Below are positions 1 through 64,000 of a stretch of DNA of 64,000 nucleotides, one piece after another. Source of the DNA: Chlorobiota bacterium (lineage in GTDB: Bacteria > Bacteroidota > Ignavibacteria > Kapaibacteriales > NICIL-2); NCBI GenBank assembly GCA_039810585.1, contig JBDHXF010000003.1:13127-77126 (forward strand), in the 5' to 3' direction. Every line of letters begins with the position of its first letter. Position 1 is the first letter of the stretch. A program made the position numbers and the translations under genes. The notes below the pieces were generated by a model that did no database searches, was not told the origin of the DNA, and saw only the letters and a list, made by a program, of their open reading frames with translations.

Positions 1-971
1 GCAGATTCGAAGGGTACCACAAATTGATATTGGAAAAATCCCTGTGCACCGTAGGCACGATTCCATTGTTCGATGCCGTCCAGTGGATAAAAGAAAGGAC
101 GGTAATGAACACGATGTTCGGACTCGCGGCGAAACTGTCGATGATAGTACAACGCGCTCGCAAGACGCATCGTCCATTTGTTCATGGTAAACGAAGGGAA
201 GTCGAAGGGAACTACGAGACGCGAATTGTTGTCAGAATCAGGTGAAGACGCCTGGACGGCATCAACGAAGCTGCCACCCATGAAAATTCCTCGACCCATA
301 CGCGAGCCTGTTGCAGAGCAGTCGATCCAAGAAACCACGTAGGGGTAGATCTTGTCGGATTCGCGTGAGTGTTCCAGATATTCATCCACATGCTGAAATC
401 GAATGCTGTGTTGAAGAAGGTAAGGTGACGGTATGCGTATGAGTCGGAACTCAGCCCAGGTGATAATGCCGGTGAGTCCAAGTCCGCCGATCGTCGCACT
501 AAACCAATCGGGATTTTCAGTTGGCGAGCAGAGGATTCGCGAGCCGTCGGATCGAAGTAACTCAAAACAGATAACATGAGAGCCGAAGCTACCGGCACTG
601 TGATGATTTTTCCCGTGTACGTCGTTTGCGATCGCTCCGCCAACGCTCACCATTTGGGTTCCGGGTGTGACGGGGAGGAAAAGTCCACGAGGTACGATGA
701 GTGACAAAATCTCATCCAGTCTCACGCCCGCCTCACATCGTATCACAAGCTGTTGTTCATCCACGTTTAAAATCCGATGCATGGCTGTGCAATCGATGAG
801 CGTGCCATTCTCATTCAAACACGAGTCGCCATAACTGCGTCGGTATCCTACAGGCAGTACGCTGCCCTCAATCGAGCGAAAATCCGGGGTCTGGTCTGTC
901 CACGTCATACTCCGCACATCGGCGTGATGAACTTGCGGAGTACGTCCCCATGAACGGAGTGTCGTGATCAT
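1..971 (-). CDS. DprE1-like FAD-dependent oxidoreductase (decaprenylphosphoryl-beta-D-ribose 2'-oxidase homolog); 3' end lies beyond the window start
   Basis: Absent from the ORF track because no stop falls inside the window. Manual minus-strand translation from the ATG at complement 969-971 is open all the way to position 1: [14 protein letters not shown]...[12 protein letters not shown]...[33 protein letters not shown]...[10 protein letters not shown]...[20 protein letters not shown]. These blocks align with M. tuberculosis DprE1 ([65 protein letters not shown]). The start overlaps the stop of the upstream gene (ATGA at 968-971). Confidence 0.8.
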   Translation of the reverse strand, partial: [323 protein letters not shown]

Positions 972-2425
972 GGCAGAATGGAGGTGGAGACGGTGGAAAC
1001 GGCAACAATGACAAGACTCATCAGCGCTATAAGGTAGCTTACGCGATCCTCCATGGCAAACACGACCGGATCGTCGTGCATTTCTCCGCGATGAGCAATA
1101 AACCAAATACGCGTGATCCAATAGAGCAGGAGCGGCTCCAATAGCCACAATCGCATCGGATGCGCATACAGCTTGACCACGTCGGTAGAGTTGATATAGA
1201 GTGCCATCACCAGAACGGACATGTATCCCGCCGCTGTGCCCACAGACCGAAGGATATCACTGTCATGGACACTGTATCCGCGACCCGAGAGTTCGCTTCT
1301 TAACTCTGATTTCATTACCAAGAGCTCTGAATAGCGCTTCACAATAGCCAAACTCAGAAACATGAACATCGAAAAAGCGAGCATCCACGGAGATATTGCG
1401 ACATCGGCTGCGATCGCACCGCACAAAATTCTGTACACGTAGAGGCCGGCGAGAATAAGCACGTCGACAATCACCACTCTTTTCAAACTGAAGGAATACG
1501 CCGAAGTAATAAGGGCGTAGCACGCCAGAGCAAGCGTGAACCCCAGTCCAACACTGAGTGCCAATGCTGCTGACGCTATGAGGAGAATTGGAACCATCAT
1601 CAATCCGTGATGGACGGGAACTTGTCCCGATGCAAACGGTCGCAGCTTTTTTCGCGGATGTCGGCGATCGCTCTCGATATCCAAAAGGTCGTTCACGATA
1701 TACACAGCAGACGCGCAGAGACTAAACGCCGCGAACGCCTCGATTCCGCTGAGGATTTTTTGTAGGTCGAAGATCTTATGTGCCAGGAGCAACGGCAGAA
1801 ATATCAACAGGTTCTTGAGCCACTGGTGCATACGCAAGCAGCGCAGGTACGCTGCCACACCGGAGCCACGAGTGTAGAACACTCGCGCAAAGGGTCGTCC
1901 CAATGTGCGCTCCAACCCTGATGCGGGATTTACGGCGATAGCGTCGTGCGCTGCCTTCCATACAGGGAGATCCGCAGAGCGGTCGCCCACATAATCAAAC
2001 TCCTGATTGCCAATAAGTTCTCGAATGGCCTTAACCTTTGCTTCACCACCAATGTTCTCCTGCGAATCGGTTGCCAAGCAATCATCAAAGACGCCGAGGC
2101 GGTCGCACAATGGTTGAGCAATGCTGCGTAGCGACGCGGTTGCGAGTACACAACGTCTTCCTCGTGCATGTTCTTCACGTACAAAGGCAAGAACCTCGTC
2201 ATGTATAGGCACGGAACTGACGTCGGGTGTAGCAATGGCCGCTAAGCGCTGCTTCATGGCAACCTTGCCGTGGCGGTACCAGAGAGGGAGAGCAAACAGC
2301 GCCCAAGGACGTTGTTTCAGCACGAGAAGAATGGTTTCGTAGGTGACATCGGTTGCCAACAAGCTGAAGTCGAGGTCGACAATCAGAGGTCGCAAGGTCG
2401 ATTGGTCGGCTTGGTGTGCACTCAC
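968..2425 (-). CDS. Fusion protein: N-terminal HAD-family phosphatase domain plus C-terminal UbiA-family polyprenyl-phosphate prenyl/phosphoribosyl-transferase (DPPR-synthase-like)
   Basis: 485-aa ORF. The N-terminus carries HAD motif I (LIVDLDFSLLATDVTYE, DxD). The C-terminal half is multi-TM and carries the UbiA Asp-rich motif NDLLDIESDRRHPRKKLRPFASGQV. The stop TGA at 968-970 overlaps the ATG of the downstream DprE1-like gene. Confidence 0.75.
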   Translation of the reverse strand: MSAHQADQSTLRPLIVDLDFSLLATDVTYETILLVLKQRPWALFALPLWYRHGKVAMKQRLAAIATPDVSSVPIHDEVLAFVREEHARGRRCVLATASLRSIAQPLCDRLGVFDDCLATDSQENIGGEAKVKAIRELIGNQEFDYVGDRSADLPVWKAAHDAIAVNPASGLERTLGRPFARVFYTRGSGVAAYLRCLRMHQWLKNLLIFLPLLLAHKIFDLQKILSGIEAFAAFSLCASAVYIVNDLLDIESDRRHPRKKLRPFASGQVPVHHGLMMVPILLIASAALALSVGLGFTLALACYALITSAYSFSLKRVVIVDVLILAGLYVYRILCGAIAADVAISPWMLAFSMFMFLSLAIVKRYSELLVMKSELRSELSGRGYSVHDSDILRSVGTAAGYMSVLVMALYINSTDVVKLYAHPMRLWLLEPLLLYWITRIWFIAHRGEMHDDPVVFAMEDRVSYLIALMSLVIVAVSTVSTSILP

Positions 2426-2576
2426 GCGAAATTTAGAGAATGATACCTCTGAACGCTGATTCTTGGCACCGAACCAGAACCCTGCGAACCCACAAAACTA
2501 CGAAGGATTGGGGCTAAGGACGAAGAAGACCGTGATTTTGGACGCCGAAAACGGTACCCCAAACGCACTAGGTGTC

Positions 2577-3482
2577 TTAGTGAATCACTTCCAAGGGAAC
2601 CGTATAACTTCTCAACGAGCTCACAATGCGAACATAGTAGGTTCCGTTAGCGAGCGAAGAAACAGGCAGGACAAGATTGGCACCGTCTGAAGCTGTGCCC
2701 AATTCCAGACCTGCTGACAAAGCGTCCCCGACGACGCTCAAGACGCGCACGGATTGAATGGTCGGGTTGTCCTCCGGCAGTCGCATGTACGCGAAATCGG
2801 ACGCGGGATTTGGATAGCAAAGCACGGTGGCGTTATGCTTGGCCTCGTCGAGGACTGAGGTTTGAACCGCATTGCAGATGGCGTCGCTTCGGTGCGAGGC
2901 ATCGTACACACACACCATCTCGCCATCCTTGTAATGCATTTGAACAATCCAGACCGTCGATCCGGGAGGGAAAAGATCCGAATTCGTCTCGTCGGCATTA
3001 ACAAGCAGAAGTGTGTCCGCGCTGAGTGTTGGGTATTGAACGGCGATGGAAACAAAGGTATTGTTTTGTGCCAATGCGTACACAAGACTGTCGCTTTGAA
3101 TAACGTTTTCGTCAATACGCTCATGCATCACTTCTGCACTGTCGGCAGGAAGTTCTAAGGCCACGCAGTTGCCGGTGGTTTTTGACCGATACGCGAGAAC
3201 TGCTGCCGTGCGGTCATCCAAGTGCGAACGAAACGTGTATATCCACGCACTGGCGCTTGCGTTGCTAAAATCGAAATGAGAGCTGCCAATGATTTTGACA
3301 TTGGTCATTGTAAATGTAGCGGCTGCTGTTAACTCCGGAGCAGGAATGGTATCCATTGCCCTGAGTTTTGCGGCCTCAAAACAGGACTGTGACAATATCG
3401 GTGTGCCATCATCTTGTGCCCGGACGGCTGTACTCATGGTAAGAGAGAGAACCGTAGCAACAACTGTCATTGTGATTTTCAT
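2577..3482 (-). CDS. Secreted hypothetical protein with type-A T9SS C-terminal sorting domain
   Basis: N-terminal signal peptide (MKITMTVVATVLSLTMSTAVRAQ). The C-terminal ~80 aa read CYPNPASDFAYMRL...GTYYVRIVSSLRSYTVPLEVIH, which is typical of Por_Secre_tail. Confidence 0.6.
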   Translation of the reverse strand: MKITMTVVATVLSLTMSTAVRAQDDGTPILSQSCFEAAKLRAMDTIPAPELTAAATFTMTNVKIIGSSHFDFSNASASAWIYTFRSHLDDRTAAVLAYRSKTTGNCVALELPADSAEVMHERIDENVIQSDSLVYALAQNNTFVSIAVQYPTLSADTLLLVNADETNSDLFPPGSTVWIVQMHYKDGEMVCVYDASHRSDAICNAVQTSVLDEAKHNATVLCYPNPASDFAYMRLPEDNPTIQSVRVLSVVGDALSAGLELGTASDGANLVLPVSSLANGTYYVRIVSSLRSYTVPLEVIH

Positions 3483-3495
3483 AGGGTACCTTCAA

Positions 3496-3517
3496 TTGTA
3501 GTCGCACGAAACTACAA
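3496..3517. promoter_or_regulatory. 7-bp inverted repeat (TTGTAGT-n8-ACTACAA) in the divergent promoter region between the T9SS cargo gene and the BNR-repeat gene
   Basis: Seen directly in the sequence at 3496-3502 and 3511-3517, inside a 186-bp divergent intergenic region. Confidence 0.25.
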
Positions 3518-3668
3518 AGATTTCATTGCGACGCGGAGCAGCGAGCTTGACGGTGTGCGTATGTTCGTATGCTGTGGACAACGACGATAGCAGAAAGTGC
3601 TTGAAACACGCAGATCGTTTTCCAATCGTTGTCAGGAGTATGAATTCTTCGACACATTCCAACTTTTC

Positions 3669-6600
3669 ATGCGACACCATTCTACGTCCTCTTTCGCCTT
3701 CACTCGACCTTTGTCATTGTTTTTCACCCTTGCTCTTGTCCTTACGTGCTCGCCGACAAGCTATGCCCAGACGGATTTGCACGCATTGGATAGCGTCTTG
3801 CACTGGCGCAACATCGGACCCTACCGTGGCGGTCGATGTTTAGCAGTGGCCGGACACCCCAGTCAGCCTAGCACCTGGTATTTCGGTGCTACCGGAGGGG
3901 GAGTATGGAAAAGTACCGACGCAGGTAATGCATGGATCAACGTATCGGATGGCTACTTCCATATGAGCTCAGTTGGCGCTTTGGCGGTTGCGCCGAGTGA
4001 TGCACAAGTGTTGTACGCGGGCATGGGTGAAGCAGAAATTCGCGGTGACTGTGCAACCGGAGACGGCGTGTATCGCAGCACCGATGCGGGTGCCAGCTGG
4101 ATCCACGTTGGTCTGGAGAATACGAAGGCTATTGGCGCTCTGGCGATCGACCCTCGAAATGATCGCGTGGTATATGTGGCTGCTTTGGGCAATCCATTTC
4201 ATTCCAACCCGGAGCGTGGAGTGATGAAGACCACGGATGGCGGACAAAGTTGGCGAACAGTATTGTTTGCAGATGATACGACGGGCGCCATTGATGTACA
4301 GATCGATCCTCTCAACCCTCGAACCGTGTACGCCAGTACCTGGAGCGCACAACGCACCCCCTTTAGTTTGTCTAGCGGAGGACACAGCTGCTCGCTGTGG
4401 AAGTCCACCGATGAAGGCGAACACTGGACTAATCTCTCGATGAACGAGGGCATGCCCACCGGAATTCGCGGCAAGATTTGCATCGCTGTCAGCCGCGCTC
4501 AGTCCGGCTTGGTATGGGCCATGATCGAGAACGAACGAGGAGGGCTCTATAAGTCGGATAACGGGGGGAAGAGCTGGACGAGAGTAAATCAAGATAAGAA
4601 TATACGTCAGCGACCATGGTACTTTTCCCGTGTCTATGCCGACCCCATGAATCCCGACGTTGTCTATGTTCTAAATGTTGGGTGGTATCGAAGTAAAGAT
4701 GCCGGCAAGAGTTTTCAGGGTATGCGATCGAAGCATGGAGATCATCATGCACTTTGGATCGACCCAACAAACCCGGAACGGATGATACTTGGGGACGACG
4801 GCAGTGCCTGTGTAAGCTACAATGGGGGAGAAACGTGGACAGATCAGGATATCCCAACAGGACAGTTCTATCATGTAAATCTGGACAATCAGTTTCCGTA
4901 TCGCATTTACGGAGCGCAACAGGACAATTCACCGGTGTGCATAAGTAGTCGCAGCTTTCGGGGAAGTATCGGAACTCGCGACTGGTTTCCGGCAGCAGGT
5001 GGTGAAAGTGGCTTTGTCGTCCCGCACCCACAAAAGCCTTGGGTGATTTTTGGAGGTAACTACGGCGGTTTCCTTGAGCGGATGAACACGAAAATTGAAC
5101 AAGGGCAGGATGTGTCCGTGTCTCCCGAAAACTGTATAGGAGAGGCGCCAAAACATTTAAAGGAGCGTTTTCAATGGACCTATCCTATCGTGTTTTCGCC
5201 GCACGACAGTAGCACCCTGTATGTGTGTTCACAACACGTGTGGCGCTCGACCAACGAAGGCGATAGCTGGACGCGAATTAGTGATGACCTCACGCGAAAC
5301 GACACAACGAAGGAGATTGCCTCGGGTGGCCCGATTACCAAGGACAATACCGGAGTGGAGGTCTATTGCACGGTATTTGCCTTTGCTGAGTCTCCGCTAA
5401 AAGCCGGTGTGCTTTGGGCGGGGAGCGACGACGGTCTCGTCCATGTCAGTACCGACAACGGTAATCACTGGGTGGACGTGACGCCCAAAATCATTCCCGA
5501 GTGGTCGCTTATTTCGACGATCGAAGCCTCTGCTTTCGATCCTGCGACTGCGTACGTGGCGGCAACACGCTACAAAGTGGGTGACAATACTCCCTACCTC
5601 CTAAAGACAACGGATTACGGAAAGACTTGGGCTCTCATCACTCAGGGTATTCCCGCTACTGCATTTTGCCGTGTGATTCGTGAGGATCCTGTCGATCGTG
5701 GTTTACTCTTCTGCGGGACTGAATATGGCGTGTACTGCTCACTAAATGACGGCTTGAGCTGGATGTCGTTGCAGACCAATCTACCAGTGTGTCCGGTGCA
5801 TGACTTGGCGATTCAGCACCGTGAAGGAGACTTGGTGGCAGCTACACACGGTCGTGCATTTTGGATTTTAGACGACTTATCCGTGCTTAGACAATACCGC
5901 GATTCACTCAAAGACCAACGTCTCGAGCTGATGAAACCTCGTCGTACATACCTTCTCTCCAATGGCTCCTATTCCTACCCGGGCATGGAAAGTGGCCAGA
6001 ACGCGCCGTCGGGTGTGCAATTCACCTACTATTTATCGGACACTACTGCCGCAGAGATTCAACTGGACATTCTGGATGAACACGAAACCGTGCTTCGGCA
6101 CTTCTCGTCTCTCAAGGACGAAAAAGGCGAGGAACAGAAAGTCTCCGCCGAATTCTATCGTTCGCCATCCTCCCATCCCTCGGGGTTGCTGCCTCATCAA
6201 AAAGGCATGAACAGGTTTGTATGGGATATGTGTCGTGCTGACATCACGGAAGTGCCCGGAGCGGTCTATTGGTTTGGTGGCCCCAACGGCATTGGTGTTC
6301 CACCGGGTACCTACCGCGCTCGATTACGTTGGTTGAACCATCAGTCAACGCAAGAGTTCAGCATCGTCAAAGATCCTCGCCTCAGTACGACGGCGGCCGA
6401 CTTTGAGGCGCAGTATGACTTGGGGAAGCGAATTCAAACGTTGGCGGATTCCTTGAACCGCAGTATCAATCACATGTCGGAGATCAAGGGTGCTGTGCAA
6501 CAGTGGGTGTCGCGCGCGTCGGAGCTAAAGGATAGCGTCGATCAGAAGCGATTGAAAGATGCCGCCAAGAAGTTAAGCGACACGCTGAGTTCTATCGAGT

Positions 6601-6869
6601 CGGAGTGCATTGAGCGTCGCGCCAAAGCCGGTCAGGACGCATTGAACTACCCGCTGAAGCTCAATAACAAGATTCTGGCGCTGAAGAGTACGGTCTATTC
6701 GGCAGATGCACGGCCAACGAAGCAAGCCTACGATAGTTTTGACGACCTTTCCCGTCGTATAAATCTACAGCTCGCACGATTGGACATAGTGTTGTCCAAG
6801 GATCTGCCTGCATTCAACGCCTTAATCCACGAGCTGAATCTGCCGGCCATTCCGCCCGACAAAAAATAA
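3669..6869 (+). CDS. Secreted BNR/Asp-box repeat beta-propeller protein (sortilin/Vps10- or GH74-like), ~1066 aa
   Basis: Eleven Asp-box motifs (S/TxDxGxxW): STDAGNAW, STDAGASW, TTDGGQSW, STDEGEHW, SDNGGKSW, SKDAGKSF, YNGGETW, STNEGDSW, STDNGNHW, TTDYGKTW, LNDGLSW. I chose the ATG at 3669 as the start because it immediately precedes a signal peptide (MRHH...LVLTCSPTSYAQ); the track's GTG start at 3597 is less likely. Confidence 0.6.
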   Translation: MRHHSTSSFAFTRPLSLFFTLALVLTCSPTSYAQTDLHALDSVLHWRNIGPYRGGRCLAVAGHPSQPSTWYFGATGGGVWKSTDAGNAWINVSDGYFHMSSVGALAVAPSDAQVLYAGMGEAEIRGDCATGDGVYRSTDAGASWIHVGLENTKAIGALAIDPRNDRVVYVAALGNPFHSNPERGVMKTTDGGQSWRTVLFADDTTGAIDVQIDPLNPRTVYASTWSAQRTPFSLSSGGHSCSLWKSTDEGEHWTNLSMNEGMPTGIRGKICIAVSRAQSGLVWAMIENERGGLYKSDNGGKSWTRVNQDKNIRQRPWYFSRVYADPMNPDVVYVLNVGWYRSKDAGKSFQGMRSKHGDHHALWIDPTNPERMILGDDGSACVSYNGGETWTDQDIPTGQFYHVNLDNQFPYRIYGAQQDNSPVCISSRSFRGSIGTRDWFPAAGGESGFVVPHPQKPWVIFGGNYGGFLERMNTKIEQGQDVSVSPENCIGEAPKHLKERFQWTYPIVFSPHDSSTLYVCSQHVWRSTNEGDSWTRISDDLTRNDTTKEIASGGPITKDNTGVEVYCTVFAFAESPLKAGVLWAGSDDGLVHVSTDNGNHWVDVTPKIIPEWSLISTIEASAFDPATAYVAATRYKVGDNTPYLLKTTDYGKTWALITQGIPATAFCRVIREDPVDRGLLFCGTEYGVYCSLNDGLSWMSLQTNLPVCPVHDLAIQHREGDLVAATHGRAFWILDDLSVLRQYRDSLKDQRLELMKPRRTYLLSNGSYSYPGMESGQNAPSGVQFTYYLSDTTAAEIQLDILDEHETVLRHFSSLKDEKGEEQKVSAEFYRSPSSHPSGLLPHQKGMNRFVWDMCRADITEVPGAVYWFGGPNGIGVPPGTYRARLRWLNHQSTQEFSIVKDPRLSTTAADFEAQYDLGKRIQTLADSLNRSINHMSEIKGAVQQWVSRASELKDSVDQKRLKDAAKKLSDTLSSIESECIERRAKAGQDALNYPLKLNNKILALKSTVYSADARPTKQAYDSFDDLSRRINLQLARLDIVLSKDLPAFNALIHELNLPAIPPDKK

Positions 6870-6891
6870 GCCTCAACTGCATGGACAAAGA

Positions 6892-6951
6892 AAAGGGCTG
6901 TCTCAAAGGCCATGCGTGCACATGGTATTCGAGAACAGCCCTTTATGTTTT
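6892..6951 (+). terminator. Intrinsic terminator downstream of the BNR-repeat gene
   Basis: The stem AAAGGGCTGTCTC pairs with GAGAACAGCCCTTT around an internal CCATGCGTGCACATGG palindrome and is followed by ATGTTTT. Confidence 0.45.
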
Positions 6952-6999
6952 GAGGAGGATTGAGAAGCCTCCCGGTGAATTCCGAACAAGCTTCAATGC

Positions 7000-8592
7000 C
7001 TAGGCCTTCATGGCATTTTTGACGGCATCTTCGACCGCATCGGCAAACTGTGTAAAGTTGTTTTCAAACAATTCCACAAGGTGCTTAGCCTTAGCGTCGT
7101 ATGCGGCCTTGTCTGCCCATGTATTCTTTGGATTCAGGATTTCCGCTGGCACGCCTTCGCAGGCCGTTGGGATGTTGAGATTGAAGTACTCATCCTTTAC
7201 AAAGCTTGCTGAATCAAGTGCGCCACTGAGAGCAGCGCGCAACAGCGCGCGTGTATAAGAAATCTTCATACGAGAACCCACGCCATAGGGACCTCCGCTC
7301 CAACCGGTGTTGACCAAGTACACTTGCGCGTTGTGATCGTTGATGCGCTTGCGAAGTAAGTTGGCGTAGACGGAAGGGTGGTGCACCATGAAGGGCGCGC
7401 CAAAGCAGGTAGAGAAGGTAGCAGATGGCTCTTTGACACCTGCTTCAGTTCCGGCAACTTTAGCGGTGTAGCCGCTCAGGAAGTGGAACATGGCTTGCTC
7501 CGGTGTCAGCTTCGCGATCGGTGGCATCACGCCGAAGGCATCGCAAGTCAGAAAGATTACGTTCTTCGGGTGGCCTGCTTTGTTGTCGGCGATAATATTG
7601 GGGATGACGTCTCTCGAGTACGAGGCGCGAGTGTTTTCTGTAATGGCCTGGCTGTCGAGATCGATCACACGCGTGTTGGCATCGTACACCACGTTTTCCA
7701 AAACGGTCCCAAAGGTGCGGGTCGTTTGGTAAATAATGGGTTCTGCTTCGGCCGACAGGTTAATCACTTTCGCATAGCACCCACCTTCAAAGTTGAAGAC
7801 GCCGCTGTTGCTCCAGCCATGCTCGTCGTCGCCAATCAATCCACGTTCGGGATCTGTTGACAGCGTGGTTTTTCCGGTACCGGACAATCCAAAGAACAAG
7901 GCTACGTCGCCGGCTTTGCCAACATTGGCAGAGCAGTGCATCGGGAACACATCTTGCAAAGGAAGGATGTAATTAAGAACGGTGAAAATGGATTTCTTCA
8001 TTTCGCCGGCATACGATGTTCCACCAATAAGAACCAGCTTTTGGTCGAAACTCAACAAGATGAATTTGTTCGATTGCGTGCCGTCGATTGCCGGATCCGC
8101 TTGAAAATTCGGGGCGTGAATGATCGTGAAGCCCGGAGCGAAGTTTTGCAGTTCTTGTTCTGTTGCGTCAATGAACATGTTCTTGCAAAACATATTGTGC
8201 CATGCATGCTCATTGATCACACGTACCGGCAAACGGTATGATGTGTCGGCACCGGCCATACAGTCCAGAACATACATGTTGCGACCTTGCATATACGCCA
8301 ACACGCGGTTCTTGAGGGCGTTGAACTTCTCGCTGGATATGGGTTTGTTTACTTTACCCCACCAAACATTGGAACGGCTGCTTTCTTCTTCTACGATAAA
8401 CTTGTCGTTTGCACTACGGCCCGTATTTGGTGCAGTATTGCACAAGAGGGCACCGTGTTCTGAAATTTCTGCTTCGCCAAGGATCACCGCGTGTTCATAC
8501 AGTTCGGCTGTGGTGAGATTGTAAAAAATATCGCCCGGTTGCGTGAACCCCTGATCATGCAACGACGAGCTGATGGATTCCGCTGAACTCAT
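7000..8592 (-). CDS. pckA: Phosphoenolpyruvate carboxykinase (ATP)
   Basis: 530 aa with the kinase-1a P-loop GLSGTGKTTLS and overall PckA-ATP architecture. Confidence 0.93.
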   Translation of the reverse strand: MSSAESISSSLHDQGFTQPGDIFYNLTTAELYEHAVILGEAEISEHGALLCNTAPNTGRSANDKFIVEEESSRSNVWWGKVNKPISSEKFNALKNRVLAYMQGRNMYVLDCMAGADTSYRLPVRVINEHAWHNMFCKNMFIDATEQELQNFAPGFTIIHAPNFQADPAIDGTQSNKFILLSFDQKLVLIGGTSYAGEMKKSIFTVLNYILPLQDVFPMHCSANVGKAGDVALFFGLSGTGKTTLSTDPERGLIGDDEHGWSNSGVFNFEGGCYAKVINLSAEAEPIIYQTTRTFGTVLENVVYDANTRVIDLDSQAITENTRASYSRDVIPNIIADNKAGHPKNVIFLTCDAFGVMPPIAKLTPEQAMFHFLSGYTAKVAGTEAGVKEPSATFSTCFGAPFMVHHPSVYANLLRKRINDHNAQVYLVNTGWSGGPYGVGSRMKISYTRALLRAALSGALDSASFVKDEYFNLNIPTACEGVPAEILNPKNTWADKAAYDAKAKHLVELFENNFTQFADAVEDAVKNAMKA

Positions 8593-8890
8593 GGTATCTC
8601 GCGCTTAAAGTGAAACAATTGATAAGTTTTGTGTACAAATATCGCGGTTTTTGTAGTGCCTTGTGGCGCTTTTTTGTCCACCGATTGGTCTGAAATTGCT
8701 CTCAGCGTAGCATCCTCCGCCACAGTTGTCGCGGAACAGCTCGGTGTGTGGCTCCGGTGTTCGCCTTGGATTCTTCTTACACGCCCGCCTTCGGCGGCGG
8801 GGTGTATTTTGCCGTCCGGCAGGCTAGGGCAGTGCGGAGCGTTGCCCGCAGATCACAACTATTTCTCCTCGGCATACGTCACATTGCTGT

Positions 8891-9931
8891 ATGGATTCCA
8901 CCCCTCAAAGCCTCATCTCCCGCAAGCAACAGCACGTTGAACTCTGTGTGCAGGAAGATGTTCGATTTCGTCATAAAACAACCGGACTCGAACGCATCGA
9001 TTTGGAGTACTGCGCGCTTCCGGAAATCGATGCATCCGATGTTCAAAGCTCCACAGAATTATTAGGAAAACAGCTCAGCATACCGTTGATCATCAGTGGA
9101 ATGACGGGTGGGTATGAGGGCGCAGAACGCATCAATGCCGAACTGGCGGAGGTCTGCGAAGAAAAGGGTATTGCCATGGGTGTGGGTTCGCAACGACAGG
9201 CTTTGTTGAGCGAGCGCTTTCACGAGAGTTATCGAGCGGTGCGACGCTTTGCTCCGAGCATCGCCGTCATTTCTAACATAGGTGCCACGGAACTGGTGCA
9301 GGGTCAGGACTGGCGTTCGCTGCAGCGTGTCTGCGCATTAGTTCAAGCAAATGCACTGGCGGTGCATCTTAATCCTTTGCAAGAACTCTTGCAGCCTGAG
9401 GGGACACCGAAGTTTCGAGGCGTGTTGAAAGCGATAGCGCGACTGGTGCGTGAGTCGGACATTCCGATAATCGTCAAGGAAGTTGGCGCGGGTATCTCAG
9501 CTGCCGTTGCGAAACGTTTGCTCGAGGCAGGGGTACGCTATATCGATGTGGCCGGCGCCGGTGGAACGTCATGGTCCGGTGTTGAATTGTTGCGATCCGA
9601 AACCAAACATTTGGATGAGCTTTGGGACGCCGGCATTCCGACTGCTGAGTGTTTAGATCAGATTCGGCCGCTCAAGCAACATTCTAACTTGCAACTAATT
9701 GCGTCGGGAGGTATTCAATCCGGGTTCGAAATAGCAAAGTGTATCGCACTTGGTGCCGATATTGCAGGCTCTGCGCGTCCGCTTCTCCGAACTTTGGTCA
9801 GTGATGGTCAGGACGGTTTACGTTTGCTCATTGAGCAATGGTCTGACCAGCTCCGTGCCCAGATGTTTGCGTGCGGTGTTGCTTCCATAAGCGCGTTACA
9901 GACGGTCAGCTGGACGGAACGCAGAGCTTAA
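8891..9931 (+). CDS. fni: Isopentenyl-diphosphate delta-isomerase, type 2 (FMN-dependent)
   Basis: 346 aa. The N-terminus (SRKQQHVELC...TGLERIDLEYCALPEID...IPLIISGMTGG) matches IDI-2. Confidence 0.85.
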   Translation: MDSTPQSLISRKQQHVELCVQEDVRFRHKTTGLERIDLEYCALPEIDASDVQSSTELLGKQLSIPLIISGMTGGYEGAERINAELAEVCEEKGIAMGVGSQRQALLSERFHESYRAVRRFAPSIAVISNIGATELVQGQDWRSLQRVCALVQANALAVHLNPLQELLQPEGTPKFRGVLKAIARLVRESDIPIIVKEVGAGISAAVAKRLLEAGVRYIDVAGAGGTSWSGVELLRSETKHLDELWDAGIPTAECLDQIRPLKQHSNLQLIASGGIQSGFEIAKCIALGADIAGSARPLLRTLVSDGQDGLRLLIEQWSDQLRAQMFACGVASISALQTVSWTERRA

Positions 9932-10002
9932 ATAACAGACTGTGCCTTGTACGGCAGTGCAAGGGGACTTTGAACACTGCCGCGACTTTTGCTTTCCCTT
10001 CG

Positions 10003-11022
10003 ATGCCACCACCATTATCTCAAACAGAACAGCATGCCGCACTTCTGCTCTTGAACGATTTTCGAGAACAGTTGCGAAATACTCTTCACACCGTGCTGCC
10101 GGAGTTTACACATCCGCACGAACTGTATCTACCCTTTCACTACGTGATGCATCTCGAAGGGAAGTACATGCGCCCGCTCATCACGATGCTTTGCGCCCAT
10201 CTCAAAGAGGGCACTCTCCATGAATCGCTCTACGCCGGTTTAGCACTCGAGATCATGCATACCTTCACCTTGGTTCATGATGATATCATGGACAAATCGC
10301 CATTACGGAGAGGACAACCAAGTGTGCATCAAAAATGGAATGAGTCGACCGCAATCCTGAGTGGTGATGTGATGATGGGGGTTGCATACGAACTTCTCCT
10401 GCAGCATGTACGAGCTGAGCACGTAGCTCCTGTGCTCAAGATTTTTACCCGCGGATTTATCGATGTGTGCGAAGGACAGGCACTTGATATGTCGTTCGCC
10501 GAACGCGCACAGGTTTCGATGGACGAATACCTCGTGATGATCGAGAAAAAAACAGCAAGGCTCCCTCAAACGGCAGCCCGAATTGGCGCTGTGTTGGCAG
10601 AGTTGGATGAAGCTCAAACAGAAGCGGTGGCTGAGTTTGCCCTGCAGACCGGCATTGCCTTTCAAATACAGGATGATGTGCTGGATCTGCAAGCTGATCA
10701 AGCAGAGCTTGGCAAACGAGTAGGACAAGACGTTCTCGAAGGCAAGCAGACCTACTTGATTGTTCAGTTGCTGCACTGTGTGCCGAAGGATTCAGACGAC
10801 TATTCCTTACTCCAACGATTTTTGGATGAAAAAGGATTGCCGGAATCGATGCTGGACGAACTCCGTCAGCTCATGCAGCGCTATGGTGTGTTTGCTTCGG
10901 CAGAACTCGAAATCTCGAGGCGCTACGACATCGCACTGAGTGCACTGGATGCCCTTCCTGATGGTAAAGCTAAAAACGGTCTTCAACTTCTCACCCACAC
11001 CTTGGGAGAGCGCAGAAAATAA
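10003..11022 (+). CDS. Polyprenyl diphosphate synthase (GGPP/FPP synthase family)
   Basis: FARM motif LVHDDIMD and SARM motif QIQDDVLD. I chose the ATG at 10003 (MPPPLS...) as the start, rather than the track start at 9871, which would overlap fni. Confidence 0.8.
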   Translation: MPPPLSQTEQHAALLLLNDFREQLRNTLHTVLPEFTHPHELYLPFHYVMHLEGKYMRPLITMLCAHLKEGTLHESLYAGLALEIMHTFTLVHDDIMDKSPLRRGQPSVHQKWNESTAILSGDVMMGVAYELLLQHVRAEHVAPVLKIFTRGFIDVCEGQALDMSFAERAQVSMDEYLVMIEKKTARLPQTAARIGAVLAELDEAQTEAVAEFALQTGIAFQIQDDVLDLQADQAELGKRVGQDVLEGKQTYLIVQLLHCVPKDSDDYSLLQRFLDEKGLPESMLDELRQLMQRYGVFASAELEISRRYDIALSALDALPDGKAKNGLQLLTHTLGERRK

Positions 11023-11025
11023 GAA

Positions 11026-11049
11026 TGGCCGCATCGCAGGATGCGGCCA
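11026..11049. terminator. GC-rich hairpin between convergent genes (10-bp perfect stem TGGCCGCATC / GATGCGGCCA, 4-nt loop), no U-tract
   Basis: Seen directly, 4 nt after the polyprenyl synthase stop. Confidence 0.35.
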
Positions 11050-11097
11050 CATAGAATCGTTGAGCTCAGGTAGCTCGCGCTTGTCCAAGCATTGCTG

Positions 11098-11598
11098 CTA
11101 CTTCCGCGGAGTGACTGCTGCACTATCCAAAGGCAACTCATCGAATCGCCATTGACGGAGGCCGCCTTTCATATAGTAGGCCCACTCAAATTTGTTGGCG
11201 GTGAGTATTCCTGATGCCTGCATGGCCTTTTCACCGGTTTCGTCAATGCAGATGATGGTGCGCTGACCATACTTCTTTCGCAATTCCTTAATACTACCTT
11301 CGATAGTTTCCAATGGAACATTGATCGATCCACTTACATGGCTAGCGCTAAAGTCCTCGGGACTGCGCACGTCCATCAGCGTCAATAGCGCGTTTGCACC
11401 GGGATTCTGAATGATCTGCGTTACTTCTTTCGGCTTAAAACCATGGACATGGATGGTGTCCAAACCCCCTTGAGTTTTCGTCTTTGGTTTGTAGTGAGTT
11501 GACTTTGATTGCGATGGCCCTTGTCCAAAAAGACTCAACACCGCCACAAGTGACAGAGCACAGCTCACTCCGATGATGGAAAAAGTGCGCTGCCTCAT
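11098..11598 (-). CDS. Rhodanese-domain protein (exported or membrane-anchored)
   Basis: N-terminal hydrophobic signal/anchor. The rhodanese-like segment reads SPEDFSASHVSGSINVP with a catalytic-loop Cys (TIICIDETGEKA). Its start overlaps the stop of the upstream FKBP gene by 4 nt. Confidence 0.55.
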   Translation of the reverse strand: MRQRTFSIIGVSCALSLVAVLSLFGQGPSQSKSTHYKPKTKTQGGLDTIHVHGFKPKEVTQIIQNPGANALLTLMDVRSPEDFSASHVSGSINVPLETIEGSIKELRKKYGQRTIICIDETGEKAMQASGILTANKFEWAYYMKGGLRQWRFDELPLDSAAVTPRK

Positions 11599-12437
11599 TT
11601 CTTGTCCGGAATAGCGATGTGATCAGGAGGTGTCACTGGTGCGGGAGTAATTCCTAAGAGTTCCACTTCAAAGACAAGCGTAGAACCCGGAGGAATCACG
11701 CCATTGCCTGCACCGTGGTCGCCATAGGCTAGGTCTGACGGGATCGTGAATTCATATCTCGATCCCACTGTCATGAGCTGAACTCCTTCTGTCCATCCTT
11801 TGATCACACGATTAAGTTCAAATTCAATAGGTTCTTTTCGGTCGTAGGAGCTATCGAATTTTGTCCCATCAATCAACGTTCCTATGTAATGTACCTTGAC
11901 TTTATCGGTCGCTACCGGGTGCTCAGTTCCGGTGCCTTGCTCTAGCACGCGATATTGCAAACCACTGGGTGTGACGATCACGCCGGGTTTCTTGGCATTG
12001 TCTTCCATATATTTCTTTCCCTTCTCTTTGTTGTCTGAACATGCAGCAGCGGTTTCCTTGGCATTTGCTGCTTGCTTTTGTGCTTCAAAAGTTTTAAAAA
12101 CGCTCGCCATGCCCGCCTCGTCGATCAACATCTTCTTATTTGAAAATGCATCGTCGAGTGCACGCATGAGCACGTTGGGGTTGATATCCAATTTCTGACG
12201 TTGAATAGTGCTAATAACGTTTACGCCCAAGGCGTAGCTCATACTATCGCGAAAGGTTTTGAGTTCTAAAGGAGGGAGGTCTTCAACTGATGAGAGGTTT
12301 GATGCTGCTTTAGGCGCGGCGGAAGAACTGCTCTTGACACTCTTCGTACTCTTTTTACTGCCGGAACTTTGTGCAAATGCAAAGGAGGTTAACAGACTAC
12401 CTACCAGTGCTATGCGGAAAATGGTTTTCATGTGCAA
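11595..12437 (-). CDS. FKBP-type peptidyl-prolyl cis-trans isomerase (FkpA/Mip-like), periplasmic
   Basis: Signal peptide followed by a C-terminal FKBP domain: GLQYRVLEQGTG...VHYIGTLIDGTKFDSSYDR...GWTEGVQLMTVGSRYEFTIPSDLAYG. Confidence 0.85.
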   Translation of the reverse strand: MHMKTIFRIALVGSLLTSFAFAQSSGSKKSTKSVKSSSSAAPKAASNLSSVEDLPPLELKTFRDSMSYALGVNVISTIQRQKLDINPNVLMRALDDAFSNKKMLIDEAGMASVFKTFEAQKQAANAKETAAACSDNKEKGKKYMEDNAKKPGVIVTPSGLQYRVLEQGTGTEHPVATDKVKVHYIGTLIDGTKFDSSYDRKEPIEFELNRVIKGWTEGVQLMTVGSRYEFTIPSDLAYGDHGAGNGVIPPGSTLVFEVELLGITPAPVTPPDHIAIPDKK

Positions 12438-12757
12438 ATCAAGAAATGAATATCAACAAAGATACACGTTGAGAAGTCAACCGGAAAGATGGGGGACACA
12501 TAGGACTCTTAAACTCTGTTAAGATGGCAGTGCTTGGGCAAGGCACCGTCCATGTCCACAATGCGTCAATTTCGCCAGCCGCGAAGCCGGCTTTGCGCCT
12601 GCAAACGGTATCGAAAGAACAATACTGCAATAGAAACACATGCATGAGCGGGCATCTCCGCAGGCCAGATCAACCTGACTGGCCGAAGGCCGCACGTAGC
12701 GAAAATCTCGTGCGGCGAGCGCTCAAGGTTGGCGGGGGAATCGGTGTCGATGAGATC

Positions 12758-14011
12758 TTAGAGATCTTTCGGTGGAGTGAGTGACGAGAGTTTTTCACGA
12801 ATCGCCTCGTCGCTGGGCTGGCGTATCGACGACATCATATACGGTGAGATATCGCTCATTAAGCCAATCATAGTTTCCTGGTTGATGTACTCTACCACTT
12901 TTTCCACGCTCTTTGTTTGCTCAAACACGCGCAGTTGGCGATCGGCTCCGCTACCCATCTCAAGGATTTGATAGATGTACTGTAGATGTTGGCGCGATCC
13001 GAGTTCGTCCACAACATCGTCCACAAAATCCAAGAGTTCACGAATGAGGTCACGAGCAGGGTACTCTTGCTGACGTCCAAAGTCGATGAGACAACCATCC
13101 AAACCGTAGCGAACAGCTCGCCACTTGTTCTCCATCAGCAGCATGCGCGGGTAGACGCGAAAGCTGAGGTTCTTTTCGTACAGTGAAAAGAGTTTGGCGG
13201 CCAAAGCCTGCACCAGAGCTACAATGGCGATGGTTTCATCCACACGCATCGGCAAATCGCAAATGCGAATTTCAAGGGTCGGGAATTTCGGGTGCGGGCG
13301 GATGTCCCACCAAATCTTCTTCGGGTTATCGATGCAATTGGTACGCATCAGCAAGTCCACGTAGCTCTCATACTCACCCCAGCTGGCGAAGTAATCGGGG
13401 ATATTGGTTCTGGGGAAACGTTCAAAAATCTTAGAACGATAGGACTTCAAGCCAGTGTCCATCCCCATCCAGAAAGGAGAATTGGTGCTGATTGCCAGAA
13501 TGTGCGGTAAGAAGTAACGCATTACATTCATGATTTGAATCTGCGTCTCGCGGTTTTCAATACCCACATGAATGTGCATGCCGAAAATGAGCAGGGAACG
13601 GGCGAGCATCTGCATATCTCTCACCACATTTTGATAATGCTCATCGGGATAAATTTCTTGTTCTTGCCATTTGGCAAAGGGATGGGTAGAAGCGGCGCCA
13701 ATAAGCAGATGGTTGGCCTGCGCCAGATGCGCAATCATCGATCGAATTTTTGTAAGCTCGAAGTGTGCCTCTTTCGTATTGCGGCAAACACCAGTTCCGA
13801 TTTCAAGCATGGAGCCATGCATTTCCGGCTTCACATGCTCGTGTAAAATCAAACGACCTTTTGAGATGAGCTCAAGATTAATGTGCGATTTTAAATCGTA
13901 GGTCGTGGGGTCGAGTACCATGTACTCTTCCTCAATACCAATGGTAAACGAGGGACGCTCGTAAGGATTAGAAGCCTTTAAGGTATTCGAAAATTGATCT
14001 GCGTACTTCAT
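12758..14011 (-). CDS. Carboxylate-amine ligase, glutamate-cysteine ligase family 2 (YbdK-like)
   Basis: 417 aa. The N-terminal FTIGIEEEYMVLD block matches the GCS2 family. Confidence 0.7.
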   Translation of the reverse strand: MKYADQFSNTLKASNPYERPSFTIGIEEEYMVLDPTTYDLKSHINLELISKGRLILHEHVKPEMHGSMLEIGTGVCRNTKEAHFELTKIRSMIAHLAQANHLLIGAASTHPFAKWQEQEIYPDEHYQNVVRDMQMLARSLLIFGMHIHVGIENRETQIQIMNVMRYFLPHILAISTNSPFWMGMDTGLKSYRSKIFERFPRTNIPDYFASWGEYESYVDLLMRTNCIDNPKKIWWDIRPHPKFPTLEIRICDLPMRVDETIAIVALVQALAAKLFSLYEKNLSFRVYPRMLLMENKWRAVRYGLDGCLIDFGRQQEYPARDLIRELLDFVDDVVDELGSRQHLQYIYQILEMGSGADRQLRVFEQTKSVEKVVEYINQETMIGLMSDISPYMMSSIRQPSDEAIREKLSSLTPPKDL

Positions 14012-14383
14012 ATCCGTCCCATCAATCGGTGTGTAAATGCACTACTCCTGGACTTCTTCGCACGTCGAAAGCAATATAGTAAACCCATATCACCTGCATA
14101 CTGACGCATATCGCGTTTTTTTAGGCTAAAAATCGCGATTCTCGAGGCGCTAAAAATATTTTTTCAACGGATGTAACCATCTTTTTGAGCCTCGGTTATT
14201 GATTCCAGAACGCTGAACGAACGCACAGACAGTGAATTCAGGACAGAGAAAGCTCGGGTGAAAGGGTCGGCCGCCTTGCCGAGAGTCAGACAAAAAATAG
14301 CGTCGTTGGTAGTTCTTCCTCATACTCGAATCGGAAAAAGCAGAGATAAATTTTTCATCACACACACATCACTTGGAGGATGT

Positions 14384-15271
14384 ATGAACCGTCTTAAAAG
14401 TCGCCTCTTTATCGGCGCAATGGCAAGTCTCTTCGCAATGGGACTTTTCCTTCAAAGCTGCAGCTCGAACAGCTCTACACCAACCTCGAGCACGGATGCC
14501 GCAGTTCCGCTTGTTAGCGCTAGCTCGACAGATTTGGCTTCGCCAAACTTCACCATCGATCTTTCGAAGTACGATAACGTGACGGCGATGGATCCGAGTC
14601 CGGGCGGCGGACGCGATACCACCATCAAAGGTGGTGGACCGGATACAAATAATACTGGTGACCGCGGTGGAAACGGTGGCCCGGGCGGAAAATCTCCAAA
14701 TGGTTCTGTGCGCTTGCGCCCCCTTCCTTTGCCGTGCTTGGGCTTAGATTCCGCTCAGATGCAGCAGTTGCAACAAATCATGGCAGATGCTGCTACGGCT
14801 GCAAAAGCTGCTCGTGACGCCTATATGCAAGCAATGGCACCAATCAGAACACAGGATAGTATTGCCATGGCAGCCTATCGTGCAGCGACCGCTGATGTGC
14901 GTGCTCAATTGCAAACACTTCAACAAAACTACCGTCAGCAAGCTACCGATATCCTGAAGCAAGTGAAGGATGGTACCATGACCCGTACCGATGCAAAGAC
15001 GGCTCTTGATGCACTTCGCGCTCAATTCGCCGCTGATGCAAAACCTCTGCTCGATCAAATGGCTGCTGCCAATCAAGCTCTGAGAGCCGCACTTTCCGCT
15101 AATGACGCTGCTCGTAAAGCTGCAAATGATGCTTATCAGTCAGCTTTGAAGCAGATTCAAGATGACATGAACGCTAAGATCGGCGCAATCTTGACGCCTG
15201 CTCAATTGGTGATTTGGCAACAATGGTTGGCCGGTGGTAATCCATGCGCAGGTATTCGCCCGCATAAGTAA
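14384..15271 (+). CDS. Lipoprotein with Gly-rich N-terminal region and Spy/CpxP-like LTXXQ-motif helical domain
   Basis: The ATG at 14384 is preceded by GGAGG. The signal peptide ends in a lipobox-like ...LFLQSC. The C-terminal region is Ala/Gln-rich and helical, with LDSAQMQQLQQI and ILTPAQLVIWQQW resembling the two LTXXQ motifs of Spy/CpxP. Confidence 0.45.
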   Translation: MNRLKSRLFIGAMASLFAMGLFLQSCSSNSSTPTSSTDAAVPLVSASSTDLASPNFTIDLSKYDNVTAMDPSPGGGRDTTIKGGGPDTNNTGDRGGNGGPGGKSPNGSVRLRPLPLPCLGLDSAQMQQLQQIMADAATAAKAARDAYMQAMAPIRTQDSIAMAAYRAATADVRAQLQTLQQNYRQQATDILKQVKDGTMTRTDAKTALDALRAQFAADAKPLLDQMAAANQALRAALSANDAARKAANDAYQSALKQIQDDMNAKIGAILTPAQLVIWQQWLAGGNPCAGIRPHK

Positions 15272-15287
15272 TCGTAGTGCTTCTTCG

Positions 15288-15325
15288 TTAAAACGGCTCG
15301 TGCATCTCTGCACGAGCCGTTTTTC
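15288..15325. terminator. Bidirectional intrinsic terminator
   Basis: AAAA, then AACGGCTCGTGCA, loop tctc, then TGCACGAGCCGTT, then TTTT. Perfect 13-bp stem. Confidence 0.6.
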
Positions 15326-15517
15326 GTTAGGGACAAAGCAACTGGAAATTCGGGGTGACTCCTGGTTTACACGACTTCGATATACCCTCCGGTTGACGTT
15401 GAATACTCGCGCCCTTCGGCCGCTCTCTGTATAGGTAATAGGAAGCTCGCTCGTGATGCTCAATGTCGCACAGTTGCGGAAGGGATGAGACGCTCAGTCC
15501 GGGGTGGTGCCGTAGCT

Positions 15518-16858
15518 CTATGAGGAAGCACATGCAGAGTGGAGCGCTCCGCTAAGTTCAGAGCTGATTCGAGCTGCGCAGTGAATCGTAATGCACTCGT
15601 CGTGCTCTGCCCATTCCAAGCGATGGATCGACGCGCGGAAGGAATCGCGTTTGCAGACTTCGGCCACAAGGGCAAAGCCAATGCTTCCGTCGTGAATAAT
15701 GCGTACAAGATCTATGTTGTTTTGATGGCTGACATGACAGTCTTCTGGGAGCAATGCCTTCATTCCGCTCAATCCGTCGTCGGTAACGGTGAAATTGAGT
15801 ACGGAGCCCGATCGTGTTGAGTGTATAACGTGATCATTTTCAACCAAAGCCGGTAGGACAATCGTCCGAATATCCCGATCCGCGTCCAAGGATCTGGCTT
15901 GGACGGTAATCAAATTCAACGCTCGAATCACGATAATTGCACTTTGCCGCGAGGAGCCCGTGCCATCGGCGATGAGAGTGCCCACAGAATCCGGGTGGTG
16001 CAGTCCGCGTATACGAAGCGGGATGCGTGCAGCGCGCAGCGGTTCAATCATGGTGGGGTAGAGCAGCTTCATCCCGGCAGTTGCCATCGTGTATGCACGT
16101 GCATAGCTCAGTGATTCGATCTTTCTCGTGCCGTGAACAACCATGGGATCTGCGCTTCGAATGCCGTCCACGTCGGTATAGACCGTCAGATCCTGAGCGT
16201 GAAGCGAATTGGCCATGATGGCTGCGGTCAAATTCGAGCTCTCCCGTCCCATGGTCGTGGTATAGCCACTGGTCGAGCGAGCCACATAGCCTTGCATTAA
16301 TACCAAACCCGATTTCTCAAGAACAGGAATAAGCAGTTTAGCAACGTTTTGGTAGGTCTCACGGCGCTGAGGCTTGGCGCTGCCATACTCATCGTTCGTC
16401 ACCAGAATCGTTTCTGCGTCGACGGTGGCATGTGCAATGCCGCGTTCGCTGAGGATGGCTGAAAAGAGATGGAGCGCCATGGCCTCGCCGAAGGATAAGA
16501 CCTTGTCGCGAATACGAGGACTGAGTTGTGCAGTGATGTGTATGCCCTTTACGAATTGTCGTAAGCGTAGAGCAAAGTCCGCCATCGCACTCAGAACCAG
16601 CTGCTGTGTTTCCGCCCGGTCGACGCTTAACTCGATCATCTTTTTGTGATCGTCCAGGAGCCGTTCCAATACCAGGTACGCATCCTCTTCGCTTCGCAAA
16701 GCAGTCTGACACGCTTGGTCTAGCAGCCTTGTACTTTGGCCGAAGGCCGAAAGGATAAGAAGTCTCTCGCTACCTTCGCTGTGTTGCAAGATGCGAACGA
16801 CTGCGTCGATATCGCGACGCTCACGAAGGATGGATCCACCGACTTTCAGTACATGCAT
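15518..16858 (-). CDS. lysC: Aspartate kinase
   Basis: I chose the ATG at complement 16856-16858 as the start (MHVLKVGGSIL...), followed by an amino-acid kinase domain and C-terminal ACT-like region. It lies 4 nt after the permease stop. Confidence 0.85.
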   Translation of the reverse strand: MHVLKVGGSILRERRDIDAVVRILQHSEGSERLLILSAFGQSTRLLDQACQTALRSEEDAYLVLERLLDDHKKMIELSVDRAETQQLVLSAMADFALRLRQFVKGIHITAQLSPRIRDKVLSFGEAMALHLFSAILSERGIAHATVDAETILVTNDEYGSAKPQRRETYQNVAKLLIPVLEKSGLVLMQGYVARSTSGYTTTMGRESSNLTAAIMANSLHAQDLTVYTDVDGIRSADPMVVHGTRKIESLSYARAYTMATAGMKLLYPTMIEPLRAARIPLRIRGLHHPDSVGTLIADGTGSSRQSAIIVIRALNLITVQARSLDADRDIRTIVLPALVENDHVIHSTRSGSVLNFTVTDDGLSGMKALLPEDCHVSHQNNIDLVRIIHDGSIGFALVAEVCKRDSFRASIHRLEWAEHDECITIHCAARISSELSGALHSACASS

Positions 16859-16862
16859 ATAC

Positions 16863-18227
16863 TTAGTGATGAGATTGGTCAGACTGCCATTCTTCGGCAG
16901 GTTGGAAAGGAAACCAGTGATTGCGCTTTGCCAAGATGGCGTACGCACCAAGGCCAATTGCCATCATCACCATCGCACCCTCCACCGCTCGTAGATCGCG
17001 CGTGCTGAAGAGCCATAACCAAATCGACAGCGAGGCAATAAGCGGAAGGGGAAAGAGCCACATCCGAAACGGCATTGCGGCGGCACCCACTCTCTGACGA
17101 TATAAAACGAGACCGATACTTTGCCCCACAAACTGCACGAGAATGCGCATGGTTAACACCATCGCAACCACGATGGACAGACTATCGAAACTCACGCTCA
17201 AGACGAGTGATATACCCCCAATAAAGAGCAGAGAAATGTGCGGAAAATCGAGTCGGGGATGTAGTCGTCCGAAGATCTTAAAGAAGTTACCGTCCTTTGC
17301 CGCCGCATACGGAATACGTGAATACCCAAGAATGACAGCAAAGATGGAGGATAGTGCCACGATCAATACGAGTACCGTGACCACAGTTGCCGCAGTGCTG
17401 CCATAGATTTTTTGCACAAACAAGCCGATCACAAACATCTTTGGTTGAATCTCGCTCATGGGAATCACCGAACTGATGCTGTACTGCATTAAGGTGTACA
17501 ATACAGCGATAACAGCCACCGACAAAAACATGCTTCTCGGAATGGATCGCTCCGGATTGCGAATCTCAGAACCAAGGTGACACACGTTGTAGTAGCCCAG
17601 AAAACTGTACACGGTGCTTTGCATCGAATCTCCCAGCTTCGAGAAGCCTTCGGCGTTCCACGTGAAGGCACCGCCAATCGAAGCTTGCTGGAGGTCGATG
17701 GACTGATGTGTCAGGCCGCTCACGATCACGAAGAGCAGAGTACCGACCGAACACACCCAGAGCACCAGGGTGATGGTGGCTACCGTTTCCACTTTTCGAT
17801 ACAGCGCAGCGACGATGAGAATCACGACCACTCCACGAACCAGACGAAGCGTGTCCGGATCCAAGGGCAGGAGTGTCTTGACAGCTTCGGAAAATCCAAT
17901 CGTAGCCGAAGCCACGACAAAGGATGCTTGAAAGACAGTTTGCCAGATAAAGAGGAACGACATCACCCGACCCCATCGGTGCGCCCCGTAACTCTCGCGT
18001 AAGAATACGTACGAACCACCGGCTTCAGGCATTGCTGCACCAAGCTCAGACCAAACGCTGGCGTCCAAGAAAGCAAGAACAGCTCCCGCAACCCAGGCCA
18101 GTATACTGGCCGGTCCGCCCATTATCGACATCACTGTGGCGGTGACAATGAAGGGACCGATGCCGATCATATCGATCATATTTAAGGCCGACGCCTGAAG
18201 GAGCGACAAACTTCTGTGTAAAGCCAT
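16863..18227 (-). CDS. Amino acid permease (APC superfamily), 12-TM
   Basis: Highly hydrophobic ~455-aa protein of APC type. The likely start ATG at complement 18225-18227 overlaps the stop of the upstream CcmB-like gene (TGATG). Confidence 0.75.
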   Translation of the reverse strand: MALHRSLSLLQASALNMIDMIGIGPFIVTATVMSIMGGPASILAWVAGAVLAFLDASVWSELGAAMPEAGGSYVFLRESYGAHRWGRVMSFLFIWQTVFQASFVVASATIGFSEAVKTLLPLDPDTLRLVRGVVVILIVAALYRKVETVATITLVLWVCSVGTLLFVIVSGLTHQSIDLQQASIGGAFTWNAEGFSKLGDSMQSTVYSFLGYYNVCHLGSEIRNPERSIPRSMFLSVAVIAVLYTLMQYSISSVIPMSEIQPKMFVIGLFVQKIYGSTAATVVTVLVLIVALSSIFAVILGYSRIPYAAAKDGNFFKIFGRLHPRLDFPHISLLFIGGISLVLSVSFDSLSIVVAMVLTMRILVQFVGQSIGLVLYRQRVGAAAMPFRMWLFPLPLIASLSIWLWLFSTRDLRAVEGAMVMMAIGLGAYAILAKRNHWFPFQPAEEWQSDQSHH

Positions 18228-18892
18228 CAATCCATCCACAAATAAGGAAACAACCAAAGCGCGACGATGAACAAAACCACGGCATAGCTGAGCATGATAC
18301 CCACCGAGGGCCAGATATACACGTCCGGCGTTCCTACGACAGCCATACTGGTTGCATCTACTCCCAGAAACAACACCGGTAGGATCAACGGGAAGCTCAG
18401 GACCGGGAGTAATGCACCCTTAGCCTGAGCGCGGGCGATCAGAGCAGCACTCATGGTCATTGCTACGGACACCGCGCAGCCACCGCCGAGAAGGACCGCT
18501 AGAAAGAGACCGGGTGAGGCAACAGTCGACAGGTCGAACAACTCCACACTCAGAAAGGCTGCGCTGAGCAGCATGAACACCGATAGTAGCAGGTTGTACA
18601 GGAACTTTCCGAGGAAGACTTTGGTTGGGCTGCTGACTAGTTGCAGGTACAGCGTGGTGCCCCGGTCCTCTTCACTCACAAAACTCTTTGCCATTCCAAC
18701 CGACGAACTAAAGAGCAGGATGATCCACAAAACTCCACTGAAGAGTTCTGAGCCCAGGCGAAGTCCTTTCGTAGCAAACAAGAGCAGAACCACGCTGTTG
18801 ACCAAGAACAACAACAAGGCAAAAAACGACTGGCGTGTACGCCACTCACTGCGAAGATCCTTGTAGAATACGGAGAGACTGTTTTGAACCAC
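18227..18892 (-). CDS. CcmB-like heme-exporter / ABC-2 family permease
   Basis: 221 aa with 6 predicted TM segments. The segment MAKSFVSEEDRGTTLYLQLVSSP resembles the CcmB FxxDxxxGxLE block. No ccmA lies adjacent. GTG start. Confidence 0.5.
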   Translation of the reverse strand: MVQNSLSVFYKDLRSEWRTRQSFFALLLFLVNSVVLLLFATKGLRLGSELFSGVLWIILLFSSSVGMAKSFVSEEDRGTTLYLQLVSSPTKVFLGKFLYNLLLSVFMLLSAAFLSVELFDLSTVASPGLFLAVLLGGGCAVSVAMTMSAALIARAQAKGALLPVLSFPLILPVLFLGVDATSMAVVGTPDVYIWPSVGIMLSYAVVLFIVALWLFPYLWMD

Positions 18893-18913
18893 GACACATA
18901 CTTCCTGAATGGT

Positions 18914-18943
18914 AAAAAAAAAGCGCCTTCATGCTGAAGGCGC
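18914..18943 (-). terminator. Intrinsic terminator for the small Lys/Ala-rich gene (minus strand)
   Basis: Stem GCGCCTTCA, loop tgc, stem TGAAGGCGC. It is preceded on the plus strand by A9, which becomes a U9 tail on the minus-strand transcript. Confidence 0.6.
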
Positions 18944-18968
18944 TTTCCATCAAAGTGATGTTGTTCAC

Positions 18969-19205
18969 TTACTTTGCTGATGCGTCCTTAGCCGGCTTCT
19001 TGGCGCCTTTCATCTTATGAGCGGCTTTCATTCCAGCCTTCGCTGCATCCTTATCAGCGGCCTTGCCTTCTTCCTTCGCCTTTACCATCTTGGCATGCTT
19101 CATAGCTTTTGCAGGCTTAGCAGCATCGGCGGCAGGTGTACCGGCAGCAAATGTAGCAGCAGTCATGAAAGCGACAGCGGCCAATAAGGAAATCAACTTA
19201 CGCAT
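18969..19205 (-). CDS. Small secreted Lys/Ala-rich low-complexity protein (78 aa)
   Basis: Signal peptide MRKLISLLAAVAFMTAATFAAG, followed by AAKPAKAMKHAKMVKAKEEGKAADKDAAKAGMKAAHKMKGAKKPAKDASAK. It has its own terminator. Confidence 0.4.
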   Translation of the reverse strand: MRKLISLLAAVAFMTAATFAAGTPAADAAKPAKAMKHAKMVKAKEEGKAADKDAAKAGMKAAHKMKGAKKPAKDASAK

Positions 19206-19616
19206 TAGGAACTCCAGATATAGTTGGAAAAACAGTCTATCATCGAAAATACTACTTGACTCCAGTCAACTTTTGGTATTTAACGTATTTTTAGAATGTC
19301 GTGGAAAAGTTGTTTCTCGTCTGCATCGTTGAGTGCTACGATACTGTCGCAATGCAAAACAATCAGAGCTGATATTTCCTGTGGGATGGCGAGTACCAAT
19401 GGCACAATCAACAGCGTGTTCTGATTCCGTTCGCTCATCGTTTGGTAGCTTATACTCCTACATCAACAACTACACGTCTTCGTTTGTTCGTACACCATCA
19501 TGTCAGTAATACTCTTGTTCCTAAGCCATCCGAGGGGAGAGGTCTACGGTGATAAGCGTAGTGCCGGCAAACGAACGTCTTCTATACCATTCCTGTGGAA
19601 TACTCATCTCATTCTC

Positions 19617-20738
19617 ATGTTTGAACAGCTACTTGTTGTGGATTTCTCCAGTGTTCTGGCCGGACCTGTCGTTGGTCAGTTTCTTGCAGAGCTAGGCGCC
19701 AGGGTCGTAAAAATTGAAAACGCGATTACGGGGGGAGACGTTAGCAGACGGTGGAAACTAGCCACGGAGCCTGAAGACGACGATCGCTCGGCGTACTTCC
19801 TGAGTGCAAATGCAGGTAAGGAATCTCTTGCCCTAAACTTGGATGTACCGGAAGATCGGGAGCTCTGTCGTCAGCTGGTTGCTAAGGCAGATATTCTCAT
19901 TCACAACTTCAAACCGGGAGATGAGCGTCGATGGAACCTTGATTATGAACATTGTCGCCAGCTCAATCACAAACTCATCTACGCCTCCATCGATGGTTTC
20001 GGACCTGATAACCCAAGGGTTGGATATGACGCTGTGATTCAAGCAGAAAGCGGCTTTATGGCGATCAACGGGCAGGAAGGTTCAGCTCCCACCAAATTGC
20101 CGGTGGCATTGATGGACGTGTTGGCGGCGCAGCAGCTGAGGCAAGCAATACTGCTTGCATTGTTGCATCGTGAACGGAGCGGTGAAGGGTCGAGTTGTAG
20201 TTGCTCACTGTGGGATGCGGCCATCAGTGCCCTCGTCAATCAAGCGTCAAACGTGCTCAACGCGGGCTGGGAGCCACGTCAGCAGGGTAGCGATCATCCC
20301 AACATCGCTCCCTATGGGACACTCTATCGTACTCATGACGGGAGGTGGATAAGTTTTGCGGTTGGAACCGACACTCAATTTGGGGGACTCTGCGAAGTGT
20401 TGAGCCTTGAACCCAGGCCGGAGTTTGCTACAAATGCCAAACGCGTACGACACCGAAACGAGCTGAGTGAATGTATCAGGACAGCCGTTCTGGAATGGAC
20501 GGCAGATAATTTGATACGAGTGTGTCGCGAGCGCGATATCCCTATTTCACCGGTTCGGACGGTCTCCGAGGCGTTAGCGCAAGAGGAATCTCAGCGTTTA
20601 CTCTCGTATGCAGATCAAACCGCGATCCTACGCACCATGGCATTTCGCTGTAGCTTCTTAGCGACGCCGATATCGATGCACCCTGCACCGCATTACAATG
20701 AGCACGGGGAAAAACTCAGAGCGGAATTTTCATCCTGA
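19617..20738 (+). CDS. CoA-transferase family III protein (CaiB/BaiF-like)
   Basis: N-terminus LVVDFSSVLAGPVVGQFLAELGARVVKIE, followed by a conserved central Asp-containing region. I chose the ATG at 19617 as the start. Confidence 0.75.
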   Translation: MFEQLLVVDFSSVLAGPVVGQFLAELGARVVKIENAITGGDVSRRWKLATEPEDDDRSAYFLSANAGKESLALNLDVPEDRELCRQLVAKADILIHNFKPGDERRWNLDYEHCRQLNHKLIYASIDGFGPDNPRVGYDAVIQAESGFMAINGQEGSAPTKLPVALMDVLAAQQLRQAILLALLHRERSGEGSSCSCSLWDAAISALVNQASNVLNAGWEPRQQGSDHPNIAPYGTLYRTHDGRWISFAVGTDTQFGGLCEVLSLEPRPEFATNAKRVRHRNELSECIRTAVLEWTADNLIRVCRERDIPISPVRTVSEALAQEESQRLLSYADQTAILRTMAFRCSFLATPISMHPAPHYNEHGEKLRAEFSS

Positions 20739-20756
20739 TTCAGTACGTTGCTCTTT

Positions 20757-22166
20757 TTAGCGCGCTTCGTGCATCACGCTCTCGATGGCTTCAATACTAC
20801 GAGGTAGCGCAGCACTCATGACGACCGGATCTGAGTCGGTTACGAGGATATCGTCTTCGATACGAATCCCAATATTCCACCACTTGGGATCACAACTACT
20901 CCCTGCGGGGATATAAACTCCCGGCTCAACGGTCATCACAACTCCGGGTTTGAGGGCATTTCCTGTCCCAAGGTCGTGTACGTCCAAACCAAGATAGTGT
21001 GATGTGCCGTGCATAAAGTACTGGCTGACATCCGAAGAATCCTGAATAATTCCTAGTCTGAGCAAACCGCGGCGCACCACCGACATGGCTGCGCGGTGTG
21101 ACGCTTTGAAAGCATTGCCTGCACGACAGGCGGCGATTCCGGAGTCTTGCGCTTCCAGCACAATCGAATAAATAGCGCGTTGCTCGGCGCTGAAGCTTCC
21201 GTTAATAGGAAAGGTGCGGGTGATATCGGCGGTATAGCCGTGGTACTCCGCTCCGCAATCGGCTAGGATCATGTCGCCATTGCGCGTGCATTTGCGATTC
21301 GTTTCGTAGTGCAGAATACACGAGTTATATCCGCTTCCCACGATACTCGGATAGCCCACATCCTCAGAACCACCTTTGGTGAATTCGTATTGCATCAGGG
21401 CTTCCAGCTCGTACTCATGCATACCGGGGCGTGCTCCCTTCATCGTCGCTAGGTGTCCTTGAATACTGATGTCGATGGCTTTCTGCAACAAGCGCAACTC
21501 CGAGCTGTCCTTTAGCTCGCGCATCTCCGCCAGATCCTTGAGGTTGGTTCGAATGTAGAGATCCGGATGCGAGACGTGTAGAGCATCCTTTGCCGCCTGT
21601 TCAACCGAAACACGAGTTTTGCTCAGCGGATCGGTAATCGTCCCCGTTGGCATCGCTGAGGCAATGAACAAGGTATCTCGTCCGGCCAGTAAACTATCTA
21701 AGAGGGTGCTCAGGCGCGCGTAGTCTATCACGCAATGAAATCCAAGATTGGACTTCACTTCATCGATGCCCATTGTCAGGCCCGTCCACAGCTCGCGCGA
21801 GGGATCGCGAGGTTTGACAAAAAAGCATTCGTTCACTATCTGGCCGTCGATGTTGGCTCCGCCGGGGATCAGTACGAGAGCAGTTGAGGCCTGACGGCAG
21901 CCGCTTAGGTACAGGAGATTCGAGTTTTGCCGGTACTCATAGTCTACGTCATTCTGCCGATTGCGCACGTCGGCACTTAATAGAACAATCAGACTCTTCG
22001 GGCTATGCCGTTCCACAATGGCTGTACGCCTGGCTTGAAGTACTGAAGGCGGACACTGATCGTGGTCTTCCACAACATAAGGTCTTGCACGCTGCGCCTG
22101 TACCGTGGAATTTGTCCAGAACACAAAGGAGCAAACAAAGCAGAAGAGGATGGCGAGTGCCTTCAT
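20757..22166 (-). CDS. Xaa-Pro aminopeptidase (M24B, PepP-like), secreted
   Basis: Signal peptide MKALAILFCFVCSFVFWTNSTVQAQ. The C-terminal creatinase/prolidase fold reads HGTSHYLGLDVHD...GMVMTVEPGVY...IRIEDDILV. Confidence 0.8.
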   Translation of the reverse strand: MKALAILFCFVCSFVFWTNSTVQAQRARPYVVEDHDQCPPSVLQARRTAIVERHSPKSLIVLLSADVRNRQNDVDYEYRQNSNLLYLSGCRQASTALVLIPGGANIDGQIVNECFFVKPRDPSRELWTGLTMGIDEVKSNLGFHCVIDYARLSTLLDSLLAGRDTLFIASAMPTGTITDPLSKTRVSVEQAAKDALHVSHPDLYIRTNLKDLAEMRELKDSSELRLLQKAIDISIQGHLATMKGARPGMHEYELEALMQYEFTKGGSEDVGYPSIVGSGYNSCILHYETNRKCTRNGDMILADCGAEYHGYTADITRTFPINGSFSAEQRAIYSIVLEAQDSGIAACRAGNAFKASHRAAMSVVRRGLLRLGIIQDSSDVSQYFMHGTSHYLGLDVHDLGTGNALKPGVVMTVEPGVYIPAGSSCDPKWWNIGIRIEDDILVTDSDPVVMSAALPRSIEAIESVMHEAR

Positions 22167-22307
22167 AACTCGGTGCGGGAAGTGGTTAACAGTGTAAACA
22201 CAAGAGAAGAATATCGGCTGCAAAATAGACAGGGACAGATCTTCACGGTTACTTCATTTAGACCGACATTCTATGTGATGGTGCAGGATCAAACTTCACA
22301 GTCATTG

Positions 22308-22340
22308 TAATACGTACGGCGCTTTGCGCCGTACGTATTA
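22308..22340. terminator. Perfect 15-bp inverted repeat (TAATACGTACGGCGC ttt GCGCCGTACGTATTA), a terminator or operator-like element between comF and pepP
   Basis: Seen directly. It is flanked by an A-run on the plus side (22341-22345) and lies 10 nt downstream of the comF stop. Confidence 0.4.
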
Positions 22341-22350
22341 AAAATCATTG

Positions 22351-23109
22351 CTACTCAGCTTTGGCTACCGTGGCAGCGTCTACCTGGCGGGCTCCGGCTT
22401 CGAGCAACGTTGATGCTATGGCATTCAACGTAGCACCGGTTGTCAGTACATCGTCAACAATCAGTATGCGAGCATTGTGCACGGCTGTTTGTGCGCCGCT
22501 CACCTGAAACGCAGAAGCGACGTTCGACATGCGTTCGTTGTTCCGCTTTCGAGTTTGACTTGCCGTGTAGTGCGTGCGTCGAATCAAGGTGGTGCACACC
22601 GGCACATCCATACGTGCGGAAATGCCCTCGGCGATACTCTGTGCTTGATTGTATCCGCGCTCACGTTGGCGAGCAGCATGAATGGGAACCGGAACGATGC
22701 ACGAATATCCCTCCATGGCGTGCAGGCTTAAAATGGCAGACACCTCAGTGCCAAGATAAAAGCCCAATCGATGGAGACCTCTGTACTTCAGCGCGTGCAT
22801 CATGTGCAGCACCGGATCATCTCTGTGGCGAGTAACGGAGTAGCGCGAGCAAAGAGCCGTGAGACTGAGGCGATCATCTCTTATGTGCGATAACACATCG
22901 TTGTAGATGTATTCGGGCGCGGGCGCGCTTTCCAAGCGTGTGCTGCACTCAAAGCAGAGGTAGGGGTTGGTAAAGGATACGCGGTTTTGTACTAGTCGTC
23001 CGCAGGCAACGCAGCTCAAGGGGAGCACAAAATCTAGTACGGAACGAAGGAGCTCCTGAGATTTCTTCCATGGTCCCGAGGATATATCACTTTTCAACAC
23101 CATAGCCAC
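22351..23109 (-). CDS. ComF family protein (phosphoribosyltransferase domain)
   Basis: N-terminal Cys-rich zinc ribbon (CVACGRLV...CFEC) and a C-terminal PRTase motif ILIVDDVLTTGATL. Confidence 0.75.
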   Translation of the reverse strand: MAMVLKSDISSGPWKKSQELLRSVLDFVLPLSCVACGRLVQNRVSFTNPYLCFECSTRLESAPAPEYIYNDVLSHIRDDRLSLTALCSRYSVTRHRDDPVLHMMHALKYRGLHRLGFYLGTEVSAILSLHAMEGYSCIVPVPIHAARQRERGYNQAQSIAEGISARMDVPVCTTLIRRTHYTASQTRKRNNERMSNVASAFQVSGAQTAVHNARILIVDDVLTTGATLNAIASTLLEAGARQVDAATVAKAE

Positions 23110-23167
23110 TGTTCCTACTTCGATCCCAAGAATTTGCGAATTTTGTCAACATCTTCTCTTTACGCTC

Positions 23168-23587
23168 ATGCCCTCGTACATTCCTCGTGCCATAAGCCGA
23201 CCTCAGCCCTATCTCATTCGTTTTGATTGGGATGATGGAAGCTCAAGTACAATCCTTCTGGAGAAATTCCGCGAAGCCTGTCCTTGTGCGGTCTGCAAGG
23301 GCGAAACCATTATGGGCACAACCTACTTTGTGGGCATCAAACAGTTTGTGCCCGGCATGAACGAGCTCGTGGATCTGGTGGTGACGGGAAATTACGGAGT
23401 CCAGGCGATCTGGAAAGACGGGCATGACTCCGGCATTTACACGTGGCAAATGCTGCGTGACGTAGCCAAAGAACATGCCCTGTCGGACACGCAACTTCAG
23501 GCACTCGAAAGGGAAGTTTCCGCCTCACGAACGGCCGAGTCTGCGTCGAAAAATGGACACAACATTTCCGATAAACATGGTGCATAA
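23168..23587 (+). CDS. DUF971 (gamma-butyrobetaine hydroxylase-like N-terminal domain) protein
   Basis: 139 aa. The segment WDDGSSSTILLEKFREACPCAVCKGE resembles DUF971 family signatures. Confidence 0.55.
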   Translation: MPSYIPRAISRPQPYLIRFDWDDGSSSTILLEKFREACPCAVCKGETIMGTTYFVGIKQFVPGMNELVDLVVTGNYGVQAIWKDGHDSGIYTWQMLRDVAKEHALSDTQLQALEREVSASRTAESASKNGHNISDKHGA

Positions 23588-23642
23588 GCGCCACTCGAAG
23601 GCTTGACAAAGCATTACCTTTTGAATTCTGAATGATACTCTT

Positions 23643-25313
23643 ATGACCGGCACACCTTCACATTCTCGCATAGTACGCTCTCCTCGCGGATCAGAACTCC
23701 ATTGTAAAAACTGGCAGATCGAGGCAGCATACCGCATGATTCAGAACAATCTGGATCCGGATAATGCCGAACGACCGGAGGATTTGGTGGTGTACGGAGG
23801 ACTTGGGAAAGCAGCGCGAAACTGGGAGTGTTTCGATGCAATTCTGGCTTCGCTGCGGGAATTGAATGAAGATGAAACCTTGTTGGTGCAGTCCGGAAAG
23901 CCGGTCGGTATTGTTCCTACGCATGTTGATGCGCCGAGGGTCATTATCGCCAATTCCAATCTCGTGCCGAAGTGGGCAACATGGGAGGAGTTCCGACGAT
24001 TAGATGCCTTAGGGCTAATGATGTATGGCCAGATGACTGCCGGGAGCTGGATCTACATTGGAACGCAGGGAATAGTGCAAGGGACCTATGAGACCTTTGC
24101 CGAGTGCGGACGTCAACACTTTGGAGGAAGTCTGCACGGACAATTTGTCCTCACAGCCGGTATGGGTGGCATGGGAGGAGCTCAGCCCCTTGCCGCAACT
24201 ATTGCGGGTGCGGCAGTGCTTTGCGTTGAAATCAACGAACAGCGAATTGACAAACGCATACACGACGGTTATTGTCAAACCAAGACGCATTCGCTCGACG
24301 AGGCACTCATGCTCATTATGGATGCTAAGAAAGAGAGAAGAGCGTTGTCGGTAGGGCTGGTCGGCAACGCCGCCGACATTTTGCCGGAATTGGTTCGCCG
24401 GGGTGTGAAGCCGGATGTGGTTACCGATCAAACCTCGGCGCACGACCCACTAAACGGGTACTATCCTGCGGGACTAACAATGGCAGAGGCGGATGCGTTA
24501 CGAGCTGCGGAGCCGGACAAGTATGTGCGGAAGAGCGTGCATTCGATAGGTGAGCATGTGAAAGCCATGCTTGAATTTCAGCGCATGGGTGCCAAGGTGT
24601 TTGACTATGGGAATAACATCAGAGGCATAGCACGCGACCAAGCCGGCGTGCAGGATGCCTTTGATTTTCCGGGTTTTGTCCCCGCATACATTCGTCCTCA
24701 ATTCTGCGACGGTCGGGGACCGTTTCGATGGGTGGCTCTGAGTGGCGACCCGGCTGATATTGCAACGACCGATCAGGCGATAAAGGAACTCTTTCCGGAT
24801 CAGACGGATTTGCATTCGTGGATAGATAATGCTGCCGAACACATTGGCTGGCAAGGCCTGCCCGCGCGCATATGCTGGCTCGGCTATGGTCAACGTGCTC
24901 AAGCCGGACTACTGTTCAACGAGCTCGTTCGCAGCGGAAAGGTAAGTGCGCCCATCGTGATTGGTCGCGATCACTTAGACTGCGGATCGGTGGCATCGCC
25001 GTTTCGAGAGACAGAGGCAATGAAAGACGGTAGTGACGCCATTGCTGATTGGGTGTACTTCAACTTTGCACTCAACACGCTGGGTGGCGCAACCTGGGTG
25101 TCCTTACACCACGGTGGAGGTGTGGGCATGGGACTATCACTCCATGCCGGTATGGTTGTGGTCGCCGATGGTACCCAAGCTGCCGCAACGAAGCTCCAAA
25201 GGGTACTTAACTACGATCCTCTTATGGGCATTCTGCGTCATAGCGATGCCGGGTATGAACGGGCGCAGGACAACGCCAAACGCTTTGGCATTCGCATTCC
25301 AATGATGTCATAA
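23643..25313 (+). CDS. hutU: Urocanate hydratase
   Basis: 556 aa with a diagnostic N-terminus ([42 protein letters not shown]) and an NAD-binding [12 protein letters not shown] block. Confidence 0.93.
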
Positions 25314-25906
25314 GTGGGGCTACTTACTCGACTCCCGATAGCTGCAATGAGAAAGAGATAGATCTTTCAGAGATACGCTCTTCCGGAATTCTGATTGCCA
25401 TCGATGGTCGTTTTTAGCTGCTGCATTCTGTCCATGATTTGATCTGATTTTCGGCTCCATAGTGGGGAAAACTTTTAGCAGGCGACCTGCCCGCAAACCC
25501 GCATAAAATCTTGTTTTTGAGCCATTTTTTCGCTATTTTTACCTGCTGCACTCAAGCTCCCCTGGCTTATCTCTCTACGACGCAACTGACCTAATCTTGG
25601 CAGTTGTTTGGGAAAGATGGAACTAGCCAAAATCGTCAGCACGATTGTGTTGACGTATCGATGGCAGCAAGGAGTCGCGTGACGAAGATAGGTGACAAAA
25701 ACAGCGTCATGGAAGTCGAGTGCAATGACGATTTGCAAACTCTTGTGATCTCATTGTTCTCGAAAAGAAACACACTGCTGAGAGCACGCCTTCCTGAAGG
25801 TGTATGACCGCAGCTCAACGAAAATCTACGGGTACAGCGGCGATCGAAATGAGGGGGAGTAGCTCATAGGCTGGTAGTATCGGGTCATTGACGCAGGTGA
25901 CGAGAC

Positions 25907-25963
25907 TCCGATGAGTTATCGGATGAGTCTCCGATGAGTCTTCAGATGATTCAACTGATGAAC
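25907..25963. repeat. Five tandem ~11-bp direct repeats (TCCGATGAGTT / TCGGATGAGTC / TCCGATGAGTC / TTCAGATGATTC / AACTGATGAAC) about 80-130 bp upstream of gyrB
   Basis: Seen directly in the sequence. The array sits within a 728-bp region with no convincing ORF. Confidence 0.6.
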
Positions 25964-26040
25964 ATTGTAACCGGTCGGATTTACCTAGCGGCAGCAGCAC
26001 AAAAGAGAAAACAATCCATCAATCAGAAAGAAGTAGGTAT

Positions 26041-28053
26041 ATGGCTCCTAAGAACGAACAGAAAGTAAATAATGGTTATACCGAGGAGAGCATCAAGGTT
26101 CTTGAAGGACTTGAAGCTGTCCGTAAGCGTCCGGCCATGTACATTGGAGATACCGGTGAACGCGGCTTGCACCATCTTATTCAAGAAGTAGTCGACAATT
26201 CTATCGACGAGGCATTGGCGGGATTTTGTCGCAGTATCAAGGTGATGCTTCATGCCGACGGTGCGTGTTCTGTCCGTGATGACGGTCGTGGAATTCCTAC
26301 CGGACCGCACCCACAGAAGAAGATTTCGACCTTGGAAGTAGTGATGTGCACCCTGCACGCCGGCGGAAAGTTCGATAAGAATTCCTACAAAGTTTCAGGC
26401 GGTCTACACGGAGTGGGTGTATCCTGCGTAAATGCGTTGTCGACGCGCTGCGAAGTAACCATTTTCCGTGAAGGAAAAATCTGGCGCCAAGATTACGAGC
26501 GTGGAATTCCTACCCAGCCGGTGTATTCGACGGGGAAGACGACGGAGACCGGTACGGAAACACGGTTCTATCCTGATGCCACCATATTCAGCACCGTCAA
26601 CTTCAAAGTTGAACGAGTGGCTGAGCGCCTGCGCGAGTTAGCCTTTCTGAATCCTGAAGTCACGATCGAGTTAGCAGACGAACGCGATGGGTATAAGCAA
26701 GTATTTGCTTATCGCGGCGGCTTGGTTGATTTTGTGCGTCACGTTGATGACGCAGTAACTGCAATTGTGAAGCCAATTGTCATCAGCGGAAAAGCAACGG
26801 GTGACAGCGGATCGGAAACGGTGGTGGACGTGTGTTTTGAGTATAACGACACCTATACCGACCGCATTTCGTCGTACGTCAACAATATCAACACTATTGA
26901 GGGTGGAACGCACGTATCGGGTTTTCGCTCAGCGTTGACGCGTACACTGAATACCTATGCCACTGCCAATAAGATGGATAAGATCTCGCTGAGTGGCGAT
27001 GACTTCAAAGAAGGCATCACAGCGATCATCTCTGTGAAAGTAGCCGAACCTCAGTTTGAAGGTCAGACCAAAACAAAACTTGGAAACGGCGAAACAGAGG
27101 GCATTGTTCGTACCATCGTGAACGAACAGTTGTCGCAGTACTTGGACGCACACCCATCCGTGGCGAAGAGAATTTTGGAAAAGGCTATTCTCGCTGCAGA
27201 AGCTCGATTGGCAGCCAAGAAATCGCGCGAACTCGTCCGTCGAAAGAACGCCCTTGAATCATCCATGCTTCCCGGCAAGCTCGCCGATTGTTCTCTGAGT
27301 ACGCCCGAGGACTGCGAGATCTTTATCGTTGAGGGTGACTCTGCAGGTGGGTCCGCGAAACAGGGACGTGACCGTCGGTTCCAGGCCATCTTACCGCTGA
27401 AGGGTAAACCTCTCAACGTCCATAAAGCCCGATTGAACAAGATTCTCGAGAACGAAGAAATTCGAATCATTCTTACGGCGATTGGGGTTGGTTTTGGAGA
27501 TGATTTCGATGCCGCGAAAGCACGATATGGAAAGATCATCATCATGGCCGATGCGGATGTAGACGGTTCGCACATTCGGACCTTGCTCATGACGTTGTTC
27601 TTCAACTATATGCGCGATCTCATCACCCTAGGGAAGGTCTACATTGCACAACCGCCCCTATATAAGCTCAAGAAAGGCAAGCAAGAATACTACGCCTTCA
27701 ACGATGCCGAACGTGATGAAGTGATTGCACGCATCCGGAAGGAAAAAGCCGAAAAGACAAAGTCAAAAGCCGCTGCAGCCGCGACGGCAACAGGCGAGGA
27801 AGAAGAGCCGGTTCAGGAAGGCGCAACGGCGGACGGCATCTTGATTTCACGATTCAAAGGATTAGGTGAAATGAATCCGGAACAATTATGGTCCACCACC
27901 ATGAATCCGGAAACACGCACGCTCTTGCTGGTCACGATCGACAATGCAGCAGAAGCTGCGCGCTTGTTTGATACTCTTATGGGTGACAAAGTTGAGCCGC
28001 GTCGTGAATTCATTGAACGTAACGCGCAGTACGTCAAGAACCTCGATGTGTAA
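26041..28053 (+). CDS. gyrB: DNA gyrase subunit B
   Basis: 670 aa. N-terminal GHKL ATPase (VLEGLEAVRKRPAMYIGDT...GLHHL), TOPRIM (EGDSAGGSAKQGRDRRFQAILPLKGK), and a GyrB-type C-terminus RFKGLGEMNPEQLWSTTMNPETRTLL...GDKVEPRREFIE. Confidence 0.9.
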   Translation: MAPKNEQKVNNGYTEESIKVLEGLEAVRKRPAMYIGDTGERGLHHLIQEVVDNSIDEALAGFCRSIKVMLHADGACSVRDDGRGIPTGPHPQKKISTLEVVMCTLHAGGKFDKNSYKVSGGLHGVGVSCVNALSTRCEVTIFREGKIWRQDYERGIPTQPVYSTGKTTETGTETRFYPDATIFSTVNFKVERVAERLRELAFLNPEVTIELADERDGYKQVFAYRGGLVDFVRHVDDAVTAIVKPIVISGKATGDSGSETVVDVCFEYNDTYTDRISSYVNNINTIEGGTHVSGFRSALTRTLNTYATANKMDKISLSGDDFKEGITAIISVKVAEPQFEGQTKTKLGNGETEGIVRTIVNEQLSQYLDAHPSVAKRILEKAILAAEARLAAKKSRELVRRKNALESSMLPGKLADCSLSTPEDCEIFIVEGDSAGGSAKQGRDRRFQAILPLKGKPLNVHKARLNKILENEEIRIILTAIGVGFGDDFDAAKARYGKIIIMADADVDGSHIRTLLMTLFFNYMRDLITLGKVYIAQPPLYKLKKGKQEYYAFNDAERDEVIARIRKEKAEKTKSKAAAAATATGEEEEPVQEGATADGILISRFKGLGEMNPEQLWSTTMNPETRTLLLVTIDNAAEAARLFDTLMGDKVEPRREFIERNAQYVKNLDV

Positions 28054-28125
28054 GCGGATTCCGTAAAAGCGATGCCTCATTGCCGAACGCTGCTTTATGG
28101 GGCAAACCTTGAACAATGAGCAACG

Positions 28126-28160
28126 AAAAAAGGCAACGTCGAAATGACGTTGCCTTTTTT
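28126..28160. terminator. Bidirectional intrinsic terminator shared by gyrB (+) and the clpB fragment (-)
   Basis: AAAAA, then GGCAACGTC, loop gaaat, then GACGTTGCC, then TTTTTT. Confidence 0.65.
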
Positions 28161-28205
28161 CATGAGATGGCCAGAACTGCATTGGTGAGATGCGCAATAG
28201 GGACG

Positions 28206-29519
28206 CTATACATCTGGTCGTGACTCACGCCGTAAGGCCTCACGCTCGATTTCCAGCTGACGTATTTTTCGCTCTACCGAGTCCAGCTCTTCCGGGAGGG
28301 AATCGATTTCGATGCGAAGTTTCGAAGCGGCTTCGTCAACCAGGTCAATAGCTTTGTCGGGTAAAAAGCGATCGGTGATATAACGGTGAGAGAGCTGTGC
28401 CGCGGCAACTAAGGCGGCATCACTGATACGTACTCCGTGATGCACTTCATAGCGTTCTTTGAGCCCGCGTAGGATAGAAATCGTGTCCTCCACACTTGGC
28501 TCTGATACGTACACTTTTTGGAAACGACGTTCCAGTGCCGCATCCTTTTCGATGTACTTCTGGTACTCGTCAAGCGTGGTAGCGCCAATGCATCGAAGCT
28601 CACCACGTGCTAAGGCCGGTTTGAGGATATTGGCGGCGTCCATACTGCCTTGGGTTGCACCAGCGCCAATAAGAGTGTGCAGCTCGTCGATAAATAAAAT
28701 GATTTCGCCGGCTGCATCGGCAACTTCCTTGACCACCGCTTTCAGACGCTCCTCGAATTGCCCACGGTACTGCGTTCCGGCAACGAGTGCGCCCATATCC
28801 AGAGCGACTACCGTGGTGCTGCGAAGACTTTCAGGAACATCACCACTCACGATACGCTGGGCGATGCCTTCCACAATGGCAGTTTTACCAACGCCGGGTT
28901 CGCCAATGAGGACAGGGTTGTTCTTGGTACGACGTGACAGCACTTGCAACACACGACGAATCTCGTCTTCGCGACCAATCACCGGATCAATCTTGCCCTT
29001 GCGCACAGCGTCGTTCAACACGCGACCATAGCGTTGTAAGGCTTGGTACTTGTCTTCCGGATTTTGATCTGTCACTCTGGAGTTCTTACGGAAATCTTGA
29101 AGGACGCGAAGAATTGTCTCTCGATTCACCCCTTGGTCACGCAGAATCTCCTGAGCGGAGGATTTCTGCTCGGTCATGGCCATGAGCAAGTGTTCAACGC
29201 TTACATATTCGTCCTTGAGCGATGTGGCTTCCTTAAAGGCCGTATCCAACACGGCGCTCATGGTATTTGAAACATAGGAACCGCTTTGCGCGCCGCCGAC
29301 CTTCGGGAGCTTTTCCATCTCCTCGTTGATCTTGACCTTGATGTAATTAAGATTTGCACCAATACTCTGCAGAATACCGGGCACAATGCCTTGTGCATCC
29401 TGGACAAGTGAAGCAAGCAGGTGCACAGGTTCGATCGACTGGTTATTGTAGGCAGAAGCGATCTCTTGAGCTTTCTGAAACGCTTCTTGCGACTTGAGTG
29501 TGAGTTTTTGAAGATTCAT
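28206..29519 (-). CDS. clpB: ClpB-like AAA+ chaperone, N-terminal fragment only (Clp_N + NBD1 + start of M-domain); truncated gene, possible pseudogene
   Basis: 437 aa. Two Clp_N repeats, Walker A GEPGVGKT, Walker B ILFIDELH, and an M-domain helix ([26 protein letters not shown]), then a stop. No NBD2 follows: only 150 nt and a terminator remain before gyrB. Confidence 0.8.
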
Positions 29520-29644
29520 ACGAGACCTCTCTTGTATTCACAGAGATGACGAATGGAGCGTCTAATCATTGGAGCAAAAAGTCCTCTCCACTCGGTCATC
29601 AGCACACTGCACGCCAAACGGATTCTTGAAGAGGATACTTATTC

Positions 29645-31579
29645 TTATTCGCTGACGCGAATACGGATGCAGCGATTGAGAAAACGACCCTCAGGACGTG
29701 ACTCATTGAACTTGTCGGTCGATACCGAACTCACGATCTTAAAGCTGTTGTTGCCAACGCTACGAATAAAGTTCTCCGTTGACGCGGCTCTACGCTCGGA
29801 GAGCTGACGGTTACTCGCCTCATCGCCAATAGCGTCGGCACTGCCGAGTACTTGTATCGTGGAGCCGGCCGGCAGTTTACTGACCAGCTGACGAAGCAAG
29901 TCCTTGTTGGCCTGCGAAAACTCGGACGAGTTATAGTCGAAGCGCAGGATAGCATCGAACGATTGGAGGTTAAGAACAATCTGCTCGCGACGCAGGGACT
30001 GAAGATCGATGTCCTGATGATCATTCGAATTGAGCGAAGGAGCAGCATGCGACGCTATCTCGAGCGAGTATCGACCGGAGTCAGAGCTCAAGCGTTGGTT
30101 CAACTCCACCTTTCGTGAACCGCTTTGTTCGAAGACCTGCTCTTTAAAGGCAGGACTCTGCACAATGATCTCGCCGTTCTTGAAATTCATTGCCTCGATG
30201 CTGATGGTAGCCTCACCCTTGAGCTGGACAAATTGTTCGCGGGCAACGTATTCCTGTAAAGGAGCATTGACGAGTTGAATGTCGACGCGGCGATTCTCCT
30301 CACGACCTTGCGCATACTCGGCATTCGATGGATTGCGTGGACTAACCGCCGCCTTCGTGCTAATACGCTTGGCATCGATACCGTAGGCAATCAGTGCTTG
30401 ACGTACCGCGTCGGCACGCTGAGTGGCCAAATCGATACCGGTCTCGTCACTTCCCGATGTTGCCCCTTCAAGGACGACGGAAGAGTTAGGATTTGCAGAG
30501 ACAATTCCGGCGATGGACGCTAAGATTTGGCGGTGATATTCCACGGCATCATCAGTCTCCTCGATCAGCTGCCCATGGCGATAGTAACGTAAGGGAATCT
30601 CAGCCGAATTGTGGTCGAAGAACACAGCATTCACCAATGCAGTGGATGCTTTGAGTTCGTGTCCTGTCTGCAAATACGCGTTCACGTTTTCAATGTGCGC
30701 CGTTAGTATGGGCAAGGGTGGCGGCGGTTGAAAAGTCTGTGTCACTGCCGGCTTTTCGACCGGAGGTGGTGGCGGTGGAGGAGGAGCTTGAACCTGCTCT
30801 GCGGAACGCAGAGAGAATCGAAATCCAATATCACCGCGAATAGCTAGGGTTTTCCATGGAGCCGATGCAACGACGTCGTTCAACGTTTTTTCAATAGTCA
30901 CTTGCTGCGTGAAAAAACTGCTCGAGCCAACCGGGAGGAGATTCTCCACGCTGAGCGACAGGCCAATCAGGGGTTTGTTGATATCCGAAATGTCGTGCGT
31001 ACCATTGCTAATAGACACTGTTTGCCGGTTGTTCATCGTGTACACAACGTTTTCCGGAGAAACGATGCGCTGTTGCTGGTCGTAGGTGGCGGATGAGGCA
31101 AAGCCGGCAATGAATCCGATACCAAGGCGTTGATGAGAACGACCAATCTGTGAAATTTCATAGCGAAGTTCCGGTATCAAATCCAGGTAATGCAAGGTGG
31201 TGTTGATGCTGTTTTCAAACAGAACGGTTACCACACCGCCGGGCTTAGTCACGTCGGCAGCCGGGAGACTCGTGTTTTGAGCGTAAAGAGAAACACTGCG
31301 ATCGGTGTAGCGAACTCCAAGACCTACATACAATGAATGGAGGACAGGCGTTTCAAGACTCAGTGAAAACTCAGGACTCACCTGTGAGCCATGATCAAAG
31401 AGTCCGCAGTCTTGCACTCCTTCAAAACTGACAATTGTGCTGCTGTGACTGGTATATCCAACGCCCGCACGCGGATGGATAGCGAGCCACTCGCGTTCAA
31501 CTAAACTCTGTGCCTGTAGTCCAAGGTTGAGCACAATGAAAAGTGTGAGACCGACAACAAAACGCTGAAGCATATCCAA
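29645..31579 (-). CDS. OmpA-family outer membrane protein with N-terminal beta-barrel, poly-Pro linker and two OmpA-like peptidoglycan-binding domains
   Basis: Signal peptide, followed by PPPPPPPPVEKP...PPPPLP, then two OmpA-like C-terminal-type domains (...NRRVDIQLV and ...RCIRIRVSE). Confidence 0.65.
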   Translation of the reverse strand: MDMLQRFVVGLTLFIVLNLGLQAQSLVEREWLAIHPRAGVGYTSHSSTIVSFEGVQDCGLFDHGSQVSPEFSLSLETPVLHSLYVGLGVRYTDRSVSLYAQNTSLPAADVTKPGGVVTVLFENSINTTLHYLDLIPELRYEISQIGRSHQRLGIGFIAGFASSATYDQQQRIVSPENVVYTMNNRQTVSISNGTHDISDINKPLIGLSLSVENLLPVGSSSFFTQQVTIEKTLNDVVASAPWKTLAIRGDIGFRFSLRSAEQVQAPPPPPPPPVEKPAVTQTFQPPPPLPILTAHIENVNAYLQTGHELKASTALVNAVFFDHNSAEIPLRYYRHGQLIEETDDAVEYHRQILASIAGIVSANPNSSVVLEGATSGSDETGIDLATQRADAVRQALIAYGIDAKRISTKAAVSPRNPSNAEYAQGREENRRVDIQLVNAPLQEYVAREQFVQLKGEATISIEAMNFKNGEIIVQSPAFKEQVFEQSGSRKVELNQRLSSDSGRYSLEIASHAAPSLNSNDHQDIDLQSLRREQIVLNLQSFDAILRFDYNSSEFSQANKDLLRQLVSKLPAGSTIQVLGSADAIGDEASNRQLSERRAASTENFIRSVGNNSFKIVSSVSTDKFNESRPEGRFLNRCIRIRVSE

Positions 31580-31668
31580 CTGATCCGTGTTGACTAATTT
31601 GACTACAAATATCGCCTGCAGGCGGCATTTGAGCCCGCGAATGTTCCACCACCCGAAGATGTTTCCGT

Positions 31669-33120
31669 ATGATTATTCTTGAGGAAAACGAGGCCATCCA
31701 ACGCTATTGTTCAGACGCTTCCAATCTCCAGGGACAACCCACTCGCGTGCTTGTACCAGAAACCGTGCAGGAACTGTGCCAGTCCGTTCGTACCTGTGCT
31801 GCCGATGGGATTTCCATGGGAATCAGTGGAAATGGGACAGGATTAGTGGGTGGACGAGTGATGCCGGAAGGTACCCTCGTCTCGATGGAAGCCTTTCGAA
31901 ACTGTCAGATCGACACATCGGCACGCCGAGCTACTGTTGGCTGCGGTCTCAGTATGCAGGAATTCCAGCAAGCTGCTCAAGAACTGGGATTGCTGTATCC
32001 TCCGGATCCCACGGAATGGTCGGCAGCCATGGGCGGCACGTGGGCCACGAATGCCTCCGGAGCTCGAACTTTTAAGTATGGTCCCACGCGATCCTGGGTG
32101 GAAGCCTTGCGCGTGGTTCTCCCGGACGGCGAAGAGTGCTACCTGAGACGAGGAGATGCTGTTGCAGAACAGTATCACCTTACCTTTTGCTCGCTCAGTG
32201 GCAAGAACTACAGTGTTGACTTACCGAGATATAACCTGCCCCGCACTTCGAAGCATGCAGCAGGTTACTATACATCCCCAAACATGGATGCAGTGGACTT
32301 GTTCATTGGAAGTGAGGGCACACTAGGTTTTCTTGTTGAAGCGGAGCTTCGGCTGCTTCCCGCACCGGAACGGGTATTAGGAATGATCGTGTTCTTTGAG
32401 TCTAACGATGCCCTCCTGAGTTGTGTCGAGTCGCTGCGTCCAACGCGAGGAACTGATGCACCCATCAGTCCACGTCTTGTAGAGTTCTTCGACCGCCGAG
32501 CACTGGATTTTATTTCGCCGTCCTATCCGGACATCCCGGCGGATGCAGCTGCTGCATTGTGGATTGAGCAGGAATTCGAGGCGAGCAGGGAAGATGAGGT
32601 GTTTAGGTCGTGGACGACTTTTCTTCAGCGCGCTTCGGCGCTTGCTGATAAGGCGTGGTATGCCTTCGACGAACGCCGTCATGCCGAGTTTCGCGCCTTT
32701 CGTCACGCGTTGCCAAGTGCGGTGTACGAAAAGATCAGCTCAAACAAACAATCAAAAATTGGAACTGACATCGCCGTGCCGGAAGATTCATTCCGCGAAT
32801 TCTTTAGGTTTTACCTCGAAGTCTTTGCCGAGCATGATGTGGAATATGTACTCTTTGGTCACATCGGCAATTGTCACCTTCATGCCAATATCTTCAGCAA
32901 TGACCGTCTGAGCTACGAAGACTCCATCAGAATCTATGACCGTTGTATTGAGAAGGGATTGTCACTAGGCGGTACTGTATCTGCCGAACACGGTATCGGA
33001 AAGCTCAAGCGCAAGTACCTTGAGCAGATGTGGGGAGAGGAAGCAATTGAGTCGATGCGCACGATGCGCCGAGCCCTCGACCCCAATGCTCTGTTGAGTC
33101 GTGGCAATATGTTCCTGTAG
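31669..33120 (+). CDS. FAD-linked oxidase (PCMH-type FAD-binding; GlcD/D-lactate dehydrogenase family)
   Basis: 483 aa with an N-terminal FAD-binding domain and a C-terminal FAD-oxidase_C-like region. Confidence 0.75.
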   Translation: MIILEENEAIQRYCSDASNLQGQPTRVLVPETVQELCQSVRTCAADGISMGISGNGTGLVGGRVMPEGTLVSMEAFRNCQIDTSARRATVGCGLSMQEFQQAAQELGLLYPPDPTEWSAAMGGTWATNASGARTFKYGPTRSWVEALRVVLPDGEECYLRRGDAVAEQYHLTFCSLSGKNYSVDLPRYNLPRTSKHAAGYYTSPNMDAVDLFIGSEGTLGFLVEAELRLLPAPERVLGMIVFFESNDALLSCVESLRPTRGTDAPISPRLVEFFDRRALDFISPSYPDIPADAAAALWIEQEFEASREDEVFRSWTTFLQRASALADKAWYAFDERRHAEFRAFRHALPSAVYEKISSNKQSKIGTDIAVPEDSFREFFRFYLEVFAEHDVEYVLFGHIGNCHLHANIFSNDRLSYEDSIRIYDRCIEKGLSLGGTVSAEHGIGKLKRKYLEQMWGEEAIESMRTMRRALDPNALLSRGNMFL

Positions 33121-33121
33121 T

Positions 33122-33141
33122 GCAGGCAGCATGCTGCCTGC
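33122..33141. terminator. Perfect 20-nt palindrome GCAGGCAGCATGCTGCCTGC between convergent genes
   Basis: Seen directly, starting 1 nt after the FAD-oxidase stop. Confidence 0.4.
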
Positions 33142-33190
33142 GTATTAAAAGACATTGAACGTGGGTTACGTGCGATGGCTGTGTTATACC

Positions 33191-33877
33191 TTAGCTCACC
33201 GCACCGGCGTGGGAGAAGTACGAGCTGTGCAGAAATGCAAAGCGCACGAGGCCGGCAGTATTGTTGACACCTAGCTTATCCATCAAGTGTGCCCGGTGTG
33301 TTTCGACGGTACGCGGAGAAATGAAGAGCTTATTGGCAATTTCCTGACTGGTCATTCCTTGAGCGACCAAGTTCAGAATTTCTTCCTCACGACGGGTGAG
33401 ACCCACGGGCAGCGTACCGGCTGTTTGCGATTGCGTGGGTGTTTTACCTTGCATCAGAGCCAGCACTGCCTTAGAAAACACGCGTTCGCCGTCCATCACT
33501 TGTTCAACGGCATCGAGTAGTTCGCGGCGGCTGATTTCTTTGGACAAATAGCCATCGGCGCCCGACTGCAGAGCTTGGTCAAGGTAGTATTGATCTTCAA
33601 ATGTCGTGAGCATCACCACCCGAACTTGGTCGTGGTGTTGCTTGATCTTCTTGGCAGCTTCGATACCGTTACAATTTGGCATGAGCACGTCGAGGAACAC
33701 GATGTCCGGACGTTCGTGTTCTGCCAGATACACGGCTTCTTCGCCGGTTGATGCTTCACCCACGATGTCGATGTTGGAATCGGTGAGGAGGAGTCGGCGA
33801 ACTCCAACGCGCACCAACTCGTGGTCGTCTGCTAATACAATGCGAACGGTTTTGGTGGCTCGTCTGTTGCTCGGCAT
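33191..33877 (-). CDS. Two-component response regulator, NarL/LuxR family (receiver + LuxR HTH)
   Basis: Receiver (VRIVLADDHELVRVG...D...), then a C-terminal LuxR HTH (LTRREEEILNLVAQGMTSQEIANKLFISPRTVETHR). The chosen start is the ATG at complement 33875-33877, with AGGAAC as the RBS. Confidence 0.85.
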   Translation of the reverse strand: MPSNRRATKTVRIVLADDHELVRVGVRRLLLTDSNIDIVGEASTGEEAVYLAEHERPDIVFLDVLMPNCNGIEAAKKIKQHHDQVRVVMLTTFEDQYYLDQALQSGADGYLSKEISRRELLDAVEQVMDGERVFSKAVLALMQGKTPTQSQTAGTLPVGLTRREEEILNLVAQGMTSQEIANKLFISPRTVETHRAHLMDKLGVNNTAGLVRFAFLHSSYFSHAGAVS

Positions 33878-33994
33878 AAGGTTCCTTCCCATTGCGATAC
33901 ATTGTGCACGGTGAACCGTTACGTGGTTCACGATCTTCCATGATTTTCGGCTGCGAGCGATAAAGTCTTGAATTCTTGACGAAAAATCGTCGAC

Positions 33995-35965
33995 TTAGCC
34001 TGTTTTCTCCACCTCGCGAACCCAGAGATTCATTTGGGCGTCGCTGGGCATACGCCAATCACCTCGTGGCGAAAGAGCCACACTTCCTACCTTGGGGCCG
34101 TCCGGCATGGAGTTGCGCTTAAATTGATTGGCAAAAAAGCGCTGATAAAATACATGAAGCCAGTGACGCAATGTGTCGTCCTCATAGCGTCCCTCAAAGG
34201 CCTGTTGCGCCAACAACAAGATCTTGTGCGGCGGATAATGATGGCGTAACATGGCATACAAGTAAAAGTCGTGCAGCTCGTATGGCCCAATACTCTCTTC
34301 TGTTGACTGAGTAGAGATGCCATCCTCGTCCAAGGGGAGCAGTTCCGGCGAAATGGGCTGTTCACAGATCTCCAATAACAGCGATTGCAACGAGTTGCTC
34401 GCGTGCTCCGCAGCTTGCCATCGGACAAGAGTGTTCACTAACGTTTTTGGAATGCCACTGTTCACGGCGTACATGCTCATGTGATCGCCATTAAATGTGC
34501 TCCACCCCAGGGCTATTTCCGATAAGTCGCCCGTTCCAATCACGAAGGCACCATTCTGATTGGCAACATCCATCAATACTTGCGTCCTTTCCCGTGCTTG
34601 GGCATTTTCATACACTACGTTATGCACCGATGGATCGTGGCCAATATCGTGGAAGTGCGACAAGGTTGTTTCGCGGATGGAGATTTCCCGAAAATCAACC
34701 TTCAGTTCTTCAGCCAGGAGTTGTGCGTAGTTGCGGGTGCGAGTGCTGGTCCCAAATCCCGGCATTGAAATGGCGTGAATGCCGTGGAGATCGAGCGACA
34801 TCTTCCGAAATGTGTGCACGCACACGAGCAGAGCTAAGGTGGAGTCCAGTCCTCCCGAAATTCCAATAACCAGCTGTGTGCATCGCGTGAAGCGCAATCG
34901 CTTCTCGAGCGCCGTGCATTGAAGGGCAAATATCTCGGCGCATCGTTCGGAGCGACGTTTATCGGACGCCGGTACAAAGGGATGCGCTTGGTGCGGCCGG
35001 CGAATAGTGTCGACACTTCTATCGTTCAATACCACGCTCACGTGATGAAAGTCTTGAGCCGAAATCTCCGACCGAAAGGTAGAGTTTCGGAAGCGATCGT
35101 TTTCCAGTGCCTCGACGTCCACGTCTGCCATGGTTATCTGAGAGTCAAAACGAAAGCGCTCACTTTCTTGAAGAATCATTCCGTTCTCGCAGATCAAGGT
35201 ATGTCCGGCAAAAACGACGTCGGTCGACGATTCATGAGAACCGGCCGAACAGTACACATAAGCCCCAATGCATCGCGCCGATTGCATACGTACGAGATCG
35301 CGACGGTACTCAGCCTTTCCGAGCACCTCATTACTGGCACTGAGATTGAAGATGACTTGAGCACCGGTGAGCGACATATCCGTGCTGGGAGATTTTGTGG
35401 CCCACAAGTCTTCGCAAATCTCAACCCCAAAGCAAAAGGACGTTGCCGTTGACGCAGAGCTGTGCTGCTGCTCGAATAACAAATTGGCGCCGAAAGGGAC
35501 TGAATTTCCGCAGACCATAATCGTGTCTTCCACGCGGTCTCGGTCCGATGCAAACCAGCGAGACTCGTAAAACTCATTGTAATTGGGCAGGAAGGTTTTC
35601 GGAACCACGCCCAGAATGTGTCCTTTGGCGATAACGACGGCGCAGTTGTATAGCTGTCCACGACTATGCAACGGTGCACCGACGATCAACACGCTGTCAA
35701 CACTCTCGCTTTCGCGGCAGAGTTCAGCGAGTCCGTCCTCCGTTGCTCCCAGCAACGTGGTTTGATAAAAGAGGTCCGAGCATGAGTACGCGCTCACACT
35801 CAACTCAGGAAACAGAACTACTTGTGCGCCTCCGGCTTCCGCACTTCGAAAGCACCGACGAATCTCCGCCACGTTAAACGGTACATCCGCAATGCGTAGC
35901 TCCGGTGTAACGGCTGCCACACGCACATAACCAAAACGCTGAAGGGAAAGTGAGGGTGTACTCAT
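33995..35965 (-). CDS. nadE: Glutamine-dependent NAD+ synthetase
   Basis: 656 aa. N-terminal CN-hydrolase domain plus a C-terminal NAD synthetase with the PP-loop ISGGLDSTLAL. Confidence 0.9.
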   Translation of the reverse strand: MSTPSLSLQRFGYVRVAAVTPELRIADVPFNVAEIRRCFRSAEAGGAQVVLFPELSVSAYSCSDLFYQTTLLGATEDGLAELCRESESVDSVLIVGAPLHSRGQLYNCAVVIAKGHILGVVPKTFLPNYNEFYESRWFASDRDRVEDTIMVCGNSVPFGANLLFEQQHSSASTATSFCFGVEICEDLWATKSPSTDMSLTGAQVIFNLSASNEVLGKAEYRRDLVRMQSARCIGAYVYCSAGSHESSTDVVFAGHTLICENGMILQESERFRFDSQITMADVDVEALENDRFRNSTFRSEISAQDFHHVSVVLNDRSVDTIRRPHQAHPFVPASDKRRSERCAEIFALQCTALEKRLRFTRCTQLVIGISGGLDSTLALLVCVHTFRKMSLDLHGIHAISMPGFGTSTRTRNYAQLLAEELKVDFREISIRETTLSHFHDIGHDPSVHNVVYENAQARERTQVLMDVANQNGAFVIGTGDLSEIALGWSTFNGDHMSMYAVNSGIPKTLVNTLVRWQAAEHASNSLQSLLLEICEQPISPELLPLDEDGISTQSTEESIGPYELHDFYLYAMLRHHYPPHKILLLAQQAFEGRYEDDTLRHWLHVFYQRFFANQFKRNSMPDGPKVGSVALSPRGDWRMPSDAQMNLWVREVEKTG

Positions 35966-36003
35966 GAATGCAAGTAAATATGCCCAAAACTACGAAAAGC
36001 GAG

Positions 36004-36043
36004 GATCAAAGGGAGCGAGTGACGAATGGCGAGCCCTTTGATC
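36004..36043. terminator. Hairpin (10-bp perfect stem GATCAAAGGG / CCCTTTGATC, 20-nt loop) between the photolyase end and the nadE start
   Basis: Seen directly. U-rich flank on the plus side (TTTATA). Confidence 0.35.
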
Positions 36044-36068
36044 TTTATAGGTGCTTGAGAGCGCTGCC

Positions 36069-37439
36069 CTATGCAGTCATCGACTTTAACGCCGCGCCAT
36101 AGACAGTCAAAGCTCGTTGACGAGCCATAGCGTGATCCACAATCGGGCTTCGGTAAAAATCGTCAGCATCCAGCCAACGTTTGCAATACTCTAGGTCCGG
36201 ATCGAACTTTCGTTGCTGCTCCATAGGGTTAAACACGCGGAAATACGGTGCAGCATCGCATCCACAGCCCGCACTCCATTGCCAGTTGCCGTTGTTTGAT
36301 GACAACTCGTAATCCAAAAGAAGCCGTGCGAAGTAGGCCTCACCACGGCGCCAATCGATCAGCAAATGTTTGCATAAAAAACTTGCCACCACCATGCGAA
36401 CGCGGTTGTGCATAAACCCGGTTGCCTTCAATTCTCTCATACCGGCATCCACCATCGGATAGCCCGTTTTTCCCTCACACCACGAATGAAAATCCTGCTC
36501 GTCGTTTCTCCACGCAATCGCTTCGTACTGTGGCTTGAAACAGTCGGTCACAACGCGTGGATGATGATACAGAATCATCATAAAAAACTCGCGCCAAATC
36601 AATTCATTCAGCCAGGTTTCGCTATTCGCGCGCGCTACGCGCACACACTCGCGAATGCTGATTGTTCCGAAACGCAAGTGCACGCTGAGATGTGTGGTGG
36701 CATCGAGTGCGGGAAGGTTTCTCGTCTCCTCGTAACGCTTCAAAAGGCTAATAGATGGTTGTGTTGGGTAGTGCGGGTAGTCACACTTCATAAATCCCAA
36801 TTGTTGCATACCCGGAATCTTCGGATGAAGTATTGGAGCAAAGGCATTGAGATGTGTGCTCGTCTCAAAATGTTGAAGCTTTGCGTCGGCCAAGGCAGCT
36901 TTCCATTTACGTGAGTACGGCGTGAAGACTGTGTACGCAGTACCGTCGTCCTTCAATACCTCATTCTCTTCGAACAGCACTTGATCCTTAAGGCTATGAA
37001 AGGCAACGCCGTGATGGCGCAGAAGCTCCTCGACTTGTGAATCACGTGCTCGGGCGGCAGGTTCATAGTCCTTATTGCAATACACCGCGGAAATGGGGAA
37101 GCGACGGAGGATGTCCACGAAACAATCACCTACCTGTCCGTGCAGAAATAGTATAGAGCTTCCTTGTTCTCGTAACGCCCCATCCAGACTTTGGAGTGTA
37201 TCATGGATGAACTGCACACGTTTATCCGATGTATCCTCAAGGTTGTCCAAGATTTCCCGATCGAAGATGAACAGGGGAATGACCTTCTTGCCGGATCGTA
37301 AGGCGAGTGACAGCGCATGATTATCGTTCAGCCGCAAATCGCGCCGAAACCAGTGTACGACGTATTCTTCTGAGGATTTCAACTGTTGTTCGAGTTGGTG
37401 AGCGGTGACCAGATCTGCGATTCTTTTAGATGTCGACAA
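36069..37439 (-). CDS. phrB: Deoxyribodipyrimidine photolyase / cryptochrome family protein
   Basis: Photolyase N-terminus (VVHWFRRDLRLNDNHAL) and an FAD-binding domain (WREFF...). The track start at 37514 runs through the upstream gene's terminator, so the true start is probably internal. An in-frame TTG at complement 37437-37439 is the candidate. The 5' end is uncertain. Confidence 0.75.
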   Translation of the reverse strand: MSTSKRIADLVTAHQLEQQLKSSEEYVVHWFRRDLRLNDNHALSLALRSGKKVIPLFIFDREILDNLEDTSDKRVQFIHDTLQSLDGALREQGSSILFLHGQVGDCFVDILRRFPISAVYCNKDYEPAARARDSQVEELLRHHGVAFHSLKDQVLFEENEVLKDDGTAYTVFTPYSRKWKAALADAKLQHFETSTHLNAFAPILHPKIPGMQQLGFMKCDYPHYPTQPSISLLKRYEETRNLPALDATTHLSVHLRFGTISIRECVRVARANSETWLNELIWREFFMMILYHHPRVVTDCFKPQYEAIAWRNDEQDFHSWCEGKTGYPMVDAGMRELKATGFMHNRVRMVVASFLCKHLLIDWRRGEAYFARLLLDYELSSNNGNWQWSAGCGCDAAPYFRVFNPMEQQRKFDPDLEYCKRWLDADDFYRSPIVDHAMARQRALTVYGAALKSMTA

Positions 37440-37473
37440 TGTACGACGCGGGACTTTAGCTCCGTACGGTGAA

Positions 37474-37505
37474 TAAAAAAAGCCGGATATCAATCGATAT
37501 CCGGC
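37474..37505 (-). terminator. Intrinsic terminator for the OmpA-family gene 37527-39497 (minus strand)
   Basis: Stem GCCGGATATC, loop aatc, stem GATATCCGGC. The preceding plus-strand A8 becomes a U-tail on the minus-strand transcript. Confidence 0.6.
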
Positions 37506-37526
37506 TTTACTCATGCGAGAGCGGGA

Positions 37527-39497
37527 CTAGCGAGGAGTTTCCACGACAATCTGCACAGTACGATTGAGCTGACGTCCCAGAGCCGGGTCGTTATCGTACG
37601 GAGCATTCAATTCGCCGTAGCCGTACACTTCATACTTGACATCCTTCATTTTTGCTTGAAGAGCCGCCATGGTAGCACGTGCACGACGCAATGACAATTC
37701 GCGATTGTATTTGTCGTCGCCGATGCGATCGGTGTGACCGTAAATCTTGACGGTTGAATTGTATTTGATTGCCGGAATCACTTTTTGATCCAGGATGCGT
37801 TGGTTGTCGGGTGTAATGACATCCTTGTCGAAATCAAACAGGATCAAGCTAAACTTGTCGACCGTGCGATCGGCCAGTTTCTCTTGCTTCTTCTTGAGCG
37901 AAGAAATGTAATCGACCGGTAAGGAACCGTTGAAGGTTTTCGAAGCACCGCGAGAGTTTTCAACGGTGTAGCTATAGTCAATCGGAACCTGCTTGTCGGA
38001 CAATTCGCTCGGACGAATTGACCAACGAATAGCGCTCGTCTCACCAATGCCCGATAAGCTGCGCAAGGTGCGTCCGGCTTGAGTGAGTTCCAGTTTCCAT
38101 GAGGTGATCGGGTCTGACGACTTATTCGCCGGGATAAACTCAATCACATCGGGATCTGCCAAACGTTCAATATCTTGTTTCGAGACCACCGGCGACAGGA
38201 GATCCGGCATGTCCGAATGGAATTCTACGCGGCGGTTTTCGGCTTGCCCGTCAGGCACGGTAGACGACGAAGCTTTCTCCGGTAAATCGCGTGCTTGCAC
38301 CTCAAGTCGTTCAGATTCTACGCCACAGTCCACAAGATATTGCTTTACCATTTCGGCACGTTGGCGGGACAGTTCTTTGTTCTTGACTTCGCCCTTGCCA
38401 TCGTTCGTTCCGGTAATCGTCAAGCGGGCACTTGGGTACTTCTTCATGCGGGTACACAGCAGATCAAGGATGTCTTGATTGACCTTAATGGCGTCGTTCA
38501 ACGTAGTAAAATCGCTGGCTTCACCGCTTTCGCGCTTCTTTGGAACGACAAGCGCAGTGTCGGTCTTGGTTCCGTTTTGATTAAAGAACACGTAGGGCAC
38601 CAGTGGATAGAGCTCAGAATACTGAATGTCCTCCACACGGAGTTTATTCACATCCATGGTATCGCCCTTATCGTTGTAGCTCACCACGCGCTTAATGCTT
38701 GGTTCAACAAAAGGCTCTTCCGGTGGTTTCGGCGTCGTGTCGTTCTTTGATGCCAAATCGAACATCAAATTGACGCCGACTCGGAGTTGTGGAATGGACC
38801 ACGAATCGAAGTGTGCGTCCGACGAGACCTTGGTGAACGGAAACCTGATCGTTGCTTCCGGTTGTAGGTGTATGGTGTTGCTGAGAGCAATGTCGTACCC
38901 TAAACCTGCAAGCAAAGCGACACGAAACGATGGGGAACTGACTCCGGCATCCGTGATCGGGCTTCGACTACTCGTTACACCGTTCACAATAGAGTCGCCG
39001 GTCTTTGCATAGCTCGGCGAAAGCGCAAAGCCCATATCCAAACCGGCAAGCACGTACAAGTTTTCCAGTGGAATGAGTTTTGGAAGTTTTACGATTGGAC
39101 TGATCTCCAGCATCGGTACCGATGGGCTAATCGTGTCATGAACGTGCACCGTGGCGCTGTCAAAGCTACCATACAACTTCCCGTTCAGTTGGTTGTACGC
39201 GATACGAAGTCCTAATCCCCATGACGGTGAAAGTGGGTAGTCGATCATTCCACCGATGGCGGCTCCAAGACCTGTCGAGCTGCTATTGAAGGTCGGAAAG
39301 CCGAATTCACTCGGTGTTGGAAACGAAGCCGATGGAAAATTGAAATTCAAACCTCCATGGAAACCAATGGACACCGGTGGTGTTTTATCTGCCGTAACAG
39401 GCGTTGGCGTGAGCGTTTGCGTGGAATCGGCCGCAGATGCGTTGCTTATTTGAAATAGTACAAATGCAAGCACCGCTAGCAGGGTAGCTTTTTTCAT
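37527..39497 (-). CDS. OmpA-family outer membrane protein, paralog-like architecture (beta-barrel + two OmpA-like domains)
   Basis: Start chosen at MKKATLLAVLAFVLFQISNASA (ATG at complement 39495-39497). C-terminal OmpA-like domains: ...ENRRVEFHS and ...QLNRTVQIVVETPR. Confidence 0.65.
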   Translation of the reverse strand: MKKATLLAVLAFVLFQISNASAADSTQTLTPTPVTADKTPPVSIGFHGGLNFNFPSASFPTPSEFGFPTFNSSSTGLGAAIGGMIDYPLSPSWGLGLRIAYNQLNGKLYGSFDSATVHVHDTISPSVPMLEISPIVKLPKLIPLENLYVLAGLDMGFALSPSYAKTGDSIVNGVTSSRSPITDAGVSSPSFRVALLAGLGYDIALSNTIHLQPEATIRFPFTKVSSDAHFDSWSIPQLRVGVNLMFDLASKNDTTPKPPEEPFVEPSIKRVVSYNDKGDTMDVNKLRVEDIQYSELYPLVPYVFFNQNGTKTDTALVVPKKRESGEASDFTTLNDAIKVNQDILDLLCTRMKKYPSARLTITGTNDGKGEVKNKELSRQRAEMVKQYLVDCGVESERLEVQARDLPEKASSSTVPDGQAENRRVEFHSDMPDLLSPVVSKQDIERLADPDVIEFIPANKSSDPITSWKLELTQAGRTLRSLSGIGETSAIRWSIRPSELSDKQVPIDYSYTVENSRGASKTFNGSLPVDYISSLKKKQEKLADRTVDKFSLILFDFDKDVITPDNQRILDQKVIPAIKYNSTVKIYGHTDRIGDDKYNRELSLRRARATMAALQAKMKDVKYEVYGYGELNAPYDNDPALGRQLNRTVQIVVETPR

Positions 39498-39944
39498 AGA
39501 ATTGGATATGTACATGAAACTGCTGCTGTTTCGAATGGGGTTGCAAATTACAAAAGGTTGGAACATAGACTAAACCTCAGTCCTCAAGTGATGGTCAGAA
39601 AGTGAGTTGAAGGAGAGTATGCATTGTATGCACAAGTTCCCGACGAATACAGGGGCTAAGAGATTGTGCGCAGATAATAACAAACTGATGTTCGAGTGTA
39701 TCCGAACACCATTTTGGAGAACTCTCCACGATACGTACGCGAAAAATTGTCATTGAGATTGGTTGTGCAAACGAAATCACCGGAGAAGTCGTAGGTATCC
39801 TTCGACTATCGATGGTATTTCCTGTGCATCTGAGGGAGACCGGGAGTACAACATTCGACCTTGGTGCACGTTGTAGCGTTGACGAGTCGGCTGTTAAAAT
39901 ATCGTTATCACATAGTTTTAGGAATTATGGCGGAGAAGGGAATC

Positions 39945-40718
39945 ATGAAGACAACTCAAAGCACGACAATATCTGCTCTCAAGTCACTATCGACCGATGA
40001 GCGCTTGAATGACGAGACAAGAATCACCCGATTCAAGAGGATTGGGATTGCATGCGCGATGGCGCTCCTTGTGTTTCTTAGCATGAGTGCCACGAGTTCC
40101 GCCCAAACCTCAATAACGATCGGCGGCGGATTGGCCATTCCCAACGATCAAGTCAACAACGTGTACAATTCGCTCAGCATTGCGGATAACACGAGCAAGG
40201 TATGGTCTACACTGCGCGAATCAACCAAACTTGGATATGATCTTAACGTTCGCCTGCGTTTTCCTTTGGCCGAGAGCATCTTCTTTGATGGTGGTGTTGG
40301 CTTTGCACGATTCCCGCAATCGACCATCACCGTTGCCGATCCCTCGAATAACGACACCTTAGTTCAGTTGCTGAGCACACAAAACGTGGTTCCCATCAGT
40401 GCCGGCCTCGACTACTTTCTTTTCCGTTCTGTGATCAGTCCGTACGTGTCGGCAGAGTTGCAGTACAACTACATGAGCAGTACAGTGGATTACGCTGCCG
40501 GTAATGGTATTGGTGTACCGCTTAACTTAGATACAGCACCGGTTGACAGCAGAGTGGGTGCAGCTGTTGGCGCAGGCTTTATGCTGAACCTGGCGATTAC
40601 CTCACTCAACGTCGATCTACGCTACCATATGGTCAACCTCGTAGGTAAGACATCGGATGAGCAATCGAAAAGCTACGTATCCTTAAACCTCGGTCTCGCC
40701 TGGGGCTTTACGAAGTGA
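39945..40718 (+). CDS. Outer-membrane beta-barrel protein (porin/OmpW-like family)
   Basis: The ATG at 39945 is preceded by GGAGAAGGG. Signal peptide ...LLVFLSMSATSSAQT. Alternating amphipathic beta-strands end in a C-terminal Phe-type residue (LGLAWGFTK). Confidence 0.5.
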   Translation: MKTTQSTTISALKSLSTDERLNDETRITRFKRIGIACAMALLVFLSMSATSSAQTSITIGGGLAIPNDQVNNVYNSLSIADNTSKVWSTLRESTKLGYDLNVRLRFPLAESIFFDGGVGFARFPQSTITVADPSNNDTLVQLLSTQNVVPISAGLDYFLFRSVISPYVSAELQYNYMSSTVDYAAGNGIGVPLNLDTAPVDSRVGAAVGAGFMLNLAITSLNVDLRYHMVNLVGKTSDEQSKSYVSLNLGLAWGFTK

Positions 40719-40819
40719 TTGGTAATTCCGGGGGCTAGTCCGAGCACAGGTTCGGTGGCAAGATCGATGGCTTGTTTGGTCGACGTCCAACGGACTCGTA
40801 GGCAGATAGCACATCGGAC

Positions 40820-40856
40820 AAAAAAAAGACCCGATGCATAGGGGTCGCATCAGGTC
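40820..40856 (-). terminator. Intrinsic terminator for ispG (minus strand)
   Basis: Stem GACCCGATGC pairs with GCATCAGGTC (one mismatch). The preceding plus-strand A8 becomes a U8 tail on the minus-strand transcript. Confidence 0.5.
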
Positions 40857-40911
40857 TGAGCATCTTTGCGCAGCATTCAGGGGAGAGAATACTGCTCAAC
40901 TCCTTGGTAAT

Positions 40912-42081
40912 TTACGCAACTGTTTGCGCTTCTTCTTCAGATGTTGGCTGAAAATCCATGATTTCCTGCACAACAGCATCAATAATCTCTTCTTCCTTCA
41001 CTCGCCGGACCACTTCACCTTTGCGATAGAGTATTCCGACGCCCTTGCCAGCGGCAATTCCAATATCCGCTTCGCTTGCCTCACCCGGACCGTTGACTAC
41101 GCAGCCAAGGAGAGCAACTTTGACCGGCTTTTTGATTCCCTTAATTCGACGTTCGATTTCGTTGGTAATTCCGAAGAGGTCAACTTCTAAGCGTCCGCAT
41201 GTTGGACAGGCAATAATTTCCACACTACGCTGAGCCAGGCCCAACGAACGGAGAATATCTTTGCCAACTTCTACTTCGTTTTCGGGTTCGTCGGTAAGTG
41301 AGACGCGAATGGTGTCGCCTATACCTTCAGCGAGCAGCGTTCCAATGCCGACGCTGGACTTGATGGTACCCACGCGCATGGTGCCGGCTTCGGTCACTCC
41401 AAGATGAAGTGCGAAGTCAGTTTTTTCAGCGATGAGGCGATAGGCTTCAATCATAAGCCGAACATCGGTGGATTTGACGGAAATGACCAAATCATCAAAT
41501 CCAAACTCCTGCGATATCTCAACGTGACGCATAGCGCTCTCGAACAGAGCTTGAGCCGTGGGGTAGCCGTGACGTTCGAGGATGTCCTCTTCAAGCGATC
41601 CGCTGTTGACACCAATGCGGATAGGAAGCTGGCGTTCCTTGGCCTTGGTCAATACTTCTTTGATTCGCTCGCGTGAGCCGATGTTTCCCGGATTAATACG
41701 CACGGCGTTGACGCCGGCTTCGATCGACTTGAGGGCGAACACATGGTTGAAATGGATGTCGGCAACAATAGGCACCGTCACACGCTTCATGATCTCGTGC
41801 ATAGCCTCAGCAGCTTCCCATTCGTTTACGGTGATGCGTACGATGTCAGCCCCGGCCTCTGCGCAACGCTGCACTTGAGCAACCGTTGCTTCCACATCGG
41901 CGGTTTTTGTTTTCGTCATCGTCTGTACAGATACCGGCGCGTTGCCGCCAACCGGCACGGAACCGACCATTACTTGACGACTCTTTCGACGTCTGAATGG
42001 CGCGGCAACCATGGGCTGCGCTGAAATGTCGTTGTCTAATACAGGAAGTGAAGTAAGCATAAAGTATAATGTATCGTACAA
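40912..42081 (-). CDS. ispG: 4-hydroxy-3-methylbut-2-enyl diphosphate synthase
   Basis: 389 aa. RRKSRQVMVGSVPVGGNAPVSVQTMT, a TIM-barrel region, and a C-terminal CPTCGR [4Fe-4S] motif. Confidence 0.93.
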   Translation of the reverse strand: MYDTLYFMLTSLPVLDNDISAQPMVAAPFRRRKSRQVMVGSVPVGGNAPVSVQTMTKTKTADVEATVAQVQRCAEAGADIVRITVNEWEAAEAMHEIMKRVTVPIVADIHFNHVFALKSIEAGVNAVRINPGNIGSRERIKEVLTKAKERQLPIRIGVNSGSLEEDILERHGYPTAQALFESAMRHVEISQEFGFDDLVISVKSTDVRLMIEAYRLIAEKTDFALHLGVTEAGTMRVGTIKSSVGIGTLLAEGIGDTIRVSLTDEPENEVEVGKDILRSLGLAQRSVEIIACPTCGRLEVDLFGITNEIERRIKGIKKPVKVALLGCVVNGPGEASEADIGIAAGKGVGILYRKGEVVRRVKEEEIIDAVVQEIMDFQPTSEEEAQTVA

Positions 42082-42214
42082 CCAGAATACACGAACCTAT
42101 GGCGCGTGCAGTGTAGGCCGGAACGGCCTACGAATAAAAAAACCTTTGAAGACCACCGCTCCGTGATTCTAGTGAATCACCGAACACTTTCGACCGAGGC
42201 CTCCCGTGACCGGG

Positions 42215-43192
42215 TCAGGGATTGGTCCGTCTTGAAATTTCCATCAAGATATCTTTCTCCCGCTGATCTAAACTCTCGTAGCCGGATCGATTGATTTTGT
42301 CGTAGATCGCATCGACCGTGTCCTCAGTAATATACTCACCTTTATGAAAGAAAGAGCCACCGTGAAACACTGCCGAGGGCGGGGTTGAATGTGAAAGCGG
42401 CACATCGCGAAAACGGGCTTCACGTACCGGATTGGAGCTGCGATCGTAACGATGCGACGGTTGCTGTTGCATTCTCTCTGTAAAACGCTCTGCCGCTTGA
42501 AAAATGCCGATGCGATCGCCGAACTTCATGAGTAAGAATCCCATCACTGCGCCACCGATGTGCGCAAAATGAGCGATGCCATCGCTTGTCGATGATGCGG
42601 CTGACACTAAATCGATCAGGGCATACATTGCGACGAAGTATTTAGCTGGAATCGGAATGAAAAAGGGAAACATCAATATTGGCCTATTGGGAAAAGTCAT
42701 TCCAAAGGCAATCAACACTCCCATAATGGCACCGGAAGCTCCCACGGTTGCGCCGGCAGAACCGATGGCAATGTGCAGTAAGCCTCCACCGATACCGCAG
42801 AGTAAGTAATAGACGATAAATCGAACCGAGCCCCAGATTTGTTCCAGCTCAGAACCAAACATCCAGAGCGCCAGCATATTGAAGAAAATATGGCCAATGC
42901 CCGCATGCATGAACTGATAGGTGATCAGTTGCCAGTAGGGGTAAAAGAACTCGCTTCCCATCGGCATTAACGCGCCATGAACTTCGAACCAGGTTTGTAA
43001 CGACAATCCGTCGATACCCACGGAATCCGGAAGAAGGTTTTGCAGGAGAAACACGATGAGATTCAGCCCAATCAACCACTTGATGGCCGGTGGGATGAGT
43101 GAGTAGGGACTGGGACGATATTGAGTGTACCTGGACATGCTCTTGGTTGTTTTTTTGCTTAGGACGTTAGGCTGCTGTTCACATTGTGTCAT
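42215..43192 (-). CDS. Rhomboid family intramembrane serine protease with C-terminal soluble extension
   Basis: Catalytic GASGAIMGV (GxSG) and AHIGG His motifs in a 6-TM core, plus a ~100-aa C-terminal tail. Confidence 0.8.
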   Translation of the reverse strand: MTQCEQQPNVLSKKTTKSMSRYTQYRPSPYSLIPPAIKWLIGLNLIVFLLQNLLPDSVGIDGLSLQTWFEVHGALMPMGSEFFYPYWQLITYQFMHAGIGHIFFNMLALWMFGSELEQIWGSVRFIVYYLLCGIGGGLLHIAIGSAGATVGASGAIMGVLIAFGMTFPNRPILMFPFFIPIPAKYFVAMYALIDLVSAASSTSDGIAHFAHIGGAVMGFLLMKFGDRIGIFQAAERFTERMQQQPSHRYDRSSNPVREARFRDVPLSHSTPPSAVFHGGSFFHKGEYITEDTVDAIYDKINRSGYESLDQREKDILMEISRRTNP

Positions 43193-43276
43193 GCATCCTC
43201 AGGCTACGGCTCGCGTCCACATCGGATAGGCAGCTTCGCTCACACAATGTGCTCGAAGTGAACCCAACACGTAGCT

Positions 43277-44467
43277 CTACGCTGCTTCATCCAAAATGAC
43301 GATACCCGGTAGTTCTTTGCCTTCCAGGAACTCCAAAGAGGCACCACCACCGGTCGAAACGTGCGACACCGAATTCTTCAATCCGGCTTGCGCGATCGCA
43401 GCGGCCGAATCGCCCCCACCAACAATTGTCGTGGCACCATGAGTGGTTGCTTCTGCCAATGCCTCGGCGACAGCAAAGGTACCTTTGTTGAAGGCTTCCA
43501 TTTCGAAAACGCCCATCGGGCCATTCCACACGATGGTTTTCGACGAAAGAATTGTGGATCGGAACACTGCTACCGATTCTGGGCCAATGTCCAGTATGCG
43601 CCATCCCTCAGGAACCGCGTCGACACTTACAACTTGCGTGTTCGCCGCCGCATCAAAGGCATCGGCAATGATGGCATCAGAGGGAAGGACAAGTTTGTCG
43701 TTAGCGGTAGCAAGCAGCTCTTTTGCCAACGCGATCTTGTCATGCTCACACAGCGAGTCGCCAATCCCCAGGCCTTGCGCCGCAAAGAAGGTATTGGCCA
43801 TTCCACCGCCTATGATAATACGATCGGCTTTGGTGAGCAGATTGGATATCACGTCAATCTTATCGGAGACTTTGGACCCGCCCAAAATGGCGCAGAACGG
43901 TCGCACCGGATTCTGCAGAGCCTGTCCCAAATACTGCAACTCCTTGGCTATCAAATACCCTGCGGCTCGCTTGCCGACAAACAATCTCGCCACACCCTCG
44001 GTGCTTGCATGAGCGCGGTGAGCGGTGCCAAAGGCATCGTTGACATACACGTCGCCAAGCTCCGCCAATTGCGCACAGAAGGTCGCGTCGTTTGCTTCCT
44101 CCTCAGGGTGGAAACGCAAATTTTCCAATACCAACACATCGCCATCGCTCATGGCATGAACAGCTGCAGCAGCGGCGTCACCAACGCAATCAGGCGCCAA
44201 GGGAACCGGACAGCCGAGTAATTCGCTAAGTCGCTTCGCCGCAGGTGCCAGCGTGTACTTTGGGTTGACTTTACCCTTGGGACGTCCAAGGTGCGACATC
44301 AGAATAGTCTTCGCACCTGCCTCGCGAATTCGGCGTATGGTGGGAAGCGATTCCACAATGCGCGTATCGTCTGTGATAGAACCATTCTCGTCAAGCGGCA
44401 CATTAAAATCAACACGTACAAGAACTCTCTTGTGTGCTATAGCGATATCGTCAATGGTGTGTATCAT
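43277..44467 (-). CDS. pgk: Phosphoglycerate kinase
   Basis: [13 protein letters not shown] near the N-terminus, with PGK signatures throughout. The start ATG at complement 44465-44467 is preferred; 44485 and 44509 are also possible. Confidence 0.93.
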
Positions 44468-44524
44468 GGTCGTTGCAAAGGTCATTATTCGTGCGCAGCT
44501 GCGCTGCACACTGTCGGTGATGAA

Positions 44525-45586
44525 CTACGAAGCCGTTGTGCTTTCCGTGGCCAAGCGCTGCCTCTGGTCGAGCAGCGAAATACGCACGCCAATGCTCAGC
44601 AGCCAGAAATACAGGAGTGTAAAGCCCGAGAGCGAGAGCGAGAAAATCATGGCCTTTGTCAGGTCGATAGTGTCTTGCTGTGGACTCAATATGGGTCCGC
44701 TATTGCTATCGTCACTCGAACCCGGATGCAAACTCTGCGTAATGCGCGATACGATAAACATGAGAAAGAGCGCGGCCACACACGCAACAATAGCGTACAC
44801 ACTTGATAAACGAGCTCTGCGATCCGGTTCCGCAATGGAGGATCGCAGTGCGAAATAAGCGCCGTAGATCAAGAGCAATATCAGAATCGAGATTTCGCGC
44901 GAATCCCAGTTGAAGAAATGTCCCCAGTTGAATTTCGCCCACACCGCACCGGTCACATACGCCAAGACGCAAAACAAGGTGCCAATGGCCGCGGAATTCG
45001 CAGCCTTTGTTTCCCAGATGAGATCTGAGCTGCGCAAGAAACGGAAGGAGTACATCAGTGCGATGAAGAAAGCCAGGAATGCAACCCACGACATCGGCAC
45101 ATGAAAAAACATCACGCGCGAACGCTCTTCAAGTGCAGGTATATAGGGCAGCATGATGGCGGGCCGAGCTCCACACACTTCGAGAACCGTGAAGTCGTTG
45201 TGCGCATCGCCATTCTGTACGCGAAGGCAGAGATCCGAACCAATGCTTTTCGCCGCCGACGCACTTTGGCTGTCGGCAAAATGAAGCTGCAGGTCCGGAA
45301 GGCCGCTAGCCTGGTGTAGCGTAACGATGCGTCCGGTGGAATCGACACTCGACCAATCGGGTGAACAGATGACTCGAATGTCCTGGTTGACAAGGTGCAG
45401 GGCCTTTGCACGAACGGCGTCCTGAAAGGTACCAACCAGCGGCGGATACAGAGCCAAGAACACCGTGGCTGAGATGATGGCCAAGCAAGCCACTTTCATG
45501 ACGCGGCTACGAGGTTTCTCGATGGCCGGAATAAGTCCGAGAACAAAAGGAATGACAAGACCGGCTACGTAGAATAAAAATTTCAT
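44525..45586 (-). CDS. ccmC: Cytochrome c-type biogenesis protein CcmC with ~130-aa N-terminal extension
   Basis: The CcmC core reads RVMFFHVPMSWVAFLAFF with WWD domain WAKFNWGHFFNWDSRE. The N-terminus has two extra TM segments plus a ~90-aa soluble insert not present in E. coli CcmC. Confidence 0.7.
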   Translation of the reverse strand: MKFLFYVAGLVIPFVLGLIPAIEKPRSRVMKVACLAIISATVFLALYPPLVGTFQDAVRAKALHLVNQDIRVICSPDWSSVDSTGRIVTLHQASGLPDLQLHFADSQSASAAKSIGSDLCLRVQNGDAHNDFTVLEVCGARPAIMLPYIPALEERSRVMFFHVPMSWVAFLAFFIALMYSFRFLRSSDLIWETKAANSAAIGTLFCVLAYVTGAVWAKFNWGHFFNWDSREISILILLLIYGAYFALRSSIAEPDRRARLSSVYAIVACVAALFLMFIVSRITQSLHPGSSDDSNSGPILSPQQDTIDLTKAMIFSLSLSGFTLLYFWLLSIGVRISLLDQRQRLATESTTAS

Positions 45587-45626
45587 GCGATTCGAGTTCT
45601 ACAGTGAGCTGAGAAACTAGGCGCGG

Positions 45627-46808
45627 TTATGATTTGCGCGATTCGAGGGCACGGCGTAAACGACCCAACGCTTCCTCAATGTTTTCAACGCTGTTCGCGT
45701 ATGAAAAACGAACAAAGCCCTCTCCCTCAGAACCAAAGGCCGTTCCGCTAAGGCAGGCAACGCCTGCTTCGTAAAGGAAGAAATCGGCGCATTCTTGAGA
45801 GCTCATGCCTGTGCCAGTAATATTGGGGAACACGTAGAAGGCGCCCTTTGGCGAGTGACAACGCATGCCCGGTAGCGAGTTGAGGCCGGCAACAATCACA
45901 TCGCGGCGACGCTTGAATTCGGCAATGAACTCATGCACACGAGGCAGAGAATTGTCCGACAACGCTTCAATTCCGGCGATTTGGGAAAAAGAAGGAGCAC
46001 AGCTCGTACAGTTGGTTTGCAGTTTGGCTACGACCTTTGCCAGTTCTTCGGGCATTAAGCCATAGCCAAGACGCCAACCCGTCATGGCGAAGGTCTTCGA
46101 GAAACCCTCGAGCACGATAGTTCGCTCTTTCATCCCGGGGAACTGCGTGATGCTTTCATGCTGAAATCCGTCGTAGGTAACCTGTGAATAGATCTCATCG
46201 GAAAAGACCATGAAGTCATGCTTGACAGCCAGTTCGGCAATCTGACGTAAATCATCTTTGGTAAGAATGCCACCTGTAGGATTCTGCGGAGTGTTGAGGA
46301 TAAGCATCCGCGTACGAGGTGTGATGCGCGCCTCGAGATCGGCAATGTCGAAGCGGAATTCCTTTTCCTCGCGTAAGGGCAAAGGAACCGGAGTGGCCTT
46401 CAAGAAATTGATGACAGACTCGTAAATGGGGAAACCGGGATTTGGGTAAATCACTTCGTCGCCTTCGTTAATAACAGCCATCAGTCCGTAGAAGATGATG
46501 GGCTTTGCGCCGGGGACGATAACGACTTCGTTTGCCGTGTAGGGAGCAGCATTTCGCGTCTTGTTGAAATACGCAGCACAGGCTTCACGAGCCTGGGGTA
46601 AACCGGCCGAGGGACCGTAATGGGTCCACGAATTGTCGAGCGCAGACTTGGCGGCCTCAATGATATTCGACGGTGTGTCGAAATCCGGTTCGCCAATTTC
46701 CAGGTGAACAATACTCTTTCCCTGTGCTTCAAGAGCGCGTGCGCGTACAAGGACTTCAAATGCTGTTTCAGTTCCCAGGCGGGAGATACGTTCTGCGATG
46801 TGCATCAT
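45627..46808 (-). CDS. Pyridoxal-phosphate-dependent aminotransferase, class I (aspartate aminotransferase-like)
   Basis: IVHLEIGEPDFDTP...; a PLP lysine region; ~390 aa from the MMHIAER start. Confidence 0.85.
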   Translation of the reverse strand: MMHIAERISRLGTETAFEVLVRARALEAQGKSIVHLEIGEPDFDTPSNIIEAAKSALDNSWTHYGPSAGLPQAREACAAYFNKTRNAAPYTANEVVIVPGAKPIIFYGLMAVINEGDEVIYPNPGFPIYESVINFLKATPVPLPLREEKEFRFDIADLEARITPRTRMLILNTPQNPTGGILTKDDLRQIAELAVKHDFMVFSDEIYSQVTYDGFQHESITQFPGMKERTIVLEGFSKTFAMTGWRLGYGLMPEELAKVVAKLQTNCTSCAPSFSQIAGIEALSDNSLPRVHEFIAEFKRRRDVIVAGLNSLPGMRCHSPKGAFYVFPNITGTGMSSQECADFFLYEAGVACLSGTAFGSEGEGFVRFSYANSVENIEEALGRLRRALESRKS

Positions 46809-46922
46809 AAAATTGGAAGAGTGTAAGTGGCTGGGTGAAGCTCCCACGTTGCCATGGAAGAGAAAGTACGACGCTTACAGCAAAACTACACAGACGGCAA
46901 AGTGACGCGAGCTGACGAGTCA

Positions 46923-47417
46923 CTAGATCTGGGAGTCGGACGCAGAAGCGGTATGAGAATTAGCCTCATCAACATGCTCTATGCGAATCTCACGGGTGTT
47001 GTCCTGTTCCTCGTTTTGCGAGAAAACCACATTAAATCGCGAACCCGGTAGATGACCGTTAGCTTTTTCAGCCCATTCCACCAGTTTGATGCTGTTATGT
47101 GAATACATACAGTCGTCAAATCCGATGTCGTCCAGTTCGTTCGTTGTCTTAATGCGAAAGAGGTCAACGTGATAGATCTTCAGCGCATCATGCTGCCGAT
47201 CTTCGCCGTCGTATTGATTCATGATGGTGTAGGTGGGGCTGGAAACGATGTCGCTCACGCGGAAGAAGTCGCAAATTCCTTTGACAAATTCCGTTTTCCC
47301 GGCACCGAGTTCGCCATAGAGTGTCACGACATCCCCCAAGTGCAGTCGTTCAGCAAACTTTTTCCCTAATTCTATCGTTTCTTCTTCTGAAAATGTCGTG
47401 TGTATCTCTGGGTCCAT
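46923..47417 (-). CDS. tsaE: tRNA threonylcarbamoyladenosine biosynthesis ATPase TsaE
   Basis: 164 aa. P-loop GELGAGKTEFVKGI and the conserved SPTYTI block. Confidence 0.85.
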   Translation of the reverse strand: MDPEIHTTFSEEETIELGKKFAERLHLGDVVTLYGELGAGKTEFVKGICDFFRVSDIVSSPTYTIMNQYDGEDRQHDALKIYHVDLFRIKTTNELDDIGFDDCMYSHNSIKLVEWAEKANGHLPGSRFNVVFSQNEEQDNTREIRIEHVDEANSHTASASDSQI

Positions 47418-47461
47418 TGAAGGCTCTGAGTGGAAGACAAAGCAAGTAGGCGATTAGACGG

Positions 47462-47494
47462 AAAAAAGCGGGACGGATCGTGTCAGCCCCGCTT
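47462..47494 (-). terminator. Intrinsic terminator for the porX-like gene (minus strand)
   Basis: Stem AAGCGGG, 15-nt loop, stem CCCGCTT. The plus-strand A5 becomes a U-tail on the minus-strand transcript. Confidence 0.5.
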
Positions 47495-47514
47495 GCCAAT
47501 ATCAGTCTTATGCA

Positions 47515-49083
47515 CTACTTGACTTCCAAAATTACAACGGGAAGCATCATTTCCTCTAAGGAAATTCCGCCGTGTTGGAAGCCGTCTTTGTACTTGTTCA
47601 AGTAGTGGTGGTAGTCCGTAGGATAGACGAAATAGAAGTCCTCTTTGGCAATAATCATGTTCGAGGTCACTGAGGCGCGAGGCAGCCTGATATCCTCAGG
47701 ATTTTTCACCTGCATCGCGTGCCGATCCTCAGCTTTCACACTGCGTCCCATTTTGTATCGAAGGTTTGTCGATGTTTCTCGATCACCGAGCACTTTTACG
47801 CCGTGCATGCACCGAATGGAACCATGATCGGTGGTAATGACAACGTCCACATCCGGCATTCCGGCCAAGGTCTTGAGCATGCCGTAGAAACTCGAATGCT
47901 GGAACCACGACCGAGTGAGCGAGCGATAGGCAGACTCATCCGGTGCAATCTCCCGGAGTATGGCATGGTCCGAACGTGAGTGCGCAATCATGTCCACAGC
48001 ATTGACAACAATAGTTGTTAGCTGAGATTTCGCCAATCGGTGAATGTCGTTTTCCACTCGTTTGCCAAAGTCGGTATCTACAATTTTCAAGTAATGCAGA
48101 TCGCCTTTCAGTTCGATGTGTCGACGTTTCAAGAATGCTTCGAGTAATTCCTTTTCGTGGGCGTTCTGGCTGTGTTCAGAATCGGATTCATCCGGCGCCC
48201 ACTGTGGATAGTGTTTCGATATCTCTGCAGGATACAAACCGCTAAATATCGAGTTGCGAGCATAGGGAGTGGCCGTTGGCAAAATGGAGCTGTAGAAGTG
48301 CTTTTCTACGTTGAAGAGGGGACGGATGAACTCCTCCATGACCAACCATTGATCGAGGCGCATACAGTCGATCACAAAAAACACGGTATTGCGCCCTTTG
48401 CGCAAACGCGGTACAACAAACTCGTCCAAGATGTGCGGCGAAAGAACCGGGGTGTTGTCCTGCACCTTGTCCACAAGCCAGTTCCGATACTGATCACTCA
48501 CATACTTTGAAAAGAGACGGTTGCACTCGTGCATTTGGTCGCTTACCATCTGGGTGAGACCAAGTTCCGGATGGGCGTCCAGTTCCATGCTCCATTGCAC
48601 CAACTTTTGATACAGCTCTAACCAGTCAGTCCACGACAAGTTGTCGTGCAAACGACTGCTGATCTCATTAAAACCCTGAAAATACTCCTGCGTGATTTTC
48701 TGCTCAGCGATCTTCCTAGACTCGAGAAACTTCTTGCACGCGGCCAGGATTTGCGCCGGATTTACGGGCTTGGTTAAGTAATCGTCAATCTTCCTGCCAA
48801 TAGCCTCATCCATGAGCGATTCCTGCTCGTTCTTGGTGACCATGACCACAGGGCGCGAGGCATCTTGTGCCTTGAGCTCGATCAGGACGTCGAGCCCGCT
48901 CATGCCTACCATACTCTCGTCCAGGAAAACCAAGCCGAAGCTGTGCTGCTTGCAGAGCTCGATGGCGTCCTCGCCGTTGGACGCAGTGGCGACGTTGTAT
49001 CCTCGTTGTTCGAGAAGGATGATGTGCGGTCTTAGGAGATCGATTTCGTCATCGACCCAGAGAATGGCTTTTTGCTGCTCCAT
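47515..49083 (-). CDS. porX: PorX-like response regulator: CheY-like receiver fused to PglZ (alkaline-phosphatase superfamily) domain
   Basis: Receiver ILWVDDEIDLLRPHIILLEQRGYNV...VFLDESM. The C-terminal ~350 aa resemble a PglZ domain. The start ATG at complement 49081-49083 was chosen over the track start. Confidence 0.7.
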   Translation of the reverse strand: MEQQKAILWVDDEIDLLRPHIILLEQRGYNVATASNGEDAIELCKQHSFGLVFLDESMVGMSGLDVLIELKAQDASRPVVMVTKNEQESLMDEAIGRKIDDYLTKPVNPAQILAACKKFLESRKIAEQKITQEYFQGFNEISSRLHDNLSWTDWLELYQKLVQWSMELDAHPELGLTQMVSDQMHECNRLFSKYVSDQYRNWLVDKVQDNTPVLSPHILDEFVVPRLRKGRNTVFFVIDCMRLDQWLVMEEFIRPLFNVEKHFYSSILPTATPYARNSIFSGLYPAEISKHYPQWAPDESDSEHSQNAHEKELLEAFLKRRHIELKGDLHYLKIVDTDFGKRVENDIHRLAKSQLTTIVVNAVDMIAHSRSDHAILREIAPDESAYRSLTRSWFQHSSFYGMLKTLAGMPDVDVVITTDHGSIRCMHGVKVLGDRETSTNLRYKMGRSVKAEDRHAMQVKNPEDIRLPRASVTSNMIIAKEDFYFVYPTDYHHYLNKYKDGFQHGGISLEEMMLPVVILEVK

Positions 49084-49320
49084 TGCGTGAGGTATCCGTG
49101 TAGTTAATGAAATGTCACAACCGTAGCAATGAGCATAGAGTGCGCAGAGGGTAAGAAAGACTGCATGCAAACTAACGAACGAGGCTGACTCTTTAGTGTA
49201 GGGGATTTTACGGCTTTCCGCCATCCCGTGTGTTACAGGAAGCGGTCACTCTCGAATTATATGAGGTGGTTGCTTTCCGCGTCATAGTTTTGAGCATCCA
49301 ATCACTCGATTCTGTACCCT

Positions 49321-49776
49321 ATGCAAAACAGCTTACCGGAACCCAGAAATCCCTTCTTTCGAGAACGCATTCTCGAACAACTCACGCGGCAGGAGTTTAT
49401 GAAGCACATCCATTGTCGGCTTACGACTATTGAGCCGGCTCATGTGATAGCGGAAATCGAACTTGGCGCCATGCATCGCCAGCAGTCGGGCTTGACTCAT
49501 GGCGGTGTAATCGCAACAATTGCTGATGTCGCAGCCGGCTTCGCCGGGTTTAGTTTGATTGCGGAGGATCAACAGATGGTGACTGCCGATATCAAAGTGT
49601 CGTACTATTATCCTGCCGTTGGTCATCGTCTGCGAGCGGATGGAAAAGTTCTGAAACATGGCAGCACACTTAGCTTTTGCGAGGCAGACATCTACTCACT
49701 TGGTGCCAACAACGAGGCCTTATTGGTAGCTCGGGCAACAGCCACCATGGCCATCGTGAAAGCACCCACGGCGTAG
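49321..49776 (+). CDS. PaaI-family hotdog-fold thioesterase
   Basis: 151 aa; HGGVIATIADVAAGFAG matches the hotdog thioesterase signature. Confidence 0.7.
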   Translation: MQNSLPEPRNPFFRERILEQLTRQEFMKHIHCRLTTIEPAHVIAEIELGAMHRQQSGLTHGGVIATIADVAAGFAGFSLIAEDQQMVTADIKVSYYYPAVGHRLRADGKVLKHGSTLSFCEADIYSLGANNEALLVARATATMAIVKAPTA

Positions 49777-49878
49777 TGTGGAGTTGCGTGAGCTGTCCGT
49801 CGACCGTGACTCTCTGAATACAGTTAGCGTCGTATATTTGCGTAATTAATTGGTTTCACTCAACCTTGTTTTCTGACA

Positions 49879-50226
49879 ATGGCTATTTACATTACATCGG
49901 ATTGCATTAACTGTGGTGCCTGCGAACCGGAGTGTCCGAACACCGCTATTTATGAGGGTGGTGCGAGTTGGAGTTTAGCCGGAACAGAGTATTCTGATTC
50001 CACCTCACCGGCAGGCTTTTCACGCGAATTCTGGTCAGACTCGTTTTACTATATCGTTCCTGACAAGTGCACAGAGTGTGTTGGTTTTCATGATGAACCG
50101 CAATGCGCTGCTGTCTGCCCGGTTGACTGCTGTTTACCGGATCCGGAATGCGTAGAATCGAAAGAACAACTTGAAGCTAAAGTGGCTCAACTGGACGGTA
50201 TCGACCCAGGTCGTCGTCGCGATTAA
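49879..50226 (+). CDS. 4Fe-4S ferredoxin
   Basis: Two cluster motifs: [13 protein letters not shown] and [21 protein letters not shown]. Confidence 0.85.
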
Positions 50227-50300
50227 AGTGACGAGGTCTCGTCGCCATTGTTGAGTCTAAAGTTTGTGAGATAGTGACTCGAAACAGAGTCGACGCTTGT

Positions 50301-50356
50301 GAGCATTTCTCTTCACCGTGCGCATCCGCGCGCAGAGAGAAATGCTCTTTTTTTTT
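50301..50356 (+). terminator. Intrinsic terminator after the ferredoxin gene
   Basis: 12-bp stem GAGCATTTCTCT / AGAGAAATGCTC followed by T9. A second hairpin with a U-rich tail lies at 50373-50400 and could serve the convergent minus-strand gene. Confidence 0.6.
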
Positions 50357-50444
50357 CGTTGCTGAAAACACAAAAGCCGAGGTTGCCCGGCTTTTGCTTT
50401 CATCATAGTACACGAACCAGCGCGAGATTTCCTCGCTTTCCTTT

Positions 50445-51659
50445 CTACCGCACAACTACAAACTTTCCAATCGTACGCATTCCGTTGTACGCCACCACGT
50501 AGGTGTACACGCCACTAGGAATGGAACTCACATCCATAGGAAGTGAGTAGGATCCAACTCCCAGTTGTGGCTCGGTGGCGCTTAACACCTCGATGCCGTT
50601 CAAGTCGACAATGCTCATGCGAACAAAGCCGCTGGCGGGCAGGGTGAAGTTTATATTCAAGAGAGATGACGTCGGATTGGGTGCGATTGCCACTGTCGGT
50701 TCTGGTACTAATGCTGCGACATCACTCGTAGACATAGCGATATGCAACGCGCGCCATGGTGACCAGGTTCCTTCACCAATAGAATTCACAGCACTAACCC
50801 TCCAAAACACTAAGCTTCCGGCCGGAAGTTCTTGCATGATGCTGTTGGAACTGATGTTGGAGCGATCGACGATACACGAGTCGAAGGTAGAAGAAAAAGA
50901 TACCTGTAAGTGATACGACTCGGCTCCGAAAATTCCTTGCCATTGGAAGTTGACCACCGTGGAAGCCACAAAAGCCTCATGCTCCGGCAGAGCCAACATT
51001 GGTGCATACGGTGCTACTCCCGTCGTGAAGCTTGAGGTGCTGCTCCAGTCTGTTTGCATGCTTTCATTATGCGGACGGACATGCCAGTAATAGGTCATCG
51101 TTGGGCTGAGCAGCGTGGATACAATTTGCGTCTGCGGTATGTTTTCCGCATAGTAACTCACGCTGGAGAATTCGGTGGTCGGCGAAACTTCTACATCATA
51201 CGCTGCAACGTCACTCATACCTCGCCAACTAAGCGTTGGGCGCGTGGACTGATTAACAGCGCCGTTCAAAGGAGCCACTGGGCGGGGTGAGCTGAGTGGT
51301 CCCTCCAACGTTGTGAACATGACCGCCGCACTCCATGGAGTCTCGGTTGCTCCCATCAATACACGCACGCGTACAAAATAGGTGCTTAGGTAATCCAGAT
51401 CCGAAAGCATGATTTGTGCAATCGGAGCATCAGCTTTGTAGGTTGTGCTGATAATGTAGGTGTCGAACTGCTGGTTGTCGGAAACTTGAACGTTGTAGAT
51501 AACGCCTGACTGCGAGGTCCAACTGACGATAGGGTTGAGAGACTGATCAACACTTCCGTTTACTGGCTTTACGAGCGAAGGGGTGCGCCACTGTTGCGCG
51601 TGTGAAAGGGCAGTGCAGAGGAAGAAGAAAACAACGAAGCGGTAAAACTGACGAAACAT
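50445..51659 (-). CDS. Secreted protein with fibronectin-III-like repeats and type-A T9SS C-terminal domain
   Basis: Signal peptide. Repeated ~90-aa modules with conserved W/Y. CTD reads APNPTSSLLNINF...GVYTYVVAYNGMRTIGKFVVVR. Confidence 0.6.
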   Translation of the reverse strand: MFRQFYRFVVFFFLCTALSHAQQWRTPSLVKPVNGSVDQSLNPIVSWTSQSGVIYNVQVSDNQQFDTYIISTTYKADAPIAQIMLSDLDYLSTYFVRVRVLMGATETPWSAAVMFTTLEGPLSSPRPVAPLNGAVNQSTRPTLSWRGMSDVAAYDVEVSPTTEFSSVSYYAENIPQTQIVSTLLSPTMTYYWHVRPHNESMQTDWSSTSSFTTGVAPYAPMLALPEHEAFVASTVVNFQWQGIFGAESYHLQVSFSSTFDSCIVDRSNISSNSIMQELPAGSLVFWRVSAVNSIGEGTWSPWRALHIAMSTSDVAALVPEPTVAIAPNPTSSLLNINFTLPASGFVRMSIVDLNGIEVLSATEPQLGVGSYSLPMDVSSIPSGVYTYVVAYNGMRTIGKFVVVR

Positions 51660-51870
51660 GAAAACTCCCGAGTTGTGGTGATTGGGAGTCGTCCGTGACG
51701 GTGAAGCTAAGCTTCAGCGCAATCCTTGCGGCTTTTCACATGCATTTTTCGGCAGTTTTCCGGAGAAATGTAGTCATCGATGTAACTTTTTTCCGTATTT
51801 CTACGCATACAGAACTCACCCTGGGTGAAATCTGTTAAAATGGGCTAAATTTGAAGGAAAGTGCAGTTTT

Positions 51871-52659
51871 ATGGGAAAATCACAATCGGCATCCGGAGCT
51901 GTTTCAAAGCGCTCCAGGAAGCGGAAAACAAGACCCGTACCAGGGGAGGCAGAGGTCACTAAGACCACATCCGCCAGTTCAAAGGCTACTAAGCAACACG
52001 CGGCTAGACCGGTTCCAAATGAAACCCCGGAATCGCTACGGTTTCGGGTCACAGAAATTCTACAGCGCCTCGAGGAGGTGTACGATGGTGCATTTGAGGG
52101 TCTGAATTACAGCACACCACTTGAACTGCTGGTTGCAACCATGCTTTCGGCGCAAAGCACGGACAAATTGGTGAATACGGTTACTCCGGCTCTGTTCCGC
52201 AAGTACCACACGGTTCAAGACTATGCCACCGTTCCAATCGAAGAACTAGAGCAGGACATTCGATCAACCGGATACTACCGAGCCAAAGCGCGGAATCTGC
52301 AGGCTTGCTGTCGACAATTGGAACAACAATTCAACAGCACGGTGCCGGGTACCATGGAGGAGCTGATTTCCTTACCTGGGGTAGGACGAAAAACAGCAAA
52401 CTGTCTGCTCAGTCAGGTGTTTGGTCAACAAGGGCTCACCGTCGACACGCATGTGAACCGCATTTCAAACCTGCTAGGTTTTGTCCATGATACCGATGCC
52501 GTTCGTATCGAATTTGCTTTGATGGACATTGTACCAAAAAATCAATGGAATCGATTTAACGAACTCATCATTACACATGGCAGAAAGACCTGCATTGCCC
52601 GACGACCACAGTGCAGTCGTTGCGCCATTGCTGATCTCTGTCCGTCACGTCAGGCTTAA
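51871..52659 (+). CDS. nth: Endonuclease III with ~45-aa basic N-terminal extension
   Basis: HhH-GPD LPGVGRKTANCLL, catalytic Lys/Asp region, C-terminal 4Fe-4S CIARRPQCSRCAIADLC. The N-terminus reads MGKSQSASGAVSKRSRKRKTRPVPGE... Confidence 0.85.
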   Translation: MGKSQSASGAVSKRSRKRKTRPVPGEAEVTKTTSASSKATKQHAARPVPNETPESLRFRVTEILQRLEEVYDGAFEGLNYSTPLELLVATMLSAQSTDKLVNTVTPALFRKYHTVQDYATVPIEELEQDIRSTGYYRAKARNLQACCRQLEQQFNSTVPGTMEELISLPGVGRKTANCLLSQVFGQQGLTVDTHVNRISNLLGFVHDTDAVRIEFALMDIVPKNQWNRFNELIITHGRKTCIARRPQCSRCAIADLCPSRQA

Positions 52660-52669
52660 TTCTTCGTTC

Positions 52670-52688
52670 GTAGCCGCGACGCGGCTAC
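52670..52688. terminator. Perfect palindrome GTAGCCGCGACGCGGCTAC between convergent nth and MATE genes
   Basis: Seen directly, 11 nt after the nth stop. Confidence 0.4.
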
Positions 52689-52736
52689 GTATCAAACAAC
52701 TCTTGAGAGCTCCGTACATCGGAGCCACGTGCGGGA

Positions 52737-54182
52737 TTACACTTTAGCCTCTCGCCACATATTTGAGCGCACCGCAATAAGGGAGGCAAGAGCAAACAAG
52801 CCGTAACCGGCAGCGCTTCCTATCCAGATACCTACCTGGTTCCACCCTGTGTACTGAGAAAACACGTAGACCAGTGGCAGCTGTAAAAACAAAATTGAAC
52901 CCGCAACGATAGCAAGACTTGCGTATGCGGCGCCGGAGCCGGAAATAACACGAGCCGAAACGATGCCCACTGCGAAGCCCACATATCCGAACACCGAGAC
53001 GTGCAGGTACTTTTGAACCTCGGCAATTACACCGGCGTCCGTTGTATAGATCGCTGCAAAGGACGATCCGAAGAGGTAGAACAACACACCGAGAACAGCA
53101 ATCACCACTCCCAGTATTTCAATGGCGGCGCGGTGGTAGCCCAGAACACGATCGAACTTCCGAGCGCCGAGGTTCTGTCCGGTCGCGACTTCAATCGAGA
53201 TTCCAACCGAAAACACGAACATAAACACGATGGCATCGACGCTTATTCCCAGTGTGTAGGCGGCCATCACGATGGTACCAAAGCCGGTGACAAGTTTGTA
53301 AATCGTCAAACGGGTTAAACTCACGGCCATCATCTGTACGGAAGACGGAAAGCCCAAGCGCACAATGCGCCGGATCGTGTCGGCGTGAACACGGAAGCCC
53401 TCCAATCGTAAATGGATGCCCGCTTTTCCTCTCAGGAGCAGGATGATATTGAACACTGCACCCAAACACTGAGCGGTTGCCGTTGCCAATCCGGCGCCAT
53501 ACATGCCCATGTTGAACACGAAAATGAAGATCGGCGCGAGAACTGCGTTGGCGACAGTGGTTGAGAGGAGAATGACCATCGGATAAAACACGTTGCCTGT
53601 ACTACGAACGATGGCATTGACCTGGAAGGTGAGCAAGTTGGCGCTAAAACCCAAAAAGATTGCCGTCAGATACTGTTGCGCATAGGCTGAAACCTGAGGA
53701 GCAGCATTGAATCGTTCGAGGATGGACGAGAGAGATAACTGTAGACCAACGCTTAATACTATGGTTGCAACGAGCATAAACACAATAGCCTGCGTTGCTG
53801 TCGAGTCGGCAGCATGTTGATCACCCTCGCCAATGCGTCGGGCAACGATGACGCCGGTCCCCATACTGAATCCGCTTCCGAGTGTGAACACCAAGAAGTT
53901 GATTTGCTCCCCGAGTCCGATTGCCGCAATGGCGTCGGTTCCCATATGGGAAATGAACCATCGGTCGATCAGCATGTACAACATGTTGACCAGAAAGCTA
54001 ATCGTAAGTGGAAGTGCAAAAGCGATGAGCGACGACCGATAGGGAGATTGTAACAAATCCACATGTCCACGACGGCGTGCAGGCGCTGTGGGAGCCGTGG
54101 GGGAAGAATCAGATTGAGCCGAGGGCTCAGATTGCCGCTTACCGACCAAATCGTCGATGTCGCTCATGGGATATTGTTTCAA
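52737..54182 (-). CDS. MATE family efflux transporter
   Basis: 481 aa, 12 TM, with typical MatE repeats. Confidence 0.8.
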   Translation of the reverse strand: MKQYPMSDIDDLVGKRQSEPSAQSDSSPTAPTAPARRRGHVDLLQSPYRSSLIAFALPLTISFLVNMLYMLIDRWFISHMGTDAIAAIGLGEQINFLVFTLGSGFSMGTGVIVARRIGEGDQHAADSTATQAIVFMLVATIVLSVGLQLSLSSILERFNAAPQVSAYAQQYLTAIFLGFSANLLTFQVNAIVRSTGNVFYPMVILLSTTVANAVLAPIFIFVFNMGMYGAGLATATAQCLGAVFNIILLLRGKAGIHLRLEGFRVHADTIRRIVRLGFPSSVQMMAVSLTRLTIYKLVTGFGTIVMAAYTLGISVDAIVFMFVFSVGISIEVATGQNLGARKFDRVLGYHRAAIEILGVVIAVLGVLFYLFGSSFAAIYTTDAGVIAEVQKYLHVSVFGYVGFAVGIVSARVISGSGAAYASLAIVAGSILFLQLPLVYVFSQYTGWNQVGIWIGSAAGYGLFALASLIAVRSNMWREAKV

Positions 54183-54274
54183 AAAAGGGGTCGCGAATAT
54201 ACTCCTTTCCGACGCCTTGAAAAAATTGACGATTGCTCAATCCCATTGTAGTTTGCGACGCAATCGATGCAACC

Positions 54275-55381
54275 ATGCCCGAATTCTTTTATTTCTTTTC
54301 GATTCTCAGCTACACTCTCCGGTCCGTGTATTTTGTGATTGGAGCAGCGGCTGAACGTCGCATACACAACCAAGCCCCGGCTCAACTTCCTTTCGTTTCC
54401 GTTATCGTACCGGCACGCAACGAGGAACACTGCATCGTACACTGCATCGAGAGCCTTGCAGCATTGAATTATCCTTCGGAGTTATTGGAGTGCATTGTTG
54501 TGAACGATCGCTCCTCCGATATGACCGGTACCATTGCTGCCATGCAGCAGCATCGATTTCCGGCCTTGAAGGTTTTGCATATCGAACGAGATGGCGAGAA
54601 AAACCTGCAGGGGAAAGCCGGAGCTTTGGAGTACGGCATTCGGGCAAGTAAAGGTGAGATTATTGTGATGACTGATGCCGATTGCATCGTCGATCCCGAG
54701 TGGGTACGGTCGCACGTCGAGGCGTACGGTATGGCGGACGTTGGTATGGTCTGCGCTTACACTCTTATCGATGGTCAAAGTACCTTTGCTAAAATGCAAG
54801 CCGTGGAGTGGACCAGTACGCATACGATGGCTAGCTCGGCACTCCATTTCAAACAGTACCTGGGATGTTATGGAAACAATCTCTCCATTCACCGTCGAGC
54901 CTATGATGCGGTGGGCGGTTATGCCAGCATTCCGTTTTCGGTGACCGAAGATTTAGCCTTGCTGCATGCTGTAACCAAACAGGGTTTTCGGGCTCGATAT
55001 CTGTGCTCACGAGAATCCAGCGTGCATTCGAGAGCACTGGAGACACTGTCTGAGTATGTGTCTCAACATAAACGATGGGCCATTGGCGGACGTCAGCTTG
55101 GCCTTCGAGCGGTTGTCTTCGTCATTACGTCCGCCTTGTTTTGGATGGGGATCGCGGCCGCAGTCTGGAACGGCTCGTGGTTGTGGTTGGTGCTGATCTT
55201 GCTCACCAGAGTAGTAGACGACATCGCCATTAATGCTCCCGCTCTTCATATATTTCGACGTCGCTCCTTACTACCCTTCATGGTTCCTGCCGTATTGTTT
55301 TTTAGCTTGCTGGAACTCGTCCTTCCGTTTCTTCTGATCGACGGAACAACGAAGTGGAAAGGACAAGTCTTTAAATCCTAA
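54275..55381 (+). CDS. Processive family-2 glycosyltransferase (membrane-integrated; NodC/HAS/ceramide-glucosyltransferase-like)
   Basis: PFVSVIVPARNEE (first D region), TDADCIV (DxD), QHKRWAIGGRQ (Q/RxxRW), and C-terminal TM helices. ATG 54275 is preferred; the track start at 54233 is a TTG. A TAGTTTG motif at 54249-54255 resembles the Bacteroidetes -7 promoter element. Confidence 0.7.
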   Translation: MPEFFYFFSILSYTLRSVYFVIGAAAERRIHNQAPAQLPFVSVIVPARNEEHCIVHCIESLAALNYPSELLECIVVNDRSSDMTGTIAAMQQHRFPALKVLHIERDGEKNLQGKAGALEYGIRASKGEIIVMTDADCIVDPEWVRSHVEAYGMADVGMVCAYTLIDGQSTFAKMQAVEWTSTHTMASSALHFKQYLGCYGNNLSIHRRAYDAVGGYASIPFSVTEDLALLHAVTKQGFRARYLCSRESSVHSRALETLSEYVSQHKRWAIGGRQLGLRAVVFVITSALFWMGIAAAVWNGSWLWLVLILLTRVVDDIAINAPALHIFRRRSLLPFMVPAVLFFSLLELVLPFLLIDGTTKWKGQVFKS

Positions 55382-55413
55382 GTAGGAATATCCGTCGTCG
55401 GAAAAGGGGAAGC

Positions 55414-56679
55414 ATGAGCACATCGACTAACCGGAACACTCCGGAATCAAACTCCACCCGCATTAGCGCCTATCACCTGGTTGTATTCTTCGTCTGCTGG
55501 CTCGGTGGAATGTTCGATGGTATGGACTCTACCTTTATGTCGGCCGTGCAACCCAAAGCTGTGGAGGAGTTGCTGCGGGGAACAGTGGATCTCGATCCCT
55601 ACACGATCGCCTCGTATATCAATGCCGCATTCCTCTTTGGATGGATGGGGGGCGGTATTGTGTTTGGCTTGATAGGCGACAAGTTAGGACGTGTGCGGTC
55701 GATGCTTTTATCAATACTCCTCTATGCCATCTTCACCGGCACCGCAGGATTTGCCCAAACCTGGTGGCAGCTTGCCTTGTTTCGCTCATTGACCGGTCTC
55801 GGTATTGGGGGAGAACTCGTGAGTATCACCACCTTTCTTTCGGAAGTTTGGGTGGAACGCTCCAGACCATTCGCAGTGGGAGCTCTCATCACTTCTTACC
55901 AAGCGGGTGTGTTGATCGCCGGAATTGTGACGCGTCAGGTTGAGTACTGGCGACACGTGTTCTTCATCGGTGCTATTCCTGCTATTCTTACCATCTTTCT
56001 TCGACTATCGTTAAAGGAATCTGAGAAGTGGCAATCGTCTGTACAGCATCACCATGAAGATCTTTCGCTTCTCGGGGAGGTACTTTCGCCCCGTTACCGC
56101 CGAAGTGCTTGGATTGGTGCCATTGCTTTTGGCGGATTGCTTATTGGCTACTGGGCCTCTTTGGCTTGGATTCCACAGTGGATTCAAAGCTTCTTCGCTG
56201 CCGGCTATACCGGAAATGTGGAGCGGGGGAATGTACTATTCTTTGAAGGTTTAGCAGCAGTACTTGGATGTGCGTCGGCTGGCTGGATGAGCAATCACCT
56301 GGGAAGGCGATATACCATCATGATAAGCTACCTTGGTAGTTTTCTCGCCTCGGCTTTACTCTTCTTGTCCAACAAGCAGTTCAGCTCACTCATTTATTGG
56401 CAGGTTTCGTTGTTGGGCTATTTCATTGGTCTTGCTCAGGCCATTATGTACATCTATCTACCGGAGTTGTTCCCAACACGCATTCGAGCTACTGCGGTGG
56501 GCTTTGGATTAAATGCCGGTCGCTTTGCCACCGGAGTGACCGTGCTCTTTGTAGGCGTCATTGTGCAGACCTTGGGTGGACATGCCCAGTCTGCGATGTT
56601 TTTTGCCACCGGTTACCTCATTGCTGTGGTCGCCGCTTTCTTTGGTCCGGAGACGAAGGGTAAGGGCTTACCCGAGTAA
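55414..56679 (+). CDS. MFS transporter
   Basis: 421 aa, 12 TM. MFS motif A GLIGDKLGRVRSM. Confidence 0.8.
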   Translation: MSTSTNRNTPESNSTRISAYHLVVFFVCWLGGMFDGMDSTFMSAVQPKAVEELLRGTVDLDPYTIASYINAAFLFGWMGGGIVFGLIGDKLGRVRSMLLSILLYAIFTGTAGFAQTWWQLALFRSLTGLGIGGELVSITTFLSEVWVERSRPFAVGALITSYQAGVLIAGIVTRQVEYWRHVFFIGAIPAILTIFLRLSLKESEKWQSSVQHHHEDLSLLGEVLSPRYRRSAWIGAIAFGGLLIGYWASLAWIPQWIQSFFAAGYTGNVERGNVLFFEGLAAVLGCASAGWMSNHLGRRYTIMISYLGSFLASALLFLSNKQFSSLIYWQVSLLGYFIGLAQAIMYIYLPELFPTRIRATAVGFGLNAGRFATGVTVLFVGVIVQTLGGHAQSAMFFATGYLIAVVAAFFGPETKGKGLPE

Positions 56680-56746
56680 AAAAGGTCTCCGATGACTCGA
56701 AGACCCGAACGTGTGAGGACAGGAATGAAGGTCTAGATCCTGTCTT

Positions 56747-57214
56747 TCAATTCTTTGTGCTGTCGGTGCTTTGCTTTGTGTTCTCTTCTATAAACTTCAT
56801 GAAGTCTACGTAAAAATCGCGCACCGGCTTTGGCGCAAGCGAATCACCTGGAGCCCATCGCACGCGGTGAAGGAGGGTATCCGAGCGTAACTCAACAAAA
56901 CTGTTCAAGTTGCCGGCACCATTGTAACTCAGGCTCATGAACTTGATGTCGTCCATGCGTTGAAAGAGAGCAGCCGCGTCCGATTTGTCCACCTGCGCAG
57001 CAAGTGATTCGCTTCGCTGATCCAGGCGCCCATGGAAGCGGTGAATCTTCCCCTCGGTATCCAATCGATAGCCTTCCGTTAATCCACTAAAGCCACCGGC
57101 AGTTCCGGCAACAATCGACTGCCCGCGGAAGCGCTTGAGAATCGCGTCTGTGGACGAGCACGAGAGTGTCAGAAGCGACAGCATGATAAAGCAAAGGACA
57201 GGTTTCATAAGCAT
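56747..57214 (-). CDS. Small lipoprotein of unknown function, immediately downstream of the M4 protease gene
   Basis: Signal + lipobox MLMKPVLCFIMLSLLTLSCSS. ~150 aa, no recognisable domain. It starts ~30 nt after the protease stop on the same strand. Confidence 0.4.
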   Translation of the reverse strand: MLMKPVLCFIMLSLLTLSCSSTDAILKRFRGQSIVAGTAGGFSGLTEGYRLDTEGKIHRFHGRLDQRSESLAAQVDKSDAAALFQRMDDIKFMSLSYNGAGNLNSFVELRSDTLLHRVRWAPGDSLAPKPVRDFYVDFMKFIEENTKQSTDSTKN

Positions 57215-57245
57215 GAGATTTTTCTTACACGCGCGCCGTTGGCGC

Positions 57246-60200
57246 TTATCGAGAGACAACAAATCGGGCGTGGACAGTGCGACCTGCGTTTTCGATGGCT
57301 ACAGTATAGACACCATTTTCCAAGCCGGATGTGCTGAGCACCACGATCCCATCTGAAGTATCGACCGCTTGGCGTTGACGCTCAAGCCCAACCACATCAA
57401 AAACACGAACTGTTGCGCCGGCTCCAAGTTCTTCCTGTAGATAAATATCGAGATGGTCAGTAGCCGGATTGGGTGAAATACGTGGCTCGGTATCGAGAAG
57501 ATCGGTTACCGCCGCTGGTCGGGTTCCAATGGTAAAGAAAACCGGAAATTCAGCGTCCGATGCTAAGAATACACCGCTTCCACTGGCGCTAATGTGATCG
57601 GCGGAAACCGGCAGAATGTTGACAATGGATCGCCCCTGATTGTCGAGCGATTGGTATGCGACTTTGTCATCCAAACGACCGTAGGACGGGTAACCAAGCG
57701 ATGGGTTGTTGTCCACCAAAGTCGCATCAGCCCCTGTTTCGGTGTTGATTGCCATCACTCGGTACACGCCGGCATTGTCGTCTATTTCGTCGTACGCAAT
57801 AATATTCGGTGAATTCTTCGAGTACGTTGGATTGCCAACACTGATGCCGGACGGTAACGAAGGGAGAATGCTAAAGATCGCTCCGTCGCCAAAATTTGAT
57901 GACGAAGGTTCAAATGCTCTAAGGGTTGAGATGTTCCAATATTCTACGGTATCACCTTGGCCGTTGTCGATGCGATTCAGCGCATCAAACAACACGAAGC
58001 GACCACTGTAATCCCACTCCATCGCGTCGGCATACGGTATGTTGTAATTGCGAATGCCTTGAGCAGTAGTTGGTGCATACAACACGTAGCGTTGTTGAGT
58101 TATGGGAGTCGAGGCAAAATCAAAGACATAAATGGATGAGTCGATCTCCGTAGAAATGGCGGCCATGCGCATTCCATCTCGCGAGATAGCCACATTATCC
58201 CATACCGGAGATGAGTTGAGAATTGTTTCTGAAGGATTGTTGTAATCCATATTGATGGCGTGAAGCGTGTTGTCCCTCGCCACAAAAACCGCAAACGTTC
58301 CATTGTCCACTACACTAGGACGATGACTCAACGGCGTGAATGAGATCGGATGAAAATCGGACGACTGTGGATTGGTGGGTTTAACGATATACAAACTATT
58401 GGGGTCGACGTTAAAGTTCGTGTTGTGTAACAATATCCACTCCGTACCAACAACCGCTTGTTGATCGTGATTCGTGTTGGTAGGATTGCCGTCAAAGATC
58501 TGCACGGCGTCAAATGCCGATGCGCAAGCAGTCATTTCTGTCGATCCGTACAGCGCTTGCGCTGCCTGAATAATAGCTCTTCGTAGGTCGATAAACTGCG
58601 AGTTTTTCGTCAAGTATTTTGTTTCCGCTGCATAGTAAATCTTCTCAGCTTTATCCATCCCGATGGCTGCCTGTATGAGATATGCCGCGTGATTGGGAAT
58701 ACCACTGTTGACGTGCACGCCACCATTATCACCATCTTGGGTTTCCGGTAAGCTTACATACTCGCTCATCGTGGCGGGCTGCCAACCATTGTCGTTAATA
58801 CTTGAACCTCCGTTGTGTGGGTTTGCCATATCGCGCAGACATCCGGTAGGGAAGAAGGCGGTGCGTACCACATCTTCGCCGATCTTCCAATTCTTGCGCT
58901 CTACAAAACAGCCAAACACGTCACTCATCGATTCATTAATGGCACCACTCTGACTCAAATATTCAAGGGCACAGGTGTGTTCTGTCACTCCGTGTGTCAT
59001 TTCGTGCGCCGCTACGTCGATGGCGGAAGCTAGGGGATTGAACAGCGACTTTCCGTCGCCGTAAGCCATGAGCTTTCCGTTCCAGTACGCATTGTCCATT
59101 CCACTACCACCTTGAGTGACATGGATGACTGATATAATCGTCCCTCCCTGACCGTCGATGGAATTTCGATTATGCGTGTTTCGATAGTACTCGTAGGTCG
59201 TTGCGCTATTAGTATGCGCCGAGACCGAACTCTTATCTGACCATGTGTTGTTGGATGAGCTGACATTGTAAAAATCGCTCAAGTCGGTATTGCGAGCATC
59301 GATTGTCCAAATTGTTCCAACCGTTGCGTTGGGAAATTGCGATGCACCGGCATTAAACATTGTGCGAGTGGCGTCAATCAAGTAATAGCTGCCCTTTGAG
59401 AGATAGGAATGAATGCTCACCGTGTTTCCCTTCAGATCGGTGGCATTAGCCGTTGCCGGACCATCTGAGCAGGTATTGTCATACTTAAACACAATGGCAC
59501 CGGTAGAGCAATCGACAAAATACTCCCAGCGATGGATGGCATTTGGGCGAATGGTGTAATGCCAACAGAGTGTGGCAGGTGCCGTGAGCGACGAACGAGA
59601 TGGCAGCACAACTTTCTCTACCAATGGTTGTCGGTAGTCGAGCAACGACTGCATAGTTGTACTCAAACTCTCGACCGGTTGCGCTGCCTGCAGGTCTTGC
59701 AAGCAGAGTCCTTTTGCGGCATCTTGGTCCACCACCGGGGTGGAGCTAAAGCTCTGTGCTTGATGAGTCGAACTGTTCCACAAACGACCATTGTACGAAC
59801 ACACTTTGCCGTCGGCGTTAAAGTGCAGAATAGCCTCTGTACCCCACACCGTTATTCCGTCGCAGCGCTGTTGCAGTCTCACGTGAGTCATCCCCTGTGC
59901 GTCGCGTATAACGCTACTCACAACGAGTTCCGATGCCGCGTTTTGAAGTCCCAGGAGAGGTCCTGCGGTGCCTAGAAATTGTGAGCATGCTGAGGCGACG
60001 TCCTCCGGGCTGGCAATCTGAAATCCGGGCGAAAGCGAAGCGCCTTGGATAAACGTGGCGCTCTGAGTACTTGCATCGTAGTGAACAACAAGCTTGGTCG
60101 ACTGTTCAGCCAAAGCCTGGAAGGCGGTCTGTTGCGACTGACTGAGTGACGACAGATAGCAACCACGAAGTGTGGGAGCTTCGTCAAAAGGAAGCGGAGT

Positions 60201-60341
60201 CGGTAAATGTCCGTGAAGTGATGTCTGCTCCGTCACTGCTTTGTGAACATGCCGAGCACTGAAGGCATTTGAACCCGCCCATACACTCGACGTAAGGATA
60301 ATGAGACTAAGAGAAAAAGGGAGAATTTTCATGGCAGACAC
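57246..60341 (-). CDS. Secreted thermolysin-like (M4) zinc metalloprotease with C-terminal propeller-like region and type-A T9SS sorting domain
   Basis: Signal peptide. HExxH VAAHEMTHGVTE and the third ligand block GAINESMSDVFG (thermolysin GGxNEAxSDxFG). CTD reads RISPNPATDHLDIYL...GVYTVAIENAGRTVHARFVVSR. Confidence 0.8.
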   Translation of the reverse strand: MSAMKILPFSLSLIILTSSVWAGSNAFSARHVHKAVTEQTSLHGHLPTPLPFDEAPTLRGCYLSSLSQSQQTAFQALAEQSTKLVVHYDASTQSATFIQGASLSPGFQIASPEDVASACSQFLGTAGPLLGLQNAASELVVSSVIRDAQGMTHVRLQQRCDGITVWGTEAILHFNADGKVCSYNGRLWNSSTHQAQSFSSTPVVDQDAAKGLCLQDLQAAQPVESLSTTMQSLLDYRQPLVEKVVLPSRSSLTAPATLCWHYTIRPNAIHRWEYFVDCSTGAIVFKYDNTCSDGPATANATDLKGNTVSIHSYLSKGSYYLIDATRTMFNAGASQFPNATVGTIWTIDARNTDLSDFYNVSSSNNTWSDKSSVSAHTNSATTYEYYRNTHNRNSIDGQGGTIISVIHVTQGGSGMDNAYWNGKLMAYGDGKSLFNPLASAIDVAAHEMTHGVTEHTCALEYLSQSGAINESMSDVFGCFVERKNWKIGEDVVRTAFFPTGCLRDMANPHNGGSSINDNGWQPATMSEYVSLPETQDGDNGGVHVNSGIPNHAAYLIQAAIGMDKAEKIYYAAETKYLTKNSQFIDLRRAIIQAAQALYGSTEMTACASAFDAVQIFDGNPTNTNHDQQAVVGTEWILLHNTNFNVDPNSLYIVKPTNPQSSDFHPISFTPLSHRPSVVDNGTFAVFVARDNTLHAINMDYNNPSETILNSSPVWDNVAISRDGMRMAAISTEIDSSIYVFDFASTPITQQRYVLYAPTTAQGIRNYNIPYADAMEWDYSGRFVLFDALNRIDNGQGDTVEYWNISTLRAFEPSSSNFGDGAIFSILPSLPSGISVGNPTYSKNSPNIIAYDEIDDNAGVYRVMAINTETGADATLVDNNPSLGYPSYGRLDDKVAYQSLDNQGRSIVNILPVSADHISASGSGVFLASDAEFPVFFTIGTRPAAVTDLLDTEPRISPNPATDHLDIYLQEELGAGATVRVFDVVGLERQRQAVDTSDGIVVLSTSGLENGVYTVAIENAGRTVHARFVVSR

Positions 60342-60423
60342 CTACAGTCGATAAACAGATCGTGGAATGAGAATCAAACTACCAACCGGAGACGAGACTC
60401 GCGTACAGCCGGCCGAAAATTAA

Positions 60424-60453
60424 CACAGCTCTGAACTCGCGTCCAGAGCTGTG
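60424..60453 (-). terminator. Intrinsic terminator for lpdA (minus strand)
   Basis: Perfect 10-bp stem CACAGCTCTG / CAGAGCTGTG. The minus-strand tail is TTAATTTTCGG. Confidence 0.5.
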
Positions 60454-60488
60454 TGTACTGAAATATTTCTGACTGACGTGATACGCGA

Positions 60489-61892
60489 CTAGAAGTTGAC
60501 GCATTCTCCGTATGCTAAGGCTGCAGCTTCCATTACCGCTTCGCTCAGGGTTGGGTGTGCGTGCACAGTTTTGAAGAGCGACTCAGCAGTGCCATCCAGC
60601 TCACGAGCCATACCAACTTCGGCAATGAGTTCGGTAACATCGGAGCCGATCATGTGCGCGCCGAGGATCTCACCATATTTCGCGTCAAACACGAGTTTGA
60701 CAAAGCCATCGTTCTTTCCGGTCCCGGTCGCCTTCCCGTTGGCACTGAATGGGAATTTGCCAACTTTTATTTCGTGCCCCGCTTCGCGGGCTTTCTTCTC
60801 AGTTAAGCCTACGCTTGCAATTTGAGGCTGACAGTATGTGCAGCCCGGTATGTTGCGATAATTCACGCCGTGTTTTGCTATGCCGGCAATGGCTTCGGCA
60901 CAGAGCACACCTTCGGCAGATGCCTTATGGGCAAGCCAGGGCGGACCGGCAACGTCACCAATGGCCCAAATACCTTCTACGTTCGTGCGACAGAATTCGT
61001 CAACCACCACCCATCCGCGTTCAACGCGAACACCGCATGCTTCCAAGCCAATGCCTTCGATATTTCCCTGAACACCAACGGCATTGAGCGCCTTGCTGGC
61101 GATAAGAGTTTCCGTGGTGCCGTCTTTCTTTTCAACCACAACTTCCACATGATCACCAACCGTCTTTGCTGACTGAACTTTTGTACCCGTGAGAATCTTC
61201 ATTCCTTGTTTGCGGAAGTTCCGTTCCAGTTCTTTGGACACGTCTTCGTCCTCGATAGGGACGATAGACGGCATCATTTCTACGATTGTGACCTTTGTGC
61301 CAAAGGAATTATAAAAGTACGCGAACTCTACGCCAATGGCTCCGGAACCGATGACGATCAGAGATTCCGGAATTTCTTGCTGCAGCATGGCCTCGGTACT
61401 AGTCAGGATGTGATGACGATCCACTTCGATACCGGGAATCATTCGCGTGCGAGCGCCGGTTGCAACGATGATGTGCTTGGCTGTAATGGTGTCGCTCACT
61501 GCACCCGAAGCATCACGGACTTCCACAGTGTGCGCAGAGGTCATCGTTGCATTTCCCTTGACCTGTCCCACCTTGTATTTCTTAAATAAGAAGCCCACAC
61601 CTGCGTTCATCTTGTCGGCTACGGCGCGGCTGCGGGCAATGACTTTCGGGAAATCCACATCGACGGTGGGCACGCCAAAACCGTAGTCAGATGCATGATT
61701 CAAAAACACCTTGTATTCGGCGCTCTTCAACAATGCTTTTGAGGGAATGCAGCCCCAATTCAAGCAGACGCCACCAAGACGGTCGCGTTCAACACAGATA
61801 GTGTTCAAGCCCAGTTGAGATGCGCGGATAGCGGCTACATAGCCGCCCGGTCCGGATCCGATGACAACAACGTCGCAAGTATGATCAGCCAT
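60489..61892 (-). CDS. lpdA: Dihydrolipoyl dehydrogenase
   Basis: FAD-binding GSGPGGYVAAIRA, redox-active disulfide GGVCLNWGCIPSK, and the C-terminal HAHPTLSE dimerisation motif. Confidence 0.92.
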   Translation of the reverse strand: MADHTCDVVVIGSGPGGYVAAIRASQLGLNTICVERDRLGGVCLNWGCIPSKALLKSAEYKVFLNHASDYGFGVPTVDVDFPKVIARSRAVADKMNAGVGFLFKKYKVGQVKGNATMTSAHTVEVRDASGAVSDTITAKHIIVATGARTRMIPGIEVDRHHILTSTEAMLQQEIPESLIVIGSGAIGVEFAYFYNSFGTKVTIVEMMPSIVPIEDEDVSKELERNFRKQGMKILTGTKVQSAKTVGDHVEVVVEKKDGTTETLIASKALNAVGVQGNIEGIGLEACGVRVERGWVVVDEFCRTNVEGIWAIGDVAGPPWLAHKASAEGVLCAEAIAGIAKHGVNYRNIPGCTYCQPQIASVGLTEKKAREAGHEIKVGKFPFSANGKATGTGKNDGFVKLVFDAKYGEILGAHMIGSDVTELIAEVGMARELDGTAESLFKTVHAHPTLSEAVMEAAALAYGECVNF

Positions 61893-61966
61893 GATAGTCC
61901 TCGTGTGATGTAGTTTGTTTGTGAGTTCTTCTGCGAGAGTAAAACCGCAAATTCTTCTGAGAGATG

Positions 61967-62002
61967 AAAAAAGAGCTGAGTGTCGTAGTCGCCACTCAGC
62001 TC
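61967..62002 (-). terminator. Intrinsic terminator for sucC (minus strand)
   Basis: Perfect 10-bp stem GAGCTGAGTG / CACTCAGCTC. The plus-strand A6 becomes a U6 tail on the minus-strand transcript. Confidence 0.6.
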
Positions 62003-62025
62003 AGGCAAACGTAATTGGCGTTGAG

Positions 62026-63273
62026 TTAGTGCTTCAGTGCTGTTGTCACGGCATTGGCCGCATCGTCCAGAGTGGCAGCCAACAAGAAGTTCATTCCGCT
62101 GTTCTTCAGAATCTCCCGAGCCTCTACGGCATTGGTACCATCGAGTCGAACGATTAGTGGAACGTTGACTTCTACCTTTTCCAAGGCTTTTAAAATTCCA
62201 TTAGCAACGCGATCGCACCGTACAATTCCACCGAAGATATTAATGAGCACTGCCTGGACATTCTTGTCGCTCATCATGATACGAAACGCATTCGCAATGC
62301 GGTCCACATTGGCTCCACCCCCAACGTCCAAGAAATTGGCAGGCTTGCCGCCGGCCAGTTGAATGATATCCATGGTCGCCATGGCCAGACCGGCGCCATT
62401 CACCATGCAACCTACATTACCGTCTAACTTGATGTAGTTGAGGTTGTACTTGTTCGCTTCATTTTCCAGCGGGTCTTCTTCGTCCACATCGGCGAGAGCT
62501 GCATAATCCGGATGACGAAACAGCGCATTGTCGTCGAAGTTCACCTTCGCGTCTAGAGCAATAAAGCGATCGTCTTCAGTCACCACGAGCGGATTGACTT
62601 CCAGCATGGAGCAATCCATTTTTTCGTAGGCCTCGTACAGTTTTGTGATGAAGTCAACAAAGCTCTTGAACGCTGCACCGCTTAAACCCAAGCCGAATGC
62701 CAAACGACGAGCGGTGTATCCTTGCAATCCAATGGCCGGATCGACATGTTCCTTGATTATCCGCTCCGGAGTCTCCTCCGCAACTTTTTCAATCTCGACG
62801 CCACCTTCGGTGCTGACCATAATCAAGTTCTGTGACACCGCGCGGTCGAGGAGAATGGAGCAATAGTACTCCTTCTTGATAGCGGCACCTTCTTCAAGAA
62901 ACAAACGATGAACAATCTTCCCGTGTTCGCCGGTTTGAACGGTGACGAGCTTGTTGCCCAAGGTTTCCTTGGCGATCAAATAGGCTTTGTGAGACAGGGT
63001 ACCGTACTCGTCGCTCTTTACGACATTCACTCCACGAAGCTCCTTGCCGAATAGGGAAATAACAGCATTGCTTTGATGCTGATGAACAATTCCCTTGCCA
63101 CGTCCGCCGGCATGGATTTGCGATTTGACGACAATCACTTTCGCACCTTTAGCCTCGAACTCATGGTGAGCCACATAGCCGGCTTCTTCAGCACTGAACA
63201 CCGGAACGCCGCGTAACACCGGTACATTAAAACTCCGTAACAGTTCCTTCGCCTGATACTCATGAATATTCAT
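62026..63273 (-). CDS. sucC: Succinate--CoA ligase [ADP-forming] subunit beta
   Basis: The start MNIHEYQAKELLRSFNVPV is preferred over the track start. ATP-grasp fold plus the C-terminal CoA-ligase domain GGIVRCD. Confidence 0.92.
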   Translation of the reverse strand: MNIHEYQAKELLRSFNVPVLRGVPVFSAEEAGYVAHHEFEAKGAKVIVVKSQIHAGGRGKGIVHQHQSNAVISLFGKELRGVNVVKSDEYGTLSHKAYLIAKETLGNKLVTVQTGEHGKIVHRLFLEEGAAIKKEYYCSILLDRAVSQNLIMVSTEGGVEIEKVAEETPERIIKEHVDPAIGLQGYTARRLAFGLGLSGAAFKSFVDFITKLYEAYEKMDCSMLEVNPLVVTEDDRFIALDAKVNFDDNALFRHPDYAALADVDEEDPLENEANKYNLNYIKLDGNVGCMVNGAGLAMATMDIIQLAGGKPANFLDVGGGANVDRIANAFRIMMSDKNVQAVLINIFGGIVRCDRVANGILKALEKVEVNVPLIVRLDGTNAVEAREILKNSGMNFLLAATLDDAANAVTTALKH

Positions 63274-63466
63274 ATAGGAATCATCCTCGTTAGTGGTCAA
63301 AGCCTTATGCTTCACTATTTTCGCGTGTGCAGGGAGTGTCTTGCCGTTGACAAGTACTGACGACTCATGGGAACAACCGTTCACCACTAGTGGCTCGTGC
63401 AGACGCGCTTAGAAACATCTACAAAATTACCCTTCAACGGTACAACTACCAAAGATTGAATCGCGT

Positions 63467-64000
63467 ATGAAGATGGCGGTCGTGTACAGTCTTTTGCTAG
63501 TTCTCCTTCTTCTGAAGTTGAGCCTGAACCCCTTTTTGAAAGCGGGTGGGGAAGAGTTGGGGTCGGCGAAAAATCCGATCAAAATCATGCTCACACCATC
63601 GGTTGAAGCTCAAAAAGTGAGCTCAAGTGCCGATTCGCTCGTAGCATACTTGCATCGAGCAACCTGCTTATATTATACAGCAGCTGTTCCTGCCAGTTTT
63701 ATCGTTGTGGTTGAGTCGTTCGGCAGTGGAGGCGTGGACTTTGCCATTACCAATACCTTCAGTTACATCAAAGCGCACGAGAAGTATGGGGCAGAAGCAG
63801 CCATGATGGTGCTCCGTCGCAACGGGGAGAAGAGCTATCGCGGACAGATCATCGCACGAAAGGAAAGTGGCATTCACAACGTTGAACAGATCGATGGAAA
63901 GTCTTTTGCCTACGTGGACGCCGTTTCGACCTCCGGTTATGTACTCGCCCGCGCATTACTACAAGCGCACCATGTCCGTTTGTCTGATTCTGTGTTTGCC
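63467..64000 (+). CDS. PhnD/SsuA-like ABC transporter periplasmic substrate-binding protein (phosphonate-type); 3' end beyond the window
   Basis: Absent from the ORF track because no stop falls inside the window. Manual translation from ATG 63467 gives MKMAVVYSLLLVLLLL...NPIKIMLTPSVEA...YVDAVSTSGYVLARALL with a signal peptide. The KIxxxP and YxxxSTSGY blocks are typical of PhnD. Confidence 0.55.
   Translation, partial: MKMAVVYSLLLVLLLLKLSLNPFLKAGGEELGSAKNPIKIMLTPSVEAQKVSSSADSLVAYLHRATCLYYTAAVPASFIVVVESFGSGGVDFAITNTFSYIKAHEKYGAEAAMMVLRRNGEKSYRGQIIARKESGIHNVEQIDGKSFAYVDAVSTSGYVLARALLQAHHVRLSDSVFA

Follow-up and report, generated by a model that had tools for sequence, protein, structure and literature searches.

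Two overlapping minus-strand genes lie at the very start of a 64,000-nucleotide stretch of DNA (hereafter the window) from contig JBDHXF010000003.1 of a Chlorobiota bacterium. The host organism is Kapabacteria-like and bears a T9SS. One gene encodes a homolog of the oxidase DprE1, and the other joins a phosphatase-like domain to a membrane transferase of the UbiA fold, but what do the two make together? D-Arabinofuranose is a sugar familiar chiefly from the cell walls of mycobacteria, whose DPA pathway comprises Rv3806c (a UbiA-family protein, DPPRS), Rv3807c, DprE1 (Rv3790) and DprE2 (Rv3791). A preliminary description of the window read the gene pair as a DPA-like donor module. Our analysis supports that reading, since the UbiA half sides with Rv3806c, the oxidase sides with DprE1 and an SDR completes the set in syntenic relatives. 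The two genes are most likely the first two of a three-gene operon for a polyprenyl-phosphate-linked D-arabinofuranose donor, which would be made at the cytoplasmic face of the inner membrane.

The HAD-UbiA fusion gene

The fusion gene (968-2425, minus strand) is complete and consists of a single ORF of 485 aa with a GTG start. As first described, it combines a HAD phosphatase domain with a UbiA domain: a Pfam scan places PF12710 at residues 59-155 (E 1.2e-13) and PF01040 at residues 218-360 (E 9.6e-21), and the NDxxDxxxD motif of the latter is N245-D246-x-x-D249-x-x-x-D253. Along nearly its entire length the protein aligns to the family model NF006088/PRK08238 (609.1 bits, cut-off 351; residues 4-478 on model positions 4-480 of 482), and one database protein (P0001) is 100% identical to it.

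The N-terminal domain (1862-2425, minus strand; residues ~1-188) is a phosphatase domain of HAD-IB type. Its catalytic motifs are D17-x-D19 (within VDLDFS), T96, K130 and G147-D148-x-x-x-D152, and the residues D17, D19, T96, K130 and D152, which supply the DxD, T, K and acidic motifs of a HAD enzyme, are invariant among 21 homologs. Because a sequence profile of the domain gave no significant match among solved structures (best E 0.21), its fold was assigned from an AlphaFold model of the fusion (pLDDT 87.8, pTM 0.81; pLDDT ~90 for the HAD domain), for which Foldseek returned the HAD-IB protein 3fvv and SerB phosphoserine phosphatases with probability 1.0. These features are consistent with a predicted phosphoribose-5-phosphatase (PRP). 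They also agree with the earlier suggestion that a HAD domain, with its catalytic residues retained, takes the place of the separate Rv3807c-type phosphatase.

The C-terminal domain (992-1858, minus strand; residues ~190-478) has the UbiA fold of membrane phosphoribosyltransferases. Its top match among solved structures is M. tuberculosis Rv3806c (8j8j) at 110 bits, with the next UbiA-family entry at 27 bits, and Foldseek superposes the two with a TM-score of 0.83. Residue roles in PRPP, Mg and lipid-phosphate binding have been assigned for Rv3806c (PMC10994848), and all ten residues checked (R22, K28, N73, D74, D77, D81, K87, R90, Y138, and K143) are identical in the fusion. Judged from these matches, the domain is most likely a polyprenyl-phosphate 5-phosphoribosyltransferase (PPPRS).

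The DprE1 homolog and its operon

The second gene (1-971, minus strand) is an open frame cut by the window edge, which leaves the first 323 codons of a 438-aa protein. The fragment contains FAD_binding_4 (PF01565, E 1.7e-19) and scores 283 bits (E 4e-84) against the NCBIfam DprE1 model NF053785. It reaches 200 bits against solved DprE1 structures, in comparison to 40 bits for the next flavoenzyme, and the identical runs in this alignment include one of 18 residues as well as QYQFVVP. The initial identification of this gene as a DprE1 homolog is therefore upheld by both comparisons. For both genes the E-values of the family matches lie well outside the range of chance. A 143-aa ORF at 212-643 (minus strand) was rejected as spurious, as it sits in a different frame within the DprE1 gene.

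The full-length homolog, P0121, scores 374.7 bits against NF053785, with the next family at 61 bits, and 258 bits against solved DprE1 structures. Because the equivalog cut-off is 500 bits, the protein is DprE1-like and falls outside the curated actinobacterial equivalog. Alignment to 21gq_A/4aut_A shows that HGKNHH and GGRLYPAKD are conserved and that the equivalents of H132, K134 and the catalytic K418 are kept. Two neighbours in the active site are unlike their M. tuberculosis counterparts, with Thr in place of N385 and Ala in place of C387. The latter cysteine, the benzothiazinone target, is a site of drug binding and has no catalytic part. Taken together, the gene most likely encodes a predicted FAD-dependent polyprenyl-phospho-ribose 2'-oxidase.

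How are the two genes linked? The start codon of DprE1 (971-969) overlaps the TGA stop codon of the fusion (970-968), and the resulting ATGA at 968-971 (minus strand), which can be read directly from the DNA as initially noted, therefore indicates one operon with translational coupling. The genes abut or overlap likewise in the relatives L081, L083 and L085. In all four syntenic relatives (56-62% identity) the order of abutting genes is fusion, DprE1, SDR; L001, a Kapaibacterium relative, has no SDR adjoining DprE1. Among reference genomes, DprE1 lies directly downstream of the fusion in 50 of 71 loci and is followed by the SDR in 44 of those 50. Overlap, synteny and reference loci thus couple the DprE1 homolog genetically to a transferase of the DPPRS type as well as to a reductase of the DprE2 type.

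A DprE2-like SDR had been expected just past the window start, which is where the four syntenic relatives carry theirs. In this genome the candidate is P0242, a 252-aa SDR encoded on a contig of 171,226 bp, the same size as the contig that encodes P0001 and P0121. It shares 61% identity with the L081 SDR, and its top match among solved structures is M. tuberculosis DprE2 (117 bits; next 61). P0242 scores 290 bits against NF005489, above the cut-off of 267, and 180 bits against the DprE2 model NF053786, below the cut-off of 250. Synteny and the matching contig sizes suggest that P0242 would be found directly past the window start, next to DprE1.

A predicted route to arabinofuranose and its known counterparts

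In the proposed pathway, the UbiA-fold domain would act first as a polyprenyl-phosphate 5-phosphoribosyltransferase with PRPP as the sugar source, and the acceptor in a Gram-negative cell would most likely be undecaprenyl phosphate. The fused HAD domain would then remove the 5-phosphate to give polyprenyl-P-ribofuranose, C2' of which would be oxidized by the DprE1 homolog with FAD. Reduction of the 2'-keto intermediate by the DprE2-like SDR would yield polyprenyl-P-arabinofuranose. Once flipped, this donor would serve a periplasmic GT-C whose gene lies in another part of the genome. The sequence data show what the genes are, how their domains fold, that catalytic residues are conserved, how the operon is laid out and that relatives are syntenic. 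We infer the enzyme activities from characterized homologs; which lipid is used, that the end sugar is arabinose and that a flippase and transferase exist are likewise predictions.

The fusion had been presented as a compact variant of the pathway. As such it is not new, as the protein belongs to a curated family (NF006088) that was characterized biochemically in 2024 (PMC11127046; Kelly et al., 2024) and occurs in thousands of Gram-negative genomes, with at least 6,700 homologs. Its architecture is that of ORF15 from Citrobacter youngae O1, in which an N-terminal HAD phosphatase precedes a C-terminal UbiA-fold PPPRS in the same order, and which forms polyprenyl-P-Ribf both in vitro and in vivo (PMC11127046). 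The three-component systems described by Kelly et al. take their sugar from PRPP, and those that end in Araf additionally have DprE1/E2 homologs (PMC11127046). Burkholderia multivorans is among the species with a listed pentofuranose system (PMC11127046), and its homolog is 42% identical to the fusion over 95% of the length. The settings differ, however. ORF15 is located inside an O-antigen cluster beside a MATE flippase and a GT136 GT-C, whereas the window cassette and its close relatives have neither nearby, and the host of ORF15 is a proteobacterium whereas ours is Kapabacteria-like and belongs to the Bacteroidota group.

The four chemical steps predicted here are those of the mycobacterial DPA pathway, and the best solved matches (DprE1 at 258 bits and DprE2 at 117 bits) and the ten shared Rv3806c residues point the same way. 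The phosphatase, by contrast, is a fused HAD domain here and a separate, unrelated enzyme in mycobacteria, and the carrier lipid is probably undecaprenyl phosphate rather than its decaprenyl equivalent. The benzothiazinone-target cysteine is Ala, the scores stay under the actinobacterial equivalog cut-offs, and the Emb/Aft arabinosyltransferase neighbours of the mycobacterial pathway are absent. Two Gram-negative systems are also comparable: the rhizobial noeCHOP/noeCNHOP operon, which provides a lipid-linked D-Araf donor for arabinosylation of the Nod factor (PMC5080398), and the Pseudomonas aeruginosa Pa5196/PA7 pilin D-Araf cluster (bioRxiv 10.1101/2020.04.19.049825). Both unite Rv3806c, DprE1 and DprE2 homologs in Gram-negative operons and make a lipid-linked D-Araf donor, as predicted for the present locus. 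Unlike the fused cassette, each encodes a transferase of its own (NoeP or TfpW) and has a phosphatase candidate that is a distinct protein (NoeN or the PA7 enzyme), and their acceptors, Nod factor and pilin respectively, are known.

Is arabinofuranose necessarily the sugar? If the specificity of the oxidase and SDR has diverged from that of the mycobacterial pair, the cassette could yield some other lipid-linked pentofuranose, be it the 2'-keto intermediate, polyprenyl-P-ribofuranose or a further epimer. Both homologs score below the NCBI equivalog cut-offs (DprE1 375 bits with 500 required, DprE2 180 bits with 250 required), which counts against the arabinose donor, and the N385 to Thr and C387 to Ala replacements and the absence of an adjacent SDR in L001 tend in the same direction. 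Related systems with a different SDR are also known to make xylofuranose (PMC11127046). However, DprE1 and DprE2 are by far the best characterized matches of the two enzymes, and K418, H132 and K134 are retained. Furthermore, DprE1/E2 homologs accompany Araf-containing glycans, whereas a GalE-like SDR goes with Xylf (PMC11127046). We therefore consider a different pentofuranose unlikely and retain D-arabinofuranose as the predicted sugar.

Genomic setting and possible fate of the predicted donor

If such a donor is produced, what consumes it? The three-component pentofuranose systems consist of a PPPRS, a flippase and a GT-C, and this locus has the first of these with neither of the others. 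Neither the window nor L081-L085 has a flippase of the MATE, SMR or GtrA type beside the cassette, the relatives have none within 10 kb, and the sole MATE gene of the window (52737-54182) is 50 kb away. Pfam analysis of the window's membrane proteins identified MATE, GT2, MFS, CcsA-like, CcmB and rhomboid families; no GT-C was found in the 64 kb or within 10 kb of the cassette in relatives, nor do the relatives encode polytopic proteins of at least 380 aa with at least seven predicted TM segments near it. Searching the window by tblastn with SDR, GtrA, EamA-like, LPG-synthase-TM-like and large polytopic queries taken from related loci returned only the DprE1 gene. The lack of a flippase and GT-C across these regions counts against use as a donor. 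Glycosyltransferases that consume the donor had been anticipated just past the window start, but the relatives have HpnC, HpnD and a 2Fe-2S thioredoxin-like gene there, following the SDR. A DUF6576 protein and a PBP come next, and a Rieske/CTD gene precedes the DUF6576 protein in two of the four relatives.

Elsewhere the company is different. In other phyla the neighbours of the three cassette genes are GtrA and large polytopic membrane proteins, together with genes for polysaccharides (rml, export). The Ruegeria conchae locus, for example, is a full system that comprises the fusion, GtrA, the FAD oxidase, the SDR and a 543-aa hypothetical protein, with a gene of the polysaccharide biosynthesis/export family 2.3 kb away. 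A large polytopic protein comes directly after the SDR in many proteobacterial loci. Pfam and NCBIfam place these proteins in no family and give weak hints (18.8 bits for WsfD, 23 bits for an LA_3751-family glycosyltransferase), and for this reason they are regarded here as putative GT-C enzymes.

The cassette of the window is flanked by T9SS-cargo genes and by an isoprenoid/hopanoid set (IDI-2, a trans-polyprenyl synthase and HpnC/HpnD), an arrangement kept in at least five genomes. It could be imagined as a stand-alone cassette whose pentofuranose has an unconventional fate, on a glycan that anchors T9SS cargo or in a pentosyl-isoprenoid membrane lipid, rather than acting as a side-chain donor of the O-antigen type. 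We regard such a fate as improbable, and a tie to the glycans of T9SS cargo is wholly speculative.

A role in isoprenoid or hopanoid lipid metabolism, in which the UbiA enzyme would use an isoprenoid phosphate supplied by the neighbouring genes as its substrate and the product would be a membrane-lipid head group instead of a GT-C donor, is very improbable. Synteny in five genomes, with IDI-2 and the trans-polyprenyl synthase on one side and HpnC/HpnD right after the SDR, speaks for it, as does the failure to find a flippase or GT-C nearby. In other phyla, however, the cassette is paired with GtrA, polytopic proteins and polysaccharide genes, not with hopanoid genes, and at 56-62% identity a gene order shared inside a single lineage may reflect plain inheritance. 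Carrier lipids are made by cis-prenyltransferases, and the adjoining synthase, being trans-type, was accordingly ruled out as the source of the carrier lipid.

A quinone or aromatic prenyltransferase of the UbiA/MenA type beside an unrelated GlcD- or gulonolactone-oxidase-type flavoenzyme is the case that the preliminary description itself set as a refutation and is what the public labels of many homologs imply ("4-hydroxybenzoate polyprenyltransferase" or "FAD/FMN-containing dehydrogenase"), but it is refuted by the family scores, as the UbiA, MenA, heme-o and chlorophyll synthase models give ≤47 bits (best 46.7, below its cut-off of 269; ubiA_proteo 34) against 155 for the DPPRS models and 609 for NF006088, GlcD and lactone-oxidase models give ≤61 against 375 for DprE1, and the fusion keeps the Rv3806c-specific residues for PRPP binding. 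Both enzymes thus group where the preliminary description had placed them, and a lipid-linked arabinose donor for decoration of the cell surface is the most likely product.

The cassette is an ordinary additional member of a known and already described kind, in a little-studied lineage. Pathway knowledge is unchanged by it, as a 2024 publication had already described the fusion and how it pairs with DprE1/E2 homologs. The locus predicts a polyprenyl-phosphate D-arabinofuranose donor in a Kapabacteria-like representative of the Bacteroidota group, and the literature searched contained no report of this pathway for the group. The analysis is also of value for annotation, where thousands of such genes are labelled only "UbiA family prenyltransferase," "FAD-binding oxidoreductase" or "SDR."

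A probable phosphatase-phosphoribosyltransferase fusion and its DprE1-like partner

The oxidase gene and the HAD-UbiA fusion gene at the start of the window are real and were correctly read in the preliminary description. The fusion gene (968-2425, minus strand) begins with GTG and encodes 485 aa, comprising HAD (PF12710) and then UbiA (PF01040) Pfam domains. The oxidase fragment (1-971, minus strand) stays open through 323 codons to the window edge and carries FAD_binding_4 (Pfam). Direct reading of the junction (...CTGCCATGATCACG...) bears out the overlap described: the ATG of the DprE1 homolog (971-969) overlaps the TGA of the fusion (970-968), which lies upstream.

NCBIfam model NF006088 (PRK08238, “UbiA family prenyltransferase”) covers the fusion end to end at 609 bits (cut-off 351), so this fused HAD-UbiA architecture is already a curated family. 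Second-best are three decaprenyl-phosphate phosphoribosyltransferase models (121-155 bits, residues 190-477), whereas the quinone, heme-o, chlorophyll and archaeal-lipid prenyltransferase models reach at most 47 bits, which upholds the proposed kinship of the UbiA half with Rv3806c rather than with quinone prenyltransferases. Among solved structures the top match is Mycobacterium tuberculosis Rv3806c (8j8j, 110 bits), with 27 bits for the UbiA-family runner-up. An AlphaFold model made with 21 homologs as input (mean pLDDT 87.8, pTM 0.81) gave 8j8j and 8j8k as top Foldseek matches (TM-score 0.83 normalised to target), followed by archaeal UbiA homologs at about 0.7; its N-terminal domain resembles 3fvv, a HAD-IB protein, and phosphoserine phosphatases of the SerB type. 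In Rv3806c, Mg2+ is bound by Asn73 and Asp77 and pyrophosphate by Arg22, Lys87, Arg90, Lys143 and Tyr138, with Lys28 contacting both PRPP and the lipid phosphate (Gao et al., PMC10994848). Mapped by HMMER alignment, these ligand residues, and D74 and D81 as well, recur unchanged in the fusion (10/10; R198, K204, N245, D246, D249, D253, K259, R262, Y310 and K315), and all ten are unvarying across 21 diverse homologs. The HAD-domain nucleophile motif D17-x-D19 and residues T96, K130 and D152 are also invariant in the 21-homolog alignment. Given this conservation of catalytic and binding residues, both halves look catalytically competent from sequence.

The window fragment of the oxidase scores 283 bits against the NCBIfam DprE1 model. 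A database search retrieved a full-length copy, P0121 (438 aa, 100% identical to the fragment), which scores 375 bits. No other flavoenzyme family (GlcD, lactone oxidases and bacterial FAD oxidases among them) exceeds 61 bits, and the protein's placement with DprE1 rather than GlcD or lactone oxidases therefore stands. As 375 bits falls short of the model's equivalog cut-off of 500, the protein is named a DprE1 homolog outside the curated set. P0121 matches solved DprE1 structures at 258 bits, and the top non-DprE1 structure for the window fragment is xylitol oxidase (40 bits). Alignment to the DprE1 structures shows that P0121 keeps HGKNHH (His132, Lys134) and GGRLYPAKD (Lys418), with Thr at the position of M. 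tuberculosis Asn385 and Ala at that of Cys387. Cys387 is the covalent benzothiazinone target of the M. tuberculosis enzyme, and the Ala in P0121 predicts insensitivity to covalent nitro-benzothiazinones.

The probable adjoining reductase and gene order in relatives

Four syntenic relatives, whose fusion proteins are 56-62% identical to that of the window, share its gene order: FKBP, rhodanese, trans-polyprenyl synthase, IDI-2-type FMN_dh, PEPCK, a BNR/sortilin protein (~1,080 aa), a 301-aa protein (missing in one relative, L082), fusion and DprE1 homolog. In all four an SDR of 249-250 aa abuts the DprE1-homolog stop. A search with one relative's SDR found P0242 (252 aa, 61% identical), whose NCBI contig is 171,226 bp long, as is the contig recorded for P0121 and for P0001, the database copy of the fusion. 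The top solved match of P0242 is M. tuberculosis DprE2 of the DprE1-DprE2 complex (117 bits; next SDR 61). With 290 bits it exceeds the NF005489 cut-off of 267, whereas its 180 bits against the DprE2 model fall short of that model's cut-off of 250. Because of P0242 and the adjacency in relatives, a DprE2-like gene very probably lies directly beyond the window start, as had been predicted. At locus L001, from the Kapaibacterium reference genome, no SDR adjoins DprE1, and the reductase of that genome is encoded elsewhere or missing; DprE1 there is followed by a Peptidase_M15_4 protein and, by eye, likely coaD and likely dapB (2930-5055).

After the SDR, the relatives carry HpnC and HpnD for squalene synthesis (L081, 13560-15486), a 2Fe-2S thioredoxin-like gene and then DUF6576 protein and PBP genes, with a Rieske/CTD gene preceding the DUF6576 gene in two of the four. 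IDI-2-type FMN_dh and trans-polyprenyl synthase genes (8891-11022, plus strand) flank the cassette on its other side, so this sugar-donor cassette sits within an isoprenoid/hopanoid neighbourhood. The gene for the 301-aa protein (2577-3482, minus strand) precedes the fusion gene by 151 bp, in the same orientation, and is kept there in three of four relatives; its product has a signal-peptide-like N-terminus and a borderline Por_Secre_tail, the T9SS C-terminal sorting domain (26.4 bits, cut-off 27). The 1,090-aa protein at 3597-6869 (plus strand), with BNR/Asp-box and Sortilin-Vps10 repeats, is conserved in all four. The position of the cassette between T9SS-cargo and isoprenoid/hopanoid genes may be mere inherited gene order; there is a small chance that its conservation reflects an unusual fate of the product.

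Precedents and distribution

The fusion, presented earlier as a compact variant of the pathway, is not a novelty: the arrangement has already been characterized and occurs widely. ORF15 of Citrobacter youngae O1 combines a HAD domain (“PRP”) at its N-terminus with an Rv3806c-related “PPPRS” domain at its C-terminus, the same order as in the window fusion. Its formation of polyprenyl-P-ribofuranose from PRPP was established by mutagenesis and complementation as well as by synthesis in vitro (Kelly et al., PNAS 2024, PMC11127046). Three-component systems of PPPRS, flippase (MATE or SMR type) and GT-C add periplasmic pentofuranose side chains; where the glycan contains Araf, the candidate systems include DprE1/E2 homologs, and further loci are listed for Burkholderia, Rhizobium, Xanthomonas, E. 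coli, Bacillus and one phage (Kelly et al., PMC11127046). D-Araf donors had been described earlier in Gram-negative bacteria, for rhizobia (noeCHOP operon, PMC5080398) and for the pilin system of P. aeruginosa (bioRxiv 10.1101/2020.04.19.049825). The gene pair thus belongs to a known, published and widespread arrangement, with at least 6,731 fusion homologs at E <=1e-10.

Homologs that span the full length at 45-50% identity are spread over Xanthomonadales, Burkholderiales, rhizobia, Myxococcota, Acidobacteriota, Nitrospirota and Bdellovibrionota, among other groups. Among 80 fusion loci from species-representative genomes, 59 hold a DprE1 homolog. In the 71 with enough downstream sequence to judge adjacency, DprE1 immediately follows the fusion in the same orientation in 50 (SDR directly next in 44 of these) and is lacking in 16. 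Eight DprE1-less loci (L003, L021, L023, L038, L042, L047, L075 and L077) have a small EamA/SMR-like membrane protein adjoining the fusion, which in every case except L075 also has a large polytopic protein beside it; these are likely ribofuranose-type systems.

Proposed pathway and consumption of the donor

By homology to characterized enzymes with conserved catalytic residues, the UbiA-fold domain would join PRPP to polyprenyl phosphate, giving polyprenyl-P-ribose-5-P; the HAD domain would remove the 5-phosphate, the DprE1 homolog oxidize C2', and the SDR reduce the resulting keto compound, yielding the arabino epimer. We infer that the donor would then be flipped, after which a GT-C encoded elsewhere would transfer it. 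The consuming glycosyltransferases had been expected beyond the window start, but no GT-C or flippase was found near the cassette, either in the 64-kb window or, for the four relatives, up to 10 kb away, unlike the systems of Kelly et al., which include both. Some Acidobacteriota and Myxococcota cassettes also stand alone. A MATE transporter gene (52737-54182, minus strand) is adjoined by membrane-anchored GT2 and MFS transporter genes (both plus strand; 52737-56679 overall); MATE proteins are the proposed undecaprenyl-P-ribose flippases of C. youngae, but the gene here is 50 kb distant from the cassette.

In the loci from species-representative genomes, the cassette's neighbours include GtrA-family proteins, EamA/SMR-like small membrane proteins, proteins of the LPG_synthase_TM type, NAD epimerases and rml genes, as well as large polytopic membrane proteins without family assignment. 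On a Ruegeria conchae plasmid (RefSeq annotation), genes for a UbiA-family prenyltransferase, GtrA, an FAD-binding oxidoreductase, an SDR and a hypothetical protein of 543 aa lie 2.3 kb from a gene of the polysaccharide biosynthesis/export family. Many proteobacterial loci have polytopic membrane proteins of 550-800 aa directly after the SDR (L005, 13498-15297; L007, 13417-15735; L019, 13494-15878; and similar), which matched no family in Pfam and NCBIfam scans and are candidate unclassified GT-C enzymes.
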